Of a stretch of DNA of 64,000 nucleotides, positions 1-64,000 are shown piece by piece. This stretch comes from Desulfosudaceae bacterium. Lineage in GTDB: Bacteria; Desulfobacterota; Desulfobacteria; Desulfobacterales; Desulfosudaceae. The stretch is from assembly GCA_963674745.2 (NCBI GenBank), contig CAXXDV010000003.1, positions 256,001 to 320,000 on the forward strand, in the 5' to 3' direction. The position numbers and the translations under genes were made by a program. Under the pieces are notes generated by a model. It ran no database searches. It was given only the letters and a program-made list of their open reading frames with translations, and had not been told where the DNA came from. Each line of letters opens with the position of its first letter. The stretch's first letter is position 1.

Positions 1-249
1 GCCGACAGTCAGCAAGAAGGACTGGCTGAAAAAATCAACATTAATACGGCATCGGCTGATGCCCTGATGCAACTGAGCGGCGTGGGGCGCGCATACGCCA
101 ACCGGATTGTTGAATATCGAGAAACGCAGGGATTGTTTTCTCATATTGAAGAAATAAAGAATGTTAAAGGTATCGGTGACAGGATTTTTGAAAAAAATAA
201 AGATCGTATCACTGTGGAAATCAAAACAAGCAAGAAGACTGATCAATGA
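1..249 (+). CDS. comEA: ComEA-family helix-hairpin-helix DNA-binding protein (5' end outside window)
   Basis: Frame open from base 1: KININTASADALMQLSGVG...ANRIVEYRE..G.F..IEEIKNVKGIG, the ComEA HhH signature. Confidence 0.88.
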   Translation, partial: ADSQQEGLAEKININTASADALMQLSGVGRAYANRIVEYRETQGLFSHIEEIKNVKGIGDRIFEKNKDRITVEIKTSKKTDQ

Positions 250-415
250 GGCAGATGATGTAGCATCAGTCGCTGTTTTGTTCGCCCTCGGCAATGTGCG
301 GTATGGCACTGCGGCATGTACCGCGACCATGCCGCACATTTGTTTTTGACGGCTTCGTAAAAAAAATAATGGAGCCGTCAAACGGCCGTTCGCCCGTTTA
401 TGGAAAACAGAGTCA

Positions 416-2344
416 ATGAAGCGCTTGTATTTTACCAGAAACAGCGTGGTTGTCATTCTGACCGACTTTCTTCTGGTCGGCCTGGCCTTTTATCTGTCTT
501 TTCTTCTGCGTTTTGATTTTCAGATTCCCCGGCACCATGCCGAGGCGCTGTGGGATGTCTTCCCGCTGGTCCTGCTGATCAAGCCGGTAATTTTTTATTA
601 TTTTGATTTTTACCGGGGTATGTGGCGATATACCAGTCTTTCCGATCTGTTGAACATCTTTAAAGCAACGATTTTCAGCAGTCTGATTATCGTGGGCGCC
701 ATATTGTTTCTCAATCGGTTCGAAAATATACCCCGGTCGGTGTTTCTGATTGACTGGCTGCTGACAGGCCTTTTTGTGTCCGGTTTCCGGATCATGATCC
801 GCTTATATTTTGAATACAGCACCGGCGCCAGGCTGACCGATATTTTCAGGATATTGCTGACCGCTGTTTTTCAACGCGGCAAGGCCGGTGAGACAAAGAA
901 ATTGTTAATTGTCGGCGCCGGCAATTGCGGCGAAAAAATTCTTCGTGAAGTCCAGTCCGATTCGCGGCTGGGCTATCATGTGATGGGCTTTCTGGACGAT
1001 AACCCCGCCAAGATCGGCATGAAAATCCATGGCGTAACCGTCCTTAACAGCGTCGCCTTCTTAAAAAATATCGTCGCCAGGGAAAACGTCGCCGAAGTCA
1101 TCATTGCTGTCCCCTCGGCAACTTCCGGCCAGATGCGGCAAATCGTCCAGTATTGTGAAGACAGTGGCGTGAAGTACAGAACCGTGCCGGGGTATGCGGA
1201 ACTGGTCAACGGCAGAATCTCGATTTCAGCGGTTCGTGAGGTCGCCTACCAGGATCTGCTGGGCCGGGAGGCGGTTACCCTGGACATCGATCAGATCGGT
1301 GCCTATTTGAGGGGGCAGAATGTTATTATTACCGGTGCGGGCGGTTCCATCGGTTCCGAACTCAGCCGCCAGGTCTGCCGTTTTAATCCCGCCCTGGTGA
1401 TCCTGTTTGAACGGGCGGAAACGTCCCTGTATGAAATTGATCTTGAATTGCGTGATGTCTTCAGGGCCTCGGACATCGACCTGGTAGCGGTGTTAGGAGA
1501 CATCCAGGACCGGCGTCAGCTTGATGCCGTATTTGAAAAATACGCACCCGGCGTGGTTTTTCACGCGGCCGCCTACAAACATGTGCCCATTCTCGAAGCC
1601 CACCCCTGGAAGGCGGTCAAGAATAATATCTGCGGCACGCAGAATCTGGTGGAAATATCGCTTGCGCACCATGTTGAACGTTTTGTTTTTGTGTCCACCG
1701 ACAAGGCGGTCCGTCCCGCCAACGTGATGGGTGCTTCCAAGCGGATTGCCGAGATCCTTTTGCAAAGTCAGGACCACGGCAGTGATGCCGGCACACAGTT
1801 TAAAATCGTCCGTTTCGGCAATGTCATCGGCAGCGCCGGCAGCGTTATCCCTTTGTTTAAAAAACAGATTGCCAGGGGTGGTCCGGTGACGGTGACCCAT
1901 CCGGAAGTGACCCGTTATTTCATGACCATTCCCGAAGCCTGCCAGCTGATACTACAGGCCGGCGCCATTGACAGCCAGCAGGGCAGTAAAACCGAAGTGT
2001 ATATCCTCAAGATGGGCACACCGGTTAAAATTGTAGACATGGCACGTGACCTGATTCGGCTTTCCGGTTTCAAACCTGAAGAGGATATAAAGATTGAGTT
2101 TACGGGCCTGCGTCCCGGTGAAAAGCTATACGAAGAGCTGATGACCGCGGAAGAAGGCCTGGTTCCGACATCGCATACAAAAATTCTGGTGTTAAACGGT
2201 CATGAATCCGACCTGACCGTTTTGAATGAAAAGATTGTCCAGTTGATGAGATCGGCCGAAAACCAGGACGATGAGAAAATCAGGGCCGTTTTAAAAGAAA
2301 TTGTTCCCGAATTTCAACCCGGAGAAAATAATGAGAAACACTGA
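416..2344 (+). CDS. Membrane-anchored UDP-sugar 4,6-dehydratase (PglF/CapD/WbpM family)
   Basis: N-terminal TM helices, ITGAGGSIGSEL, FHAAAYKHVP, STDKAV.P.NVMGASK, VRFGNV.GS.GSV, GLRPGEKLYEEL. Confidence 0.93.
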   Translation: MKRLYFTRNSVVVILTDFLLVGLAFYLSFLLRFDFQIPRHHAEALWDVFPLVLLIKPVIFYYFDFYRGMWRYTSLSDLLNIFKATIFSSLIIVGAILFLNRFENIPRSVFLIDWLLTGLFVSGFRIMIRLYFEYSTGARLTDIFRILLTAVFQRGKAGETKKLLIVGAGNCGEKILREVQSDSRLGYHVMGFLDDNPAKIGMKIHGVTVLNSVAFLKNIVARENVAEVIIAVPSATSGQMRQIVQYCEDSGVKYRTVPGYAELVNGRISISAVREVAYQDLLGREAVTLDIDQIGAYLRGQNVIITGAGGSIGSELSRQVCRFNPALVILFERAETSLYEIDLELRDVFRASDIDLVAVLGDIQDRRQLDAVFEKYAPGVVFHAAAYKHVPILEAHPWKAVKNNICGTQNLVEISLAHHVERFVFVSTDKAVRPANVMGASKRIAEILLQSQDHGSDAGTQFKIVRFGNVIGSAGSVIPLFKKQIARGGPVTVTHPEVTRYFMTIPEACQLILQAGAIDSQQGSKTEVYILKMGTPVKIVDMARDLIRLSGFKPEEDIKIEFTGLRPGEKLYEELMTAEEGLVPTSHTKILVLNGHESDLTVLNEKIVQLMRSAENQDDEKIRAVLKEIVPEFQPGENNEKH

Positions 2345-4046
2345 TGCTGCGCCTGTCGGCGAATCGCTTCTGGTCAACCTTCTGGTTGATGACCATAAAA
2401 GCACGTCTTTAAAAGAACAGGCACTCGGATTTCAGGAGATTATCGTAAACAACAGGCAGTTGTGTGATCTTGACCTGATGGCCACCGGTGTATTTACGCC
2501 TTTATCCGGATTTATGACCCGTGCCGATTACGAAAGTGTGCTCGAGGGGATGCGTCTGGTTGATGGCCGGCTTTTCCCTATCCCTGTCTGCCTTGATGTT
2601 TCTGCGAAGCAGGCGGAGTCTTTTGACATCGGGCAGCCGGTGGCCTTGAGAGACCAGGAGGGGCTGCTGCTGGCGGTTATGACAGTTGAAGATGTATGGC
2701 ACGTGGATCGTAAACGGGAAGCAAAGGCGGTTTACGGTACAACGGACACAAATCACCCGGGAGTGCACTACCTGATGTCCGTATGTAAGGACTGTTACAT
2801 CGGCGGTCGGCTGGAAGTGGTTCAGTTGCCGATTCATTTCGATTCCCGGCAATTAAGGCGAACGCCTCTGGAGATCAGGCAGTTATACAAAAAACTGGGC
2901 TGGCAGCGGATTGTCGGCTTTCATACCCGGCAACCCATTCACCGCCCCCAGTTTGAAATGACCATGCGGGCTATGAGAAGCGCCAGGGCCAACCTGCTTT
3001 GCCTGCCGAGTGTGGGGATGACCGATCCGGGTGATTTTGATCATTATATCCGGGTCAGGTGTTACAAGCGGGTGGCCGACTATTATCCGCTGGATGCTTT
3101 TGTGCTGAACCTGCTCCCCATGGCCATGCGAATGGCCGGGCCAAGGGAAGCACTGCTGCATATGATCATTGCCGCCAATTTCGGGTGTACGGATTTTATC
3201 ATCGGCCCGGATCATGCCAGCCCTGAAAAAAAGGAGAATGGCGGTGTGTTTTATGGGGCCGGACTGGCAGTTGAAACAGCCACCGCTTATTCCGCTGAGG
3301 TGGGGGTTCATGTCATTCCTTTTAATGAAATTGTGTATCTGCCGTTTGAAGACGACTATCTGCCCGTTGACGAGGTGCCCGAAGGCAGTCAGTGTATTTC
3401 CCTGTCCGGTGCAATGATTAAAAAACGGTTGGGAACAGGCAAGAAGATCCCTGAATGGGCGACGTTTCCGGAAGTGCTGGAAGAACTGGAACGGGCCTAT
3501 CCCCCGCCTGCCAAGCAGGGATTTACCGTTTTTCTGACCGGTCTGTCAGGCGCCGGTAAATCAACTGTCGCCAAAATTCTGTACGCCCGCTTTCTTGAAA
3601 TCGGTACCCGGCCCGTGACCCTTTTGGACGGTGATATCGTAAGGCATAATCTGTCCAGTGAGTTGAATTTTTCAAGAGAACACAGGGATATCAACGTCAA
3701 ACGAATCGGCTTTGTGGCCGGTGAAATAACCAAGAATCGGGGTATAGCCATTTGCGCACCCATTGCCCCTTATACCGTCACCCGAAACGAAGTGCGACAG
3801 GTCATCGAGGCCTATGGCGGTTTTATCGAAGTATATATTTCAACACCTATCGCGGAATGTGAAAAGCGGGATCGAAAAGGCATGTACGCCAAGGCCCGGG
3901 CCGGATTGATTACAGGGTTTACGGGTATCGACGATCCTTATCAGGTACCGGAGACACCGGACATTGCGATTGATACCACCAACCTGACACCGGATGAGGC
4001 GGTCCAGGAGATTTTGGTTTTACTCGGTGAGAGGGGCTATATTTAG
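2331..4046 (+). CDS. cysC: Bifunctional sulfate adenylyltransferase / adenylylsulfate kinase (Sat-CysC fusion)
   Basis: Sat-like N-terminal domain (PLSGFM, MRMAGPREALLH) and APS kinase domain (TGLSGAGKST, LLDGD, RDRKGMY, FTGIDDPY). ATG 2331 has a GGAGA SD and overlaps the upstream gene. Confidence 0.9.
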   Translation: MRNTDAAPVGESLLVNLLVDDHKSTSLKEQALGFQEIIVNNRQLCDLDLMATGVFTPLSGFMTRADYESVLEGMRLVDGRLFPIPVCLDVSAKQAESFDIGQPVALRDQEGLLLAVMTVEDVWHVDRKREAKAVYGTTDTNHPGVHYLMSVCKDCYIGGRLEVVQLPIHFDSRQLRRTPLEIRQLYKKLGWQRIVGFHTRQPIHRPQFEMTMRAMRSARANLLCLPSVGMTDPGDFDHYIRVRCYKRVADYYPLDAFVLNLLPMAMRMAGPREALLHMIIAANFGCTDFIIGPDHASPEKKENGGVFYGAGLAVETATAYSAEVGVHVIPFNEIVYLPFEDDYLPVDEVPEGSQCISLSGAMIKKRLGTGKKIPEWATFPEVLEELERAYPPPAKQGFTVFLTGLSGAGKSTVAKILYARFLEIGTRPVTLLDGDIVRHNLSSELNFSREHRDINVKRIGFVAGEITKNRGIAICAPIAPYTVTRNEVRQVIEAYGGFIEVYISTPIAECEKRDRKGMYAKARAGLITGFTGIDDPYQVPETPDIAIDTTNLTPDEAVQEILVLLGERGYI

Positions 4047-4049
4047 TAT

Positions 4050-4170
4050 GGGTTCGGGGTTCGGGGTTCGGGGTTCGAGGTTTGGGGCGCCGGTTTCAGG
4101 GCTTTAAAACATGGTTTTAAAGTTTTAGGGTTTTAAGTGTTATGTGATTAAGTGGTTAAGTGGTTATGTG
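4050..4170. repeat. G/T-rich arm: GGGTTCG heptamers, then GGTTTTAA/GTGATTAA-type octamer array
   Basis: Tandem units read directly; inverted partner at 4424-4487. Confidence 0.9.
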
Positions 4171-4198
4171 ACTCCCGGATGAGACCGGCAATGCGTTG

Positions 4199-4326
4199 CG
4201 GGCTGTTGAAAAACGCCATGATCAACTAAAAGAGAAATGTCTGCTGTTCAAAAGCCCTTGCTATTATTGACTTTAGCAAAGCTTGACTTATCGACTCTGC
4301 GCTATTCGGGGTTTTTCAACAGCCCG
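4199..4326. mobile_element. 128-bp MITE with 16-bp perfect terminal inverted repeats and 9-bp target-site duplication
   Basis: CGGGCTGTTGAAAAAC (4199-4214) / GTTTTTCAACAGCCCG (4311-4326), flanked by AATGCGTTG at 4190-4198 and 4327-4335. Confidence 0.85.
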
Positions 4327-4423
4327 AATGCGTTGCGAGTGTCCGAAGGACAAGAGCTAACAGAGAAAAGTATATTGTAAGGGCTCAAGGGGAAAAAAAT
4401 GAGTGATTAAGGAATTTAACCCC

Positions 4424-4487
4424 TTAATCACTTAATCACATAAACACTTAACCACATAAAACCCTAAAACTTTAAAACCTTAAAACC
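4424..4487. repeat. C/A-rich octamer arm, inverted copy of 4113-4170
   Basis: TTAATCAC/TTAAAACC units; contains the exact reverse complement of GGTTTTAAAGTTTTAGGGTTTTA at 4457-4479. Confidence 0.9.
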
Positions 4488-4512
4488 TGGAAGACGGCCG
4501 GGTGTGCGCCGC

Positions 4513-5880
4513 TTATTTCGGCGATAAGTTAATCGTCAAACCGTCCCGGGTGGGTGTAAAAACCGGGGTCAGGGCTTGACTGGTTCTCAAATCCGCGACA
4601 ATTCTCAGTTTATCCGCATGTTGTCCGAGTCTTACGCGGCTGATATAACCGGTGGCCACCTTTTTCTCCAGAAACGGCGGCTTTTCCCATTCGCCCGGTA
4701 AATCAATGACCAGCCTGGGCGGGCTTGAAAGCGGAAAAGATTTATATTCCCCAACAGGGCCGTTTGCCATGATCTTTACCTGAAGCGAATCGCCGGTTTT
4801 TCTAAAATCAATATCAGACAGTTTATGCACCATGTTCGGGTCAGCCACGATGGTGGCCGCTGCCGGTGGTTTTGGGGCAGGCGGTGCGGCCGGTGTCGGT
4901 TTTGGAGGAGTTGGCTTTACGGGCTGTGCCTGTGTCGTTACAGGTTCGGCGGGTTGAGCTGGAGCAGTAGTGGTTGAGGTCGGCGGGATCTCTCTGGCCG
5001 CGGGTTCCGGAGATGGTTTCGTTTTAACCACAAGTTTTGGCCGGGACGTGGGCACAGGGCTGGTCGTCGGTGTCGGTATGGACCTGGACGCGGGAGCCGG
5101 TTTGGCTGCAGGTTTTGGCCTGGCTGTGGGTTTGGGCTCGACCGCAGGCGCAGGCGTGGAGACTGTTGCGATGGGTTGGCCCGAATCTTTAGAGGATGCC
5201 ATTCGGGGTTCGCCGGGTTGTTTCTGCAGGAGCAACACGATCACAACCACCAGTGCCACCAGAACCAGCGACAGCACGACAACCATGCCGATTAAAGGTC
5301 CTTTTTTGCCGGCTTTTTTCTTTTTGGCCGGTTTCATTTTGCTTTTTTTGGGGGCCGGCTCTTCTTCCTCCTCGTCCTCCTCTTCCTGGTCCTCCTCCTC
5401 TTCTTCCTCAAGCTCGGAGAAATCAGCCAGGTCTTCAATCTCCGGAACCGCTATTTTCTTTTTCGGCGTTTCTTTTTTAACGGGTTGCGGGGCTTCTTCT
5501 TCCACTTCCTCCATTTCTAATTCCACTTCGAGTTCTTCAGGGTCTTCTGTTACCGCTTCTGTATCATCCCCGTCTAACTCGAGTTCAAAGTCATTCGGAG
5601 AACTGTTGCTTTCTTTTGGCGGGTCTTTATATTCTGCGGCAGGCGTTTCGCCGGATTCCTCAGAAATAAACGTATAATCGTCATCCTCATCGTTGCCCTC
5701 CATACCGGGAGGCGACAATGAAATGGTTTCTTCATCTTCAGGTGCCTGCCGGACGATGGTGCGTTCTGTCAATTCGAGAATTTCCCAATCATCATCCATG
5801 GACATCATCTCGCTCAGTTCTTCAGTCGCTTCCGGCTTGCCTTTTTTGGAATCCTGATCGGGCTTCTTTTTTTTTGCCAT
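4513..5880 (-). CDS. Single-pass membrane protein: acidic N-terminus, Pro-rich linker, C-terminal AMIN domain
   Basis: F.LSSPPRLVIDLPG...ISRVRLGQH.DKLRIVADL AMIN pattern; TM LIGMVVVLSLVLVALVVVIVLLL; ATG 5880 with GGGGAG SD. Confidence 0.8.
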   Translation of the reverse strand: MAKKKKPDQDSKKGKPEATEELSEMMSMDDDWEILELTERTIVRQAPEDEETISLSPPGMEGNDEDDDYTFISEESGETPAAEYKDPPKESNSSPNDFELELDGDDTEAVTEDPEELEVELEMEEVEEEAPQPVKKETPKKKIAVPEIEDLADFSELEEEEEEDQEEEDEEEEEPAPKKSKMKPAKKKKAGKKGPLIGMVVVLSLVLVALVVVIVLLLQKQPGEPRMASSKDSGQPIATVSTPAPAVEPKPTARPKPAAKPAPASRSIPTPTTSPVPTSRPKLVVKTKPSPEPAAREIPPTSTTTAPAQPAEPVTTQAQPVKPTPPKPTPAAPPAPKPPAAATIVADPNMVHKLSDIDFRKTGDSLQVKIMANGPVGEYKSFPLSSPPRLVIDLPGEWEKPPFLEKKVATGYISRVRLGQHADKLRIVADLRTSQALTPVFTPTRDGLTINLSPK

Positions 5881-6106
5881 ATTCTCCCCCATGGCGGAAA
5901 GGTTAGAATCTTGGTAATTAATTAAATATATCTTGTTTGACATAAAAAGTCTAATAATTTTCGTCAATGTATGCCCACGGTGGTCGTTTCGGTTTAAAAA
6001 GTCGCGCCAGGAAAAGCGGCAGAATATGTATTTACTTGATTTTTAAGGCACAAGACGGAAAGATGAACATTTTTTAATGTAACCAGGTGGTTGACCTGTT
6101 TCTGTG

Positions 6107-6295
6107 TTAAGTAGCAGAATGCGGGTTAAAACAGGAGATACTTTCGGCCAGAACGGTGCGGACTTTATCGAGCATAAGACACTTTTCAAAGCAGGCCGGG
6201 AACTCGTTTTTTCTCTCACAATCCCGGCATGGGCTTTTAACAAAATAGCCGACTTCAAAATCAAACTTCGATCTGTTTGCTGTTATTTCATACAT
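6107..6295 (-). CDS. Small Cys-rich hypothetical protein
   Basis: 62 aa with SPCRDC...CFEKC; protein-like composition, downstream of glpC on the same strand. Confidence 0.55.
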   Translation of the reverse strand: MYEITANRSKFDFEVGYFVKSPCRDCERKNEFPACFEKCLMLDKVRTVLAESISCFNPHSAT

Positions 6296-6375
6296 AGTTA
6301 ATATTTATCACAGGATTTTCTAAAAGTAAAATTACTATAATTGGATCCTTTCCAATTCCCTTGACCCCTCAACCC

Positions 6376-7581
6376 CTATTCGTTATTCATGGCCTCGGCC
6401 AGTACCGAGACCGGGTGCTTGACCGGATACCGGGTGTTGGCTTCAATCTGCCATTTGCAGGTTTCACAATCGGTGATGACAATGTCGGGATTGACCTGGT
6501 TGATCTGATCAAAAAGATGTTGCCCGATCTGTTGGCCGATATCGTGAAATTCTTTTTTAAAACCGTAGGTGCCGGCGATACCGCAGCATTCTGAATGCAG
6601 CACGACCAGGTTCAGGCCGGGAATGGCTTTTAATACCGCTATGGTATGGATCATTCCACCGGTCCGATCCAAATGACAGGGCGAATGATAGGCCGCCGTC
6701 AGGTTGACCGGTTGCATGGGCGGCAGGTTGTTGTTTTTAATTTCCCGGTGCAGAAACTTGGTGATGAATTCCAGCCGGTCGTCAATGGCGCCGGTATCCA
6801 TGGACAACAGGTGGGGATAGTCCTGCTTGACGGTCAGGACACATGAGGAAGACGAAAAAACGATTTTCATGTCTGAATCATCGCTGACGGCGCGGCGCAG
6901 GCTGGTAATGTTGAAAGCCGCATTTTTTCTGACTTGCGTAAAATTGCCGGCAGCAATCAGCGGTACGCCGCAGCACTTCTGGGGTGGCGTTAGCACACCG
7001 ATGCCCATGGCATTGAGCACGGCAATAACGCTTTTTCCCAGGGCATGGTCATAATAATTGACATAACAGCCGTGGAAATATACCACTTTCCGGGGAAATG
7101 CCTGTTGTTCCTGATGACGTGTTGTGTTGCCGGCCGTGAATGTGCCCCGGTCGAATTCGGGCATGGAGGCTTTATCGCTGATCCCCATGAACAGACTCAA
7201 CAAAAATTTGGTCACCTTCAGTTTGATAAGCGGGTTGACCATCAGGGAAAAGGTTGCTGCCAGCCGGCCGGTGATGTCCGTGCGGGTCAGAAAAAAATCC
7301 CGCAGGCGGTGCTTTTTTTTCAGGCGGATGTTCCTGGCCCGGTAGATAAAATCGGTTATCCGGACGCCCGAGGGGCAGACGGTTTCACACCGTTTGCAGT
7401 TGTTACAGTAAGACAGCGACTGGTCAATCAGAAACGGTGATTTAATGCGCATCCGTTCCGCGTCCGGGCCGGAATACTTGGGGCCGGGATAAAGGTCCGT
7501 GGCTCTGGCAACCGGGCAATAAGCCGTGCATATGGTGCACTTGATGCAGCAGTCAAAGCTGGTATTGTCGAGGTTGATCAT
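6376..7581 (-). CDS. glpC: Anaerobic glycerol-3-phosphate dehydrogenase subunit C
   Basis: CIKCTICTAYCP, CNNCKRCETVCPSG, two CCG domains, DCETCKWQIE; coupled to glpB. Confidence 0.95.
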   Translation of the reverse strand: MINLDNTSFDCCIKCTICTAYCPVARATDLYPGPKYSGPDAERMRIKSPFLIDQSLSYCNNCKRCETVCPSGVRITDFIYRARNIRLKKKHRLRDFFLTRTDITGRLAATFSLMVNPLIKLKVTKFLLSLFMGISDKASMPEFDRGTFTAGNTTRHQEQQAFPRKVVYFHGCYVNYYDHALGKSVIAVLNAMGIGVLTPPQKCCGVPLIAAGNFTQVRKNAAFNITSLRRAVSDDSDMKIVFSSSSCVLTVKQDYPHLLSMDTGAIDDRLEFITKFLHREIKNNNLPPMQPVNLTAAYHSPCHLDRTGGMIHTIAVLKAIPGLNLVVLHSECCGIAGTYGFKKEFHDIGQQIGQHLFDQINQVNPDIVITDCETCKWQIEANTRYPVKHPVSVLAEAMNNE

Positions 7582-8915
7582 GACCCGTCCCTGTCCTCCG
7601 GATGTGTCTTGTCACGCACATGGGCGGCGATCTGTTTGGCCGCTTTGTAGCCGGTGGTAATGGCCACGCCCCCGCCGCTGCCCTCACTGACCGGGTTGTA
7701 GCCCGAAAGTACCGCACCGGCACAGTAAAGATTGGTGACGGTCCGGCCGGAAGCGGTTTCGGGGCTCAAGTTGCCGTCGGTCTTCACGCCGGCCCGGAGA
7801 AAGTCGTGACTTTTGGGGGAAAAAAATGTCTCTGCGGACAGGGCCGTACAGTCGGGGGGGATATCCAGCCGGCAGTCAAACACCGGTTCGGTCATGCGGC
7901 CGTAGCGGCTGGCCAGCCCTTTTGAAAAAAAACTGCCGCTGGCCAGAACATAACAGGCGGCCCTGATATCGTCCTCCTGGTTTTGGGTATGGACAGAAAC
8001 GACCCGGTCATTTTCAACAATTCCGCTTTCGATGGTTTCACTGGCGATAAAGATTCCCCCCTGGGCGGTGAAGCGGGATTTGAGGGCGTTGTCCAGTCGC
8101 ATGCCCAGGATGGACGGCGGCAGTGTGGGGATTTCGTAAATCAGCCGGTCGGTTGCCCGGCGCAGTTCATCCACTATTTCCGGGTAGCGGTTTAAACCGA
8201 GAAAGGCCGGTAACGCAATGATATCGGATTTTCCGGCTGCTACGGCAATGGCCCGGGCCACATCCTGCAGGTCTGCCGCGGCATCCAGGATCCGGGCCAC
8301 GTCAACAGACCGCATATCCGCGGTACCGTAGGCGGCTGTTTTTTGACCGGGCAGTTCGATCTCGGCACAGGTGACGGGGCAATGGGAAAAAAGTTTGTGC
8401 CTGTTCAGGTTGGCCGCCGCCAGGACAGGATGAAAATCCCGGAAGCCCTTAATGTTCAAAATGGCGATGCACGGCTTTTTTTCAAACACGGTTTTGATTT
8501 CCCGGGTGAACACGCTGGCCGGGGAAAAGAAGGTCGGTTTCAGGGTGCCGACGGCGGTAACGTGAAAATGGTTATCGCGACTGTTGGAATGCAGCCGGAA
8601 TCCCTGTGTATCGGTTTCCCGCTGAAAGAAATCCATGGCTTCGACAACGTCGTCCAGGCCGCATTTGGTGTAAGGGTGTTCGGGATTGGCTTTGGTGAAA
8701 TCCGGCAGGGCCTCAATGGGAGAGAATACCACTTCCCGGCCCGGGTGATGACCCAGCAGGTCAATCGATCCGGATGAGAAATGGAGCGCGCTCATGCCCG
8801 AAGAGATGACGGCGCAGGAAAGCCCTTCGGCCAGGCACTTCAGTCCGCAGGTCAGTCCCGCCAGCCCCCCGCCGATGATGACGCAGTCGTAGTCATTCTC
8901 GTAAGCGATATTCAT
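7578..8915 (-). CDS. glpB: Anaerobic glycerol-3-phosphate dehydrogenase subunit B
   Basis: IIGGGLAGL, SALHFSSGSIDLL, EIPTLPPSILGMRL, LASGSFFSKGL, EGSGGGVA. Confidence 0.95.
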   Translation of the reverse strand: MNIAYENDYDCVIIGGGLAGLTCGLKCLAEGLSCAVISSGMSALHFSSGSIDLLGHHPGREVVFSPIEALPDFTKANPEHPYTKCGLDDVVEAMDFFQRETDTQGFRLHSNSRDNHFHVTAVGTLKPTFFSPASVFTREIKTVFEKKPCIAILNIKGFRDFHPVLAAANLNRHKLFSHCPVTCAEIELPGQKTAAYGTADMRSVDVARILDAAADLQDVARAIAVAAGKSDIIALPAFLGLNRYPEIVDELRRATDRLIYEIPTLPPSILGMRLDNALKSRFTAQGGIFIASETIESGIVENDRVVSVHTQNQEDDIRAACYVLASGSFFSKGLASRYGRMTEPVFDCRLDIPPDCTALSAETFFSPKSHDFLRAGVKTDGNLSPETASGRTVTNLYCAGAVLSGYNPVSEGSGGGVAITTGYKAAKQIAAHVRDKTHPEDRDGS

Positions 8916-8965
8916 AGTCTATATGTTAAGCCACAGTAAGTGTTAAGATTGTCGTTAAAGGCAAA

Positions 8966-9137
8966 GGGGTTTAAATTTTAAGGTTTTTATCGCTAATGCT
9001 GTAGGGGCGGCCCCCTGTGGCCGCCCGGAAAAAGGGCACCCACAGGGGGGTGCCCCTACAACATCAGCGGGCTGCGTCGAAAAATATAAAACATTCGTGT
9101 TAATACCCTAAAACCCTAAAACTTTAAAACCTAAAAC
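8966..9137. repeat. Inverted octamer arms enclosing a GTAG-type REP doublet (9001-9059)
   Basis: GTAGGGGCGGCCCCCTGTGGCCGCCC...GGGCACCCACAGGGGGGTGCCCCTAC; right arm carries the 23-mer at 9109-9131. Confidence 0.85.
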
Positions 9138-9145
9138 GAGAAATT

Positions 9146-10797
9146 TTAAATTTCCTCCACCATTTCCACTCCGTCGCCTTCACCCGAAGATCCGGCCACG
9201 ATTTTTCCCATGCCGAACATGCCTTCGCATACCCAGTAGGCGAATTCAGCCTCCCGCAGCGTATCTCCCCACAGAACCGGGCGGATGCCTTTCCACCGTT
9301 CTTCTAAGAAATCGATCAACATTTTGGTGGCCTCACTGCCGTCCGTGCCTTTAAAATCAATAAACGCGCCGGCGCAGCGGTAGGCGCATAAAAGGCCCTG
9401 GCAGGGGCCCATGCCGATCCGGGTCCGGCGGCGCAGGTCCACGATATCGGTCACATTTAATTTATCAATCGCATAGGCCACTTCCCTGGCCGTGACCATT
9501 TCGCACTCGCAGATCAGGTTTTCATCCGCCCCGCCGCCTGCCAGAATGTCCCTGGCCCGCGTGCCGTGGCGGTAATAGGTGGATTCAATGACCGATTCAC
9601 CGAAGTGCCGCCGTCGTTTGATGAGCGCCGGTTGTTTCTCCGACCCGGGCAGGGGCAGGCGGTGGGTTTCGCATTTTTTGTCAACACCCAGCTTGGGGCA
9701 GGCCAGGTCGGTTGCCTGTTCAGCCATCAGCCGGTAGGTCATGAGTTTGCCGCCGGCAATGGTGATCAGATTATCCACCCCGTCCCGTTCTTTATGGTCC
9801 ACCAGCACGATGCCCCGGGTGATGTCCCGGCCGTAGGTGTCTTTGCCGGTGGCCACCAGCGGCCGGACACCGCAGAAGGCCCGCAACACACGGGTCTTCG
9901 ACAGGTTGGGCACCAGTTTTTCACCGTCATCCAGAAGGGTTTTTATCTCCTCCGGTGTCACCGTCAGATCTTCAATGGCGTCGTAAGGAATCTTCTGCGA
10001 GGTGGTGCCGATCAGCGAAACCGTATCCCCGGGAACAAGTATGTCCCCGTCACCCGGTTTGCGGCAGCGATTGATGACCACGTTGTTAATCCGGTAATCG
10101 AGGATGACCATGGCCCCTTTGGACGGGAACATGGCCAGTTCAATGCCCGCCAGTTGGCAGATCTGCTGCCCCCAGACACCGAGGCATTGATGATGATCCG
10201 GCCGTGGATCTCAAACTGACGGCCGGTTTTTCTGTCCAGACAGCGTACACCGGTGACCGTCGTTTGATTCATGATGAACGCTTCTACACGGCTGTGGGTT
10301 TTGACCCGGGCGCCGTGCTCGACCGCGTCGAGCACATTGGCGGATGCCAGGCGGAAAGGGTCGATGGTGGCGTCCGGTACGGCAATGGCCCGGGTGATGG
10401 CGGCGTTGAGGTTGGGCTCGCATTCAAGGGCCTGATCACGGGTGATCTCTTTGGCCCCAATACCGGTCCGGCGGCAGGCGTCCAGAAGCTGTTCATGATA
10501 TCGGGGGTCGTCGTCCGGCAGGGTGACAAACAGGCCGCCGGTATCTTCAATACAGTGCCGTGCGATGGCTTTTAGAATTTTGTTTTCGGAAATGCATTCC
10601 CTGGCCGATGTTTCGTCCTTGACGGCATATCTCGCTCCGGAATGCAGCAGCCCGTGATTCCGGCCGGTGGTGCCGGCCGCGAAGTCGTGTTTTTCAACCA
10701 GCACGCAATCGATACCCCTTAAGGCACAGTCCCTGAGGATGCCGCAACCGGTGGCCCCGCCGCCGATTATGATTGCGTCTGTTTCAATTCGTTCCAT
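9146..10797 (-). pseudogene. glpA: Anaerobic glycerol-3-phosphate dehydrogenase subunit A, split by a 1-nt deletion near 10180 (real lesion or sequence error)
   Basis: N-half IIGGGATG, GTTGRNHGLLHSGARY; C-half GVRPL, GGKLMTYRLMAE, CECE, RRTRIGMGPCQG. Adding one base restores INASGVWGQQIC. Confidence 0.9.
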
Positions 10798-11666
10798 CGC
10801 TGGTCGACTTCCTGCTGGATTTTTTCAATCTTGTCCTTCGACAGGGCCTTGAAACGTGACTGTCCGGACAGGTATTCTGTCACTGGTTTACGGTCTTTTT
10901 TAAGCAGCTTTTTTGACGCGTCGGTCAGGGTCAGGGTGTTGTTTTCAAATTCGTAAAGTTCGTACAGGCCGGATTCCACGGCCAGTTTGCCCATTTTTAC
11001 GGTCAGGCGCGGTTCAAATCCCCAGCCCGACGGGCAGGGCGTATGAATGTGAAAGTATTTGATGCCGGTCAGTGTTTTGGCCTTTATCAGCTTGTTATAA
11101 AAATCCAGCGGGTATGAGGCCGAACAGGAGGCCACGTAGGTAACGTCGTGGGCGGCGATGATTTTGGCCACATTTTTTCGCTGCTGGGGTTTACCGCTGA
11201 TGGGCGTGGTGGTGGTCAGGGCCCCGGCCGGGGTGGTGCCGGACCGCTGGATGCCGGTGTTCATGTATGCTTCGTTATCATAACAGAAGTAGATGAAGTT
11301 TTCATTCCGTTCACAGGCCCCGGACAGGGCCTGGATGCCGATGTCGCTGGTTCCGCCGTCGCCGGCCCAGGCCGCGACAATGGTGTCTTCCTGCTTGCGG
11401 GCCCGGAGTGCGGCCTGCACGCCCGAGGCGGCAGCAGCCGTGGAGGCGAAGGTGACGTTCAAACAGGGCAGCTGGGTGGCCGCAATGGGATAAAGCCCCT
11501 GAAGCACCGTCAGGCAACTGGGCGGCACCACCAGGATGGTGTTCCGGCCCAGGGCTTTGAGCCCGATGCGGTAAATCAGGGAAAGGCCGCATCCGGAGCA
11601 GGCCCGATTACCGGGATGGACCAGTTCTTCAACCGGCAGGTCTATGGCTTTTGTAACAGTGGTCAT
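10767..11666 (-). CDS. porB: Pyruvate/2-oxoacid:ferredoxin oxidoreductase beta subunit (TPP-binding)
   Basis: ACSGCG, GDGGTSDIG, YDNEAYMNTGIQRS, PCPSGW. Confidence 0.92.
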   Translation of the reverse strand: MTTVTKAIDLPVEELVHPGNRACSGCGLSLIYRIGLKALGRNTILVVPPSCLTVLQGLYPIAATQLPCLNVTFASTAAAASGVQAALRARKQEDTIVAAWAGDGGTSDIGIQALSGACERNENFIYFCYDNEAYMNTGIQRSGTTPAGALTTTTPISGKPQQRKNVAKIIAAHDVTYVASCSASYPLDFYNKLIKAKTLTGIKYFHIHTPCPSGWGFEPRLTVKMGKLAVESGLYELYEFENNTLTLTDASKKLLKKDRKPVTEYLSGQSRFKALSKDKIEKIQQEVDQRWNELKQTQS

Positions 11667-11678
11667 AATATCTAATCC

Positions 11679-12881
11679 TTAATTTATATCTGATAGTCCT
11701 ATCCATTGCGGCGATTCGGCGCTGGCGGTTTCCGGGTCGGCGCAAAATTCGTTCAGGGCGTTCTGCAGATCGGCGGTTGTTATGGTTCGGCCGCCCAGGC
11801 CCACGATGCAATTGTGCAGGCAGGGCCGACGGGGTCGGTTATACAGGGCGGCTTTGATTTCACCGGCCAGAGGGCCTTCATATCCGTAGCTGATGGCTTT
11901 TTCAAAAACCAGCACACCCCGGGCATTCTCCAGGGCCCCGGCAACTTCTTCCGCGGGAAAGGGCCGGTAAACACGCAGGGCAATCACCCCCACCTTGACG
12001 GATTTTACCCGCAGGGTGTCCACCACCTTTCTCAGCTGCCGGGAGAGCGATCCCAGGCAGATGGTGATAAACTCGGCATCTTCACAACAATAGGCCTCAT
12101 AAAAGGGATTTACTTCCCGGTTGAACTCGGCCGAAAAGTCTTTGGCCGTCTGTTCGATGACGGTCAGGGCCCGCCTTTGATCCTGCTGCAGGTTATGCCG
12201 GATTTCCATGTAAGCCGGGGCCGTGTCTCCCCTGACATCCGGTCGGGTGTAAGGCAGAGTGACCGTGTTCAGGTTCATGGGGGATGACGGATCGAGCAGG
12301 ACATCGGGCGCTGAATCGGCCAGAAAAGTGTCGACTTTTTCCTGGTCCGGTATCTCAAAGGGCATGTAGGTATGAGACAACAGGTAACCGTCGTAACAGA
12401 CCATAATGGGGATACGGACGGTTTCGGCGATACGGAAGGCCTGGATGACGGTATCGATGATCTGCTGGTGATTGGCGGCGTGAATCTGGATCCAGCCGGT
12501 GTCCCGCTGGGACATTGAATCCTGGTGGTCGTTCCAGACCGACCAGGGCGCGCCCACGCCCCGGTTGGCAACGCACATGACGATGGGCAGACGCGCACCC
12601 GCGGCCCAGTGAATCTGTTCGTGCATGTAGAGCAGGCCGTTGGCACTGGTGGCGGTAAAAGCCCGGGTGCCGGCGCTGGAAGCGGCGATGCACACGGACA
12701 GGGCGCTGTGTTCACTTTCCACCGGAATGTATTCGGCGGCCATTTCACCGGAGGCCACAAATTCGGAAAGCTTTTCGGTCAGCGGCGTCTGAGGGGTTAT
12801 GGGATAAGCCGCGATAACCTGTGTCCGGGCCAGTTTGACGCCGGTGGCCGCGGCCGTGTTCCCTGTTTCAATGCAATGCAT
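11679..12881 (-). CDS. porA: Pyruvate/2-oxoacid:ferredoxin oxidoreductase alpha subunit
   Basis: AAYPITPQT, VESEHSA, TATS..GL..MHE, RVYRPFP, GLGGR. Confidence 0.92.
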   Translation of the reverse strand: MHCIETGNTAAATGVKLARTQVIAAYPITPQTPLTEKLSEFVASGEMAAEYIPVESEHSALSVCIAASSAGTRAFTATSANGLLYMHEQIHWAAGARLPIVMCVANRGVGAPWSVWNDHQDSMSQRDTGWIQIHAANHQQIIDTVIQAFRIAETVRIPIMVCYDGYLLSHTYMPFEIPDQEKVDTFLADSAPDVLLDPSSPMNLNTVTLPYTRPDVRGDTAPAYMEIRHNLQQDQRRALTVIEQTAKDFSAEFNREVNPFYEAYCCEDAEFITICLGSLSRQLRKVVDTLRVKSVKVGVIALRVYRPFPAEEVAGALENARGVLVFEKAISYGYEGPLAGEIKAALYNRPRRPCLHNCIVGLGGRTITTADLQNALNEFCADPETASAESPQWIGLSDIN

Positions 12882-12954
12882 GGCGATTGACTCCGTTCGT
12901 ATTTAATAAGTTATAATTTTTCTAAACTTGTCAGTAAAAGAATAAAAGCCTTAA

Positions 12955-13051
12955 GGGTTGAGTTGTTTAGGGGTTGAGTCGTTGAGGGCTTTTTTATTCA
13001 AATACCTCAACCCCTCAACCCCTCAACCCCTCAACAACTCAACAACTCAAC
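12955..13051. repeat. Inverted octamer array with a different unit (GGGTTGAG / CTCAACCC) and no cargo
   Basis: gggttgag ttgtttag gggttgag tcgttgag, then ctcaaccc x3 and ctcaacaa x2. Confidence 0.85.
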
Positions 13052-13067
13052 TTCTTTACGCTTGCCT

Positions 13068-13176
13068 CCTCGAACCCTGAACCCAGAACCTTGACAAAAG
13101 GGCACGGCACGCCGTGCCCCTACGACATTTGCGAACGACCGGTGAACCTCGAACCTCGAACCCTGAACCTCAAACC
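13068..13176. repeat. TCGAACC/CTGAACC heptamer arrays flanking one GTAG-type REP (13100-13123)
   Basis: Read directly; the porD stop codon lies in the first heptamer on the minus strand. Confidence 0.85.
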
Positions 13177-13466
13177 TCCTCTTCCGTCTCATTGACCATG
13201 ATAATGGCACCGGCCGGGCATTCTTCGGCACAGATACCGCAACCCTTGCAGTATTCAAAATCAAATGTCGGCGGTATGGTCCGGGTGATAACCCCTTCCG
13301 GACAATACATCCAGCACAGAAAACAGACCTCTTTGTTCGATTTGGCCGGAAGGCATTTGCTGGTATCAAGCACCGGCCGCTCCACCCGCCAGGAACCGGT
13401 ATGGCCGGCATCGCCGGGGCCGGGCTCACTGTGGGAAATTTGTTCTGCGAATTTATTTTTCTTCAT
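13170..13466 (-). CDS. porD: 2-oxoacid:ferredoxin oxidoreductase delta subunit (2x[4Fe-4S])
   Basis: TGSWRVERP, CFLCWMYCPEG, YCKGCGICAEECP. Confidence 0.92.
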   Translation of the reverse strand: MKKNKFAEQISHSEPGPGDAGHTGSWRVERPVLDTSKCLPAKSNKEVCFLCWMYCPEGVITRTIPPTFDFEYCKGCGICAEECPAGAIIMVNETEEEV

Positions 13467-14035
13467 TTCTTTTCTCCAACAATCGTGGCGTCAAAAGCCA
13501 GTCGGGCTGATTCGACATTTTTGGCGGCATGTTTTCCTTTGAACTCTTTTCCGATAGCGTCCAGCAGGGGGGCGATCTGCACCAGCCCGGTGGCTTTGGC
13601 AAAGGCGCCGATAATGCCGGAATTAACGATGCCCCGGGGCAGGCCCGCCTGCACGGCGATTTCTCCGATGTCGGCCACGGCTGTTACCGCGCCGGGAAAG
13701 GGAAACTCGTCGGGTTGTTTAGGGGTGTTGATGATCACCATGCCGCCCGGTTTGATGCCGGCCGCGGCCGCGGCTTCATCAAACAGCCGCTCATCGAGCA
13801 CCACCACGATATCGGGCTGCTCGATGGGGGAAAGGTCATAGACCTCTTCTTTGGATAGTTTTAATGAGGTAAATACCGGTGCGCCCCTTCTTTCGGTACC
13901 GAAAGTGGGGATCATGGCCACGCCCGGAAATCCCGAGGCAAAAGCCACGCCGGCCACGATCTTGGCCGCGGTGATGGCGCCCTGGCCGCCGCGTCCGTGC
14001 CAGCGGATGTCGAGTTCGTTTTTGTTCATGTTCAT
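13463..14035 (-). CDS. porC: 2-oxoacid:ferredoxin oxidoreductase gamma subunit
   Basis: IRWHGRGGQGAITAA, FGTERRGAPV, PDIVVVLD. Confidence 0.92.
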   Translation of the reverse strand: MNMNKNELDIRWHGRGGQGAITAAKIVAGVAFASGFPGVAMIPTFGTERRGAPVFTSLKLSKEEVYDLSPIEQPDIVVVLDERLFDEAAAAAGIKPGGMVIINTPKQPDEFPFPGAVTAVADIGEIAVQAGLPRGIVNSGIIGAFAKATGLVQIAPLLDAIGKEFKGKHAAKNVESARLAFDATIVGEKK

Positions 14036-14089
14036 TTATGTGTCCTGTATTTGTTTGTTAATCCTTTTTTGAATTCAATTGTTCAATCC

Positions 14090-14224
14090 GGTTTTAAGGT
14101 TTTAGAGTTTTAGGGTTTTATGTGATTAAGTTTTTATGTGGTTATGGGATTGGGGATCAACCGCTTCAATTCTTTACCTAAACCTTAAAACTCTAAAACT
14201 CTAAAACCCTAAAACCCTAAAACC
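14090..14224. repeat. Inverted octamer arrays (GGTTTTAG / CTAAAACC) with a short spacer
   Basis: Read directly between porC and glpK. Confidence 0.85.
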
Positions 14225-14285
14225 TTTCCCTTCATTCCGCGGCACAGCGCTTAGTTATTTCCAAGACTGGCCCCGTAGGCAGTTG

Positions 14286-15806
14286 CTATAATGTGCTTTT
14301 TTCTGTCCATCCCCGGGAGCGTTTCACGGCTTCTTTCCAGGCATGGTAAAGTTTTTTTCTTTCCGGTCCGGGCATCTGCGGCTGCCATTCTTTGTCCTTG
14401 GCCCAGTTGGCCGTAAGGGATTCTTTTTTGTCCCAGTATCCCACGGCCAGGCCCGCGGCATAAGCCGCGCCCAGCACGGTCGATTCGGTCACGGCCGGGC
14501 GGATCACCGGTATCTGCAGCATGTCCGACTGAAACTGCATCAGAAAATCGTTGGCGGCCATACCGCCGTCCACCTTCAGGGACTTTAAATCAATACCCGA
14601 GTCCTTGGCCATGGCATCGAATATTTCGGCTGCTTGAAAGGCGGTCGCTTCCAGCGTCGCCCGGGCCAGATGGCCTTTGTTGGCGTAATGGGTCAAACCG
14701 ATCAGCAACCCCCGGGCCGTGCTGTCCCAGTGCGGGGCGAACAGGCCGGAAAAGGCCGGCACAAAATAGACGCCGCCGTTGTCGTTCACGGTCCGGGCCA
14801 GATCCTCAACCTGGGGTGACTCGATAATCAGCCCGATATTATCCCGCAGCCACTGCACCAAAGAACCGGCAATGGCGATGGATCCTTCCAGGGCGTAAAT
14901 TGCCGGTTCCTGACCGATTTTGTAAGCAACCGTGGTCAGCAGGCCATGGCGTGAGGGCGTGATCTTCCGGCCGGTATTGACCAGCATGAAACATCCGGTG
15001 CCGTAGGTGTTTTTGGCTTCCCCCGGCTCGAAACAGACCTGGCCGAAGAGGGCGGCCTGCTGGTCGCCTAGAATGCCGGCCACGGGTGTACCTTCATCAA
15101 CGCCCCAGCCCGAACATAAATGGCCGTATACGTCGCTCGAGGGTTTTATTTCGGGCAGCATGGTTTCGGAAATACCCATGACCTTCAGAATGTCCTTGTC
15201 CCATTCCAGGGTGTGCAGGTCCATCAGCAGGGTCCGGCTGGCGTTGGTTACATCGGTGACGTGGACCCCTTTGTCCGGACCGCCGGTCAGCCACCAGACC
15301 AGCCAGGTGTCCATGTTGCCGAACAGGGCGTTTCCCTGCCCGGCGGCCTGCCGGGCTTCTTCACAGTTGTCCAGGATCCATTTTATTTTAGGCCCGGAAA
15401 AATAGGTGGCCAGGGGCAGGCCGGTTTTGTCCCGGAACCGGTCGACCCCGCCGTCCGCGGCCAGCTCGCGGCAGATGCCGTCGGTGCGGGTGTCCTGCCA
15501 GACAATGGCATTGTAAAACGGTTGGCCGGTCCGTTTGTCCCAGACAACCGTTGTCTCGCGCTGGTTGGTGATGCCCACCGCGGCAATGGCATCAGGGAGA
15601 ATATTCTTTTTCTCCAGGGCGCCGGCAATGACGGCGGCCGTGTTGGTTTTGATCTCCATGGGATCGTGCTCGACCCAGTCCGGCTGGGGGTAAATCTGAC
15701 GATGCTCGAGCTGATGGCTGGAGACGATGGTGCCCTTCCGGTCAAATACGACAAAACGGGTGCTGGTGGTACCCTGATCTATGGCGGCGATATATTTCCC
15801 GGTCAT
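14286..15806 (-). CDS. glpK: Glycerol kinase
   Basis: [62 protein letters not shown]. Confidence 0.97.
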
Positions 15807-16639
15807 GGTTTGCTTCCTTTCATCACATCGATCATGGAAAATACGGTTCCCTTATCTTTCCGGTCACAGGCCCGGTTCAGAAAAACAATGGCGTCGGCCG
15901 TGCCGCCGGCGTAAATGTCCCGTCCATTAATATTATGGGTGAATTCGAATTTTACGGTCTGGTCGGCTGACACCAGGGTGTAGGTGTGCCAGGCGTGTCC
16001 GCCGAGATATGCTTCGGGAATGTGCCAATCCCTGGCCTGTTTTTCCGGATCGCGTTCCTTGATGATATCGTTTTCCGAAAAACGGATGCCCATGGCGTTG
16101 AAATAGCCGACCATGGCTTTGGCCGTGCCGCTGGTGTCGGCTTTGCCCTGTTGATGACTTTCCTTGATGGCCAGTGAATATCCGTCAAACATGCCGGGAA
16201 ATTCCCGGGCGGCATATTCCATCATGGCCTGGAAGCCGACGATCTGTTTGGCCATGTTGGGCGCGATCACGGCGCTGATATCTGATTGACGGACCGTTTC
16301 AGCCAGCTTTTCCCGGTCACCGCCGGTGGTGCCCATGACAAAGGGCAATTTTTGCCGGCAGTAGAATTCACAATTGTCATTGACCGAGGAAGGGTGGGTG
16401 TAATCGACCGTGATGAACCGGCCGCGGGTGGCTTTGATTTCTTCAATGGCCGCTTCTTTTTTGTCCGGACGGACCAGGCGCACCGTGACCGGTCCGATGG
16501 ATACTTCCGGCTGCTCGATCTCCGGTCCGGTCAACGACCAGGGGATAAGCGCGAACCGGTCGTCATTGACCAGGCGGTCGGCTATCCTGGAAGCCACATT
16601 GCCGGGCAGGCCGTTTATCATTATTTCAATGGGTTTCAT
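15803..16639 (-). CDS. dapB: 4-hydroxy-tetrahydrodipicolinate reductase (plant-like DapB)
   Basis: [51 protein letters not shown]. Confidence 0.88.
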
Positions 16640-16716
16640 GCCATTTCCTTTCCTGTTCACAAACCCAAATATATTAGCAGGAAAAAGACCGTATTTCCAG
16701 CTTGTAAATAAAAATT

Positions 16717-16791
16717 GGTTTTAAAGTTTTAGGGTTTTAGGTTTTAAGGTGGTTAAGTGATTAAGTGATTAAGTGATTAAGTGATTATGTG
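16717..16791. repeat. G/T-rich octamer arm (partner at 17702-17765)
   Basis: Exact 23-mer at 16717-16739, then GTGGTTAA and (GTGATTAA)3. Confidence 0.9.
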
Positions 16792-17115
16792 GGCCCGGGT
16801 TTTCGAAAGGTTACGCTTTATATGCTCAGCTTTGACAGATCGAAAATTTGTTCTTTTTACCAGCATTTAGGGGTGATAAGCGTTAGCGCATCCACTATTG
16901 AATTTTGAGAAAAGCATGTTAACCTAAAGATGTGCCGGAAGATCTTGTAGTTGGAATTATTTTGGTTTTTATAGCAATTTCATAAAAAACAAGGCATGAC
17001 CCAACTGGGGTCGGAGCAACTTGCACGGCCGGAGGTGCCCGCCTTTCCAGCCTTATGTGAAAATTTTAGATAAAGTTAAGGCTTGTAAATGCTATCAGAC
17101 ATTTGGAGTGACAAC

Positions 17116-17393
17116 ATGACTAACAGTTTTTTCGGAAAAATCATAATTTATTCATTTAGTGGTTTCATTATTGGTATTTTGATTCTTATTGCAGCATTGA
17201 AAACTGAGACTATACCGATTTTAGGAGCTTTTTTGACTTTATCCATAAACCTGCGAGCTGGTTGGCTTATTTTTGGTCAGATATACTAAAATTGCCCCCA
17301 CAGAGTGAATTAGCTTTCGCAGTCGTGCCAATGGTCGCAGCAGTATTGCAATGGACCTTTTTGGGCTTTCTCTTTGGGTTATGGAAAAAATAA
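17116..17393 (+). pseudogene. Small AT-rich membrane protein gene (~92 aa) frameshifted in a T6 run at 17229-17234
   Basis: GGAG SD and ATG 17116; one added T joins ...IPILGAF to FDFIHKPASWLAYFWSD...LQWTFLGFLFGLWKK*. Confidence 0.6.
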
Positions 17394-17408
17394 AAGTTCT
17401 TGTGTTTT

Positions 17409-17513
17409 GCACCCCGGCAACAAGTTGCCGGGGCCACCCGAGGCCGGGGCAATTAGAACTGACGGGGTTATTTGTACGGCCGGGGTGGCACTGACAACTT
17501 GTTGTCAGTGTGC
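17409..17513. repeat. Inverted pair of GGGTGGC-footed hairpin repeats
   Basis: GGGTGGC-N5-CAACTTGTTG-N5'-GTGC at 17409-17439 (minus) and 17483-17513 (plus). Confidence 0.8.
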
Positions 17514-17550
17514 GAAGCAAAAGAGGACTTTGAGAAACAGCCACGCCATT

Positions 17551-17574
17551 GGGCACGGCACGCCGTGCCCCTAC
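17551..17574 (-). repeat. GTAG-type REP
   Basis: GGGCACGGCACGCCGTGCCCCTAC, identical to 13100-13123. Confidence 0.85.
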
Positions 17575-17701
17575 ATAGTCATTTCGAATTTCAATCCTTA
17601 AACTTTAAAATCCCTACCTCTCCAGAAAACCTGACAACTTACCCATCTAATCACCTAAAACTTAAAAACCCAACACACTCGCACAGCAGGCCCTTAATCA
17701 A

Positions 17702-17765
17702 ATAACCACCTAACCACTTAATCACCTAAAACCTTAAAACCTTAAAACCCTAAAACTTTAAAACC
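17702..17765. repeat. C/A-rich octamer arm, inverted partner of 16717-16791
   Basis: Reverse-complement 23-mer at 17743-17765; encodes the last codons and stop of the adjacent gene. Confidence 0.9.
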
Positions 17766-19468
17766 TTGCATGCCTTTTCGGCGGTGGCGGCAAGCTTCGG
17801 AAACAATTCGGTAACATTCGCTTCCAGGGCGCGGATATTCCTTATCAAACTATCAACCGCCGCGGGGATATACGGTTCAAACTGGGTTTTGTGCTTTTTG
17901 CGGGTCAGAAAGCCGAAGGCGCCCAGGGCCTGGAGGTTCCGGGTAACGGCGCAGCAGGCATAGCCTTTGTGGAAATCGTTTGTATTTACCGATTGTTGAG
18001 ATGATAATCCAATGATGTAATCGTCCAGCAGCTGTCTCTGAGTATCTACTTGAAGATTGACGTAGGGATCGATCAGCAGAGACGCCAGGTCATACTGGAT
18101 GGGCCCGCGGCGGGCGCCCTGAAAGTCGATAAAAAAAGGCTGATCATTGCTGATCATGATGTTGCGGGACTGCATGTCACGATGAACGAGGCCGGAGACG
18201 GCATATCTCAAGGTCAGGTCGGCCAGGCGGGAAAATTCTTCTTCCAGGCTCATGTCGGCGGGGTCCAGGCCGAGGTAGCCGGCCAGAAATTCGTCTTTAA
18301 AATACCGGCATTCCCGGTCAATGATGACGTTACGGTCATAGGACGGGGTCTGGTATGCCCAGGCATCATCAAAATCTTCGGCACCTTTGATGGCCAGTTC
18401 CAGCAGCCGCTCGATAACCGGCCGGTAGAGCCGGATGACCGTATCGTCGTCAGTAGCAGCACGGACAGCATCCTGAAGACTGACGTCACCCAGGTCCGCC
18501 ATAAAGGCCAGTCCGGCCAGGGGATCGGACAGGTATATCCGGGGCACGGCAATGCCTTTTTTAAACAGATGGCGGTTGATCATCGTGAAAGCCCTGGCTT
18601 CGCCTGTCTCGTCCGTGGTGCAAAGACCCCGATCACACGCAACCAGGGTGCCGGCTGAAGAATGAACACGAAACCAGCGGGTATCGGAGCCATCGGCGGC
18701 AAGAGGTTCAATCTTGGTGACGGTATCAACGCCGAAAGCCGCCTGCAGGGCCTGGCGGCTCATCTTTTCAAAAGCGATTTCCCGAAAGGCTTCAGGCGTG
18801 CCGATATCCTGCCATTGATGGCCTTGTGCGATACAGGCGGCAATGGTTTGTCCGTCGGCCAGCAGGTCTGAATAGACATCGATGATGTCGACAAAAGTGC
18901 CGGGGGGGATACGGTCCAGTAAGCGGGGATGGATGACATGGATACCGGTAAAGGCCAGCAGGCGTTCTCCCCCGGGGCGGGCATCGGCCGCCCGGTAAAA
19001 GCGGGCCACCCGGTCACGATCGTCGACAGCCACGGAGTTGAATCTTTCACAATCGTGCAGGACCATGGTGACGTCATGATCATGCCGCAAATGAAAACGG
19101 TAAGCACTTTCAAGGTCAATGTCGGTGATAATATCACTGTTGATTACCACAAAGGGGGTGTCGCCGAAAAAACCGGCATTGTTTTTCATGGCCCCGGCCG
19201 TACCCAGGATGTCCGGCTCGAACGAGAGCCGGACCGGAATGTCGTAGTCGCGACTTTCGCAATGGGTTTTAATTTTTTTCGCCAGATGATGGGTATTAAT
19301 GGTCACGCCACTGCAACCGGCCGTTGTCAGTTGTTCGATGATGATATCCAGAATTGGCACATTGTTGATGGTAAACAGGGGTTTGGGCAGATGGCGGGTA
19401 TAAGGCCGCAGCCGGGTGCCGTACCCGGCTGCCAGAATCAGGGCTTTCCATGGCGGTAAACGGGTCAT
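17750..19468 (-). CDS. Fused sugar-1-phosphate nucleotidyltransferase (MurU-like) and APH-fold kinase (AmgK-like)
   Basis: ILAAGYGTRLRP.T..LPKPL, LGTAG, INSD, WQDIGT; then DGS.TRWFRV, DLGD, HRDMQSRNIM, IDFQGAR.GP..YDLASLL.DPY. Confidence 0.85.
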   Translation of the reverse strand: MTRLPPWKALILAAGYGTRLRPYTRHLPKPLFTINNVPILDIIIEQLTTAGCSGVTINTHHLAKKIKTHCESRDYDIPVRLSFEPDILGTAGAMKNNAGFFGDTPFVVINSDIITDIDLESAYRFHLRHDHDVTMVLHDCERFNSVAVDDRDRVARFYRAADARPGGERLLAFTGIHVIHPRLLDRIPPGTFVDIIDVYSDLLADGQTIAACIAQGHQWQDIGTPEAFREIAFEKMSRQALQAAFGVDTVTKIEPLAADGSDTRWFRVHSSAGTLVACDRGLCTTDETGEARAFTMINRHLFKKGIAVPRIYLSDPLAGLAFMADLGDVSLQDAVRAATDDDTVIRLYRPVIERLLELAIKGAEDFDDAWAYQTPSYDRNVIIDRECRYFKDEFLAGYLGLDPADMSLEEEFSRLADLTLRYAVSGLVHRDMQSRNIMISNDQPFFIDFQGARRGPIQYDLASLLIDPYVNLQVDTQRQLLDDYIIGLSSQQSVNTNDFHKGYACCAVTRNLQALGAFGFLTRKKHKTQFEPYIPAAVDSLIRNIRALEANVTELFPKLAATAEKACKVLKF

Positions 19469-22095
19469 GCCAGAAGCATCAGGTAATTACGGATGGTGTC
19501 TTCATAAAAATCGGCCTTGGTCCGGTCGTCGCCCTTGACCAGGGGTTCACCCGAAAAGAACCGCAGCGCGTTTTTGATGGTCGGGGTGGAAACCGCTTCT
19601 AAGCATTCGATCTCGTTGTTTTTATACATGCGGCGGCCGTGGTTCAGCGCTTTTTTAATCATTTCTTTGGCATCCGATGTTTTCGGCTCCTGTCTTAAAA
19701 AGGTCAGGGCGATCAAGTAGGACTCAAAATAAGGCGTCAAAAACGAAGAAAAGAGTTTCAGTTTTTTGAATCCGTCCGAAGTCAGGTCGAAGTTGCCGGG
19801 TATTGATTTATGGGGTGTCAGCATGCCCCGTTCAATAAAGGTGCTGACGCTCTTTTTGGTAAAATATTCGGAATCCTTGTCGGTCTGCAGAACAAATTCA
19901 TTTCTGAAGAATTTACGCAGAAAGTTGAACTCCTTGTGAATGTCCAGGCTGGCGAACTGAAAATTGTCGATCTTGAGGATGGACAGGGCCGTAAAAGCGG
20001 CCGGAACAAAAAAGATGATGCAGTTGTTTTTATAATATTCCATGGCCGGCCGTTTGCTTTCGTTGACCATGTACAGGGGGTTTTCCAGGTCCGTGTCAAT
20101 CTGAAATCGTTCGATGAACTTGCGCTGGATAAACGAATCCAGGGCTATGCTGAAAGCGTGGTTATGATCGCTGGTAATCGTGTCCGAAAGCCGGACATCC
20201 ATTGATTTGAGGCAGACCAGGTAGGTGTTGATGATGTCCATCAGGTACTGATAGGTAAAACGCCGCTGGGGGCAGTTTAAAATGGCGCTGGAGACGATCC
20301 CGTAAGGCGTGATGGTGGTAACGTCATTTATGCGGTTGATCAGGATGCGGGAAAGCCGGTCGATAAACTGCTTTTTGTCTTCCGCGGATTTGCCGGTCAA
20401 AGATGAGCGGGTCCGGGACAGGAATTCGTTCAATGAGACCGGCTCGTTGAAATTGACATACACTTTTCCGTATCGGGATTTTAAGGACTTTCTGGCCTTG
20501 ATCAGGGCCGGCAGGCTTTCCGCCTTTTTTTCACCGCCTTCGGATTCGTGAACGTAGGCAGCCTCCTCGATGATCCGGTCATAACCGATATTGACCGGCA
20601 CAAAGATCATGTCCGGGCAGGCACCGTTTTCATAAGCGTCCAGCAGGATGGACAGCAGCCCGGTTTTGGGCGTCAGGGTTTTGCCGGTTCTGCTGCGGGT
20701 ACCTTCCAGAAAGAATTCAATACTGAATCCTTCGGCAAGCAGTTTGTACATATATTCTAAAAAAACTTTGGCATACAGTTTCTGCCCCTTGAACGTCCGT
20801 CTCATGAAAAAGGCGCCGCCGCCGCGGAAGATGGTCCCCATGGGCCAGAAAGACAAATTCTGACCGGCCGCGATATGCGGGCAGGCCATGTTGTTATGGT
20901 ATAGGACATAAGACAGCACCAGGTAATCGATATGGCTTTTGTGGGTGGGCACAAATATCAGGGGCGCACGTTCGGATTCTTTTTTCAGTTTTTCCAGGTT
21001 GTCCTGATCGATGGCGATACCGTCGAAAATATGTTTCAGCATCCAGGTCAGGACCAGGTCAAACATCATGATCCAGTTCAGGTTGTAATCGGCGGCAATT
21101 TCATCAAGGAAACGGTAGGCTTCCTTGTTGATGTCGCGCACCTGGCGATCGGTATTTATGGCCATCTCTTCGACAAACGACTGCAGCCGGGGGCTGGCCA
21201 TGATGTTTTCCTTGATTTCTTCCCTGGACTTGATGATCGGCCCGGTGACGCGCTGCCGAAGGCGGTTGATGGACATCAGCACCATTCGTCGCAAGGCCAG
21301 GGCCTGGTTGTCGGCCGACATTTCCCGGATATCGGGCTGACGCAGAAAATCGCGCAGGTCAATGGGGTCGGCCATTTCAACGAAAATGTTTTTTGATCTG
21401 GAGACCAGCAGAAAAAGACGGCGCAGGATGCCGGGCCTTTGCGCCAGGCCGCCGAACATTGAATCCAGAAGGCTGAATTTCGCCCTGGCCGGACGCCTGG
21501 AAAAGAACATGTTCTGGGGCACGATATAAATCGGGCGATCGATGGATTTCTGAATGGCGATCAGTTCCTGGACGGGGTTGCTCTTTGATTTGATAAGTCC
21601 CCGGTAAAAGGCCTTTCTGCCGAACAAGGAAAAATAGGCCGTGCGGCCATTGGTGAGTTCTTCTTTGAAATACTGGTTCTTGTACGGAGAAAGAATCGAA
21701 AACCGGGTCAGCAGATGATCGATATGGGCCATCACCACCACAAAAATCCTGGATACCGGTTGCGCCAGAAACAACCGATAGCCGAGGGCCAGTTCCGGCG
21801 CCGGCAGGTCGTGCTTGTGGTATTGCCGGTTGCAGTAAAAAAAATCCAGCTTGCTTTTGTATTTGCCGGCATAAACAATGACACCGGTCTGGTTCAGCCG
21901 GTTAACCAGATCCGTCATGTCGTTGTTGACCGTTACCCGGGAAAAAAGAAACTCCGTCAGCCGGCTCGATGGCCGCGCTTTTCCGTTGGGCAGGAAGCTG
22001 AGAAAATGATTGTGGGTGCCGCCTAAAAGCCGCTGCCGGCCGTTGCTGAAAAAACGTCCCAAAGCAGCAGATATTTTTTTGATCCAGTTTGCCAT
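19465..22095 (-). CDS. plsB: Glycerol-3-phosphate acyltransferase, PlsB-like
   Basis: HKSHID (HX4D), AAGQNL, GAFFMRR, FFLEGTRSRTGK; start uncertain (22095 or 22146). Confidence 0.85.
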   Translation of the reverse strand: MANWIKKISAALGRFFSNGRQRLLGGTHNHFLSFLPNGKARPSSRLTEFLFSRVTVNNDMTDLVNRLNQTGVIVYAGKYKSKLDFFYCNRQYHKHDLPAPELALGYRLFLAQPVSRIFVVVMAHIDHLLTRFSILSPYKNQYFKEELTNGRTAYFSLFGRKAFYRGLIKSKSNPVQELIAIQKSIDRPIYIVPQNMFFSRRPARAKFSLLDSMFGGLAQRPGILRRLFLLVSRSKNIFVEMADPIDLRDFLRQPDIREMSADNQALALRRMVLMSINRLRQRVTGPIIKSREEIKENIMASPRLQSFVEEMAINTDRQVRDINKEAYRFLDEIAADYNLNWIMMFDLVLTWMLKHIFDGIAIDQDNLEKLKKESERAPLIFVPTHKSHIDYLVLSYVLYHNNMACPHIAAGQNLSFWPMGTIFRGGGAFFMRRTFKGQKLYAKVFLEYMYKLLAEGFSIEFFLEGTRSRTGKTLTPKTGLLSILLDAYENGACPDMIFVPVNIGYDRIIEEAAYVHESEGGEKKAESLPALIKARKSLKSRYGKVYVNFNEPVSLNEFLSRTRSSLTGKSAEDKKQFIDRLSRILINRINDVTTITPYGIVSSAILNCPQRRFTYQYLMDIINTYLVCLKSMDVRLSDTITSDHNHAFSIALDSFIQRKFIERFQIDTDLENPLYMVNESKRPAMEYYKNNCIIFFVPAAFTALSILKIDNFQFASLDIHKEFNFLRKFFRNEFVLQTDKDSEYFTKKSVSTFIERGMLTPHKSIPGNFDLTSDGFKKLKLFSSFLTPYFESYLIALTFLRQEPKTSDAKEMIKKALNHGRRMYKNNEIECLEAVSTPTIKNALRFFSGEPLVKGDDRTKADFYEDTIRNYLMLLA

Positions 22096-22334
22096 GATGA
22101 GATCCCAAGTGTGATAAGATGTTAAGTCTCGGGTCGAATAAAACACAGTTATTAATTATTCGCTGATACCAGATTGAGGTGCGATTTGCAACAAGATATA
22201 GATCTTTCGTTAATGTTTACAAACCGATCAACCATATCTTCAGATATTGTGAAACAGTTGACGATGACGGATGATCCAGACTGCTTTTCACCTTGACACA
22301 GGTCGTCCGGTTTAGTAGGAAAATAAAAAGTTTA

Positions 22335-22505
22335 GAGATACCCTTATGTGATCGGTCGGTTAACGGAACCCGGTGGAAATCCGGGGCGGTCCCGCCGCTG
22401 TAACCCTGACAGGCGCTTTTTTGGAAGATGGCCACTGTGTCGTTTAAACGATGCGGGAAGGCTGAAAAAGCACGGGGAAGCCAGAAGACGAGCCGGGCGG
22501 TCGAT
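22335..22505 (+). promoter_or_regulatory. Cobalamin riboswitch
   Basis: AACGGAACCCGGTGGAAATCCGGGGCGGTCCCGCCGCTGTAA, GCCACTG (22431), GGGAAGGC (22455), B12 box AGCCAGAAGAC (22479); upstream of cobT. Confidence 0.92.
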
Positions 22506-22524
22506 ATGTGTGGAACCTGATGGT

Positions 22525-22575
22525 AAAGGGTTTTGGCAGGAGTTTTATTTGTATTCCTGCCGGAACCCTTTTTTT
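22525..22575 (+). terminator. Intrinsic terminator, expression platform of the cobalamin riboswitch
   Basis: AAAGGGTTTTGGCAGGA / TCCTGCCGGAACCCTTT stem ending in a T run. Confidence 0.8.
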
Positions 22576-22583
22576 ATGGGAAG

Positions 22584-22666
22584 GTAAGGGCGACCCGCCG
22601 GAAGGGCGACCAGCCGGTCGCCCCTACACGGGTGCCACGGTCGGTGGGGCGACCGGCTGGTCGCCC
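22584..22666. repeat. GTAG-type REP cluster in the cobT leader
   Basis: GGGCGACCAGCCGGTCGCCCCTAC and inverted GTGGGGCGACCGGCTGGTCGCCC. Confidence 0.8.
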
Positions 22667-22683
22667 TTGCTTTAGGAGGAAAC

Positions 22684-23748
22684 ATGAAACAGCTTGAAGA
22701 AACGATAAATGCGATTGTTCCGGTGGATGAGAAAATTTTTGAACAGGCTCGCCAGCGACTGGCCGACCAGGCCAAGCCGGCCGGCAGTCTGGGGGTGCTC
22801 GAAGACGTTTCGGCCCGTCTGGCGGCCATTACCGGGACCCTGGACGTGCGGTTGAAGAACAAGATCATTATTGTCTGTGCCGGTGATCACGGTGTGGTTG
22901 ATGATGGTGTCAGCCTGTTCCCCCAGGAGGTGACCGCCCAGATGGTGTACAACTTTGTGGACGGCGGTGCGTCCATCAATGTTCTGGCCCGGCATGCCGG
23001 GGCCGAGGTCAAGGTGGCCGATCTGGGGGTGAATTATGATTTTGAACCGGATCTGCCCGTATTTCACAAAAAAATCGGCAAGGGTACCGCCAGTTTCGCT
23101 CACGGTCCGGCCATGACCCGGGAAGCGGCCGTGGCCTCAATCTGTGCCGGAATTGAAATCGTGGAAGAACTGTTTGCGGCCGGTCCGGTGGACATGATCG
23201 GCACCGGCGACATGGGCATCGGCAACACCACGCCCTCTTCGGCTATTATCGCGTCCTTTTCCGGCCTTGATCCGGCTGATTTGACCGGTCGCGGCACGGG
23301 TATCGACGATGAAGGCTGGAAGAAAAAAGTGGCGGTTATCCGCCAGGGCCTTGAGGTTAACAACCCGGACCCGGCCGATGCCATTGATGTCCTGGCCAAG
23401 GTCGGCGGATTTGAAATCGGCGGCCTGGCCGGACTGGTGCTGGGATCTGCCGCCCGGGGCATCCCGGTGGTGTGTGACGGCCTGATTTCCACGGCCGGGG
23501 CGTTGATCGCCTGCGAGCTGGCACCGACAGCAAAACAATATGTGTTTGCCAGCCATGTTTCGGTCGAGGCCGGACACAAATTCATGCATGAGCGTTTGGG
23601 ACTGGCCCCTCTGCTTGACCTGAAGCTACGGTTGGGCGAAGGCACCGGTGCGGCCATTGCCATGGAGTTGCTGGATGCGGCCACCCGTGTCCTGGCGGAG
23701 ATTAAAACCTTTGCCGAGGTGAACATCAGGGATGTGCAGAAAGGATAG
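22684..23748 (+). CDS. cobT: Nicotinate-nucleotide--dimethylbenzimidazole phosphoribosyltransferase
   Basis: KPAGSLG.LE, AGDHGV, GDMGIGNTT, GRGTG, VGGFEIGG, LRLGEGTGA; AGGAGG SD. Confidence 0.96.
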   Translation: MKQLEETINAIVPVDEKIFEQARQRLADQAKPAGSLGVLEDVSARLAAITGTLDVRLKNKIIIVCAGDHGVVDDGVSLFPQEVTAQMVYNFVDGGASINVLARHAGAEVKVADLGVNYDFEPDLPVFHKKIGKGTASFAHGPAMTREAAVASICAGIEIVEELFAAGPVDMIGTGDMGIGNTTPSSAIIASFSGLDPADLTGRGTGIDDEGWKKKVAVIRQGLEVNNPDPADAIDVLAKVGGFEIGGLAGLVLGSAARGIPVVCDGLISTAGALIACELAPTAKQYVFASHVSVEAGHKFMHERLGLAPLLDLKLRLGEGTGAAIAMELLDAATRVLAEIKTFAEVNIRDVQKG

Positions 23749-23882
23749 GGCAACCACAGGGGGTTGCCCCTACAGGTCGAGGCGGGCGTTCATGAATCAT
23801 GTAGGGGCAGGCCCCCGTGCCTGCCCGAAAACGGGTAGGGCGGCCACAAACAGATAGGGCAACCACAGGGGGGTGCCCCTAC
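23748..23882. repeat. Cluster of three GTAG-type REPs between convergent genes
   Basis: GGGCAACCACAGGGGG(T/G)TGCCCCTAC twice and GTAGGGGCAGGCCCCCGTGCCTGCCC. Confidence 0.85.
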
Positions 23883-23907
23883 AGGTCATGGTGACGAGGA
23901 GTAATAT

Positions 23908-24549
23908 TTATTCCGATTGCTTGAGGGTCAGGGCACCTGTCGGGCAGACCTCAATGCAGGCCTGGCAGGCGGCTTCGTCAACGGCCTGGCCTTTGGGCGG
24001 CAGCAGCGGGGTGACGACGGTGTCGCTGCCCCGGCCGGTAAAGGTGAACAGGGGCTGCCCGTTTTTATCCCGGCAGGTGTTGACGCACCGGCCGCATAAA
24101 ACGCAACGGTCGCGGTTGTAATCCAGAACCGGATGGGATGTGTCGATGATACCGGTCGGTTCATAAGGCGGAAACTCTTTTGGTTTTAATTTGACCTTGA
24201 GAAATTTGGCCAGGTTCTGCAATTCACACTGCTTGTTGGCCGGGCAATGTCCGCAGTCCACATGATGGTTGGACAACAGCAGCTTTAACCCGGTCCTTTG
24301 CAGTTCCCGGATGGTCTCAGTATCGGTCCACACCTCCATGTCATTTTCCACGATGGTGGTGCAGGCGGTCACCGGCCGGTCAAAACCCTTAATTTCGACA
24401 AAACAGAGACGGCACGAGGCCGGCGGGTTGGGCAGTTCTTTGACCCAGCACAGGTTGGGGATATAGATTTCGCTGTCCAGCGCCGCCTGAAGCAGGCTGA
24501 TGCCTTCTTCGGCGTGTATCTCCCAGTTATCGATATATAGTTTTATCAT
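23908..24549 (-). CDS. HoxU / NuoG-N-terminal-like Fe-S subunit
   Basis: IPNLC, SCRLC.VE, VTACTT, H..DCGHC.....CEL, CVLCGRCV..C; no H-cluster or molybdopterin domain. Confidence 0.88.
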   Translation of the reverse strand: MIKLYIDNWEIHAEEGISLLQAALDSEIYIPNLCWVKELPNPPASCRLCFVEIKGFDRPVTACTTIVENDMEVWTDTETIRELQRTGLKLLLSNHHVDCGHCPANKQCELQNLAKFLKVKLKPKEFPPYEPTGIIDTSHPVLDYNRDRCVLCGRCVNTCRDKNGQPLFTFTGRGSDTVVTPLLPPKGQAVDEAACQACIEVCPTGALTLKQSE

Positions 24550-24553
24550 GGCG

Positions 24554-26491
24554 TTATTCTACGGGGGCCTTGGGTTTTTCAATAATGGGTGCGGTCTCCG
24601 GCGGTGACGCTTTTTTGACGGCGTCGTACAGCGGCACGCAGACATTCAGGCACTCACCGCATTTGATGCATTTTTCCTGGTCAATACCTTTTTTGCGGTT
24701 GCTGGTGGTGAAAATGGCTTCTGTCGGGCAACAGCCCACACAGGCGTCGCAGCCGCGGGCGCACTTGTCCAGATCAATATAATAGGCGATTAACTCCCGG
24801 CACATCAGGGCCGGGCAGACACCGTCTCTGATATGGGCTTCATATTCGTCCCGGAAATATTTGAGCGAGGTGAGCACGGGGTTGGGGGCGGTTCTGCCCA
24901 GGCCGCACAGGGAGCCCTTCTTGACAGCCAGGGCCAGCTTTTCCATCTGTTCCAGGGTATCTTCCTGCCCATGTCCTTTGGTGATCTGGTCCAGTGTTTC
25001 CAGCAGGTGCCTGGTGCCGATGCGGCAGAAGGTGCATTTGCCGCATGATTCATTCTGGGTAAAATCCAGAAAGTAACGGGCCACGTTGACCATGCAGGTA
25101 TCATCGTTCATGATCACCATGCCGCCGGAACCCATCATAGCGCCGGCTTCGATCAGGGAATCAAAATCAATGGGCGTGTCCAGAAAGGACTCGGGCAGGC
25201 AGCCGCCGGAAGGGCCGCCGATCTGGACGGCCTTGAAGTTTTTCTTGTCCGGTATGCCGCCGCAGATGTCAAAGATCAGTGACCGCAGGGATTCTCCCAT
25301 GGGGATTTCCACCAGGCCGGGATAAAGGACATGGCCGACAATGGAAAAAATAGCCGTTCCCGGGCTTTTTTCCGTGCCGATGGTCTGGAACCAGTCCGCC
25401 CCGTTGTCAATGATGGGGGCGATATTGGCCAGGGTTTTGACATTATCGATCAGCGTGGGGTAGCCGTGTAGTCCCTGTACCACGGGAAAGGGCGGCCGGT
25501 GACGGGGCATGCCCCGGTATCCTTCCAGGGACTCGATCAGCGAGGTCTCTTCGCCGCAGACAAAGGCGCCGGATCCCTGGAAAATTTCCATATCAAAGGA
25601 AAAATCACTGCCCAGGATATTGTCGCCCAGCAGGTTGCGTTCCCGGGCCTGCTTCAATGCCCGGTCAATCAGCTTGACCGCCAGGGGATACTCGGCCCGG
25701 ACATAGAAAATACCCCTGTCGGCACCGATGGCCCTGGCACAGATGGCCATGCCTTCCACTATCTGGTGGGGGTTGCTTTCCAGGATGGTCCGGTCCATGT
25801 AAGCGCCGGGATCGCCTTCATCGGCATTGCAGATGATGACTTTATGGTCCGATTTCTGCTCGGCGGCGATTTCCAGTTTGATGCCGGTGGGAAATCCGGC
25901 CCCGCCCCGGCCCCTGAGACCGGATTCGCCGATCGTTTCGATAATGGCATCCGGCTTCATTTCCAGGGCTTTGCCCAGGGATGTGTATCCGCCATGGGCG
26001 ATATACTCATCGATTTCGGCCGGATTGATGGTGCCGCATTTATCCATGATAATGCGTTTTTCCATGTTAAACCGGGGGTACAGCATGACCGACGGCAGGG
26101 TGTCATTTTCTTCCATGGCCCCGTAAATATGCTCCAGCAGGGGGTCATGATTTTTAAGAAAGTTTTTGACCAGCATGATGGCCTTGCCTTCGTTGACCTG
26201 CTGGTACATGATCGGCGGAAAGCCGGATTCCGGAACATCGATGATGACCAGGGGTTCGGCATAGCAGTGGCCATGGCAGCCGATGGGATGAATGACGGCC
26301 TCGATACCCTCCTTTTCAAGCTGGGTTTCAAAGGCGGTTTTGGTTTCCTGGGCGCCGGCGGCCAGGCCGCAGGTGGCCATGCCGATATGAATTTTTGGTG
26401 TCGTGGATTCGGAAAACGCCCGCCATTTCTGATCGGCGGTTTCCTTCAGGGCCCGTAATTTTTCCTGTATCTGGTCGCTATTCTGCGTCAT
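24554..26491 (-). CDS. NADH/FMN-binding subunit, HoxF/HydB/NuoF family, with N-terminal thioredoxin-like Fe-S and C-terminal ferredoxin domains
   Basis: GLRGRGGAGFPTG, CNADEGDPGAYMDR, GAFVCGEETSL, GGPSGGC, ESCGKCTFCR.G, SLCGLG. Confidence 0.93.
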   Translation of the reverse strand: MTQNSDQIQEKLRALKETADQKWRAFSESTTPKIHIGMATCGLAAGAQETKTAFETQLEKEGIEAVIHPIGCHGHCYAEPLVIIDVPESGFPPIMYQQVNEGKAIMLVKNFLKNHDPLLEHIYGAMEENDTLPSVMLYPRFNMEKRIIMDKCGTINPAEIDEYIAHGGYTSLGKALEMKPDAIIETIGESGLRGRGGAGFPTGIKLEIAAEQKSDHKVIICNADEGDPGAYMDRTILESNPHQIVEGMAICARAIGADRGIFYVRAEYPLAVKLIDRALKQARERNLLGDNILGSDFSFDMEIFQGSGAFVCGEETSLIESLEGYRGMPRHRPPFPVVQGLHGYPTLIDNVKTLANIAPIIDNGADWFQTIGTEKSPGTAIFSIVGHVLYPGLVEIPMGESLRSLIFDICGGIPDKKNFKAVQIGGPSGGCLPESFLDTPIDFDSLIEAGAMMGSGGMVIMNDDTCMVNVARYFLDFTQNESCGKCTFCRIGTRHLLETLDQITKGHGQEDTLEQMEKLALAVKKGSLCGLGRTAPNPVLTSLKYFRDEYEAHIRDGVCPALMCRELIAYYIDLDKCARGCDACVGCCPTEAIFTTSNRKKGIDQEKCIKCGECLNVCVPLYDAVKKASPPETAPIIEKPKAPVE

Positions 26492-27005
26492 TTTGTTGAT
26501 CTGCTTTGGCTTTCTTTTTGGCGATGTCTATCTGGGTGAACAGGCCTTCAATTTTACTGGGGGTCATGTAGGCATGGACCTTTTCATTCACCAGGGCCAC
26601 CGGCGCCAGGGCGCAGCAGCCCACACAGGCCACCCGTTCCAGGCTGAATTCCCGGTCTTCCGTGGTCTGGCCCTCGGTAATGTCCAGCTTGCGTTCAAAG
26701 TTTTCCAGGATAATATCAGCACCGCGGACATGGCAGGCGGTGCCCATACAGACCTTGACCTGGTGTTTGCCCGGGGGGTTGAATCGGAACTGGTTGTAAA
26801 ATGAAGCCACCCCGACAACTTCACCGGTGGGAATATTTAAATGACCGGCCACCAGGTCCAGGGCCTCAACCGGCAGATATCCCAGCTCTTTCTGGGATTT
26901 TTGTAAAAGGGGAATCAGTGAACTCCTGTCCCGGGAATATGTTTCCAGAGCCAGACGGATGGTTTCGATTTTTTGTTTTTCTTCAGCGGTTATGTGGGTC
27001 AGCAT
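26478..27005 (-). CDS. [2Fe-2S] subunit, HoxE/HydC/NuoE family
   Basis: LIPLLQ..Q..LGYLP, VASFY, VCMGTACHVRG, VACVGCCALAP; start 27005 preferred over 27176. Confidence 0.9.
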   Translation of the reverse strand: MLTHITAEEKQKIETIRLALETYSRDRSSLIPLLQKSQKELGYLPVEALDLVAGHLNIPTGEVVGVASFYNQFRFNPPGKHQVKVCMGTACHVRGADIILENFERKLDITEGQTTEDREFSLERVACVGCCALAPVALVNEKVHAYMTPSKIEGLFTQIDIAKKKAKADQQNDAE

Positions 27006-27445
27006 GACAAATCCAGACAACAAAGATTCAAAATCAAAATTCAAACCAACAATATAATTCCCAACCAGGATTTTTTTCAAGTCTTTTTTTGGGACATTGC
27101 TCAATTCGTCTTTCAAATGTGGGCTTTCAGACAGCAGAAATTTGTCACTTTTCTTGTGATTTTTTCTTGACATCACGACTATACACTAACTATATAGATT
27201 ACAGGTGCACATTTCCGGTTCAAGGATGGACCGTTTGTGACAGAAAACAACCGATTTAAAGCCAGGACAGGGAGGTCGATCATGAAAATGCTTACAGCCG
27301 TTCGAATTTTCCCGAACGGCTTTTTTGTTTTCCCCTTTTTCAAAACACCGGTTGAAGTTTCTATTTCCAGTTTCAGCGGATTTTTGGCGAAAAAATCCTG
27401 TTGCGGGGATTCGCTGCCGGACACTTTCAAAAACGGGCGGATGCC

Positions 27446-27928
27446 ATGAAAGACAATCGTGGCGTAACCCTGGTGGAAATGTTGACGGCCCTTGCGATCC
27501 TGGCAATCCTTTCCGCTGCCGGCGGTGTCGGCCTTCTACGCGGTATGCCCGAACGGCGGATGATGAGTGCCGCCAGGGACCTTTATTGCGACCTGCGAAA
27601 GGCCCAGTCCCGGGCGATTGCCGCGGGCGAGACGGTCACCGTCAATTTCAGCCTGGAAAAAAATATCCTGTCTCTGGTTGATGCCGGTGGCCAAACCGTC
27701 TCAGAAACCCGGTTGCCGGGTTTTATCGATCTTTGTGAAATCAAGGGCGACCGGGACGATGACCGGCGGTTTTATTTCAATTCCCGGGGCATCAAAACCG
27801 GCGTGTCCGGTTCGGTCTGGATCCGGTATCACAAGCCGGGGTATGACTGGCGGCAGGTCCTGGTCAGATCGAGCGGTTCGATGGCTATCAGGCGGTCAAG
27901 TGATAGCGGTAAAACCTGGGAGTATTGA
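27446..27928 (+). CDS. Type IV minor pilin, FimT/FimU/GspH family
   Basis: RG|VTLVEML class III signal, LRKAQSRA, FNSRG. Confidence 0.85.
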   Translation: MKDNRGVTLVEMLTALAILAILSAAGGVGLLRGMPERRMMSAARDLYCDLRKAQSRAIAAGETVTVNFSLEKNILSLVDAGGQTVSETRLPGFIDLCEIKGDRDDDRRFYFNSRGIKTGVSGSVWIRYHKPGYDWRQVLVRSSGSMAIRRSSDSGKTWEY

Positions 27929-27929
27929 C

Positions 27930-28769
27930 ATGACGGTAAATAAAAACAACGGATTTTCTTTTTCCAGTGGCTTGACGCTCGTCGAAATCATTGTCGCCAT
28001 GGCGGTTTTTTCAATTGCCATGACAGTGATCATCAGGACATTTGTAAGCCAGCAGAATACGCTGGCTCATATCGATCATCGTTCGCAGATGAATATTAAC
28101 GCCCGTAATGCCATGCATATCCTTGAAAGTCATATCCAGATGATGGGGTTTTGCCCCGGAAGCGGGCTGGACAGTGCGGATGCCATGGATTTTTCGCAGG
28201 GCTGCCTGGCCGAGGGCGGGCAGATGGTTTTTTGCAGAAAAAACCCCGAACCCGGCAAACACCATGAAACGCAGACGATCAGCATTAATTTATATAAAGC
28301 CCATGATAAAGAGGGCTGCGGAGCTGACGGTCTGGCCGACAGTAAGGTAGGGGCCACCGGGTTGATCGTTCAGGGTGTCAGGGCGGCTGATGATATTGTG
28401 GCCATCCGCTTTGCCTATGCTTTTGATGATGATGGTGACGGCTGCCTGGATCTGTCGGCGGCTGATCATATTGTCTGGGCGGTGGACACGGACCAGGACG
28501 GCCGTCTGGATACCGCCCTGGATACGGATGATGACGGTGATGTGGACAGGGATGACAGCATCGGCGGTATTGATTTGGGTGATAAAATCCGCATCGGCCG
28601 TATCAGGGCGGTCAAGGCCTGGCTGCTGGTTCGGTCGCCATCTCCTTTGAAGGGCGCCAAGGACCAGCGGGAATTCGTGGTCGGTGACCGGCGCTGCAAA
28701 GTGGACGATTATTACGGACATGTGCTGCTGACGACGACGGTGCGCTGCAGGAATATGAATGACGGATGA
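27930..28769 (+). CDS. pilW: Type IV minor pilin, PilW family
   Basis: G|LTLVEIIVAM, I.MMGF.P, C-terminal TVRCRN; several DxDxDG loops. Confidence 0.82.
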   Translation: MTVNKNNGFSFSSGLTLVEIIVAMAVFSIAMTVIIRTFVSQQNTLAHIDHRSQMNINARNAMHILESHIQMMGFCPGSGLDSADAMDFSQGCLAEGGQMVFCRKNPEPGKHHETQTISINLYKAHDKEGCGADGLADSKVGATGLIVQGVRAADDIVAIRFAYAFDDDGDGCLDLSAADHIVWAVDTDQDGRLDTALDTDDDGDVDRDDSIGGIDLGDKIRIGRIRAVKAWLLVRSPSPLKGAKDQREFVVGDRRCKVDDYYGHVLLTTTVRCRNMNDG

Positions 28770-28770
28770 T

Positions 28771-28867
28771 GGGTTTTAGGTTCAAGGTTCAAGGTTCAAG
28801 GATTCGGGGTGGTTATGGAGATGTTCGCAAATATTGTAGGGGCACGGCGTGCCGTGCCCTTTTGTCA
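28771..28867. repeat. GGTTCAA heptamer array plus GTAG-type REP (28836-28859)
   Basis: 28823-28867 matches the reverse complement of 13092-13136 at 43 of 45 positions. Confidence 0.85.
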
Positions 28868-28902
28868 TGGTTATGCGTTTAAAGGCAAAGGAGGGGGAAA
28901 AA

Positions 28903-29307
28903 ATGTTTCAAAATAAAAAAGAAGCGCAGGCGGGTTTTTCCATGATTGAGGTGCTGATTGCGCTGAGTATTTTTGCCATCGGGTTTATGGCCATCACGTC
29001 GAGTGTGATTGCCGGTTCAAACGCCGGCCGTACGACCGCCATGGCTGATCAGGCTGTTTTCTGGGGGCAGCAGATTACGGAAAATTTGGCCGGGATACCG
29101 CTGGATGCGCCGGACCTGGATGGGGGCGGTCCGCTGACCATTGTGCGGGAAAACCAGAAGGCGGAAATCACCGTTTTTGACGCGGTTGATACAGATGGCA
29201 ACGGAAAAGACGACTATAAGTCCATCGGCCTGAAGGTGTGGGTTAAAAAAGGCGATGCCTATGCCCTGCGCATGGAGAATTATTACCGGCGATCTGTCAG
29301 GGATTAA
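28903..29307 (+). CDS. pilV: Type IV minor pilin, PilV family
   Basis: G|FSMIEVLIALSIFAIG; GGAGG SD. Confidence 0.82.
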   Translation: MFQNKKEAQAGFSMIEVLIALSIFAIGFMAITSSVIAGSNAGRTTAMADQAVFWGQQITENLAGIPLDAPDLDGGGPLTIVRENQKAEITVFDAVDTDGNGKDDYKSIGLKVWVKKGDAYALRMENYYRRSVRD

Positions 29308-29326
29308 TTTTTTTAAGGAGGTAGAT

Positions 29327-29878
29327 ATGAATACAGCAGTGAATGACAGGCCGGGGCAGGCGGGTACGATTATCGTTGTTACGCTTCTGGTCCTGGCGGC
29401 TTTAACGGTATCGTCACTGATGGCGGTTAATATGGCCGTCAGTGACGGTACTGTCATGAGAAACAGCAGGACCTACCGCTGTGACCTGTATCGGGCGGAA
29501 ACCGGCATTACGGTCGCCAAAGCGGCTCATACCGATTCCTGGCTGGCGTCGGATTCAATTCTGTTTGATTTGTCCGAGGGCAGTGCCGGTGTTACCGAGG
29601 AGGGCTTTTCCATTTCCGGGCTGGACGGCAATGACCTGCCGGCCATGGGGCGTTACGTGATCGCGCGTATTGAAACCGTGCCTGCCGCCGGGTCCCTGTC
29701 GGAAAAATTTTACCCTTTGAGCCACATGGCACCGATGCCCTCGGGATCCGGTTACAGTGCCATGAATTTTGAAATCCGGCGTTATGGCATCCTTTCAACC
29801 GGGTCTTCAAAAAAAGACAGACCCGATACCGGCGTCACGGTGGAGGCCGGGTTGTACAAGGTCTTTAACCGCTTTTGA
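29327..29878 (+). CDS. pilX: Type IV minor pilin, PilX family
   Basis: G|TIIVVTLLVLAAL lacking Glu5, YRAETGI; AAGGAGG SD; position directly before PilY1. Confidence 0.78.
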   Translation: MNTAVNDRPGQAGTIIVVTLLVLAALTVSSLMAVNMAVSDGTVMRNSRTYRCDLYRAETGITVAKAAHTDSWLASDSILFDLSEGSAGVTEEGFSISGLDGNDLPAMGRYVIARIETVPAAGSLSEKFYPLSHMAPMPSGSGYSAMNFEIRRYGILSTGSSKKDRPDTGVTVEAGLYKVFNRF

Positions 29879-30001
29879 TGGCGAAGCCACAAGCTCAATC
29901 TCTTCGTTGCGCTGCGTTTTTCGGATTTTCACGTACCTGTAAGTACGCTGCAATCCTCAAAACTTGCGCGCCTTGACCTTGAGCTTGTGGCTTGGCCATC
30001 A
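29876..30001. mobile_element. 126-bp palindromic MITE-like element
   Basis: 23-bp terminal IR TGATGGCGAAGCCACAAGCTCAA / TTGAGCTTGTGGCTTGGCCATCA (1 mismatch); central CGTAC-ctgtaa-GTACG. Confidence 0.7.
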
Positions 30002-30069
30002 CATAAGCGATTTTTTCAACCGGATATTTTCTATTGTTGTTATAGGGCATTTTTGAAGGGGGGATAATC

Positions 30070-33000
30070 ATGATACGTTTAAAACCGTTAATTACTGTTG
30101 GTCTGGCGGCCGTGTTGATGATGAGTATTTGTGCCCCGGCGGTTGCCGACGACAATGATATTTTCGGCTTTTCCTCGACCTATGTCGAGCCGAACATTTT
30201 GATCCTGTTTGACAATTCCGGCAGCATGAACACAACGGCGGTCAAGGATTGTCGCCAGGAATGCCTCAGACAGCGTTGTGATGAATGGGGAGAATGCGAA
30301 GCCTGGGAAGAACAGTGTTATCAGCGGCGTATCGGGGGCAGGTGGGTTGAAATCTGCCAGGATGTCTGTGTCAGTCGGCCCTGCAACCAGTGGGTGTGCT
30401 CGGAATGGGAGACCGTATGCGAGGAAAAGACCCGGATGACGGTGGCCCAGGAAACGGTCAAAGATATCATTGATCGTTATGGAGACACGAATCGTTTTGG
30501 CATCATGATTTTTCATGACAATACCAGTGATACCAGTAATGGCGGATATTTTGCCGAATTTAAGGGAAAATACCCGGTCTGCGAAGTCAAGGACAGGTTT
30601 ATCCGTGATGATGCGGGCGACTTGAAAACCGGCGCTGCCTATGAACAGGCGATTGTTGATTATAAAGCCTATTTGAAAAGCTTTGTGGATACATTGACGC
30701 CGCGCACGTACACGCCCCTGGCCGAGACCCTGGCTGAAGCCGGACTGTATTTTGCCGAAAAGCCTTCCTGGTTTAATGCCGAAACCGGCACCTATCCCGT
30801 AAGCGGCCGGTATCCCGATGCTGTTGTGGATGCCTATAACCCGGACCAGACCCACCCGCCCATCGAACACCGCTGTCGGAAAAATTATATTATTCTCATG
30901 ACCGACGGTGAACCGACCCGTGATGACGCGCCGGTATTAAAAGGAAAGTACATCAATGACGATTTTATCGCAGGCGGGAAGCTGCCGGCACTGGATGATG
31001 TGGCCGGTTATCTGCACGATAATGATATCAATGTCAACTTTGATACCCCGGATTTTTCTCAGAATATTATGGTCTATGCCATTGGTTTTCAGGGTGGCGA
31101 CACGGCCCTGCTTCAGGACACCGCCGATCGGGGAACCGGTGCCGGAAACAACAAGAACGTGGATGACGGAGGGCTTTATTTTAATGCCACCAGCCCGGAA
31201 GACCTGGATCGGGCTTTTGAAACGATCATGTTTAATATCAGCGAGCGCCGGACGCTTTTTGCCGCTCCGGTTGTTCCGGTCAGTCACAGCAGTAAAGCCT
31301 ATGCCGGTGACAATGTGTACATGGCCTTATTCCAACCATCGGCCGAGGGACAATGGATCGGCAATCTGAAAAAATACAGCTTGAATCAAAACAATGCATT
31401 TTCTTCATGTAATACCCAGGTGCCCATTCTGGACGAGGCGGGTCAGATTAAAGACAGTGCCCGGTCCTGCTGGTCGGATACCTCTGATGGATATGCCGTG
31501 GACAAGGGCGGGGCAGGGGGAAAACTGTCGGAAAAGCCGGACCGGACACGACGGGTTTATGCCAACATCAGCCTTTTCCCGGACCTGACCCTGGGAATCA
31601 ACGCTTTTTCAAAAGAGAATACCGAACTCAGTGCCGATGATTTCAATGTCCCGGATAAAGCAGTGTTGATCGACCGGGTGCGCAGGGTAAATGATAGCTG
31701 GCGACTGGGTGATTTTAATCATTCACGCCCCGCAGTGGCCGTTTATGACGGGCCCTCAACTTATATTTTTGCCGGTGCCAACGACGGTATGCTGCATTGC
31801 TTTGATGATGCCGATGGCGATGAGGCCTGGGCGTTTATACCGGCGGAACAGTTCGGTCGCTTAAAAGAACTCTCAGCCAGCGAGCATAAATACTTTATGG
31901 ACGGCTCTCCCGCGATTGCCGACACGGAAAAAGGACCTAGAATCCTCGTCTGCGGTGAACGGCGGGGCGGCAATCACTATTATGCCCTTGATATTTCCGA
32001 TATCAACCGGCCTCAATCTCTTTATACCCATACCATTGAAGGCCAGTCCTGGAAAACGCCCCAGTTCATGCGGGTTGCCACAGGACCGGAAACACGGCTC
32101 GAGGTGTTTCTGATTACCGGCGGTTATGACCAGGCGGTTGATGGCGATCAGCCGGCGGAAGTCGGCCGTTCCGTGTATACCATTAATGCGGTATCCGGAG
32201 AAAAACAGGGGTTTTCGGCGGATTCTGAAGATTTTGATGCCATGAGCTGTATTGTCAGTGCTTCGGGCCTGGATATGATCGATGACGGAATTTTTGTCGT
32301 AAATCAGATTTACGCGGCTGACATGGCAGGGTATTTATATGCCTTCAGAGACAACAACAACCCGGAGGCCCCTGGCGCCCTGGATGGTCAATGGCAGAAG
32401 ATGCATTTGTTTTCGGTCGTATCCGACGGCAAAAAAATATTTGAAGATGTCGATGTTGTTCCTGAAAAGATCAAAGTATTTAACACCGGGGACAATCAGT
32501 GGGAACGGGTATCCGGCGATTATGTCTATTTCGGCACCGGTGACCGTGCCAATCCCCTGCGGACAGATCAACAGAACCGGTTTTATTGTATTAAAAATGA
32601 CTGGCGCACCGGCCCTTTGACCGTAACGGGCGTGGTGGGTGAGTATCCCACCCTGGATGATGACCCTGGTGGAGATCCGGACGGAGATGATGAGGCCCCG
32701 GTTATTATAAATGTGACCGACAATAAGATTCAGGACGGTACCGCAGAGGAACAGCTGGCGGTCAGGCAGGCACTTGAAGCGAATTACAACCGGGGATGGT
32801 TTATTGATCTGGAACACACTGGTGAGAAATGCCTGTCCACGCCAATTGTATTTGACGGAGTGGTGTATTTTACAAGCTATACTCCCGCGCTAGATGCAAA
32901 TGCCAATGGCGATCCCTGCGCATCAAACAATCCGGGCGCAGGCGTCTCCCGGCTTTATGCGGTTGATTACAGAACCGGCGCGGCTGTTTGTGATTTCGGC

Positions 33001-33189
33001 GGTGATGACAAACTGGACAAGGACGACCGGAGCAAACAGATACTGGACGACCTGGTATCAATCGCACCGTCACCAAAGATCTTTATTTCCGATCGTGGGC
33101 CGAAACTGATTGTCGGCCCTCACAGCGAGGATCCGAAATCGGATCTGGAGGGGGTAAGGCGGTTCTACTGGAAAATCCACGAAGAATAA
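30070..33189 (+). CDS. pilY1: PilY1/PilC type IV pilus tip adhesin (vWA domain plus beta-propeller)
   Basis: PNILILFDNSGSM MIDAS, TPLAETL, IILMTDGEPT, LGDF.HS.P, GANDGMLH, YFMDGSP, YFGTGDR. Confidence 0.92.
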   Translation: MIRLKPLITVGLAAVLMMSICAPAVADDNDIFGFSSTYVEPNILILFDNSGSMNTTAVKDCRQECLRQRCDEWGECEAWEEQCYQRRIGGRWVEICQDVCVSRPCNQWVCSEWETVCEEKTRMTVAQETVKDIIDRYGDTNRFGIMIFHDNTSDTSNGGYFAEFKGKYPVCEVKDRFIRDDAGDLKTGAAYEQAIVDYKAYLKSFVDTLTPRTYTPLAETLAEAGLYFAEKPSWFNAETGTYPVSGRYPDAVVDAYNPDQTHPPIEHRCRKNYIILMTDGEPTRDDAPVLKGKYINDDFIAGGKLPALDDVAGYLHDNDINVNFDTPDFSQNIMVYAIGFQGGDTALLQDTADRGTGAGNNKNVDDGGLYFNATSPEDLDRAFETIMFNISERRTLFAAPVVPVSHSSKAYAGDNVYMALFQPSAEGQWIGNLKKYSLNQNNAFSSCNTQVPILDEAGQIKDSARSCWSDTSDGYAVDKGGAGGKLSEKPDRTRRVYANISLFPDLTLGINAFSKENTELSADDFNVPDKAVLIDRVRRVNDSWRLGDFNHSRPAVAVYDGPSTYIFAGANDGMLHCFDDADGDEAWAFIPAEQFGRLKELSASEHKYFMDGSPAIADTEKGPRILVCGERRGGNHYYALDISDINRPQSLYTHTIEGQSWKTPQFMRVATGPETRLEVFLITGGYDQAVDGDQPAEVGRSVYTINAVSGEKQGFSADSEDFDAMSCIVSASGLDMIDDGIFVVNQIYAADMAGYLYAFRDNNNPEAPGALDGQWQKMHLFSVVSDGKKIFEDVDVVPEKIKVFNTGDNQWERVSGDYVYFGTGDRANPLRTDQQNRFYCIKNDWRTGPLTVTGVVGEYPTLDDDPGGDPDGDDEAPVIINVTDNKIQDGTAEEQLAVRQALEANYNRGWFIDLEHTGEKCLSTPIVFDGVVYFTSYTPALDANANGDPCASNNPGAGVSRLYAVDYRTGAAVCDFGGDDKLDKDDRSKQILDDLVSIAPSPKIFISDRGPKLIVGPHSEDPKSDLEGVRRFYWKIHEE

Positions 33190-33267
33190 AGAGCGTAAAT
33201 GTTGTTTTTGTGAGTGAAATCCAGCGAGGCAGCCGGTGCACCTGCAAGTTGCAGGGCGTGAACTTAT

Positions 33268-33325
33268 GTAGGGGCACCCCCCTGTGGGTGACCTTTCAAG
33301 GGCGGCCACAGGGGGCCGCCCCTAC
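33268..33325. repeat. GTAG-type REP doublet
   Basis: GTAGGGGCACCCCCCTGTGGGTGACC...GGGCGGCCACAGGGGGCCGCCCCTAC. Confidence 0.85.
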
Positions 33326-33364
33326 AACATTCGCTGAAATTGTACATTAAGGGGGAAACCAGAA

Positions 33365-33631
33365 ATGGAAAAATTTCGAATCTCAAGGAAAGCTTTGACC
33401 GTTTGTTGGGGGTGTCTCATTTGTGCCATGCTGGCGATAACCTGTCCCACATTGGCAGATGCCGAAAAGACTGACATGCCTTCGGGCAAGATTGTTTTTG
33501 AAGATAAAAAGACCGGGGTGAAAATCATAAAAACCAGGGCTGGTGTGATTTTAAAGATCACAACCGACGAGCAGGGCAGGGTAAGGGTTGAAGAACTCGA
33601 AGATGAACCGGCAAAATCAGCAGGCCGGTAA
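33365..33631 (+). CDS. Small exported hypothetical protein
   Basis: GGGGGA SD, signal-peptide-like N-terminus, 88 aa. Confidence 0.55.
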   Translation: MEKFRISRKALTVCWGCLICAMLAITCPTLADAEKTDMPSGKIVFEDKKTGVKIIKTRAGVILKITTDEQGRVRVEELEDEPAKSAGR

Positions 33632-33687
33632 GCAGTAATATGTAGCGAATTTCATCTTGCACAAGGAGCCAGGGGCTCGGGTCCCGG

Positions 33688-33918
33688 TCAACTTACCTGC
33701 TTTATGGAAACCGCGCCAATGGGGCAGGCTTCGATACAATCCCAGCATCCCATGCACATGTCCTGAAAAACCATGGGCGGTTCAAATGGGCCGTCGATCT
33801 GTTTAAACACTTTATGTTCACAAACCGACACCGGGGCGCAGCGCCCGTTGTCAGGATCACATTCACGGGGCCGGCATTTATCATAGTCCACAATGGCAAA
33901 TGTTTTTTTGGGCTGCAT
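33688..33918 (-). CDS. Small 4Fe-4S ferredoxin-like protein
   Basis: AIVDYDKCRPREC...CMGCWDCIEACP; AAGGAG SD before ATG 33918. Confidence 0.8.
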   Translation of the reverse strand: MQPKKTFAIVDYDKCRPRECDPDNGRCAPVSVCEHKVFKQIDGPFEPPMVFQDMCMGCWDCIEACPIGAVSIKQVS

Positions 33919-34304
33919 ACGGATATTCTCCTTCAAAAAACCATCGACTTCACTGAACATTATACAATTTGTTTACTGCCACTTGTTTTCTTTATACTTC
34001 ATAACGGCCCGATGATGCAACGACCGGCATTGCCATGATTTTCCATAATATTTTCGATAAAATAAACCCGAACAGGGGTCGTTATTATGCCGCTGTTGCC
34101 CTTTGATTTTCGTGTCAACAAATCGATATTATTGAGTTTTAACGCATCATTCGTGATCAGGGGGCCCCTTTTTGTTTTCCCCGGAAAAGGATCCGCGTTT
34201 CCTCAGAATTAGGTTGAATTGACCGGCTATAAGTAATACTGATATTTAACACAGAAATTAAGCTATTCTTAGTTAATGCGTTCTAAATTGTGAAACGGGG
34301 GAGC

Positions 34305-35822
34305 ATGAATCAGAAAATCGGTTTTGACAACGACAAGTATCTTGAGGAGCAGACCAAGGCGATTCTGGAAAGAGTTCAGCGGTTTAACGATAAGCTGTAC
34401 CTTGAATTCGGTGGCAAGCTGTTATTTGACTATCATGCCGCGCGGGTGCTGCCCGGATTTGATCCCAACGTCAAAATGAGGCTCCTCCAGAAGCTTAAAG
34501 ATAAGATTGATGTGATTCTTTGCATCTATGCCGGGGATATTGAGCGGAAAAAAGTACGCGCTGATTTCGGCATTACCTATGATTCCGACACCCTGAAAAC
34601 CATTGATGATTTTAAAGAATGGGGTATATCCATTACCGCTGTTGTGATTACCCGTTATGAAGACCAGCCCTCTGCCAAAACATTTAAGAACAAACTTGAG
34701 CGAAGAGGCGTCCGGGTATATACCCATTCATTTACAAAAGGGTACCCGACCAATATTGATCTGATCGTCAGCGACGCGGGTTACGGCGCCGATGAAATGA
34801 TCGAAACAACCAGTCCGATCGTGGTTGTGACCGGTCCCGGCCCGGGTAGCGGCAAGTTGGCGACATGCCTTTCCCAGATGTATCATGAATATAAAAAAGG
34901 CGTTAATGCCGGATATGCCAAATTTGAAACCTTTCCCATCTGGAACCTGCCCCTCAAGCATCCGGTCAATGTGGCCTATGAGGCGGCTACCGTTGATTTG
35001 AAAGACGTCAACCTGATCGATCATTTTCACCTGGAAGCTTACAACGAAAAAACAGTCAATTATAACCGTGACATAGATGCTTTTCCGTTGCTGAAACGGA
35101 TTATTGAGAAAATAACCGGCAAAGAAACGTTTTATAAATCCCCCACCGATATGGGGGTGAATCGTGCCGGGTTCGGTATTGTTGATGATGAGGTGGTGCG
35201 TGAAGCGGCCAAACAGGAAATCATCAGGCGTTATTTCAGGTCTTCGTGCGAATATGTCATGGGCCTGATTGATAAAGATGTGCTTGAACTCTCAGAGTTG
35301 ATCATGAAAAATATCGGCGCTGTGGCCGAAGACAGAAAAGTGGTCGCCCCGGCCAGAAAGGCGGCTGAGAAAGCGATGCAAAACGGCATGGGGAATAAAG
35401 GCATTTACTGTGGTGCGGCGATCGAATTGAAGGACGGCACCATCATCACCGCCGAAAATACCGAGCTCATGCATGCCGCCGCCAGCCTGACATTAAAAGC
35501 GATAAAATATCTGGCTGAAATTCCTGAGAAGCTGGATCTGTTTCCGCAGAATATTGTTGATTCGATTACGCATCTGAAGAAAGCCGTGCTACACGGTACG
35601 AAGACGGACCTTGATTTAAATGAAACCCTGATTGCCTTGAGCATAAGTACCATATCCAACCCCACCGCCCAGTTAACGCTGGAAAAACTTGAACTGCTCC
35701 ATGGATGCGAAGCCCATATAACGCATATCCCGACGCCCGGTGATGAAGCGGGTTTAAGAAAGCTCGGTGTCAACCTTACATCAGACCCCAATTTTTCTTC
35801 AAGGCGGCTATACATCAGCTAA
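34305..35822 (+). CDS. DUF1846 (UPF0371) family protein
   Basis: [76 protein letters not shown]. Confidence 0.9.
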
Positions 35823-36072
35823 CCTTGATGTTTTGTCGGATGGACAAAAAATTTTAAGAAAATTCTTGCAATCAGATAAGGCGCCCATTAAAGTGACTGA
35901 CATGTCAGTCAAGAAAATAAAGAGCACCAATCTCGCACTGGATTCCAGTGTCCACCGGAATGAAGAATATATCATGTCAATTTTATGCCGGATTTCCCGG
36001 TCAAGCCGGGCGATGACGGACGGTATTCGCGCAGGGCACTTTTTACATTCATTATAAAACTAAAGGGGGCTG

Positions 36073-36840
36073 ATGATGGTTTTAACCGAGTATAAATCGC
36101 CGGAAGAAATCAGGCATTCGCTTGGAAAAGCCCGGGGTGTTGTGGTGTTTTCCTGCAGCGGGTGCGCCAACATGAATGAGATCGGCGGCCGGCGCGGGTT
36201 AAAATTCATGAAAAAACGCCTTTCGGCATGGGGATATTCGGTTGTCGCCGGTGCAACCCCTCCCGGTATCTGCATGAACGCGGTTATGGAAAACGCGACT
36301 CATAAATGGATTCAGCCGAACAGATCAAAGGTGGACGCGCTTCTTGCCATCTGCTGTGCTGCGGGAATAAAAAACGCCGCTTATTTTAATCCCGATCTCA
36401 AGGTGGTTGCCGCTGCCGATCCCATGGGCGTGGAATGCCTGCTGCCCCACAATGCATATTATGAAGATGCCGGGGATTATATGGTGGCCCATGAACTGTG
36501 CCTGCCCTGCGGAAGCTGCGTTTTGTCCTTTACCACCGGGATCTGTCCGCTGGTGGCATGCCCGGCAAAATCAAAATACGGCTATTGCAAGAACCCGCCT
36601 TACCCGGGGAATGGTTGCACAGTTAAGCCTGATCAAAAATGCGTCTGGGCAATAATCGAAAAACGGGGTGGTGACCTCGAAGGCCTGGGGAAATTAAAAG
36701 AGATTCATGAAAATCCGGATTATGAAAGAATTCCTTCTATTGACACACCGCCCCGGACCGTAAAACAGCACACAATCGCAGGATACTGCGGCGGTCGGTC
36801 ACCATCATTCATATCGGATCTTTTACGCTGGGTAAGGTGA
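36073..36840 (+). CDS. MetV-like (MTHFR C-terminal-domain family) Cys-rich protein, copy 1
   Basis: CSGCAN...GG, CCAAG, C..CGSCVL..TTGICP...CP, CVW..I. Confidence 0.75.
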   Translation: MMVLTEYKSPEEIRHSLGKARGVVVFSCSGCANMNEIGGRRGLKFMKKRLSAWGYSVVAGATPPGICMNAVMENATHKWIQPNRSKVDALLAICCAAGIKNAAYFNPDLKVVAAADPMGVECLLPHNAYYEDAGDYMVAHELCLPCGSCVLSFTTGICPLVACPAKSKYGYCKNPPYPGNGCTVKPDQKCVWAIIEKRGGDLEGLGKLKEIHENPDYERIPSIDTPPRTVKQHTIAGYCGGRSPSFISDLLRWVR

Positions 36841-36882
36841 TCGTTTCTTATAAAGCCATCAGAAATTTAAGAGGGAATAAAC

Positions 36883-37656
36883 ATGTTTCAGACAAAATAT
36901 AAATCCGAGGAGGAGCTGCAATATTCGCTTCGGAATTTTCAGAAAGTGGGCATCATTTCCTGTAATGTATGCTGCAACCTGAGTGATTGCGGCGGACAAC
37001 AGGGGCTGGAATTGATGTCCGGGTTTTGCCGGAACTGGGGGAAAGCGGTCGTGGCGGACTGCCTGATTTTTGGCGGCTGTGTCGGTACGGTTCATGAGCA
37101 CGCGGTGAAAAAGCGGATATATCCTCATCAATCCGATATCGATGCGCTGGTTATGATCAGTTGCGCAGCCGGTATTAAAACGGCCAACCTCTACAGCCCG
37201 GGTCTCCCCGTGGTGGCGGCCTGCGATTCATTCGGATCTTATCCCCTGTCGCCGAGGCAGGGCCCCAATGACAGTCTTACGATACACACCTATTGCCCGA
37301 TATGCCCCGACGGTCATTGCGTCATGTCTTATACCGCCGGAATATGCCCGGTTGTGCTGTGCCCTGAAAAATGTCGCTATGGCTATTGTGAAAACCCGCC
37401 CCAATCCCCAAACAGGCAATGCACGAAAGATGAAAACATGGCATGCGTGTGGAAAACCATTGAAGAAACCATTGCGCAAAGAGGCGAAAGCCTTGATTCC
37501 CTGAAGGAATTAGAGCAGATCCACGCGGACAAAACCCTGCGGCGGATGCCGACCCCTGAAACGGAACGGGCCGCCGGCTGGCAGATCAAAATGGCGCAAT
37601 GGTTCAGCCTGAATGTATTAAATCGCGTGGCGGATTCATTGCATGCCGCCAGGTGA
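36883..37656 (+). CDS. MetV-like (MTHFR C-terminal-domain family) Cys-rich protein, copy 2
   Basis: Same Cys pattern (CNVCCN...GG, SCAAG, C..C...CVM..TAGICP...CP, CVW..I); alignable with copy 1. Confidence 0.75.
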   Translation: MFQTKYKSEEELQYSLRNFQKVGIISCNVCCNLSDCGGQQGLELMSGFCRNWGKAVVADCLIFGGCVGTVHEHAVKKRIYPHQSDIDALVMISCAAGIKTANLYSPGLPVVAACDSFGSYPLSPRQGPNDSLTIHTYCPICPDGHCVMSYTAGICPVVLCPEKCRYGYCENPPQSPNRQCTKDENMACVWKTIEETIAQRGESLDSLKELEQIHADKTLRRMPTPETERAAGWQIKMAQWFSLNVLNRVADSLHAAR

Positions 37657-37695
37657 TCCCAACGCAAGCGAAAGCATTTTTTATAAGGAGAGGAC

Positions 37696-38913
37696 ATGGA
37701 AAGAAAACTGTTGAAAAAGCTGCACCGGCTTGGGGACATCATGAATAACGAGTCGGAATTTCCGATGACGGTTATCCGGTGGTATCTGGTGCCGCCGGTT
37801 TACAGATGGTATTTCAAGCCGCTTTACAAGGCCATGGCAGCCGTCCTGCCTGAAGCGGAAATCGATTTTTTACTGAAGTTGAAAAATGATCGATTGACCA
37901 AAAAACAGTTGCGGGAACGGGTGGGCGGTCCTGACGAAACCTTTGACGACCTTTTTAATTCCCTGATAACCAGAAAAGCCGTTCTCTGGTCGGAGGCCCG
38001 CCAGGACGGCGAGGAAGTTTTCAGAATAGCGCCCATGATGCTGGGATGGATGGAGTTAAGCTGCTCTGACGGAAACATTACACCGGACAAAGAAGCCTTT
38101 TCCCGTGAACTGACGAAGTTTTTTAATAGAGTAAAACTGATGAATTTTTTCGGGGTGCGTAACGTCATTAACCAGATTTTTTTCGGTCTGGGGCCGATGT
38201 CCGGGATCGCCCGGCTGCCGTTGAAAACAGAGACCGAAGAACAGATCAAGATCCAGGTCGGGCAGTCGCTCGATATCCCCGAAGCCAGGATATACAGTAC
38301 CGGCAGCGTTAATAACCTGATTGAAAAATACGGTAATGACGACCAGATCGCCGTCACCAAGTGCCTCTGCCGCCAGCACTGGGCACTGGAGGGCGAGCCC
38401 TGCCGGTTGGATCTTCCCCTGGAAACCCATTTATGGATTGGGCCGTTTGCCGACCATGTCGTCAAATATGGCTATGGCCGCCGGGTTTCAAAGGAGGAAG
38501 CCTATGAAATAACCAGGACGGTCCGGGACAAAGGGGGAGTGCATGAAATCATGCATACCAGAATGGACGTGAACCAGGAACCCGGGTTGTCTGTCTGTAA
38601 CTGCTGCTGGGACTGCTGCACGGCCCTTGGCAATTACAACCGGGGGCTGACGCCCCTGGCCCTTAAAGCCTATTACCGGGCGGTTATTGCCGATGAAACC
38701 AGATGCACCAACTGTGGTAAATGCGTGGAATTTTGCCCGGTGAGTGCCATGCAGCTCAAAAACGGTCGGCTATGGCATGATCCGGGTTTATGCATCGGTT
38801 GCGGACAGTGCGAATACCAGTGTCCTGAAGATGCGGTCAGCCTGGTGCCGGATGAACGGGTGGTAAAACTGGGTCTTTTGAAAAAATCAAAAAGAAAACC
38901 GGCCTTTCAATAA
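37696..38913 (+). CDS. 4Fe-4S dicluster protein with additional Cys motifs
   Basis: C.CR, CNCCWDCC, CTNCGKCVEFCP, CIGCGQCEYQCP; AAGGAG SD. Confidence 0.85.
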   Translation: MERKLLKKLHRLGDIMNNESEFPMTVIRWYLVPPVYRWYFKPLYKAMAAVLPEAEIDFLLKLKNDRLTKKQLRERVGGPDETFDDLFNSLITRKAVLWSEARQDGEEVFRIAPMMLGWMELSCSDGNITPDKEAFSRELTKFFNRVKLMNFFGVRNVINQIFFGLGPMSGIARLPLKTETEEQIKIQVGQSLDIPEARIYSTGSVNNLIEKYGNDDQIAVTKCLCRQHWALEGEPCRLDLPLETHLWIGPFADHVVKYGYGRRVSKEEAYEITRTVRDKGGVHEIMHTRMDVNQEPGLSVCNCCWDCCTALGNYNRGLTPLALKAYYRAVIADETRCTNCGKCVEFCPVSAMQLKNGRLWHDPGLCIGCGQCEYQCPEDAVSLVPDERVVKLGLLKKSKRKPAFQ

Positions 38914-38971
38914 CCGCTTTTTTACGTCTGTTCAGATCAGTTAACACCCGGGTCGTATTTTTTATCGCCGA

Positions 38972-41089
38972 TTATTCTTCGGGAATAAACGATTTTCCGT
39001 AATCGCACCACACCTTGATGGCAATACTCAGGGGTTGAATCATGGGTACCGTGTAGGTATGGAATTTTTTGGCGTATAAATAAGCCCGGGTTCTGGCGAC
39101 GTGTTGGGAAAACCCCCTCGGGGAGACGATCAACGGTTTTTTGAGGTCTCTTTGCAGATCGAGGAGCCGTTCGGGAAGATATTCGGACAGATAAGGCACC
39201 TGCAGATAAATGGCCGTCATAATAATATCCGTATTGGGGTCTTCATTGATAATCCGCAGGGCTGCCATTAAACGGTTGTCATCACAGTTACCGAACAGGT
39301 CCAACGGGTTGGCTCCGATACCGCTGATGATCCGGGGCTTGTCCTCCGGCCGGGCGGTTTTGATATTGTCCGCCATCAGCTCCTGAAGCGCTTTCTTTGT
39401 CTCGGGCGCGAATTCGGCCAGTTCCATGCACTGTTCGGTCACCCGGTCCGCCAGCAATATCCCGGCGCCGCCCCCGACACTGACCACGGCCACCCGGTTG
39501 CCTCTGGCGGCCGGCTGGGAGCTGAGCATGGAAAGGGTGTTGACCAGGCCTTTGGGGTCTTCGGTCAGTTTTTCGATCAGGTAAAAGCCGGCCTGGCGGC
39601 AGCAGGCCTTGAAAGCCTCGTGGCTTCCGGCCAGGGAGGCGGTATGGGACAGGGTGGCTGCGGCACCGCCGCCCGTGCCGCCCTTGATGACCAGCACCGG
39701 TTTCTTGGCGGTGACTTCTTTGCCGATCTGCATCAGCTTCAGGCCGTTGTCATAACCTTCCATGTATATGGCGATAATTTTTATCCGGGGGTCGTTTCCC
39801 ATGTGGGCCAGAATTTCCGCTACGCCAACACTGCTGGCGTTTCCACAGCTGACCCACTGGCCCAGGTCCAGGTTGTCGGCGGCCAGCATTTCAACCAGTT
39901 CCAGGCCCACGCCGCCGCTCTGGGAGATAATGCCGATGCCGCTGGAGCCCTTGATGACACTGGTGCGATGTTCCGGTATAAACAGGGTGTTGACTTTGGA
40001 AAAATTATCGATGACGCCCATACAGTTGGGGCCGATATAGGCCACGTCATATTTTATGCTCAACTCCAGCAGCCGCTCTTCCAGGTCTTTGCGGCCGATT
40101 TCGGCAAACCCGTCGCTGAAGATAATGGCGCCCCGCCCGCCCGCCTTGCAGAACTGCTCAAAGCTTTTCACCGTGGCTTCGGCGTTAATGGCAAAGACCG
40201 CCAGGTCGGGTGCTTCTGGCAGGGATTCAAAATCAGGATAGCAGGGCAAGCCCTGGACGGATTCCAGCTTGGGGTTGATGGGATAGACCCTGGGAATGCC
40301 GAGGCAATTTTTCAGGATAATGCCGCCCATGGTACCGGGCCGGGAAGCGCCCACGATGGCAACCGATTGGGGGCTAAAAATGGCCTGCAGGCTTTTCATC
40401 TTGGCTTCGGAAAGATCCGTGCTGGAAGGCACGGCAATGGGGTCGTCGACGATGAGCCGGCAATCCACGATGGCATATCCCTGTTCATAAACGATGACGG
40501 GATTTAAGTCCAGTTCGTGAATTTCCGGATGCTCCGCCATAAACCGGGATACATTTATCGCCAGTTCAATAACGGCCTGTTTATCCAGGGCGGGACCGCG
40601 AAAGCCTTCCAGAACGGTACCGGCCATGGTCTGGCACAGCATTTCCTCAACATCTTTTTCGGTCAGGATGCCGATACCGGGCTGGACGTCGGCCCACAGT
40701 TCCACAAACCGGCCGCCATGCCCAATCATGGTTACCGGCCCGAATCCCGGGTCCTGCTTGGCCCCTACCAGAAGTTCAAACCCGGGATCAGCCATTTTCT
40801 GGACCAGGATGCCATCGGGGCGTCCGGCACCAGCCTGTTTTACGTTTTTCAGAAGTTGGTCCAGGGCTTTTTTTAGCGCTTCTTCGGTTTTGAGGTTTAG
40901 AAAAACAACGTCAGCGTCGGTTTTATGAATAATGTCCTTTGATATGGCTTTAACGACGACTGGGTAACCAAGCTCCCCGGCGACTTCCAGAACCTGTTGC
41001 GGATCGTCGGTCATCCGGCCGAGAATGGTGATTCCATGCTCCGCCAGCATTTCAGCGGATTGCGTAAAGTCTAACTGTGTTTTACTCAT
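38972..41089 (-). CDS. ADP-forming acetate/acyl-CoA ligase with ATP-grasp domain first
   Basis: GYPVVVK, HKTD, DPGFGP, ELDLNPV; then SVAIVGAS, IGPNCMG, ISQSGG, SHTASLAG, NPLD. Confidence 0.9.
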   Translation of the reverse strand: MSKTQLDFTQSAEMLAEHGITILGRMTDDPQQVLEVAGELGYPVVVKAISKDIIHKTDADVVFLNLKTEEALKKALDQLLKNVKQAGAGRPDGILVQKMADPGFELLVGAKQDPGFGPVTMIGHGGRFVELWADVQPGIGILTEKDVEEMLCQTMAGTVLEGFRGPALDKQAVIELAINVSRFMAEHPEIHELDLNPVIVYEQGYAIVDCRLIVDDPIAVPSSTDLSEAKMKSLQAIFSPQSVAIVGASRPGTMGGIILKNCLGIPRVYPINPKLESVQGLPCYPDFESLPEAPDLAVFAINAEATVKSFEQFCKAGGRGAIIFSDGFAEIGRKDLEERLLELSIKYDVAYIGPNCMGVIDNFSKVNTLFIPEHRTSVIKGSSGIGIISQSGGVGLELVEMLAADNLDLGQWVSCGNASSVGVAEILAHMGNDPRIKIIAIYMEGYDNGLKLMQIGKEVTAKKPVLVIKGGTGGGAAATLSHTASLAGSHEAFKACCRQAGFYLIEKLTEDPKGLVNTLSMLSSQPAARGNRVAVVSVGGGAGILLADRVTEQCMELAEFAPETKKALQELMADNIKTARPEDKPRIISGIGANPLDLFGNCDDNRLMAALRIINEDPNTDIIMTAIYLQVPYLSEYLPERLLDLQRDLKKPLIVSPRGFSQHVARTRAYLYAKKFHTYTVPMIQPLSIAIKVWCDYGKSFIPEE

Positions 41090-41342
41090 ATCGTTCTTTC
41101 TCCTTGTTCCCTCTCAACCCGGAACAACAATTCCGGTTCAGAATCAGATGAATCATTTTCCCTGACAGAGATCCGCAAAACGGATTCGACCCGGTCATGC
41201 AGCCACATGTTTTTCATCATGTGCGCCATAAAAATCCGTATCGATTGTAGTTTTAATAATCGGATTTATCAATACCCTGCCGGATTCTGTTATAGCTGGT
41301 GTTTCAGGATATCCGATGACATGTATTATGGTGCCGGTATGC

Positions 41343-42386
41343 TCATGGCCGGGGCAGATCCGCAGGTTGTTTGACGGTCATGGCTGTTGTCAGAAGTTCG
41401 GTATAGGTGATATTTCCGGACAGGGTCAGGGCGGTATTGCCCTGTACCCAGCTCAGGGATGAAAAAGGGCCGAAAAAATTCAGGTAGCCGGTATACGCCC
41501 CGATTTTTACCCTGACGCCTGAAGGTTGGCTCCACTGGCCGGCCAGGGCCCGCATCTGGGTCAGGGTGATGTAACGGCCGTTTTTGTGAACCACGACCAT
41601 GGCCATGGGCAGGCAATGCCGGCCTCTGATGATTTTTTTCACTTCCAGCCCCCGGGGAAGGTCGGTCGGCATCAGAAAATCAAAGTTCATTTCTTTTGCG
41701 ATCTCAGCTTTGGGGCTGCCCGGGTCGGTAATGTCAAAATCAAAGACAACCGCGTTGGGCGGCAGGGTAATCTCAAAAAGATCGTCCTCGACGCGGATAT
41801 TGTATTTTATCCGGGTAAATGCCACTTCATACCAGGTATGGTCGGGCCGGTCGAGAATCTGAACACGCAGGGGAACGGAAAATTCTTTGTCCGTCCACGA
41901 GGTATAGGGCAGCAGCCAGGGTTTTTTCTCGGTGGGGCTGGCTTTCCACCCTGTGGCCGGCCGGGCTACCGTCATTTTATCGCCCAGGAATTGAAAATCG
42001 TAATGCCCCCAGAGCCAGGCCACGTCTTCTTCGAGTAATTTTTTATAGTCGGCTTCATCCAGTGGATCAAATCCGGTGACCCGTATGCCGAAAAGCGATT
42101 GGGGCCACCACATGGTCATGGCCCGGCCGTCAAACAAAAACAGCTGACCGGCCAGGGATTTGGGGGCTGTTGTTTCAGCCCGTACCCGCCATGGTTTTTT
42201 ATACCATATCTCGGTGACATTTCCGGGGGCGTCGTTACGCCCGAAATGTTCTTCATATGTGCCATGATAGGATGCTATGGACATGGTGTTGTCGGCAATC
42301 TGGTCGGCGATGACATCGGCCATTATGGTCGAGCAGGAATAAAACGTCATCGCCAGGGATACGGTTATTAACGCTATCTTGTTCAT
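41343..42386 (-). CDS. Exported LolA/MucB(RseB)-like protein with a C-terminal DUF4367-like domain
   Basis: WYKKP...R.E, FDG, W.DKE..VPLR, F..I.YN..V.DDLF....PP.A, then F..PTDLP.G; possible lipoprotein Cys. Confidence 0.7.
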   Translation of the reverse strand: MNKIALITVSLAMTFYSCSTIMADVIADQIADNTMSIASYHGTYEEHFGRNDAPGNVTEIWYKKPWRVRAETTAPKSLAGQLFLFDGRAMTMWWPQSLFGIRVTGFDPLDEADYKKLLEEDVAWLWGHYDFQFLGDKMTVARPATGWKASPTEKKPWLLPYTSWTDKEFSVPLRVQILDRPDHTWYEVAFTRIKYNIRVEDDLFEITLPPNAVVFDFDITDPGSPKAEIAKEMNFDFLMPTDLPRGLEVKKIIRGRHCLPMAMVVVHKNGRYITLTQMRALAGQWSQPSGVRVKIGAYTGYLNFFGPFSSLSWVQGNTALTLSGNITYTELLTTAMTVKQPADLPRP

Positions 42387-42400
42387 TGCGTTCACCTCTC

Positions 42401-44887
42401 TTACCAGAAGATTTTATCGGTTGTGTCAAACATCCATGGCGCGGTTAACAGAAACAGCGCCACTGTGGTTAGAAAAAAAGGATAGATCCATTTTTGCGGA
42501 ACCCCGGCAGGGAAACATAATTTTTCCGCCACCACCATCAGACCGTTGACCGGAAAAAACACAAAGACCCCCCAGGACCAACGGCCGGTGGCAACCCCGG
42601 TCATGGCCGCGGTCATTCCTCCGATCATTGCAAATATCGCCATAACGGCAATCACCGGCCGGTTTCGTCCGTCCAGCGGAATATAGACGTGACGCAACAG
42701 AAAATCACCCAGGGGGATGTCCCAGGCCCGCCATAATCCTGAGGGCGGCAGGGGACCGAAAGGCCTGTACCCAAAGGCATCCGGAAGCTTGTAGCCGGCC
42801 TGGCGCCACAAGGCGTTCGACCAGTCCAGTGCGCCTCTTAACACCAGGTACAGGCACAATAACCGCCCGAATATCAGCAAAACGTGCAAGGCCGTGGTGC
42901 CTGACGCGGTAACGATCCAGCCGGCCAGAAAAAAACCGAGCACCAGTCCGGCCAGCAGCCTGAAAAATCCGGCATAGCCTGACAGCCAATGGCGTGAAAA
43001 ATGTACTTTGGTCGTATCCGGTGAAAAACTGTTCTTGTAGTCCAGGGTGGGGAAAAACAGTATGAATGAGATCACCCGGGCGGTCATCCGGCGCTGAATT
43101 GGATCGACCAGCAGTACATCATAACTTTTGAATAGAAAGATAATCGAGAAAAGCATCAGTAGAAACGACCATTCGCTGTCGGCCGGATGCAGGATCATGG
43201 CGGTCAACACCAGGGGGATGGTGATCAAGCTCGGCAACAAAAGGAACAGGCGGGACCCGGCTGGGGACCATTTTTCGTATGCCACCCGGGCCAAGCGGCC
43301 CGTCAGCCAGGTGCCGATCCAGTAAAACAGTACGAAAACGACCAACACCGGTGCCACCGGCGGATATTTGATCGGCCAGTGGCCGGCGGCGGCATCGGAT
43401 ATCCATCTATATCCCCATATGCCCGCTATCAGCCATATGATGATCGGAATAACAGCGGAAAAAACAGACAACGGACCGGATACCTTTTGCCATAAAAGAT
43501 ACCAGTAATGGAAAAAGATCCAGAGCAGGTTGCCCGCAGGATAGATAAAAGGCATCTTTCCGCCCATCAGGGGAAAAGTCTGTTTTTCTTTGCGGGACAC
43601 CGGCCAGGGTGACCGCGTTTTACCCAGTCGCCTGACCCACATGCGGTAATATGCGCGGTAGGTCAGGTTCATGGCCCAGAAATCCGCATTCTGGGCAAAC
43701 CGGAAATTGGCCGCGTTAAACGAACGGGCCAGGATCGACCGAAAACTGTAGAACCGGTCTAAAAATCGTCGGGCGCCCTGGTAGATTAAATCCTCCGACA
43801 AACCGCCGACATCGGCCATTACGTGGGCACCGTCGTATTTGCGTATATCCCGGGTTATCAGTTTATCCTGGTCTTTTAAGGTTTCATAATCGGGCGTCCC
43901 CGGAAACCAGGTGGCGATATTGGTGGAAGCCAGGAACACACCGGCCTCTTCACAGAAACGATAGGTGTCGTCAAAGGACTGAACGCTTTGCCCGGTCAGG
44001 CCCCACATCAGGCCGGTATGGACAAAAATGCCATGGGACTGGACTTTCCTGATGATGCGGGCATATTCCTCAACCGGGTTGAATCCTTTTTGGGCCTGGG
44101 CCAGTACATTTTTTTCAACCGATTCCATTCCCACAAATACGACTTTGCATTGGCTTCGCTCCAGGTGTTTGAGAAGCTTGTCGTCATCAAGCGAGGCCAG
44201 GGTGGCTTCGCCCATCCATCCCCAGACACCCTTGTTCTCCAGGAGCCGGCAGACCTCGATGATGTAATCCCGGTCGGCCGCGAAATGCAGGTCTACCGCC
44301 TCTACCAGTCCGTGGTCCCAATGGTCAAGCTCTCGCTCGATGGATTCCAGGCTGCGGGTCCTGAAGCCGGGCAGAAAGTGACGGCCGAAACAAAAGGAGC
44401 AACGATGCGGGCATCCCCGCGAAAACTCTATGGGAAAATTCACCCAGTAATATTTACCCGCCTTTTGAAGGTCCCTGCGGGGCAGGTGCTCGCCCCAGTT
44501 TTTAGGCGGTTGCGCCAGCCGATAAACGCCTTTTAAACGACCCTGTTCGGCGTCGGCGATAATCTTTTCTCCCAGTCCTTCGACTTCGCCGACCACCACC
44601 GCGTCAAAATGTTCCAGAGCCCGATCGGTCATGACCGAAGCCGGACCGCCGAGAATAGTGGGTATGCCCAGTTCCCGGAACCGGTCCGCCAGGTAAAGGG
44701 CCCGGGGAAAATTATAGGCCTGGGCGGATATGCCGATCAGGTCGGCGGCAGAAAAATTCACCGGTTCGATATTCTCATCGTTGATTTCAACTTCGGCATA
44801 GCGACCGATTTCGGCTGCCACTGTCGGCAACCGGACCTGGCGGTAGCGGGGAATGGCCAGCGGCATATCAATGAGACGAACGATCAT
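42401..44887 (-). CDS. B12-binding radical SAM enzyme fused to a multi-TM MBOAT-like domain
   Basis: DLIGIS...ILGGP..VVGEVE, SRGCPHRCSFC, GMES, PGT; C-terminal FFPTL, LPDAF..P, LWRAWDIPLGDFLLRHVYIPL; GGAGG SD. Confidence 0.82.
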   Translation of the reverse strand: MIVRLIDMPLAIPRYRQVRLPTVAAEIGRYAEVEINDENIEPVNFSAADLIGISAQAYNFPRALYLADRFRELGIPTILGGPASVMTDRALEHFDAVVVGEVEGLGEKIIADAEQGRLKGVYRLAQPPKNWGEHLPRRDLQKAGKYYWVNFPIEFSRGCPHRCSFCFGRHFLPGFRTRSLESIERELDHWDHGLVEAVDLHFAADRDYIIEVCRLLENKGVWGWMGEATLASLDDDKLLKHLERSQCKVVFVGMESVEKNVLAQAQKGFNPVEEYARIIRKVQSHGIFVHTGLMWGLTGQSVQSFDDTYRFCEEAGVFLASTNIATWFPGTPDYETLKDQDKLITRDIRKYDGAHVMADVGGLSEDLIYQGARRFLDRFYSFRSILARSFNAANFRFAQNADFWAMNLTYRAYYRMWVRRLGKTRSPWPVSRKEKQTFPLMGGKMPFIYPAGNLLWIFFHYWYLLWQKVSGPLSVFSAVIPIIIWLIAGIWGYRWISDAAAGHWPIKYPPVAPVLVVFVLFYWIGTWLTGRLARVAYEKWSPAGSRLFLLLPSLITIPLVLTAMILHPADSEWSFLLMLFSIIFLFKSYDVLLVDPIQRRMTARVISFILFFPTLDYKNSFSPDTTKVHFSRHWLSGYAGFFRLLAGLVLGFFLAGWIVTASGTTALHVLLIFGRLLCLYLVLRGALDWSNALWRQAGYKLPDAFGYRPFGPLPPSGLWRAWDIPLGDFLLRHVYIPLDGRNRPVIAVMAIFAMIGGMTAAMTGVATGRWSWGVFVFFPVNGLMVVAEKLCFPAGVPQKWIYPFFLTTVALFLLTAPWMFDTTDKIFW

Positions 44888-44996
44888 CGGCCCTCCACGG
44901 GGAAAACGAAAGATTCGAAAAACCTGAATTAATATTTTTTATGACATCATTACTATCTGAAAACGATTTTTAAAAAAGACGTGAGTTGTTCCGGCA

Positions 44997-45488
44997 TCAA
45001 AGAAACTGCATGAAGTGACAGAAAAGAAGGATGATTATCGTGATCACGGCGGCAAAAATAAAGATGCCCATCCATCCATCTCTGTCGGCCTTTTTTCGAT
45101 AATCCTTCAATTTGTTTTCCAGCACAGCCAGTTTGTCTTGTGTTTTGTTATCAGCCGGATTTATTTTCAGTTTGGTGATGATTGAATCCAGCCTGGTAGC
45201 GGCCGCGTCAGACACACCAACTTCTTCCATCGATAAACTCGTATGGTTCATATAGGAGAGGCAGGCCAGTCCTTCATCAATCAGCAAACCAGGAAAATCG
45301 GGAAGCGGTCCTCCCGTCAGGATGACAGCCAGTGTTGCTTTATCCGCATGACTGAGCCTGTTGTGGAAATCTTTTAAAGCGGCATTCTGCTTATCCCATT
45401 CATCCGGGTTGACCGCAGAAGATCGGCAGTACTCGCAATAAAAACCCGTCATCGGCGCGCCACAATGAGGACAGACACTATCAGCCAA
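44997..45488 (-). CDS. Hypothetical protein with N-terminal zinc ribbon and C-terminal TM anchor
   Basis: CPHCGAP....CEYC; AGGAG SD before TTG. Confidence 0.7.
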   Translation of the reverse strand: MADSVCPHCGAPMTGFYCEYCRSSAVNPDEWDKQNAALKDFHNRLSHADKATLAVILTGGPLPDFPGLLIDEGLACLSYMNHTSLSMEEVGVSDAAATRLDSIITKLKINPADNKTQDKLAVLENKLKDYRKKADRDGWMGIFIFAAVITIIILLFCHFMQFL

Positions 45489-45704
45489 AAGATTTCTCCT
45501 GTTTCATCGTGTTTTCGGGCAGGAATTTATTCAATCAAATGTTTAAGTATTTTATCATTAATAAGATGAAATTTTCAACCGGGATACGGTCCTCTTCGGG
45601 TTGGCTATCCGCTATTGACCCCCGCCTTCGATATTGGTAAAAGATGATAATCCTTAAGAAATATTATTGACTTATAATTCTGCGCGGAACGGAATAGGGA
45701 CTGG

Positions 45705-47534
45705 ATGTTAAATAAAGAGATAAGAGGCCTTTTCCCAGATAAATATACTTATTGGAAGACGTCCTGGTTTAAAAAGTTGTCCGAGGAACGTAATCGTTTC
45801 CGGTTTAATGTTCTGATTGTCGCTTACCTGATAGCCATTACCATCCCCTGTATTTTGATTGTTCATGATTTTTTCATCGGTCGATCAAACCTGATGATCA
45901 ATTATTTTTCTTCCCTGGCGGCAATGATCGGTCTGCTGGGATACCTGCTGCGCACGGGAGACGTCAAGCGTATGGCGCCCGTCAGTCTGTTGGTTTGTGT
46001 TGTCGGGTTTCATCTTTCCGTGATTTTGCCGGGCGGTCAATCGACATATTTTTTGATGTTTTTTTCATTTCCTCAGCTGGCCTTCCTGCTGGCTGGTGTC
46101 CGCAGGGGGACATTCTGGACGTTCGGTTTTCTGGCAAGTGCCGTATGCCTTTATGCCGGGGTTGTGATCGGCCTTATCCCTTCCTGGCAGGTTGCACTGG
46201 AGCCGGTGCAGATGATCGTGGGCCTGGTGACCTATATCATGCTTTTTGTCATTGCCATGGCCACTGAAAAAATGCACCAGCTATACCTGTCCCGCACGGT
46301 AAAGGGGTTAATTTTTGACAACGAGACCGGGTTGCCTAAAAAGAGAATCCTGGGCCTGACCATCCAACCGGAACGCAGTTACGTGCTGGCAATTATGCGG
46401 ATTGCCAATTTCAGCGAACTGATTTCAATTTTCAGCCAGAACCTTTCCGCCCATGTGGTTCGTTTTGCCGCCCAACGCATAATATCGCTTTCCGAAAATC
46501 GAAAATACGAGGTGTTCCGATTGGACGGAGCTGATTTCGCCTTGTTATTTTCCGTGAAGAGCAAAGATGATGCGCAGGAGGCTTATAAAAAACTGGAAGA
46601 AATTCTGGACCGGATCAGCCCTGTGCCTTTGAAATGGGAATCCCATGATATTTTTCTGGTATACCGTGTGGGGGCCGCCTGGATTACCCCGGACAATCGG
46701 GCCATGGCTTTGAAATACGCGGATGATGCTCTGAAATTAGGCCAGAAGAATAACATCCCGCTGACGGTTTACGATCACATCGATCGGGTTGAAAAGGATC
46801 AGGCAGTTGATTATTATCACGCTTTAGTCGAAAACAAGACCCAAAATACTTTCCGGGCTTTTTATCAACCGATTATCAATAACCGGAGCGGTCGCGTTGA
46901 ATGGCTGGAAAGTCTGATGCGGGTTCAAGTGAACGGCGACCGTTATGATTCTATCCACCCTTACCTGGCAATCGCCCGTTCGACCGGGATCTATCCGGAT
47001 ATCTCTTATTATATTCTGGAAAACGCCGCCAGGGTAATACCCGAAATCGCCTGTGACCTGTCCATCAATATTACGGTGGAGGATATCAATAATCCGGTCT
47101 TTATCCGTCATGCCAGTCAGGTGTGCCGGGCCGTCAGGGACTGTCCCAATACCCTTATTTTTGAAATTCTGGAAAGTGATGAACTCGGCAAAGTGCGGTA
47201 TTGCAAAGATTTTATTGACATGCTTCATCAATACGGATGTAAAGTGGCCATTGATGATTTCGGATCCGGATATTCCAATTTTGTCAATCTTATCAACCTG
47301 GATGTGGATATCGTCAAGATCGACGGGTCACTGATCCGGCAATCCGTTGACAATCCAAAGGCGTTGGCCATTGTTGAAACCATTCATAACCTTTGCGCCC
47401 GTTCGGGCCTGAAAACCGTGGCGGAATTCGTGGAAAGTCAGTCCCTGTTTGATGTGGTCAGGGGCTTAAACATGGATTACTCCCAGGGATATCTGTTCGG
47501 GCAGCCGTCCGGATCAATCGAATCCTATAAATAG
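45705..47534 (+). CDS. Membrane c-di-GMP phosphodiesterase (degenerate GGDEF plus EAL)
   Basis: TM N-terminus, RLDGADF, FYQPI, ESLMR, FEILES, IDDFGSGYSNF, KIDGS, AEFVE, QGYLF. Confidence 0.9.
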   Translation: MLNKEIRGLFPDKYTYWKTSWFKKLSEERNRFRFNVLIVAYLIAITIPCILIVHDFFIGRSNLMINYFSSLAAMIGLLGYLLRTGDVKRMAPVSLLVCVVGFHLSVILPGGQSTYFLMFFSFPQLAFLLAGVRRGTFWTFGFLASAVCLYAGVVIGLIPSWQVALEPVQMIVGLVTYIMLFVIAMATEKMHQLYLSRTVKGLIFDNETGLPKKRILGLTIQPERSYVLAIMRIANFSELISIFSQNLSAHVVRFAAQRIISLSENRKYEVFRLDGADFALLFSVKSKDDAQEAYKKLEEILDRISPVPLKWESHDIFLVYRVGAAWITPDNRAMALKYADDALKLGQKNNIPLTVYDHIDRVEKDQAVDYYHALVENKTQNTFRAFYQPIINNRSGRVEWLESLMRVQVNGDRYDSIHPYLAIARSTGIYPDISYYILENAARVIPEIACDLSINITVEDINNPVFIRHASQVCRAVRDCPNTLIFEILESDELGKVRYCKDFIDMLHQYGCKVAIDDFGSGYSNFVNLINLDVDIVKIDGSLIRQSVDNPKALAIVETIHNLCARSGLKTVAEFVESQSLFDVVRGLNMDYSQGYLFGQPSGSIESYK

Positions 47535-47648
47535 CGTTTTGTTTTGGACATTGCCGCTGCCTCCCGGGAAATTCGAGAAACATCGGGTTGGATATTTATT
47601 CGTGCAATAAGCTATGCGAGTAATTGTTCCTGGAAAACATCTTTTTGA

Positions 47649-49316
47649 TTAACCTTGACCGCGTTTTTTCTTACGATCTTTTTTCTTTTTAACCGGCGGG
47701 CTTTTTTCAGCATATTGCATCCTTACAGCGCGACCATCGATTTTTGTTTCTTTCATTGCTTTTGCAACCGTATCCGCAACATCTGCTTCAATTTCAATAA
47801 ACGAAAACTCGCGTAATATGTCAATTTTTCCTATTTTTGCCGCCCGGATATTGGACCGTTCACAAATGTTCCGGATGATCGTCCCTTTGTTAATATTATC
47901 CATGCGGCCGGCATTCATGAAAAAGCGACGGGCATCTCCCTGAAGTTCTTGACCTGTACCCGGCTTTTTTTTATCCGTCGTTTTTTTAGATCGCGACACA
48001 TTAATGTCAGCCGCGTCCTTGTAATACATCAGGAAGCGGTTAAATTCCAGGGATACAAACTTCTGGATCAACTCCTCCTTGGTGAGCGTTTTGAGCGTGT
48101 CAAATACAGGCAATAAGAATTTTCCGATTTCATCATCATTGACTTCAACCGCCACCAATTTATTGATCATGGCATAAAGCTGATTTTCACACACGGCCCG
48201 CCCTGCCGGAACTTTCATGTAGGAAAAATTAATTTTGGATTTGTGCTCGATCCTTTGAAGTTTCCCGATTTCTTTGGTGTTGATGATGGCAATGGACATG
48301 CCGGATTTACCGGCTCTTCCGGTGCGACCGCTTCGGTGGGTATAATTATCCGCTTCATCCGGGAGCTTGTAATTGATCACATGGGATATGTCGTGCACGT
48401 CAAGACCTCTGGCCGCAACGTCGGTTGCAATCAGGACCTGAATCGTTTTTTCACGATACCGGCGCATCACCTGATCTCGAACCTGCTGGGACAGATCCCC
48501 GTGCAAGGCTTCTGCATTGTATCCATCTAAAATTAATTTTTCGGCAATCTCCTGGGTCTCTCTGCGGGTCCGGCAGAAAACAAGGCCGTAAATTTCGGGA
48601 TGAAAATCGATAATCCGTTTTAACGCCTGATATCGGTCTTTTTCTTTGACGATAAAATAGATATGCTCGATATTCTCGGCGCCGCTGTCCTTTTTGCCAA
48701 TGGTGACTTCCCGGGGGGCATGCATATATTTTTTGGCAATAACCGCCACCTCCCGGGGCATGGTTGCCGAAAAAAGCCATGTCCGTTTGCTGCCCGGTGT
48801 CTGCTCCAGGATGGCATTGATATCTTCCTGAAATCCCATGTTCAGCATCTCATCGGCTTCATCCAGTACCAGGTAGGCGACCTTCGACAAATCAATCACT
48901 TTACGTCGAATAAAGTCCAGCAATCGGCCGGGGGTGGCAACGATAATTTGGGCCTTGTTTTGGATTTTCTGTCGCTGGTTTTCAATGCTTGCCCCGCCAT
49001 AGACGGCCACGACCCTGGCTTTTGGCAGGTATTTGCAGAACAGATTGATGTCATTTTCTATTTGAAGACACAATTCCCTGGTAGGGCACAGGATCAGACC
49101 CTGAATGTGGGTGGACCGAAAATCAATGCGTTGGGCCATTGGCAGGCCAAAGGCCGCTGTTTTTCCGGTCCCGGTCTGGGCCAGTCCGATCAAATCATTG
49201 TCACCGGAAATGATTTCTGGAATGGCCTCGATTTGAATGGGGGTCGCCTCAACAAATCCAAGGTCATGGATGGCTTCCATCAGTTCGGGATCTAAATCAA
49301 AATTTTCAAAACTCAT
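47649..49316 (-). CDS. deaD: DEAD-box RNA helicase with DbpA-type RNA-binding C-terminus
   Basis: AQTGTGKT, PTREL, TPGR, DEAD, SAT, ARGLD, HRSGRTGRAG. Confidence 0.93.
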   Translation of the reverse strand: MSFENFDLDPELMEAIHDLGFVEATPIQIEAIPEIISGDNDLIGLAQTGTGKTAAFGLPMAQRIDFRSTHIQGLILCPTRELCLQIENDINLFCKYLPKARVVAVYGGASIENQRQKIQNKAQIIVATPGRLLDFIRRKVIDLSKVAYLVLDEADEMLNMGFQEDINAILEQTPGSKRTWLFSATMPREVAVIAKKYMHAPREVTIGKKDSGAENIEHIYFIVKEKDRYQALKRIIDFHPEIYGLVFCRTRRETQEIAEKLILDGYNAEALHGDLSQQVRDQVMRRYREKTIQVLIATDVAARGLDVHDISHVINYKLPDEADNYTHRSGRTGRAGKSGMSIAIINTKEIGKLQRIEHKSKINFSYMKVPAGRAVCENQLYAMINKLVAVEVNDDEIGKFLLPVFDTLKTLTKEELIQKFVSLEFNRFLMYYKDAADINVSRSKKTTDKKKPGTGQELQGDARRFFMNAGRMDNINKGTIIRNICERSNIRAAKIGKIDILREFSFIEIEADVADTVAKAMKETKIDGRAVRMQYAEKSPPVKKKKDRKKKRGQG

Positions 49317-49463
49317 TTACAATCGTTCTCTGTTTATAGGGTTGACGTCAGTAATCGCTCACAATACGAAAATCGATCTTCGGTTGGAAGCCGGTGATGT
49401 GTCCAAAAAAAAGAAGCGTGTTCGGTGAATGGTAATTCGAAGACTTGCTTTTATTGATTACGC

Positions 49464-49492
49464 AGTATGGTTTAAAACAAAATCAGTGTCAA
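49464..49492 (-). promoter_or_regulatory. Sigma70-type promoter for the helicase
   Basis: TTGACA-N17-CATACT on the minus strand, about 150 nt upstream of the ATG. Confidence 0.6.
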
Positions 49493-49537
49493 CAATATTT
49501 CAATAAAGGGCGCCCTAAAGTGTTATAAGCACGGTGG

Positions 49538-51100
49538 TCACGCTTTGCTGCCGGCTTGTCTGCCAAATGGAATGCCCAGTTTTTTCATTCGTTTTCTAAG
49601 GGTGCTGGGATTCATCCCAAGCAGGGTTGCCGCACCTTTGGGCCCCTGGACCCGTCCACCGGTCATGTCCAGGACGGATTCAATATGCTGCTTCATGACG
49701 TCGTCGAGCTTCAGGAAACCGGGGACCGGAAGTTGAGCCACCGGTTGTTCCCTGTGGCTGACTTGAGGGCCGGTCCTCTCAAAGTAAAGCCAGTGCCCCT
49801 GGTCCGCATGAATGCTCCGGATCAGCGCCCTTTCCACCATGTTTTCAAGTTCCCTGATATTACCGGGCCAGTCGTGTCCCTGAAGCATTTCGATGCTTCC
49901 CGGGGCAGGTTTCCGGATAAAACGAAGGTTCAGTTCTCTGGATTTTTTTTCGATCAAAAAAGACACTAGGTCGGGAATATCCTCTTTTCGATGCCTCAGG
50001 GGCGGGATGGTGATGGGAAAGACATTGAGTCTGAACCAGAGGTCTTCCCTGAAGGTCTGATTCCGGACCATCTCTTCCAGGTTCCGGTGGGTGGCGGTAA
50101 TGATGCGGATGTCCACGGGAATGGGCTTTGTTCCGCCCACCCGTTCGATTTCTTTTGACTGAATGACCCGCAGCAGCCTGACCTGGGCCTGGAGAGGCAG
50201 TTCGCCGATCTCATCCAGAAAGATCGTGCCGTGGTCGGCCCGTTCAAACCGGCCGCGTTTTTGTTCACCGGCGCCGGTAAAAGCGCCTTTTTCATGGCCG
50301 AACAACTCGCTGTCGATCAGGGACTCGGGGATGGCGCCGCAGTTGACCTTTATAAACGGCCCCTCGCTTCTCGGGGATGCATAATGAATGGCGTTGGCAA
50401 TGACTTCCTTGCCCACCCCGGTTTCTCCCAGCAGGAGCACCTGACTTGACAAAGGAGACACCTGGCGGACCATCTCCATGACATGTTTGAGGCCCGAATG
50501 TTCACCGATAATTTCGCCGCCGGCCTTATCCTGGAGCTGTTGGCTCAAAAAACGGTTGTCGTCGGCCAGAATCTCTTTAAGCCTTAACAGCTCCCTGTGG
50601 CTTAACCCGTTGGCCATGGCAATGGCAAATGGCCCCTGAAGCAGATTGAGTTTGTCCAGGTGCTGTTGCGTGTAGCGGTTGCGGCCCCGGGCGATTAAGG
50701 TCACCATGCCGATATTCTGGCCCTCCACATCCAGTCGTGAGGCCAGGCAGGAGACAACCGGTTTTTCCATGGTCTGCCAGGCGAGCTTTACGATCGGGTG
50801 GTTTTCCGGCTGGTTGATCAGGCCGATAGGGTCGTCACTGAACTCGTATTGTTTGATGTGATCAATCGCCTCCCGGGTCAGCTTGAGCGTTTTGGAAGGC
50901 ATTTTAAGCTCGGGCTCTTTGACCAGTGCCACGAAATTCAACAACCCCTGATCCCTGTCAAACAGGCTCAGGCTGATGCCATCTGCGGGGATGGTTTGCC
51001 GAATGTAGGCATAGGCATTGGTCAGCATGGTGTCGATATCGAGGCTTCCGCAAATTCGCAGTGTTGCCTGGTAAAAAAAATCAATGTCTTCACGCTTCAT
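49538..51100 (-). CDS. Sigma54-dependent activator (GAF, AAA+, HTH; FhlA-like)
   Basis: GETGVGKE, SELFGHEKGAFTGA, FLDEIGE, FREDLWFRL, WPGNIREL, GAATLLG. Confidence 0.95.
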   Translation of the reverse strand: MKREDIDFFYQATLRICGSLDIDTMLTNAYAYIRQTIPADGISLSLFDRDQGLLNFVALVKEPELKMPSKTLKLTREAIDHIKQYEFSDDPIGLINQPENHPIVKLAWQTMEKPVVSCLASRLDVEGQNIGMVTLIARGRNRYTQQHLDKLNLLQGPFAIAMANGLSHRELLRLKEILADDNRFLSQQLQDKAGGEIIGEHSGLKHVMEMVRQVSPLSSQVLLLGETGVGKEVIANAIHYASPRSEGPFIKVNCGAIPESLIDSELFGHEKGAFTGAGEQKRGRFERADHGTIFLDEIGELPLQAQVRLLRVIQSKEIERVGGTKPIPVDIRIITATHRNLEEMVRNQTFREDLWFRLNVFPITIPPLRHRKEDIPDLVSFLIEKKSRELNLRFIRKPAPGSIEMLQGHDWPGNIRELENMVERALIRSIHADQGHWLYFERTGPQVSHREQPVAQLPVPGFLKLDDVMKQHIESVLDMTGGRVQGPKGAATLLGMNPSTLRKRMKKLGIPFGRQAGSKA

Positions 51101-51165
51101 CTCTGCTCCCGCTACAAATAAACGCGTGCTTCAATGAGCACGGATTGACGGTAGTTGTCGTTAAC

Positions 51166-51227
51166 TATCCCATAGTCCGGAATTTATAAAAAATATCCCA
51201 TAAGACATTTTTATTCTGTCCTATGGG
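51166..51227. promoter_or_regulatory. Candidate activator-binding sites (CCCATA(A/G) repeats)
   Basis: CCCATAAGAC-N11-GTCCTATGGG inverted pair (51197-51227) plus a third half-site TATCCCATAG at 51166. Confidence 0.5.
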
Positions 51228-51280
51228 GCATGTTTTTGCAATAAAAAAATTATAGCCTATAATTTCAAATAGTTATTTGT

Positions 51281-51297
51281 TCGGCACGGATTTGGCA
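51281..51297 (+). promoter_or_regulatory. Sigma54 (-24/-12) promoter
   Basis: TCGGCACGGATTTGGCA = GG-N10-GC with the GGCACG core, divergent from the activator gene. Confidence 0.7.
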
Positions 51298-51378
51298 AAG
51301 CATAAGAGAAACAAGGCCTCTGATGCATTCAGATGTCAAAACGGATTAAAACAAAATTTTTTATTAAAGGAGAATATC

Positions 51379-51846
51379 ATGAAAAAGAGCATCACAAAAA
51401 GAACACGCATTTCGATCCTGTTCGCAATCCTTGTCGTTGGCTGTTCGGCTCCTGCGGTTTACGCCGGTTCAGCGGTTTCAATGATCGATGATGAAGTCAT
51501 TAGTGCCCTGGAAGGTTTCCGGTTCGGTCAACCTGTTGCTCAAGCCAATGCCGCGCAGCAGCAAAACGCGGATCAGGTTGTCCTTGACGATTGTTCGATG
51601 ATCAACGAAGAAGTCATTGCCGGATTAAAGGACTTCCGGTTCGGTTCTTCAAATCAATACCTCTACGCGCAAAAAAAGAACTCACCCGTTGAGGCCACCT
51701 CATGGAGCGAAAAAAGCGACTCCATTATTGACGCCGAACTGATCAGTCAACTGGAGGGCGTTGAAATTGTCGAAGGCGTCCGGATCGTCGAAGCCAAATT
51801 TGTCGCTGACATGAGAGCAATTATGGATAAATTTGCTGAAAATTAA
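51379..51846 (+). CDS. Exported protein with three internal repeats
   Basis: AAGGAG SD, signal peptide; SMIDDEVISALEGFRFG / SMINEEVIAGLKDFRFG / SIIDAELISQLEGVEI. Confidence 0.75.
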   Translation: MKKSITKRTRISILFAILVVGCSAPAVYAGSAVSMIDDEVISALEGFRFGQPVAQANAAQQQNADQVVLDDCSMINEEVIAGLKDFRFGSSNQYLYAQKKNSPVEATSWSEKSDSIIDAELISQLEGVEIVEGVRIVEAKFVADMRAIMDKFAEN

Positions 51847-51926
51847 ATCACAAAAGACGGGCACAGGGCCCGGGCCTTTCTCGAGTTGACCCTGCCCGGA
51901 CTCGTCCTGCACGGCGCGAACGAACG

Positions 51927-51983
51927 AGGGGCACCCCCCTGTGGGTGCCCTTTCATCGGGCAGGCACGGGTGCCGGCCCCTAC
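51927..51983. repeat. GTAG-type REP doublet
   Basis: AGGGGCACCCCCCTGTGGGTGCCC...GGGCAGGCACGGGTGCCGGCCCCTAC. Confidence 0.8.
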
Positions 51984-52112
51984 AATATTCGCGAGCGGCC
52001 TGCAGCACGGCAGAAGGGGCCAAGGGGGCTTGTCCGGAAGAGTGAATTCTCCCAACATTTTTATAATGATGATAACCCGAATATCTCCTAAAAATTTCGG
52101 GTCAAAGGAGTT

Positions 52113-52898
52113 ATGATGAAAAAAAATGGCATGTTGTTAATCACAATGGTTTTTCTGTTTACCGCCTCGCCGTCCTGGGCGACGCTGGAAATGGGTATCG
52201 GTGCCTGGAATCAGAATATCGAGGGTGATATTTCCTATTCGCTTTTCAACAATGTTACTGATGAGGCTGATCTGCATCGGGACCTGGATCTTAAAAAAGA
52301 TACCCGTGGCACCGGGTATTTAAAGCTGGAACTGCCGGTACTGCCGAGTCTTTATCTGGGCTTTACCCCCATGTCGTATAAAGGTACGGACGTGATGGAT
52401 CGGCCGTATAATTTCGGGCACTACACTTTTCTGGAGGATCGGCTGCTGGATACCCGTATGAAATTAAATCATTTCGACATTGGATTGTACTACAGCCTTA
52501 CCATGCCGGATCTGGCCGGGTTAAAACAGGTCAAGCTGGATCTGGGACTGGATCTGCGTACGGCTGAACTTGACGTGTCCGTAACCGGCACGGTCGCAAC
52601 CGGCAACGGTGAAAAACGGGTTCGGGAAGCGGAAGATTATACGCTGCCCATTCCCATGCTTTATGCTGCGGTCCAGATTACGCCCGCGGAAAAAATTTCT
52701 CTGGAATTTGAAGGGCGGGGCGTGTCTCTGGGCGGGGATGATCTGGTCAGCCTGCTGGGCAAGGTAAAGTACCGCATCCATGGGGCGTTGTTTATCGCCG
52801 CCGGCTACCGGTATGATTACATCCGCCTGGATGAAGACGATCTTAATATTGACAGTACCGTCAGCGGCATCTTTTGCGAAACCGGCCTGGAGTTCTAG
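52113..52898 (+). CDS. Outer-membrane beta-barrel protein, TIGR04219-like
   Basis: Signal peptide, G.W...I.G, P.LP.L, D..LYY, PIPMLY, GYR, terminal aromatic (GLEF). Confidence 0.75.
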   Translation: MMKKNGMLLITMVFLFTASPSWATLEMGIGAWNQNIEGDISYSLFNNVTDEADLHRDLDLKKDTRGTGYLKLELPVLPSLYLGFTPMSYKGTDVMDRPYNFGHYTFLEDRLLDTRMKLNHFDIGLYYSLTMPDLAGLKQVKLDLGLDLRTAELDVSVTGTVATGNGEKRVREAEDYTLPIPMLYAAVQITPAEKISLEFEGRGVSLGGDDLVSLLGKVKYRIHGALFIAAGYRYDYIRLDEDDLNIDSTVSGIFCETGLEF

Positions 52899-52978
52899 GC
52901 GCTCGTTTAAGTGGAATGTGTGACTGGACGTGAATGATCATAAAGTCGATTTTGCACAGATAGAGAACCGGCAACGGG

Positions 52979-53482
52979 TCAACTGGCAAAATCAGCCACA
53001 CATTTATTCAGACAGGAACGGCATGTCTTTCGGTCTAATTTGCCTGCTGAGCAATAGTCCACGTAAGCCTCGATCCAGTCCGCTCCGGCCCTGGGGCAGT
53101 TGTCGATAAACTGGATGAATTTGACTAGGCTGTTGACTGTTTCCGTGTCCATGACATGTTCCATGTGGCAGGCGGTAGCGTCCGCCTTGTCATCACCGAT
53201 TTGCAACACCCGGGACAGGAAGTCTTTGATGACCCTGTGCCGACGTTCGATTTCCCGGCCAATTTTTCGCCCCGCAGAGGTCAGCGTGATATAACTGTAA
53301 GGTTCGTAATTGACCAGCCCTTTTTCTGCCAGAACCTTGAGCGCACTTGTGACCGATCCCCGTTGAACACCGATGGCTTCGGCAATGTCTTTCTGCCTGG
53401 CAACTTTATCGGTAGTCTCCAGACGAAGAATGGCCTCCAGATAATCTTCCAGACTTTCGGAAAGAGGATTTTTCTTGTCCAT
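52979..53482 (-). CDS. DtxR/MntR-family metal-dependent repressor with Cys-rich tail
   Basis: SLEDYLEAI, DIAE..GV..GSVT.AL, Y.PY..ITLT, RRH, ACHMEH. Confidence 0.92.
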   Translation of the reverse strand: MDKKNPLSESLEDYLEAILRLETTDKVARQKDIAEAIGVQRGSVTSALKVLAEKGLVNYEPYSYITLTSAGRKIGREIERRHRVIKDFLSRVLQIGDDKADATACHMEHVMDTETVNSLVKFIQFIDNCPRAGADWIEAYVDYCSAGKLDRKTCRSCLNKCVADFAS

Positions 53483-53545
53483 ATTTTCTTCCTTTTTAAA
53501 GTTTTTACAGTCTATCTGAGCATATTTTATAAGTTAAAACAAAAA

Positions 53546-53599
53546 AAGTTGGCTATGGCAAACTTTTTTATTGACAAATAAGTTTGAAATACCTAACTT
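53546..53599 (+). promoter_or_regulatory. feo promoter with two AAGTT-N10-AACTT operator palindromes
   Basis: AAGTTGGCTATGGCAAACTT (53546-53565) and AAGTTTGAAATACCTAACTT (53580-53599) flank TTGACA (53571); -10 TAACTT at 17-nt spacing. Confidence 0.7.
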
Positions 53600-53641
53600 T
53601 GTAATTCAAATAAAACACTAACTGCCGTGAAAAGAGAGGGT

Positions 53642-53923
53642 ATGATGACAATCAACATGAGAAAAATGCAAAAAAATCAGACTGGAACCATCGTTGCCGT
53701 TAAAGCCGATCGTGAGTTGGGCAGGCGAATAAGGGACATGGGCCTCGTACCGGGGACTGAGATTAGGGTCCAGGGCCGGGCACCGCTATATGATCCGGTG
53801 TCGTTACGGCTCAAAGGATTTACGCTGACGCTTCGCAATAACGAAGCAAATTTTATCGATGTCAAAATTAGTCGAAAGGGGAAAGACGAAAACAATGAAC
53901 GCAACCATCGCTTTGGCCGGTAA
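53642..53923 (+). CDS. feoA: Ferrous iron transport protein A
   Basis: RRIRDMGLVPG, APLYDP, LTLRNNEA. Confidence 0.92.
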   Translation: MMTINMRKMQKNQTGTIVAVKADRELGRRIRDMGLVPGTEIRVQGRAPLYDPVSLRLKGFTLTLRNNEANFIDVKISRKGKDENNERNHRFGR

Positions 53924-56105
53924 TCCCAATTCCGGCAAAACAACACTTTTTAACGCGCTTACCGGCGCGAGGCAGCAGGTCGGCAATTATCCCGGTGTAA
54001 CGGTGGAAAAGAAACAGGGCGTATACAAAGCCGCTGAAAGCAATTTTACGATTGTTGACCTGCCGGGGACATATTCGCTGACGGCCTATTCACTGGAAGA
54101 GGTGGTGACCAGGGATTTTCTGGTTAATGAAAAGCCGGGGATGGTAATCAATATTGTGGATGCTTCCAATCTGGAACGCAATTTATATCTTTCACTTCAA
54201 TTCATGGAACTGGGTTTGCCGGTCTGTATCGCTTTGAACATGATGGATGTCGCCCGGGACAGGGGGATAGAAATCGATATTGATATGTTGTCCCGTCTCC
54301 TGGGCGTCCCGGTAATTCCAACAGTGGCCAGAAACGGTAAAGGTAAGAAGGCACTGATGGAGACAGTGGCGAGTCAAGTAATAACACCGAAACCATCGGT
54401 TCTCAGTATCTCATATGGTGCGGAAATCGACCATGCATTGGATGAAATAGAAAAAATTATTGAGAACACGGGTTTCATGAACCAGAAATATCCAAGCCGC
54501 TGGATCGCCTTAAAATATTTGGAAAACGATCAGCAGATTATGGAAAGAGGCCGTCAGGCTTCGTCTCTCTTGTCTGGAAAGATAGAACGGGTTGTTAAGA
54601 AATTAACCGATCATCTTGCCGATACCCTGGATACCTATCCTGAGGTGGTGATTGCAGATCAACGTTACGGATATATCAGTTCCTTATTGAAACAGGGTGT
54701 TGTCAAACACCAACAGGATATCAATCGCCTGCAGTTATCCGACAGGGTCGACCGGGTGGTGACCAACCGGTTTTGGGGGCCGATTATCATGGCAGCGGTT
54801 CTTATCGGTTTATATCAGTTTACTTTTACCTATAGCGAAATACCCGTTGGCTGGATAGAAGGATTGTTCGGCCACCTGGGCGTTCTGGCCGAAAGCCGCT
54901 TGTCTGACGGTTTACTCAAGTCTTTGGTCGTGTCCGGTATTATCGACGGCGTGGGTGGTGTTCTGGGATTTGTTCCACTGATCATGTTCATGTTTTTCGG
55001 GATTTCCATCCTGGAAGATTCCGGTTACCTGGCCAGGGTGGCATATATGCTGGACCGGATTTTTCGAATGTTCGGTCTGCATGGCAGTTCCGTCATGGCT
55101 TTTATCGTGTCCGGCGGCATTGCCGGCGGCTGCGCAGTGCCGGGTGTCATGGCCGCCCGTACCCTTAAATCTTCCCGGGAACGTCTGGCCACTCTGCTGA
55201 CCGTGCCGTTTATGAACTGCGGCGCAAAACTGCCGGTTTTTGCCCTGCTGGCAGCCGCGTTCTTCGCGGAAAACGAAGCCCTGGTGATGTTGGTGATAAC
55301 GCTCATTGCCTGGGTCGGGGCCCTGCTGGTCGCCAAACTGCTGAGAAGCACGGTGGTGAGGGGGGAATCAACACCGTTTGTGATGGAATTGCCGCCTTAT
55401 CGGCTGCCCACTTTCAGGGGGCTGATGATTCACACCTGGGAACGGACCTGGCAGTATATTAAAAAAGCGGGAACCGTGATTCTGGCCATATCCGTGCTGT
55501 TGTGGGCCATGATGACCTTTCCCGGATTACCCGATGCCGAAATCGACCGGTTTGCGCAGCAGCGGTCGAAATTGCTGGCCGGTGCCTCACCGGCGGTCAC
55601 AGCCGAAATCGAAGCCGGTGAAGACGGCACGGAATTGTCTTTAAAAGCCAGGATGCTGGCGGACCGGCTGACAGCCATCGAACAAAAACAAGCCGAGGCC
55701 GGGCTGCGACATTCTCTGGCCGGACGTATCGGTACTGGATTGGAAGGCCTTACCCGTCTGGCCGGATTTGACTGGCGGACCAATATCGCCCTGGTGGGCG
55801 GGTTTGCCGCCAAAGAAGTGGTGGTGTCGACCCTGGGTACGGCCTACTCGCTGGGAGAGGTCGACCCGGAAGAAGCCGGTGCGTTGTCGGACCGGCTGGC
55901 GGCCGCTCCCGGATGGAGCCCTCTGGTGGCCCTGAGCCTGATTGTTTTTACCATTTTTTACGCGCCCTGTTTTGTGGCCGTGGTATGTATCGCCAGGGAA
56001 GCCGGCTCCTGGAAATGGGGTGCTTTTTCCATGCTGTTTAATACCGCTCTGGCCTTCTGCCTGTCCGTGACCGTATTCCAGGTGGGTTCGTTGCTGGGGT
56101 ATTAG
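53895..56105 (+). CDS. feoB: Ferrous iron transport protein B
   Basis: GNPNSGKT, VGNYPGVTVE, DLPGTYSL, NMMD, LEDSGYLAR, PFMNCGAKL, FVMELP.Y. Confidence 0.96.
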   Translation: MNATIALAGNPNSGKTTLFNALTGARQQVGNYPGVTVEKKQGVYKAAESNFTIVDLPGTYSLTAYSLEEVVTRDFLVNEKPGMVINIVDASNLERNLYLSLQFMELGLPVCIALNMMDVARDRGIEIDIDMLSRLLGVPVIPTVARNGKGKKALMETVASQVITPKPSVLSISYGAEIDHALDEIEKIIENTGFMNQKYPSRWIALKYLENDQQIMERGRQASSLLSGKIERVVKKLTDHLADTLDTYPEVVIADQRYGYISSLLKQGVVKHQQDINRLQLSDRVDRVVTNRFWGPIIMAAVLIGLYQFTFTYSEIPVGWIEGLFGHLGVLAESRLSDGLLKSLVVSGIIDGVGGVLGFVPLIMFMFFGISILEDSGYLARVAYMLDRIFRMFGLHGSSVMAFIVSGGIAGGCAVPGVMAARTLKSSRERLATLLTVPFMNCGAKLPVFALLAAAFFAENEALVMLVITLIAWVGALLVAKLLRSTVVRGESTPFVMELPPYRLPTFRGLMIHTWERTWQYIKKAGTVILAISVLLWAMMTFPGLPDAEIDRFAQQRSKLLAGASPAVTAEIEAGEDGTELSLKARMLADRLTAIEQKQAEAGLRHSLAGRIGTGLEGLTRLAGFDWRTNIALVGGFAAKEVVVSTLGTAYSLGEVDPEEAGALSDRLAAAPGWSPLVALSLIVFTIFYAPCFVAVVCIAREAGSWKWGAFSMLFNTALAFCLSVTVFQVGSLLGY

Positions 56106-56116
56106 GAGATAGTCCG

Positions 56117-56347
56117 ATGGAAACCGTTATTATCATATTAATCGTAACCGCGGCCATGGTGTACTTTATCCGCAGATTTGTAAAATCATGCCGACAGGAA
56201 GGCGGTTGCCAGGGGTGCACAGCATGCAATTGCGGCGGTCCGGAGACTGGATCCTGCTGTGCGATGCAACCGGATATAAGAAATAATAAAAAAAACATTA
56301 TCATGACGGAAAGTCAACTCAATGAGAAACAGGCGCGGACACCATAA
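56117..56347 (+). CDS. FeoB-associated Cys-rich membrane protein
   Basis: AGGAG SD, N-terminal TM, GGCQGCTACNC. Confidence 0.75.
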   Translation: METVIIILIVTAAMVYFIRRFVKSCRQEGGCQGCTACNCGGPETGSCCAMQPDIRNNKKNIIMTESQLNEKQARTP

Positions 56348-56540
56348 CCCGCAAGGGCAATGCCTGGAAAACCAGGTTCGCTGTTGTTGTGGAAAACTGC
56401 TGGCAAAGCAGATCGATAACGGCGTTGTACTCAAGTGCACCCGGTGCAAGCGGGAAATTATCATCCGCTTTTCCGAGGCGGATCAGTCTTACGGTTCGGA
56501 TGACAGAGGAGATCCTGTTGTGATGCTTCCTGATGAGTAA
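56322..56540 (+). CDS. Mu Com-like zinc-finger protein
   Basis: VRCCCGKLLAK...VVLKCTRCKREI matches the Com pattern IRC..C.KLL....IEI.C.RCK. Confidence 0.72.
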   Translation: MRNRRGHHNPQGQCLENQVRCCCGKLLAKQIDNGVVLKCTRCKREIIIRFSEADQSYGSDDRGDPVVMLPDE

Positions 56541-56628
56541 GTGAAAAATTTGATACAAAAAAACGGCTTTGAACGCGTAAGAAAAGCCGGCGGAATAATA
56601 GAGCGGCCAGCGGCCAATTTAGAGCCTA

Positions 56629-56670
56629 GCGCCCGAAACCGGAACATACCGGTATTCGGGCGTTTTTTTT
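56629..56670 (+). terminator. Intrinsic terminator in the porin leader
   Basis: GCGCCCGAA-ACCGG / CCGGT-A-TTCGGGCGT stem with T8. Confidence 0.82.
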
Positions 56671-56697
56671 GAAATACATATTTTAACAGAAAGAACG

Positions 56698-57813
56698 ATG
56701 AAAAGGATGAAGCAAATGAGACGAAAAGTGATGTTGGTATGTGGGTTAATGACGATGATGGTTTTCTCGGTCGGAACGACAGCCCGGGCCGGTACAGTAA
56801 TGTCGGAGATGGATATTAACCTGTCCGGTGTTATTGAGGCGGAAGCAGGGTTCTCCAGTGATTATGATAATAACGATACTGGTGACATCGTGCTGGCTAC
56901 CATGGCGTTCGCTGTTGATACGCGACTTAACGCCTGGTGTTCCGGACATGCTCTTTTCTTATGGGAGGAAGACGTTACAGAACCGGTCGATGTTGATGAA
57001 GGTTTTATAACAGTTGGCGGCAAAGACGCGTACCCGTTCTATTTTTCCGCTGGCAAATTGTATGTCCCTTTCGGTGTATATGAAACCAGCATGGTCTCAG
57101 ACCCTCTTACACTTGAAATCGGTGAAACACGTGAGAGCGCCTTGCAGGTCGGTGTCGGATATAACGGGTTTTACGGGGCGGTTTACGCGTTTAACGGGGA
57201 TGTTCAGGATACGACTGGTAACAGCGACGATACCATTGAAACATTTGGCGTTAACACCGGGTATTTTTTTGAAAATAACGAAATCAGCGTGGACCTGGGG
57301 ATTGACTGGATCAGTAATTTAATGGATTCGGACGGACTCGAAGGCGTTTTTCAGGATGCCCGGGATGTGTTTGCTGATGCTAACCCGAACGGTTCATTTG
57401 ATCTGGAAAGTTACGTTGCCGGTATCGGTGTTCATGCCATCGTCAATGTCGCATCGTTCAGCCTCATCGGTGAATACATTATTGTAACTGATGACGTGGA
57501 TTATGTTACCGACGACGGTGCAGGATTAATTACCACCATATCATCGGACAAGCCGATGGCTTTACACCTTGAAGGTGTCTTCACATTTGAGGCCATGGGA
57601 AGAGAAATGAGTCTGGCCGCGACCTGGCAGTCTACGGATAACCTGGGCGGGTTTCTGCCGGAAATACGCTACGGCGCCGCGGCAGGCATTGCCCTGGCCG
57701 GAAATCTGGGGCTTGCCATTGAGTATGTCCATGATGAGGATTACAGCGTAAATGACGGGGGGACGGATGAGAGTGCCGACACGTTTACCCTGCAGCTGGC
57801 GCTGGCGTTTTAA
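56698..57813 (+). CDS. LbtU-family (siderophore porin-like) outer-membrane protein
   Basis: LSG.IEAEA, LWEE, DEG.I, GKLYVPFG.YET..VSDPLTLEIGETRE, FNGD, LPE.RYG, terminal QLALAF; exact start uncertain. Confidence 0.8.
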   Translation: MKRMKQMRRKVMLVCGLMTMMVFSVGTTARAGTVMSEMDINLSGVIEAEAGFSSDYDNNDTGDIVLATMAFAVDTRLNAWCSGHALFLWEEDVTEPVDVDEGFITVGGKDAYPFYFSAGKLYVPFGVYETSMVSDPLTLEIGETRESALQVGVGYNGFYGAVYAFNGDVQDTTGNSDDTIETFGVNTGYFFENNEISVDLGIDWISNLMDSDGLEGVFQDARDVFADANPNGSFDLESYVAGIGVHAIVNVASFSLIGEYIIVTDDVDYVTDDGAGLITTISSDKPMALHLEGVFTFEAMGREMSLAATWQSTDNLGGFLPEIRYGAAAGIALAGNLGLAIEYVHDEDYSVNDGGTDESADTFTLQLALAF

Positions 57814-57843
57814 CAGTCGAATGAAACAGTCGCCCAAAGCCAT

Positions 57844-57892
57844 GACCGGCCGGAAAATCAGCCTCCTGAAATTCCGGCCGGCCCGCGTTTTT
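57844..57892 (+). terminator. Probable terminator hairpin between the porin and adhesin genes
   Basis: CCGGCCGGAA...TTCCGGCCGG stem followed by a T run. Confidence 0.5.
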
Positions 57893-57961
57893 ATGATCAG
57901 TTCCGGATTTTTTTACTACAGTTTCTGCCATCACTGGGCGATCTTGAAAACCGGCCTTGTT

Positions 57962-60900
57962 CTACCAACCGAAGGTAATACCGGCCCGTCCGGAAACTTC
58001 ACTGCTTGTGCTGGCCGAGATGCCGGCGTTGACCAGTATTCGGTTTTCTTTCACGTAGTGAAACATACCGGCGGCAATGGCCTGTCTCGATCCATACGTG
58101 CCCACACCGACCGAGACCTGCGTATCGCCGGCTGAGCGGGCATTCGGCACCAGGGCCGACAGGGCCGCTCCCATGGCGCCGACATCATCCATCCTGTCAT
58201 CAAGGTCGCTGAGCTTGTCGTGAATCGTTTTGATATTATGAAAATTGCGGTCAATATTGCCGGTGTTGGTCGCGATGCTGTCGCTGTTGGCCGCTATGTC
58301 GCCGGTGTTGTTGTCAACCCGGCTGTCGACGGTATCCAGTTGCTGTTTGTTGACGGCGTCGGTGCTGTTGACACCGGCCGCCATGTTGGTGACGCGCCGC
58401 TGGTTGTCGGTATTGCCGACAGAAACCGTGTCCGCTTCCGAGGCCACGGCATCTTTACCCAGGGCAACACTGTTGGTCGCGCCGGAGCGAACAGCCGCGT
58501 TCTGCCCGAGAGCGGTCCCGCCATCAGCATTTGCATCCACCCGGGTATCCGCACCCACGGCCACGCTGTTTTCAGAATCAATGCCAGCGTTGGTGCCCAG
58601 GGCGGTGCTGCCGTCGGCAATGACAACGGTGCCGCGCCCGATGGCGATATCGTTGGTCCTGGCAGAGGCACCCGGCCCGATGGCAATGGCACCGTCAAAT
58701 GAAGCGCTGGAAACGCCATCACTGCCGGTTGACAGCCATTCGAGATCGGCCAAGCCGTCAGCATTGGCGGCAATCGCCCGGGTGTTTCGGTCAATATTAT
58801 AGGTATTGTTAATTGAACCGGCAACCATGCCGCTCAACTGGCTGACGTTTACGGCATCGGTCGGGTCGATGCCGGCCGCAACGTTGGTGATACGACGTTC
58901 TGACCCGGCCGCGCCCACGGAAACGGTATTGTTCTGGGCGGCAACAGAACCGGCGCCCAGGGCTACCGAGTTGGTGCCTGTGACGACGGCACCCGTACCG
59001 ATACCGATATTGCCGGTGCCGGAAACCGTGGCGCCCATGGCCGCGAAGTTGCCGTCGCCGGTCACCGTGTTGCCGTTGCCGGACACAAAGTGGTTGTCGC
59101 CGGTGACACTGTTGCTGCTGCCGTACACCCCGTTGTAGCTGCTGTTGACGACATTGTCGCTGCCGATCACCCCGTTGCTGTTACTGTCATCCGCCAGGGT
59201 GTTGTTCTGGCCGCTGACCAGGTTAAAGCCGTTATCCTCTCCGAGAGAGTTGAACATGCCGCTGACGTTATTAAAGCCGCTGCCTTCGTCGAGGCGGTTG
59301 AACATCCCGCTGACATCGTTGGCGATGTTGCCGTCTTCAAGTTGATTGATAAATCCACCGACCCGGTTAAACCCATTGTTGTCTCCCAGGGAGTTGAATA
59401 CACCGCTGACCTGGTTGCCGGAGCTGGATTCTCCCAGGTTGTTATTCAGTCCGCTGACGTTGTTTTGAGAACTGCCGTCCCCCAGGGAGTTAAATCCGCC
59501 GCCAATGACATTCCGGTCATTGTCATTTCCGAGGGTATTGTTCATGCCGCCGACAAGGTTGCTGCCGTTGTCATCACCAAGGGTGTTTAATACGCCGCTG
59601 ACACTGTTCTGGTTGCTGCCGTTACCCAACCTGTTGAGTCCGCCGCCGACAACGTTTCGTTCATTCGCTTCTCCCAGGGTGTTGGAAAAACCGGTAACAC
59701 TGTTGTGCAGGTTGTCAATTGCCAGGGTATTGCTTTCGCCACTGACCAAATTGGAATCGTTGTTGTCCCCCAGGGTATTGAATTGACCACTGATGGCGTT
59801 ATGGAGGTTGTCATTGCCGAGGGTGTTGTTCTGGCCGCTGACAAGGTTCCGATCATTGTTGTTTCCCAGCGTATTATCGCCGCCGCCGACGATGTTCCGG
59901 GCACTTCCGTTACCCAGGCTGTTGTCCCTTCCACTGACGGCGTTGTTATTGTTCCTGTTGCCCAGGGTGTTGTTTCTTCCGCTGACGGCATTGTGGTCAT
60001 TATTATTGCCCAGGATATTGTTTCTTCCGCTGACGGCGTTGTTGGTGTTGTTGTTCCCCAGGGTGTTGCTCTCTCCGCTGACCGTGTTGGCAAAGGTGTC
60101 GTCTCCCAGGGTGTTGTATCCGCCGCCGACCGTGTTGGCAATATTGATTTGACCCAGTGTATGATACCCACCGCTGACATTGTTGCTGTCACTGCCTGAA
60201 TCAAGGCTGTTGAAGATGCCGCTGACATTGTTGTGATAGGTATTATCGTTCAGCCTGTTCATCATTCCGCCGACAGTGTTCCGGTCACTGTCATCTCCAA
60301 GGGAATTGAATATACCGCTGACCTGGTTGCTGCCGCTGCCGTTACCGATCCTGTTGTTGGCACCGCTGACACTGTTCTGGTTGGCACTGTCACCCAGCCT
60401 GTTGTTCCCGCCGCCGACAATATTCCGGTCGGCGTCACTCCCGAGGCTGTTTATTGTTCCGCCAACCAGGTTTGAACTGTTGTCATTAGACAGACTGTTG
60501 TTGACACCACCGACAATGTTCCGGTCACTGTTATCTCCCAGATTATTGTTCTCACCGCTGACGGCATTTGATTCATTGTCGCCGCCGAGGACGTTGTTCT
60601 CACCGCTGACCTGGTTTGAGTTGGTATTTGACGTGCCGGAGGTACCGAGGACATTGTTCACCCCGCTGACGGCATTGTAGTCGTTTCTGCCGTAGATGAA
60701 GTTGTTTTCACCATTGACGGCGTTCATGTCGCTGTTGTTGCCGATATCGTTTTGGGCACCGCTTAACAGGTTACCGACACTGTTGTTTCTTATACGGTTA
60801 TCCTCACCATGAATAATGTTGGCGCTGCTGTCGTCATTGATGATATTGTCCCGGCCGTCGATCAGGTTGGCATCACTGTTACTGCCAATCTGGTTGTTGG

Positions 60901-61078
60901 CCCCGTTTATTTCGTTTAACTGGCTGCCGGCACCGGGGCCCGTATTGCCGGGGCCGTTTATTTCATTGGCCGTGGCAGTTAAAGGCATTGCCAGGCCAAT
61001 ACAGGCCAACATGGCAATCAACATTGCCGGCCGGTATCTTTCAAATAATGTTTTTGCGCGTAGGGTTGACGGTTTCAT
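57962..61078 (-). CDS. Trimeric autotransporter adhesin (YadA-like) with a long Asn/Gly-rich repeat head
   Basis: Signal peptide, SVALG head repeats, two necks (RRITNVAAG...DAVN..QL), coiled stalk, anchor ending GITFGW; AAGGAGG SD. Confidence 0.93.
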   Translation of the reverse strand: MKPSTLRAKTLFERYRPAMLIAMLACIGLAMPLTATANEINGPGNTGPGAGSQLNEINGANNQIGSNSDANLIDGRDNIINDDSSANIIHGEDNRIRNNSVGNLLSGAQNDIGNNSDMNAVNGENNFIYGRNDYNAVSGVNNVLGTSGTSNTNSNQVSGENNVLGGDNESNAVSGENNNLGDNSDRNIVGGVNNSLSNDNSSNLVGGTINSLGSDADRNIVGGGNNRLGDSANQNSVSGANNRIGNGSGSNQVSGIFNSLGDDSDRNTVGGMMNRLNDNTYHNNVSGIFNSLDSGSDSNNVSGGYHTLGQINIANTVGGGYNTLGDDTFANTVSGESNTLGNNNTNNAVSGRNNILGNNNDHNAVSGRNNTLGNRNNNNAVSGRDNSLGNGSARNIVGGGDNTLGNNNDRNLVSGQNNTLGNDNLHNAISGQFNTLGDNNDSNLVSGESNTLAIDNLHNSVTGFSNTLGEANERNVVGGGLNRLGNGSNQNSVSGVLNTLGDDNGSNLVGGMNNTLGNDNDRNVIGGGFNSLGDGSSQNNVSGLNNNLGESSSGNQVSGVFNSLGDNNGFNRVGGFINQLEDGNIANDVSGMFNRLDEGSGFNNVSGMFNSLGEDNGFNLVSGQNNTLADDSNSNGVIGSDNVVNSSYNGVYGSSNSVTGDNHFVSGNGNTVTGDGNFAAMGATVSGTGNIGIGTGAVVTGTNSVALGAGSVAAQNNTVSVGAAGSERRITNVAAGIDPTDAVNVSQLSGMVAGSINNTYNIDRNTRAIAANADGLADLEWLSTGSDGVSSASFDGAIAIGPGASARTNDIAIGRGTVVIADGSTALGTNAGIDSENSVAVGADTRVDANADGGTALGQNAAVRSGATNSVALGKDAVASEADTVSVGNTDNQRRVTNMAAGVNSTDAVNKQQLDTVDSRVDNNTGDIAANSDSIATNTGNIDRNFHNIKTIHDKLSDLDDRMDDVGAMGAALSALVPNARSAGDTQVSVGVGTYGSRQAIAAGMFHYVKENRILVNAGISASTSSEVSGRAGITFGW

Positions 61079-61175
61079 CGCATACCTCCTTATGTATGGG
61101 TAAAAAATTTAAGAACCTGTTTGCTCGGGCCGTTGGTTGGCCGGTAGAGGAGACTTAAAAGCCCTTATTCAGGAT

Positions 61176-61212
61176 AAAAAAAGGCCGGGTTACCTTTCCT
61201 GGGAACCCGACC
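61176..61212 (-). terminator. Intrinsic terminator in the adhesin 5' leader
   Basis: Minus strand GGTCGGGTTCCC-AGGAAA-GGTAACCCGGCC-T7. Confidence 0.75.
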
Positions 61213-61334
61213 ATAAACAAAATTTCGCTGTTTTGATGCCCCAATGAAAATCGTAAACAAAGCGCCTGTCATCCGGCAGGCCATATTGTGTTTTTGTTTG
61301 CGGTTTCCTTTCTTTTGTTTGTTATATTACTACT

Positions 61335-61363
61335 ATTATAGTATGTTTTTGAAATGATGTCAA
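61335..61363 (-). promoter_or_regulatory. Perfect-consensus sigma70 promoter
   Basis: TTGACA-tcatttcaaaaacatac(17)-TATAAT on the minus strand. Confidence 0.85.
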
Positions 61364-61514
61364 GGACTGCTACTTTTTATTAGTAAAATTAAATAGTTAG
61401 TTTGACGGACCGGTTTCGGGCGATACCCTTTTACATCAGGGGAGAGTTAGATACGCCTGGCCTGTCTTTCAACCAGTCAGGCACCCGATAAGATAATTGT
61501 CTTTCGCAACCTTA

Positions 61515-62408
61515 TCAGCAAAGGGTCGTGGTCAGAAAAATCAGGCCGAAAGCAATGATAACCAGGCTGGAAAGGATTCTGATAATATGTTCGGCTGTAA
61601 GGGAATGTTTTTTAAGAACCGTCTGCATCATACCGGTTTTGCCCAGGATCACACTGACGGCGACAACCGATATGGTCGAGGCCATGCCCAGGGAAATACA
61701 GGCCGCCAGCACCAGGCCCAGAACCAGGCCGTCCATGGAAATACAGAAGAGCATGACCATGACCACGGCCGGGCAGGGGACCAGCCCTACCGTGCCGGCC
61801 CAGGCCAGCAGCCCTTTTCCGGGTTCGTTCGCAGAAGAATGATCCGGACGGGCGTTGCGGCTTAAAATCAGGTCCCTTGTGCTTTTAAAGAAGATAATCA
61901 GGCCCAGAAGCGTAATCAGGCCGAAGCTGACCACCTGGGTAACGGTGGTCACGTCTCCCAGTGTGTCCGCCACACCCTGCTGCAGCACATAGCGCAGGCC
62001 CAGTACAGCCACGGCCCCTGACAGGCCGTGGACAAAAGCAAAGACAAAGGCAAACAGCAAGCCGCCGGGAATGGACACGTTATGTGACAGGATATATGAC
62101 GAAGAGACAACCTTGCCGTGTCCCGGGCCGGCCGAATGAATGGCACCGTAAGCAAAAGCCAGGGCCAGCAGAAAAATCAGGGCCTTGAAGCTTCGACCGG
62201 CCTGGATTTCCCTGATCAGTTCCGACATTTTCAACTTCAGCTGGTGCTGCCACAGGATGAGCTTGACAAAGACCCGGCTTTTAACCGGCGGTGCCGGGGC
62301 CTCGTGCTGTTTATCCGGGCTGGTGGTAAACGGGTTATGGGACAGGGCCGGACCACCCATGGCGCAGAGTAAGCAGACCAGTAATATGAGGTTGATGGTT
62401 TTTTTCAC
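61515..62408 (-). CDS. Nickel/cobalt transporter (RcnA/NiCoT-like)
   Basis: YGAIHSAGPGHGK, GLVPCP, SLGMA, multiple TMs; overlaps the DUF1007 gene. Confidence 0.88.
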   Translation of the reverse strand: MKKTINLILLVCLLCAMGGPALSHNPFTTSPDKQHEAPAPPVKSRVFVKLILWQHQLKLKMSELIREIQAGRSFKALIFLLALAFAYGAIHSAGPGHGKVVSSSYILSHNVSIPGGLLFAFVFAFVHGLSGAVAVLGLRYVLQQGVADTLGDVTTVTQVVSFGLITLLGLIIFFKSTRDLILSRNARPDHSSANEPGKGLLAWAGTVGLVPCPAVVMVMLFCISMDGLVLGLVLAACISLGMASTISVVAVSVILGKTGMMQTVLKKHSLTAEHIIRILSSLVIIAFGLIFLTTTLC

Positions 62409-63037
62409 GGTTTTTCGCGAAACTCCAGAAACAGCGTCCAGGGGTGAATCATGTCATAATAAATCAGGGTGTCGGGGTCCTCTTTTACGGCGGTTTTAAT
62501 TTCCAGTTTTTGAGTGGCGTTCAGGGATACCGGCCGGCTTTCGGCAAAAAAAATGGCCGAATAATAGGTCGGGTCATAAGTGGCCAGTTTGATTTTTTTG
62601 TAGGTTTCCATGGCGGTTACATGGCAGGGGATAAAAAAAATGTATTCAAGCTTTTTGTCCTTCAGCACCGCGTCAAAGTCGGTGACGTATTTGACATCAA
62701 AGGCCCGGCCGTCAATGGTAATAAAAGTGAAGTAGCTGGATTCGGAAATATAGGAAAACGCCTTTTCCTTGATCGAAGCCACTTCCGGCTTTTCCAGTTG
62801 CCCGTTTTGGTCTTTGTCATGGTCGGCGGCGATCATGGTGGAGAACATGTCGTCAAACTGCCAGTGCATCCGAAAACCGGCCAACCCCCTGTCGTCAAAG
62901 ACCACGTCCACCCGCTGGGCAATAAAGACATGGGGATGCCCGAAGACGGGGGCCGTAAAAAGAGTGATCACTATTGTGATTGCAATCAGGACAATCGCCG
63001 GACGATATGTGAGGCAGGTGTTTTCTTTGTTCAACAT
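62405..63037 (-). CDS. DUF1007 periplasmic protein
   Basis: Signal peptide then HPHVF, W.FD.MFS, D.D.NG.L, YDPTYY. Confidence 0.88.
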   Translation of the reverse strand: MLNKENTCLTYRPAIVLIAITIVITLFTAPVFGHPHVFIAQRVDVVFDDRGLAGFRMHWQFDDMFSTMIAADHDKDQNGQLEKPEVASIKEKAFSYISESSYFTFITIDGRAFDVKYVTDFDAVLKDKKLEYIFFIPCHVTAMETYKKIKLATYDPTYYSAIFFAESRPVSLNATQKLEIKTAVKEDPDTLIYYDMIHPWTLFLEFREKP

Positions 63038-63165
63038 CAGGGTCGGCCTTTATACCGTTCAAAATTTTTATGCTTATACGATATGTAATTTAGATATCTA
63101 AGACAAGGACTATTGCAAGCCATCACGTTAACGCCTGAACCCCTGGTCATTTGAGTCTGTTCACG

Positions 63166-63282
63166 TAGGGGCAACACCCTGTGGCTGTCCTTTTCGTTTT
63201 TCGGGCAGGCACGGGGGCCTGCCCCTACATTGTTCATGTGCGTCCACCCCGGCCCGTAGGGGCAACCCCCTGTGGTTGCCCT
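63166..63282. repeat. Cluster of three GTAG-type REPs
   Basis: GTAGGGGCAACACCCTGTGGCTGTCC, GGGCAGGCACGGGGGCCTGCCCCTAC, GTAGGGGCAACCCCCTGTGGTTGCCC. Confidence 0.85.
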
Positions 63283-63422
63283 TGCACCGGCCAGGAACGG
63301 GGGCCTGCGCGAATAGAGTGGATGAGATAAAAAAGGTGTCCATCCACTATCTTTTCGTGTTTCTGACCAAAAAGAGATAGCTGTGGGTTGGATGGACACG
63401 CTTTTTTTGTCTTTATCGGGCA

Positions 63423-63686
63423 TCAGCCCGATAACCGCATTTCCCGGCCGGTCAGGCGCATGCCGCCTTCACGGGAATATTCGGCCATGGCGACCCGGAT
63501 CTGATGCATTCCTTTGACAACCAGTGACCGCCAGGCATCGGAAATGTCCCAATGCCCGTGGTCGTAGCCGACGATTTCCACCTTGTCGGCTTCAGGGACC
63601 AAGTTTCTGGCTGTTTTGTCAATGATGTCCTGATCTGTAGTAATACCCGGGTCACCCGTCACATAAAGAATAATGCCGGTTTTCAT
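63423..63686 (-). CDS. Small hypothetical protein, possibly degenerate CbiX-like fold
   Basis: AAGGAG SD; MKTGIILY... and ISDAWRSLVVKGMHQIRV. Confidence 0.7.
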   Translation of the reverse strand: MKTGIILYVTGDPGITTDQDIIDKTARNLVPEADKVEIVGYDHGHWDISDAWRSLVVKGMHQIRVAMAEYSREGGMRLTGREMRLSG

Positions 63687-63956
63687 GTGGTGTATCTCCT
63701 TTCATGGTTAGTCGATTAAAACGCATACCTTTTCAGAAATATGAACAAAATGGTGACCACCATCCGGTTCAGGCCGGCAGTTATACACGGCTGATTTGGG
63801 TTTTTTTTGGCCGGGCCGGAACCGGATGATGGTCGAACCGGATATCTCATGACGCAATTCTTTAAAATTCATGAAATAATCCGGGTAATGCCGGTCGTTG
63901 TAGTTACAACCAGGTCATAACTGGGTCCTCCTTTATTCGGTTTTAAGGGCTCCAAT

Positions 63957-63996
63957 AAAAAAGCCCTTCAAACACGACAAGCGTGTCTGAAGGGCT
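63957..63996 (-). terminator. Intrinsic terminator upstream of the NiCoT operon
   Basis: Minus strand AGCCCTTCAGACACG / CGTGTTTGAAGGGCT stem followed by a T run. Confidence 0.75.
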
Positions 63997-64000
63997 GCAC

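Follow-up and report, generated by a model that had tools for sequence, protein, structure and literature searches.

Why does a 72-aa zinc-ribbon gene, followed by four short repeats and a strong terminator, stand between the ferrous-iron uptake genes and a porin gene of a Desulfosudaceae bacterium, and could its product act on that terminator? The window analyzed is a stretch of 64,000 nt (GCA_963674745.2, contig CAXXDV010000003.1, positions 256,001 to 320,000, forward strand). The ORF, the repeats, the strong terminator and the LbtU porin gene were each found where the initial annotation had placed them, and the features of the locus are as follows.

52979..53482, - strand: DtxR/MntR-family metal-dependent repressor, divergent from feoA (PF02742, E 7.3e-21; PF01325, E 1.3e-15)
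53627..53923, + strand: feoA (PF04023, E 7.5e-17)
53859..56105, + strand: feoB, 748 aa (ORF; FeoB of related loci 69-81% identical by tblastn)
56117..56347, + strand: FeoB-associated Cys-rich membrane protein (PF12669, E 4.5e-07, 30.5 bits, cut-off 27)
56322..56540, + strand: ZnR, predicted Com-like zinc-ribbon protein, 72 aa (hhalign against Mu Com, AF2 model, family search)
56600..56634, + strand: four GAG(N)CC-like repeat units, putative RNA site of ZnR (sequence; homologous element in 12 other copies; covariance model R1)
56628..56670, + strand: intrinsic terminator with stem-loop 56628-56664 and U-run 56663-56670 (-25.2 kcal/mol; stem covariation)
56698..57813, + strand: LbtU-family outer-membrane porin (NF033652, E 3.7e-85, 286 bits, cut-off 90)

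The 3' end of the PF12669 ORF overlaps the ZnR ORF by 26 nt. The reported absence of nearby phage genes was borne out, as none was present among the ORFs of 50000-62000; the neighbors of the ZnR gene are instead DtxR, feoAB, porin, adhesin and NicO genes, with no mom-type partner gene. Contigs from the same strain or study showed no variants over 55900-57300, and the one partial contig does not cover the element. No public RNA data are listed for this interval, which is uninformative on expression.

The ZnR protein and its relation to Com

The sequence of ZnR includes RCCCGKLL...KCTRCKRE, in which C21, C23, C39 and C42 (CxC...CxxC) are the inferred zinc ligands. These four residues are invariant in the ZnR family and the middle C22 is substituted in the wider family, the third cysteine of the CCC knuckle being subfamily-specific. 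The AF2 model is a three-stranded ribbon with pLDDT 86-93 at residues 21-50, flanked by low-confidence tails that are basic and predicted to be disordered. A Foldseek search of the PDB with this model returned nothing significant, only generic zinc ribbons, the best being that of aIF2-beta (E 1.0).

The product had been described initially as Com-like, which held at the profile level and failed with Pfam's own model. With hhalign, two ZnR alignments matched Mu Com with probabilities of 94.1% (A2, E 1.3e-7) and 96.6% (A3, E 4.8e-10, 32 columns, 44% identity). Pfam and NCBIfam scans assigned ZnR to no family, and PF10122 (Zn_ribbon_Com; gathering score 22.9 bits, with Mu Com itself at 36.8 bits) was absent at E<=0.1 and even at E<=10, though 2 of 32 sampled ZnR relatives reached its cut-off (P0014, 23.9 bits; P0140, 27.3 bits). 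The family search gave 735 representatives at E<=1e-3, corresponding to at least 735 clusters at 50% identity; members of this RCxCG...CxxC family are frequently duplicated in tandem and mostly carry no annotation. No relatives of ZnR occurred among IMG/VR viral contigs, and tblastn against 50,697 phage records gave no match. We regard ZnR as probably a host-encoded distant relative of the RNA-binding zinc finger Com of phage Mu, homology to which is seen at the level of profiles. To our knowledge, Com has so far been known solely from phage Mu, as a zinc finger that opens one hairpin in one phage mRNA.

The repeat block and the terminator

The four units are AGAGCGGCC (U1, 56600-56608), AGCGGCC (U2, 56609-56615), AGAGCC (U3, 56621-56626) and AGCGCCC (U4, 56628-56634), and in the window U4 doubles as the 5' arm of the terminator hairpin. 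This hairpin (56628-56664) enters a run of eight T (56663-56670) and has a folding energy of -25.2 kcal/mol. A simple terminator scanner did not list it, probably because of a bulge in the stem. In the alignment of homologous copies, 7 of the 11 stem pairs have undergone compensatory changes, with pairing in 95.4% of cells. The stem contains G-U pairs, and every order-level copy has a U-run (at least five U in 13/13), features that mark a real terminator on the + strand. When the repeats were blocked in folding, only a hairpin of -8.8 kcal/mol was left, 5 nt away from the U-run. A fold competing with the terminator, which would make an RNA-only antiterminator, was sought by eye and none was seen.

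Within the repeats, GGCC at 56605-56608 and GGCC at 56612-56615 (U1 and U2) could form a small hairpin, with an alternative pairing between GGC at 56612-56614 and GCC at 56624-56626 (U2 and U3). Both candidate helices are about 91% paired across the alignment and neither shows decisive covariation; the alternative helix has one covarying base pair, which is U-A in most copies, C-G in the window and, by eye, A-U in locus L045. Clusters of at least four matches to AG[AC]G[CG]{0,2}CC within 40 nt occur once in the window, at this site; of 200 simulated windows generated with a first-order Markov model, one produced such a cluster. Since this pattern was picked after the site had been seen, conservation in other genomes is a stronger argument than the chance control.

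For phage Mu, PMC6483171 describes Com as an RNA binder whose SELEX motif has a GAG(N)2CC core, in most cases present twice, on either side of a 3-4 bp stem with a closing C-G pair. The GA proved essential, and in Mu the motifs partly overlay an inhibitory hairpin, a structure that inhibits translation of mom (PMC6483171). The element behind ZnR has the layout GA-GGCC-AGA-GGUC, then AGAACC-AA-GAGCCC, with the last unit inside the hairpin. Its units resemble the Com SELEX motif and, judged by sequence, make up a Com-type RNA site in variant form. The window element is the most divergent of the order-level copies: the GA dinucleotide is kept in just two of its four units, the other two having GCG instead of GAG, and its R1 score of 63.2 bits is at the low end for full-length order-level copies (60-84 bits), though it belongs to the training set.

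The porin ORF starts at 56698, 27 nt past the T-run. The probable true start is the ATG at 56716, which stands behind a ribosome site in a better position, AAGGA. A promoter for the porin beyond the hairpin had been named initially as an observation that would speak against read-through control. A search for promoter-like sites on the + strand found none in the stretch from the hairpin to the next start codon (27-63 nt; 14 nt in L045), no sigma-70-like promoter fits into this space, and there is no room for a separate promoter.

Conservation and distribution of the element

Across the assessable loci of the subfamily, drawn from Desulfobacterales genomes and metagenome contigs, the element lies 3' of the ZnR gene on the same strand in 12/13, with 13 copies in all. 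Each has four GAG(N)CC-like units, the last forming the 5' arm of a hairpin with a U-run. In ten of the 13 copies an LbtU porin gene follows after 27-63 nt, and eight downstream genes in related loci scored 91-319 bits with NF033652. The test proposed with the initial annotation, namely whether AG(A/C)G(G)CC repeats overlap terminators before transport genes at non-phage Com-like genes, is thus passed. In the 13 order-level copies, 15-50 nt separate the hairpin from the ribosome site of the gene that follows, and the two are not paired with each other. In L045 the element stands in front of feoA-feoB, with the hairpin 14 nt before the start codon, and in L047 it recurs 3' of the porin gene. 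Conservation covers the 35-nt repeat block; it does not extend to the terminator loop, to the spacer that follows the stop codon or to the one leading to the next gene. The flanking proteins in these loci have diverged to 25-58% identity for LbtU and 44-67% for ZnR.

The covariance model R1 found one strong copy in the 5.5-Mb source genome, at this locus. Among 151 genomes of the order, strong copies were present solely in G000 and G014, both of which have ZnR; eight weaker matches (24-35 bits) were rejected as plain terminators with no repeats and no ZnR gene. Locus L052 was detected independently at 36.5 bits. Detections exactly 3' of the gene were obtained in three of five distant phylum-level homologues (L083, 24.1 bits; L080, 19.2 bits; L079, 16.8 bits), which fit the four-unit layout more loosely and whose hairpins have no clear U-run where checked. 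Two of these loci, L079 and L083, are high in GC; there the hairpin lacks a U-run, and the ribosome site may be enclosed by long-range pairing. When the intergenic region was compared by BLASTN with 401 genomes of the order, nothing but noise came back and even the real homologue in G014 was overlooked; nucleotide BLAST is therefore not sensitive enough to detect the element.

Strong ZnR matches (E below 1e-10) were found in 3/61 relatives and 6/401 genomes of the phylum, and with this query ZnR was not found in the two congeners. G003 has ZnR and lacks both the element and LbtU, and in G014 a 115-aa membrane ORF separates ZnR from the element. Two hits of the metagenome scan (L061 and L062) were discarded as false, since they represent a 421-aa ORF in which LKCLRCKRE occurs by chance. 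Whether the upstream regulator is DtxR, MarR-like or Fur-like, the element and ZnR strictly occur together, and in at least six loci ZnR lies between the regulator gene and the porin rather than directly after feoB. A role of ZnR as a FeoC-like partner of FeoB was rejected, since ZnR goes with the porin and the element and not with feoB.

A proposed read-through switch, its alternatives and known systems

We consider it rather probable that ZnR binds the repeats in RNA, blocks the terminator and gates read-through into the porin gene; that ZnR binds RNA, that the effect is antitermination, and the physiological logic are the inferred parts of this reading. The conserved element behind the ZnR gene would be the cognate RNA site of the protein. 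When ZnR is absent, the nascent RNA would fold into the hairpin with its U-run and transcription would stop before the porin gene. Accumulated ZnR would bind the GAG(N)CC-type units, probably beginning at the small GA-flanked U1/U2 hairpin and spreading to U4. As U4 is the 5' arm of the terminator, the terminator could not form once U4 is occupied, and RNA polymerase would enter the LbtU porin gene (feoA-feoB in one relative). ZnR itself would be transcribed from the upstream metal-repressed promoter, and porin expression would therefore behave as a delayed AND gate that needs both derepression and accumulated ZnR.

ZnR could bind the element with another outcome, by stabilizing the 3' end of the upstream transcript, enhancing termination or, like Com in Mu, affecting how the following gene is translated. 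The ZnR message itself ends with the element, and the hairpins of L079 and L083, with no U-run and a possibly enclosed ribosome site, come nearer to the translation-inhibition structure of Mu. We nevertheless hold such an outcome to be unlikely, given the U-run in all 13 order-level hairpins and the unpaired ribosome site beyond them; moreover, because U4 is part of the 5' arm, its occupancy would be expected to open the stem, not to close it. It is quite unlikely that the element is a cis RNA independent of ZnR, such as a metal or metabolite riboswitch or a 3'-UTR-derived small RNA, with ZnR serving, for example, in metal handling for FeoB or the porin. The location in metal-uptake clusters and the covarying base pair of the alternative helix would suit this reading, as would the architecture, since riboswitch expression platforms and Hfq-type small RNAs typically have a conserved single-stranded stretch ahead of a terminator. 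Yet only about 35 nt with a helix of 3-4 bp at most lie upstream of the terminator, and an Rfam 15 scan of 56000-57000 found no family (best match AgvB, 18.4 bits where the gathering score is 56; E>=1 throughout). The strict co-occurrence with ZnR whatever the upstream regulator, and the likeness of the repeats to the Com SELEX motif, also count against a cis RNA of this kind.

The patchy distribution of ZnR would agree with horizontal spread of a ZnR-terminator-porin cassette, the element being its terminator with a neutral flank and thus inherited baggage. We give this little credence: the repeat block is kept while neighboring non-coding DNA is unconserved, proteins of the same loci are only 25-67% identical, and in L045 ZnR and the element have together been relocated to a position before feoA, with a further copy of the element behind the porin in L047. 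Least probable of all, and very improbable in our view, is that ZnR is a DNA-binding regulator with the repeats as its double-stranded operator. Direct repeats like these units are common in operators, and annotation pipelines call Com-family proteins 'DNA-binding transcriptional regulator'. On the other hand, the site lies upstream of and overlapping a terminator with no promoter behind it, its orientation relative to ZnR is invariant, the G-U pairs and U-run point to + strand RNA, and Com itself binds RNA (PMC6483171).

A broader version of read-through control by ZnR is possible but doubtful. The whole RCxCG...CxxC family may consist of self-contained riboregulator cassettes, each with a GAG..CC target behind the gene, through which downstream envelope and transport genes are gated at transcription or translation. 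For the Feo/LbtU subfamily, the extra cysteine of the CCC knuckle might make RNA binding depend on metal (Fe(II)/Zn(II)) or redox state, and the protein would be the iron sensor of an antitermination switch. This cysteine is the only hint of the metal sensing suggested with the initial annotation.

Read-through control by ZnR would give a host-encoded branch of the Com family a concrete, testable function, and a protein/RNA pair that apparently controls an intrinsic terminator would add a new class to the few protein-dependent attenuators. It would also place a post-initiation layer on Fe(II) uptake by FeoAB and the LbtU-type porin in sulfate-reducing Desulfobacterales, where regulation has received little study. 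Should the pair behave as we propose, it could serve as a tiny portable read-through switch of about 70 aa plus about 70 nt. In the full-text literature outside subscription journals, we found no account of Com-like regulators encoded by hosts, of the RNA element or of attenuation ahead of LbtU genes.

Like ZnR, FeoC and similar accessory proteins of the Feo system are small, contain Cys and are encoded after feoB in a metal-repressed operon. FeoC, however, is a winged helix, whereas ZnR is predicted to have a zinc-ribbon fold, and a separate PF12669 protein is also present at the ZnR locus. LicT/BglG, HutP, PyrR and TRAP are RNA-binding proteins that, in leader or intercistronic regions, decide whether a terminator stops transcription or is read through, and the RAT sites of BglG/LicT overlap the 5' arm of a terminator as the ZnR element does. 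These regulators have an unrelated protein fold and RNA motif; at the ZnR locus, by contrast, no competing antiterminator helix is evident, the regulator is encoded just upstream on the same transcript, and ZnR is not known to respond to a ligand or to phosphorylation.

Mu Com, like ZnR, is a small protein (roughly 60-70 aa); a Cys4 zinc ribbon and a disordered tail belong to Com and are predicted for ZnR. In both systems the target lies directly 3' of or within the gene of the protein, and GAG..CC repeats with GA beside a short C-G-closed stem partly overlap an inhibitory hairpin. ZnR differs in being host-chromosomal with no nearby phage genes or mom, and in having CxC at its first knuckle where Com has CxxC. 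The units linked to ZnR are GAG(N)1CC (GAG(N)1-2CC-like) against GAG(N)2CC for Com, and motifs this short can match by chance. In Mu the hairpin is a translation-inhibiting structure, whereas at the ZnR locus it is an intrinsic terminator, and so the step controlled here would be transcription rather than translation; the gene proposed to be regulated is an iron-uptake porin in place of mom.

Organization of the locus and conservation of the element

Reading of the sequence at 55800-57200, together with the ORF listing, bore out the anatomy proposed in the initial annotation, in which a small Com-like ORF (ZnR), repeats, a hairpin and a porin gene follow one another. The features of the locus are as follows.

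52979-53482, -: DtxR-family repressor gene, divergent from feoA
53627-53923, +: feoA, divergent from the DtxR-family gene
53859-56105, +: feoB, after feoA
56117-56347, +: FeoB-associated Cys-rich membrane protein (PF12669)
56322-56540, +: ZnR, 72-aa ORF with RCCCGKLL...KCTRCKRE (ORF listing)
56600-56634, +: repeat units AGAGCGGCC, AGCGGCC, AGAGCC and AGCGCCC (sequence reading)
56628-56664, +: stem-loop, then eight U (fold, -25.2 kcal/mol); the last repeat runs into the stem-loop
Start 27 nt after the U-run, +: LbtU-family porin ORF (NF033652, E 3.7e-85); an ATG at 56716 has a better ribosome site

The first repeat unit lies 60 nt from the ZnR stop codon. Four such units cluster within 40 nt at one place only in the 64-kb window, and did so in 1 of 200 Markov simulations, for a pattern picked after the site was known. 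ZnR begins within the last 26 nt of the PF12669 ORF (56322-56347), and in genome G014 ZnR and a PF12669-type ORF overlap by 4 nt (ATGA); this arrangement suggests translational coupling. Convergent with the porin gene is a 1038-aa ORF (57962-61078, -) with dozens of degenerate N-x-x-S-G-x-x-N-x-L-G repeats, the C-terminal part of which resembles, by appearance of the sequence, a trimeric autotransporter adhesin. A NicO-like nickel/cobalt transporter gene (61515-62408, -; PF03824, E 2.2e-13) also recurs near the ZnR cluster in loci L043, L044 and L051, directly upstream of ZnR in L051, and the module is thus not tied to iron genes alone.

Scans with the ZnR alignment yielded 6 loci from species genomes and 14 from metagenomes. 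After leaving out three duplicates (L050 = L048, L053 = L045, and L054/L063, which share one element), false positives (L061, L062) and distant high-GC forms (L059, L060), we compared 14 distinct subfamily loci including the window, 13 of them with sequence behind the ZnR gene (L057 ends at the gene). The proposed association of Com-like genes with repeats over a terminator held in 12 of these 13 loci, where the element lies 3' of the ZnR gene on the same strand with the consensus TAGAGGCC-A-GAGGTC-A-(3-4 nt)-AGAACC-AA-GAGCCCGG...CCGGGCTC-T(5-9). The exception was genome G003, in which a convergent toxin-antitoxin-like pair follows the ZnR gene and neither an LbtU match nor the element was found anywhere in the genome. 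A second copy in L047 (6478-6552, 67.6 bits) brings the total to 13; it lies between the LbtU porin gene and a small His/Asp-rich ORF (~76-80 aa, no family match) that follows after 88 nt, so one ZnR may gate two successive points of an operon there. At L022:7531-7878 (G014), a 115-aa hydrophobic ORF, absent from the window and the other loci, lies between ZnR and the element and overlaps the ZnR end.

Conservation was absent from three stretches, namely the spacer that follows the ZnR stop codon, the loop of the terminator and the interval before the next gene, and the flanking proteins have diverged (identities of 25-58% for LbtU and 44-67% for ZnR), which argues that the 35-nt block is under selection of its own. 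Compensatory changes were found at 7 of 11 pairs of the terminator stem, with 95.4% of cells paired, and the G-U pairs and U-run point to + as the functional strand. The window copy carries GCG instead of GAG in units 2 and 4 and is therefore the most divergent of the order-level full-length copies.

A covariance model built from 12 element copies (R1) gave a single strong match in the 5.5-Mb genome of the window (63 bits; next match E 0.19), and strong copies over 151 genomes of the order only in G000 and G014. Eight matches at 28-35 bits in these 151 genomes were rejected as plain terminators with neither repeats nor a ZnR-like ORF. Locus L052, which is outside the training set, was detected at 36.5 bits. 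A ZnR family member was present in 6 of 401 phylum genomes, and 20-kb searches placed the best R1 match exactly behind the family gene in three of five foreign loci (L083, 24.1 bits; L080, 19.2 bits; L079, 16.8 bits).

Relation of ZnR to Com

ZnR has few close homologues. Pfam and NCBIfam scans gave no match even at E<=10, which places ZnR outside Pfam's Com family, PF10122. Profile comparison with the phage Mu Com ORF gave 94.1% (E 1.3e-7), and a 17-sequence profile gave 96.6% (E 4.8e-10, 44% identity across 32 columns); the description of ZnR as Com-like was therefore upheld by profile comparison but not by Pfam's own Com model. Searching 1.84 billion representatives with a profile built from four homologues retrieved 735 family proteins at E<=1e-3, sharing the motif RCxCGxLLA...G..hKCxRCKR, often in tandem, and the PF10122 cut-off was passed by 2 of 32 sampled. 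Com has a CxxC knuckle, whereas ZnR has CxC at the aligned position. Only in the Feo/LbtU-linked subfamily is the middle Cys of CCC nearly invariant; the wider family has P, R, H, S, E, D or L in its place. The AlphaFold2 model of ZnR is a three-stranded ribbon (residues 21-50, pLDDT 86-93) with low-confidence tails, for which Foldseek returned zinc-ribbon matches only, none significant. Neither the IMG/VR contigs nor, in a tblastn search, 50,697 phage genomes yielded a relative. We conclude that ZnR belongs to the Com superfamily as a distant branch encoded by the host, outside the Pfam family as now drawn.

Two ZnR domains stand in tandem on a single chain in many proteins of the wider family (P0011, P0014-P0016, P0020-P0027 and P0030), which fits the bipartite repeat sites. 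On a high-GC metagenome contig (L059:1290-1971), a ZnR-like domain (RCSCKRLL...KCPRCKRE) comes after a DtxR-like gene and a Cys-rich FeoB-associated-like ORF. No stop codon separates this domain from beta-barrel-like sequence in the same frame; this could be a fusion or a mere open frame typical of high-GC DNA.

Downstream genes and candidate mechanism

As anticipated, transport genes follow the repeats, with an LbtU-family porin gene next after 10 of the 13 element copies (nine passed the NCBIfam cut-off; L044 was assigned by 51% tblastn identity). The other copies precede a porin-like ORF (L051), a feoA-like gene followed by feoA, feoB and LbtU (L045), and the His/Asp-rich ORF of L047. Different genes lie 5' of ZnR (feoB with the Cys-rich protein, DtxR, MarR-like, Fur-like or NicO-like), so the constant core is ZnR, element and porin rather than feoB and ZnR. 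A gap of 27-63 nt (14 nt in L045) separates the end of the U-run from the next start codon. In most loci this is too short for a promoter and leader, and every downstream gene has a good ribosome site at its start codon. This spacing, and a simple scan of 52800-58200 in which the + strand showed no promoter-like site, speak against a separate porin promoter past the hairpin, which the initial annotation had named as a refutation. On this layout, the downstream gene can be expressed only if transcription passes the hairpin.

An LbtU homologue in G002 (L084, contig C19; 38% identical) has a different leader ~150 nt upstream, with a promoter-like TTGACA...TAAGAAT and then a hairpin (CCACGA...TCGTGG) and six T, ~20 nt before the ribosome site, possibly an attenuator that is unrelated but serves a gene of the same type. 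In G002, of the same genus, no ZnR was found with this query.

In the mechanism that we propose, ZnR would bind the repeat block in nascent RNA and occupy unit 4. According to fold computation, occupation of unit 4 leaves only an inner hairpin of -8.8 kcal/mol, 5 nt from the U-run; with the hairpin weakened, termination would fail and the porin gene would be transcribed. ZnR itself would be made from the metal-repressed upstream transcript, and the porin would therefore need both derepression and accumulated ZnR. RNA binding by ZnR, the direction of the effect and this double requirement are what we infer from the arrangement, and the strongest rival is that ZnR binds with a different outcome, such as control of translation or stability. 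For the metal sensing through ZnR cysteines that had also been suggested, the subfamily-specific third Cys is the only hint.

Comparison with Com binding sites

No Rfam family matches the element, and a search of full-text literature, with most subscription journals outside its coverage, found no host Com-like regulators, no such element and no attenuation ahead of LbtU. The proposed novelty is a Com-type riboregulation that would have been transferred to the chromosome of the host and would have an intrinsic terminator as its target, within a metal-uptake regulon.

In a SELEX study with a Mu-like Com, the core is GAG(N)2CC, mostly in two copies, one on either side of a stem of 3-4 bp in which the loop is always closed by C-G; binding depends critically on a GA that is accessible, Com may bind in more than one copy, and in Mu the motifs adjoin and partly overlie the translation-inhibition hairpin (Nowacka et al. 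2019, PMC6483171). In L079 and L083, high-GC loci from other orders of the phylum, the hairpin after the repeat block has no U-run, and the ribosome site of a downstream gene for a secreted protein may lie inside a long-range pairing. Such an arrangement is nearer to the Mu translation-inhibition structure than to a terminator, and by analogy regulation there may act on translation, as it does in Mu. The element itself has the layout GA-[GGCC]-AGA-[GGUC], in which C-G closes a 4-bp stem and GA occurs before the stem as well as in its loop. After this comes AGAACC-AA-GAGCCC, which contains the CC(N)2-3GAG of that study, and the last unit of the element is the hairpin 5' arm. The parallel at the sequence level is close but not exact, because the element units have one variable base whereas those of Com have two.
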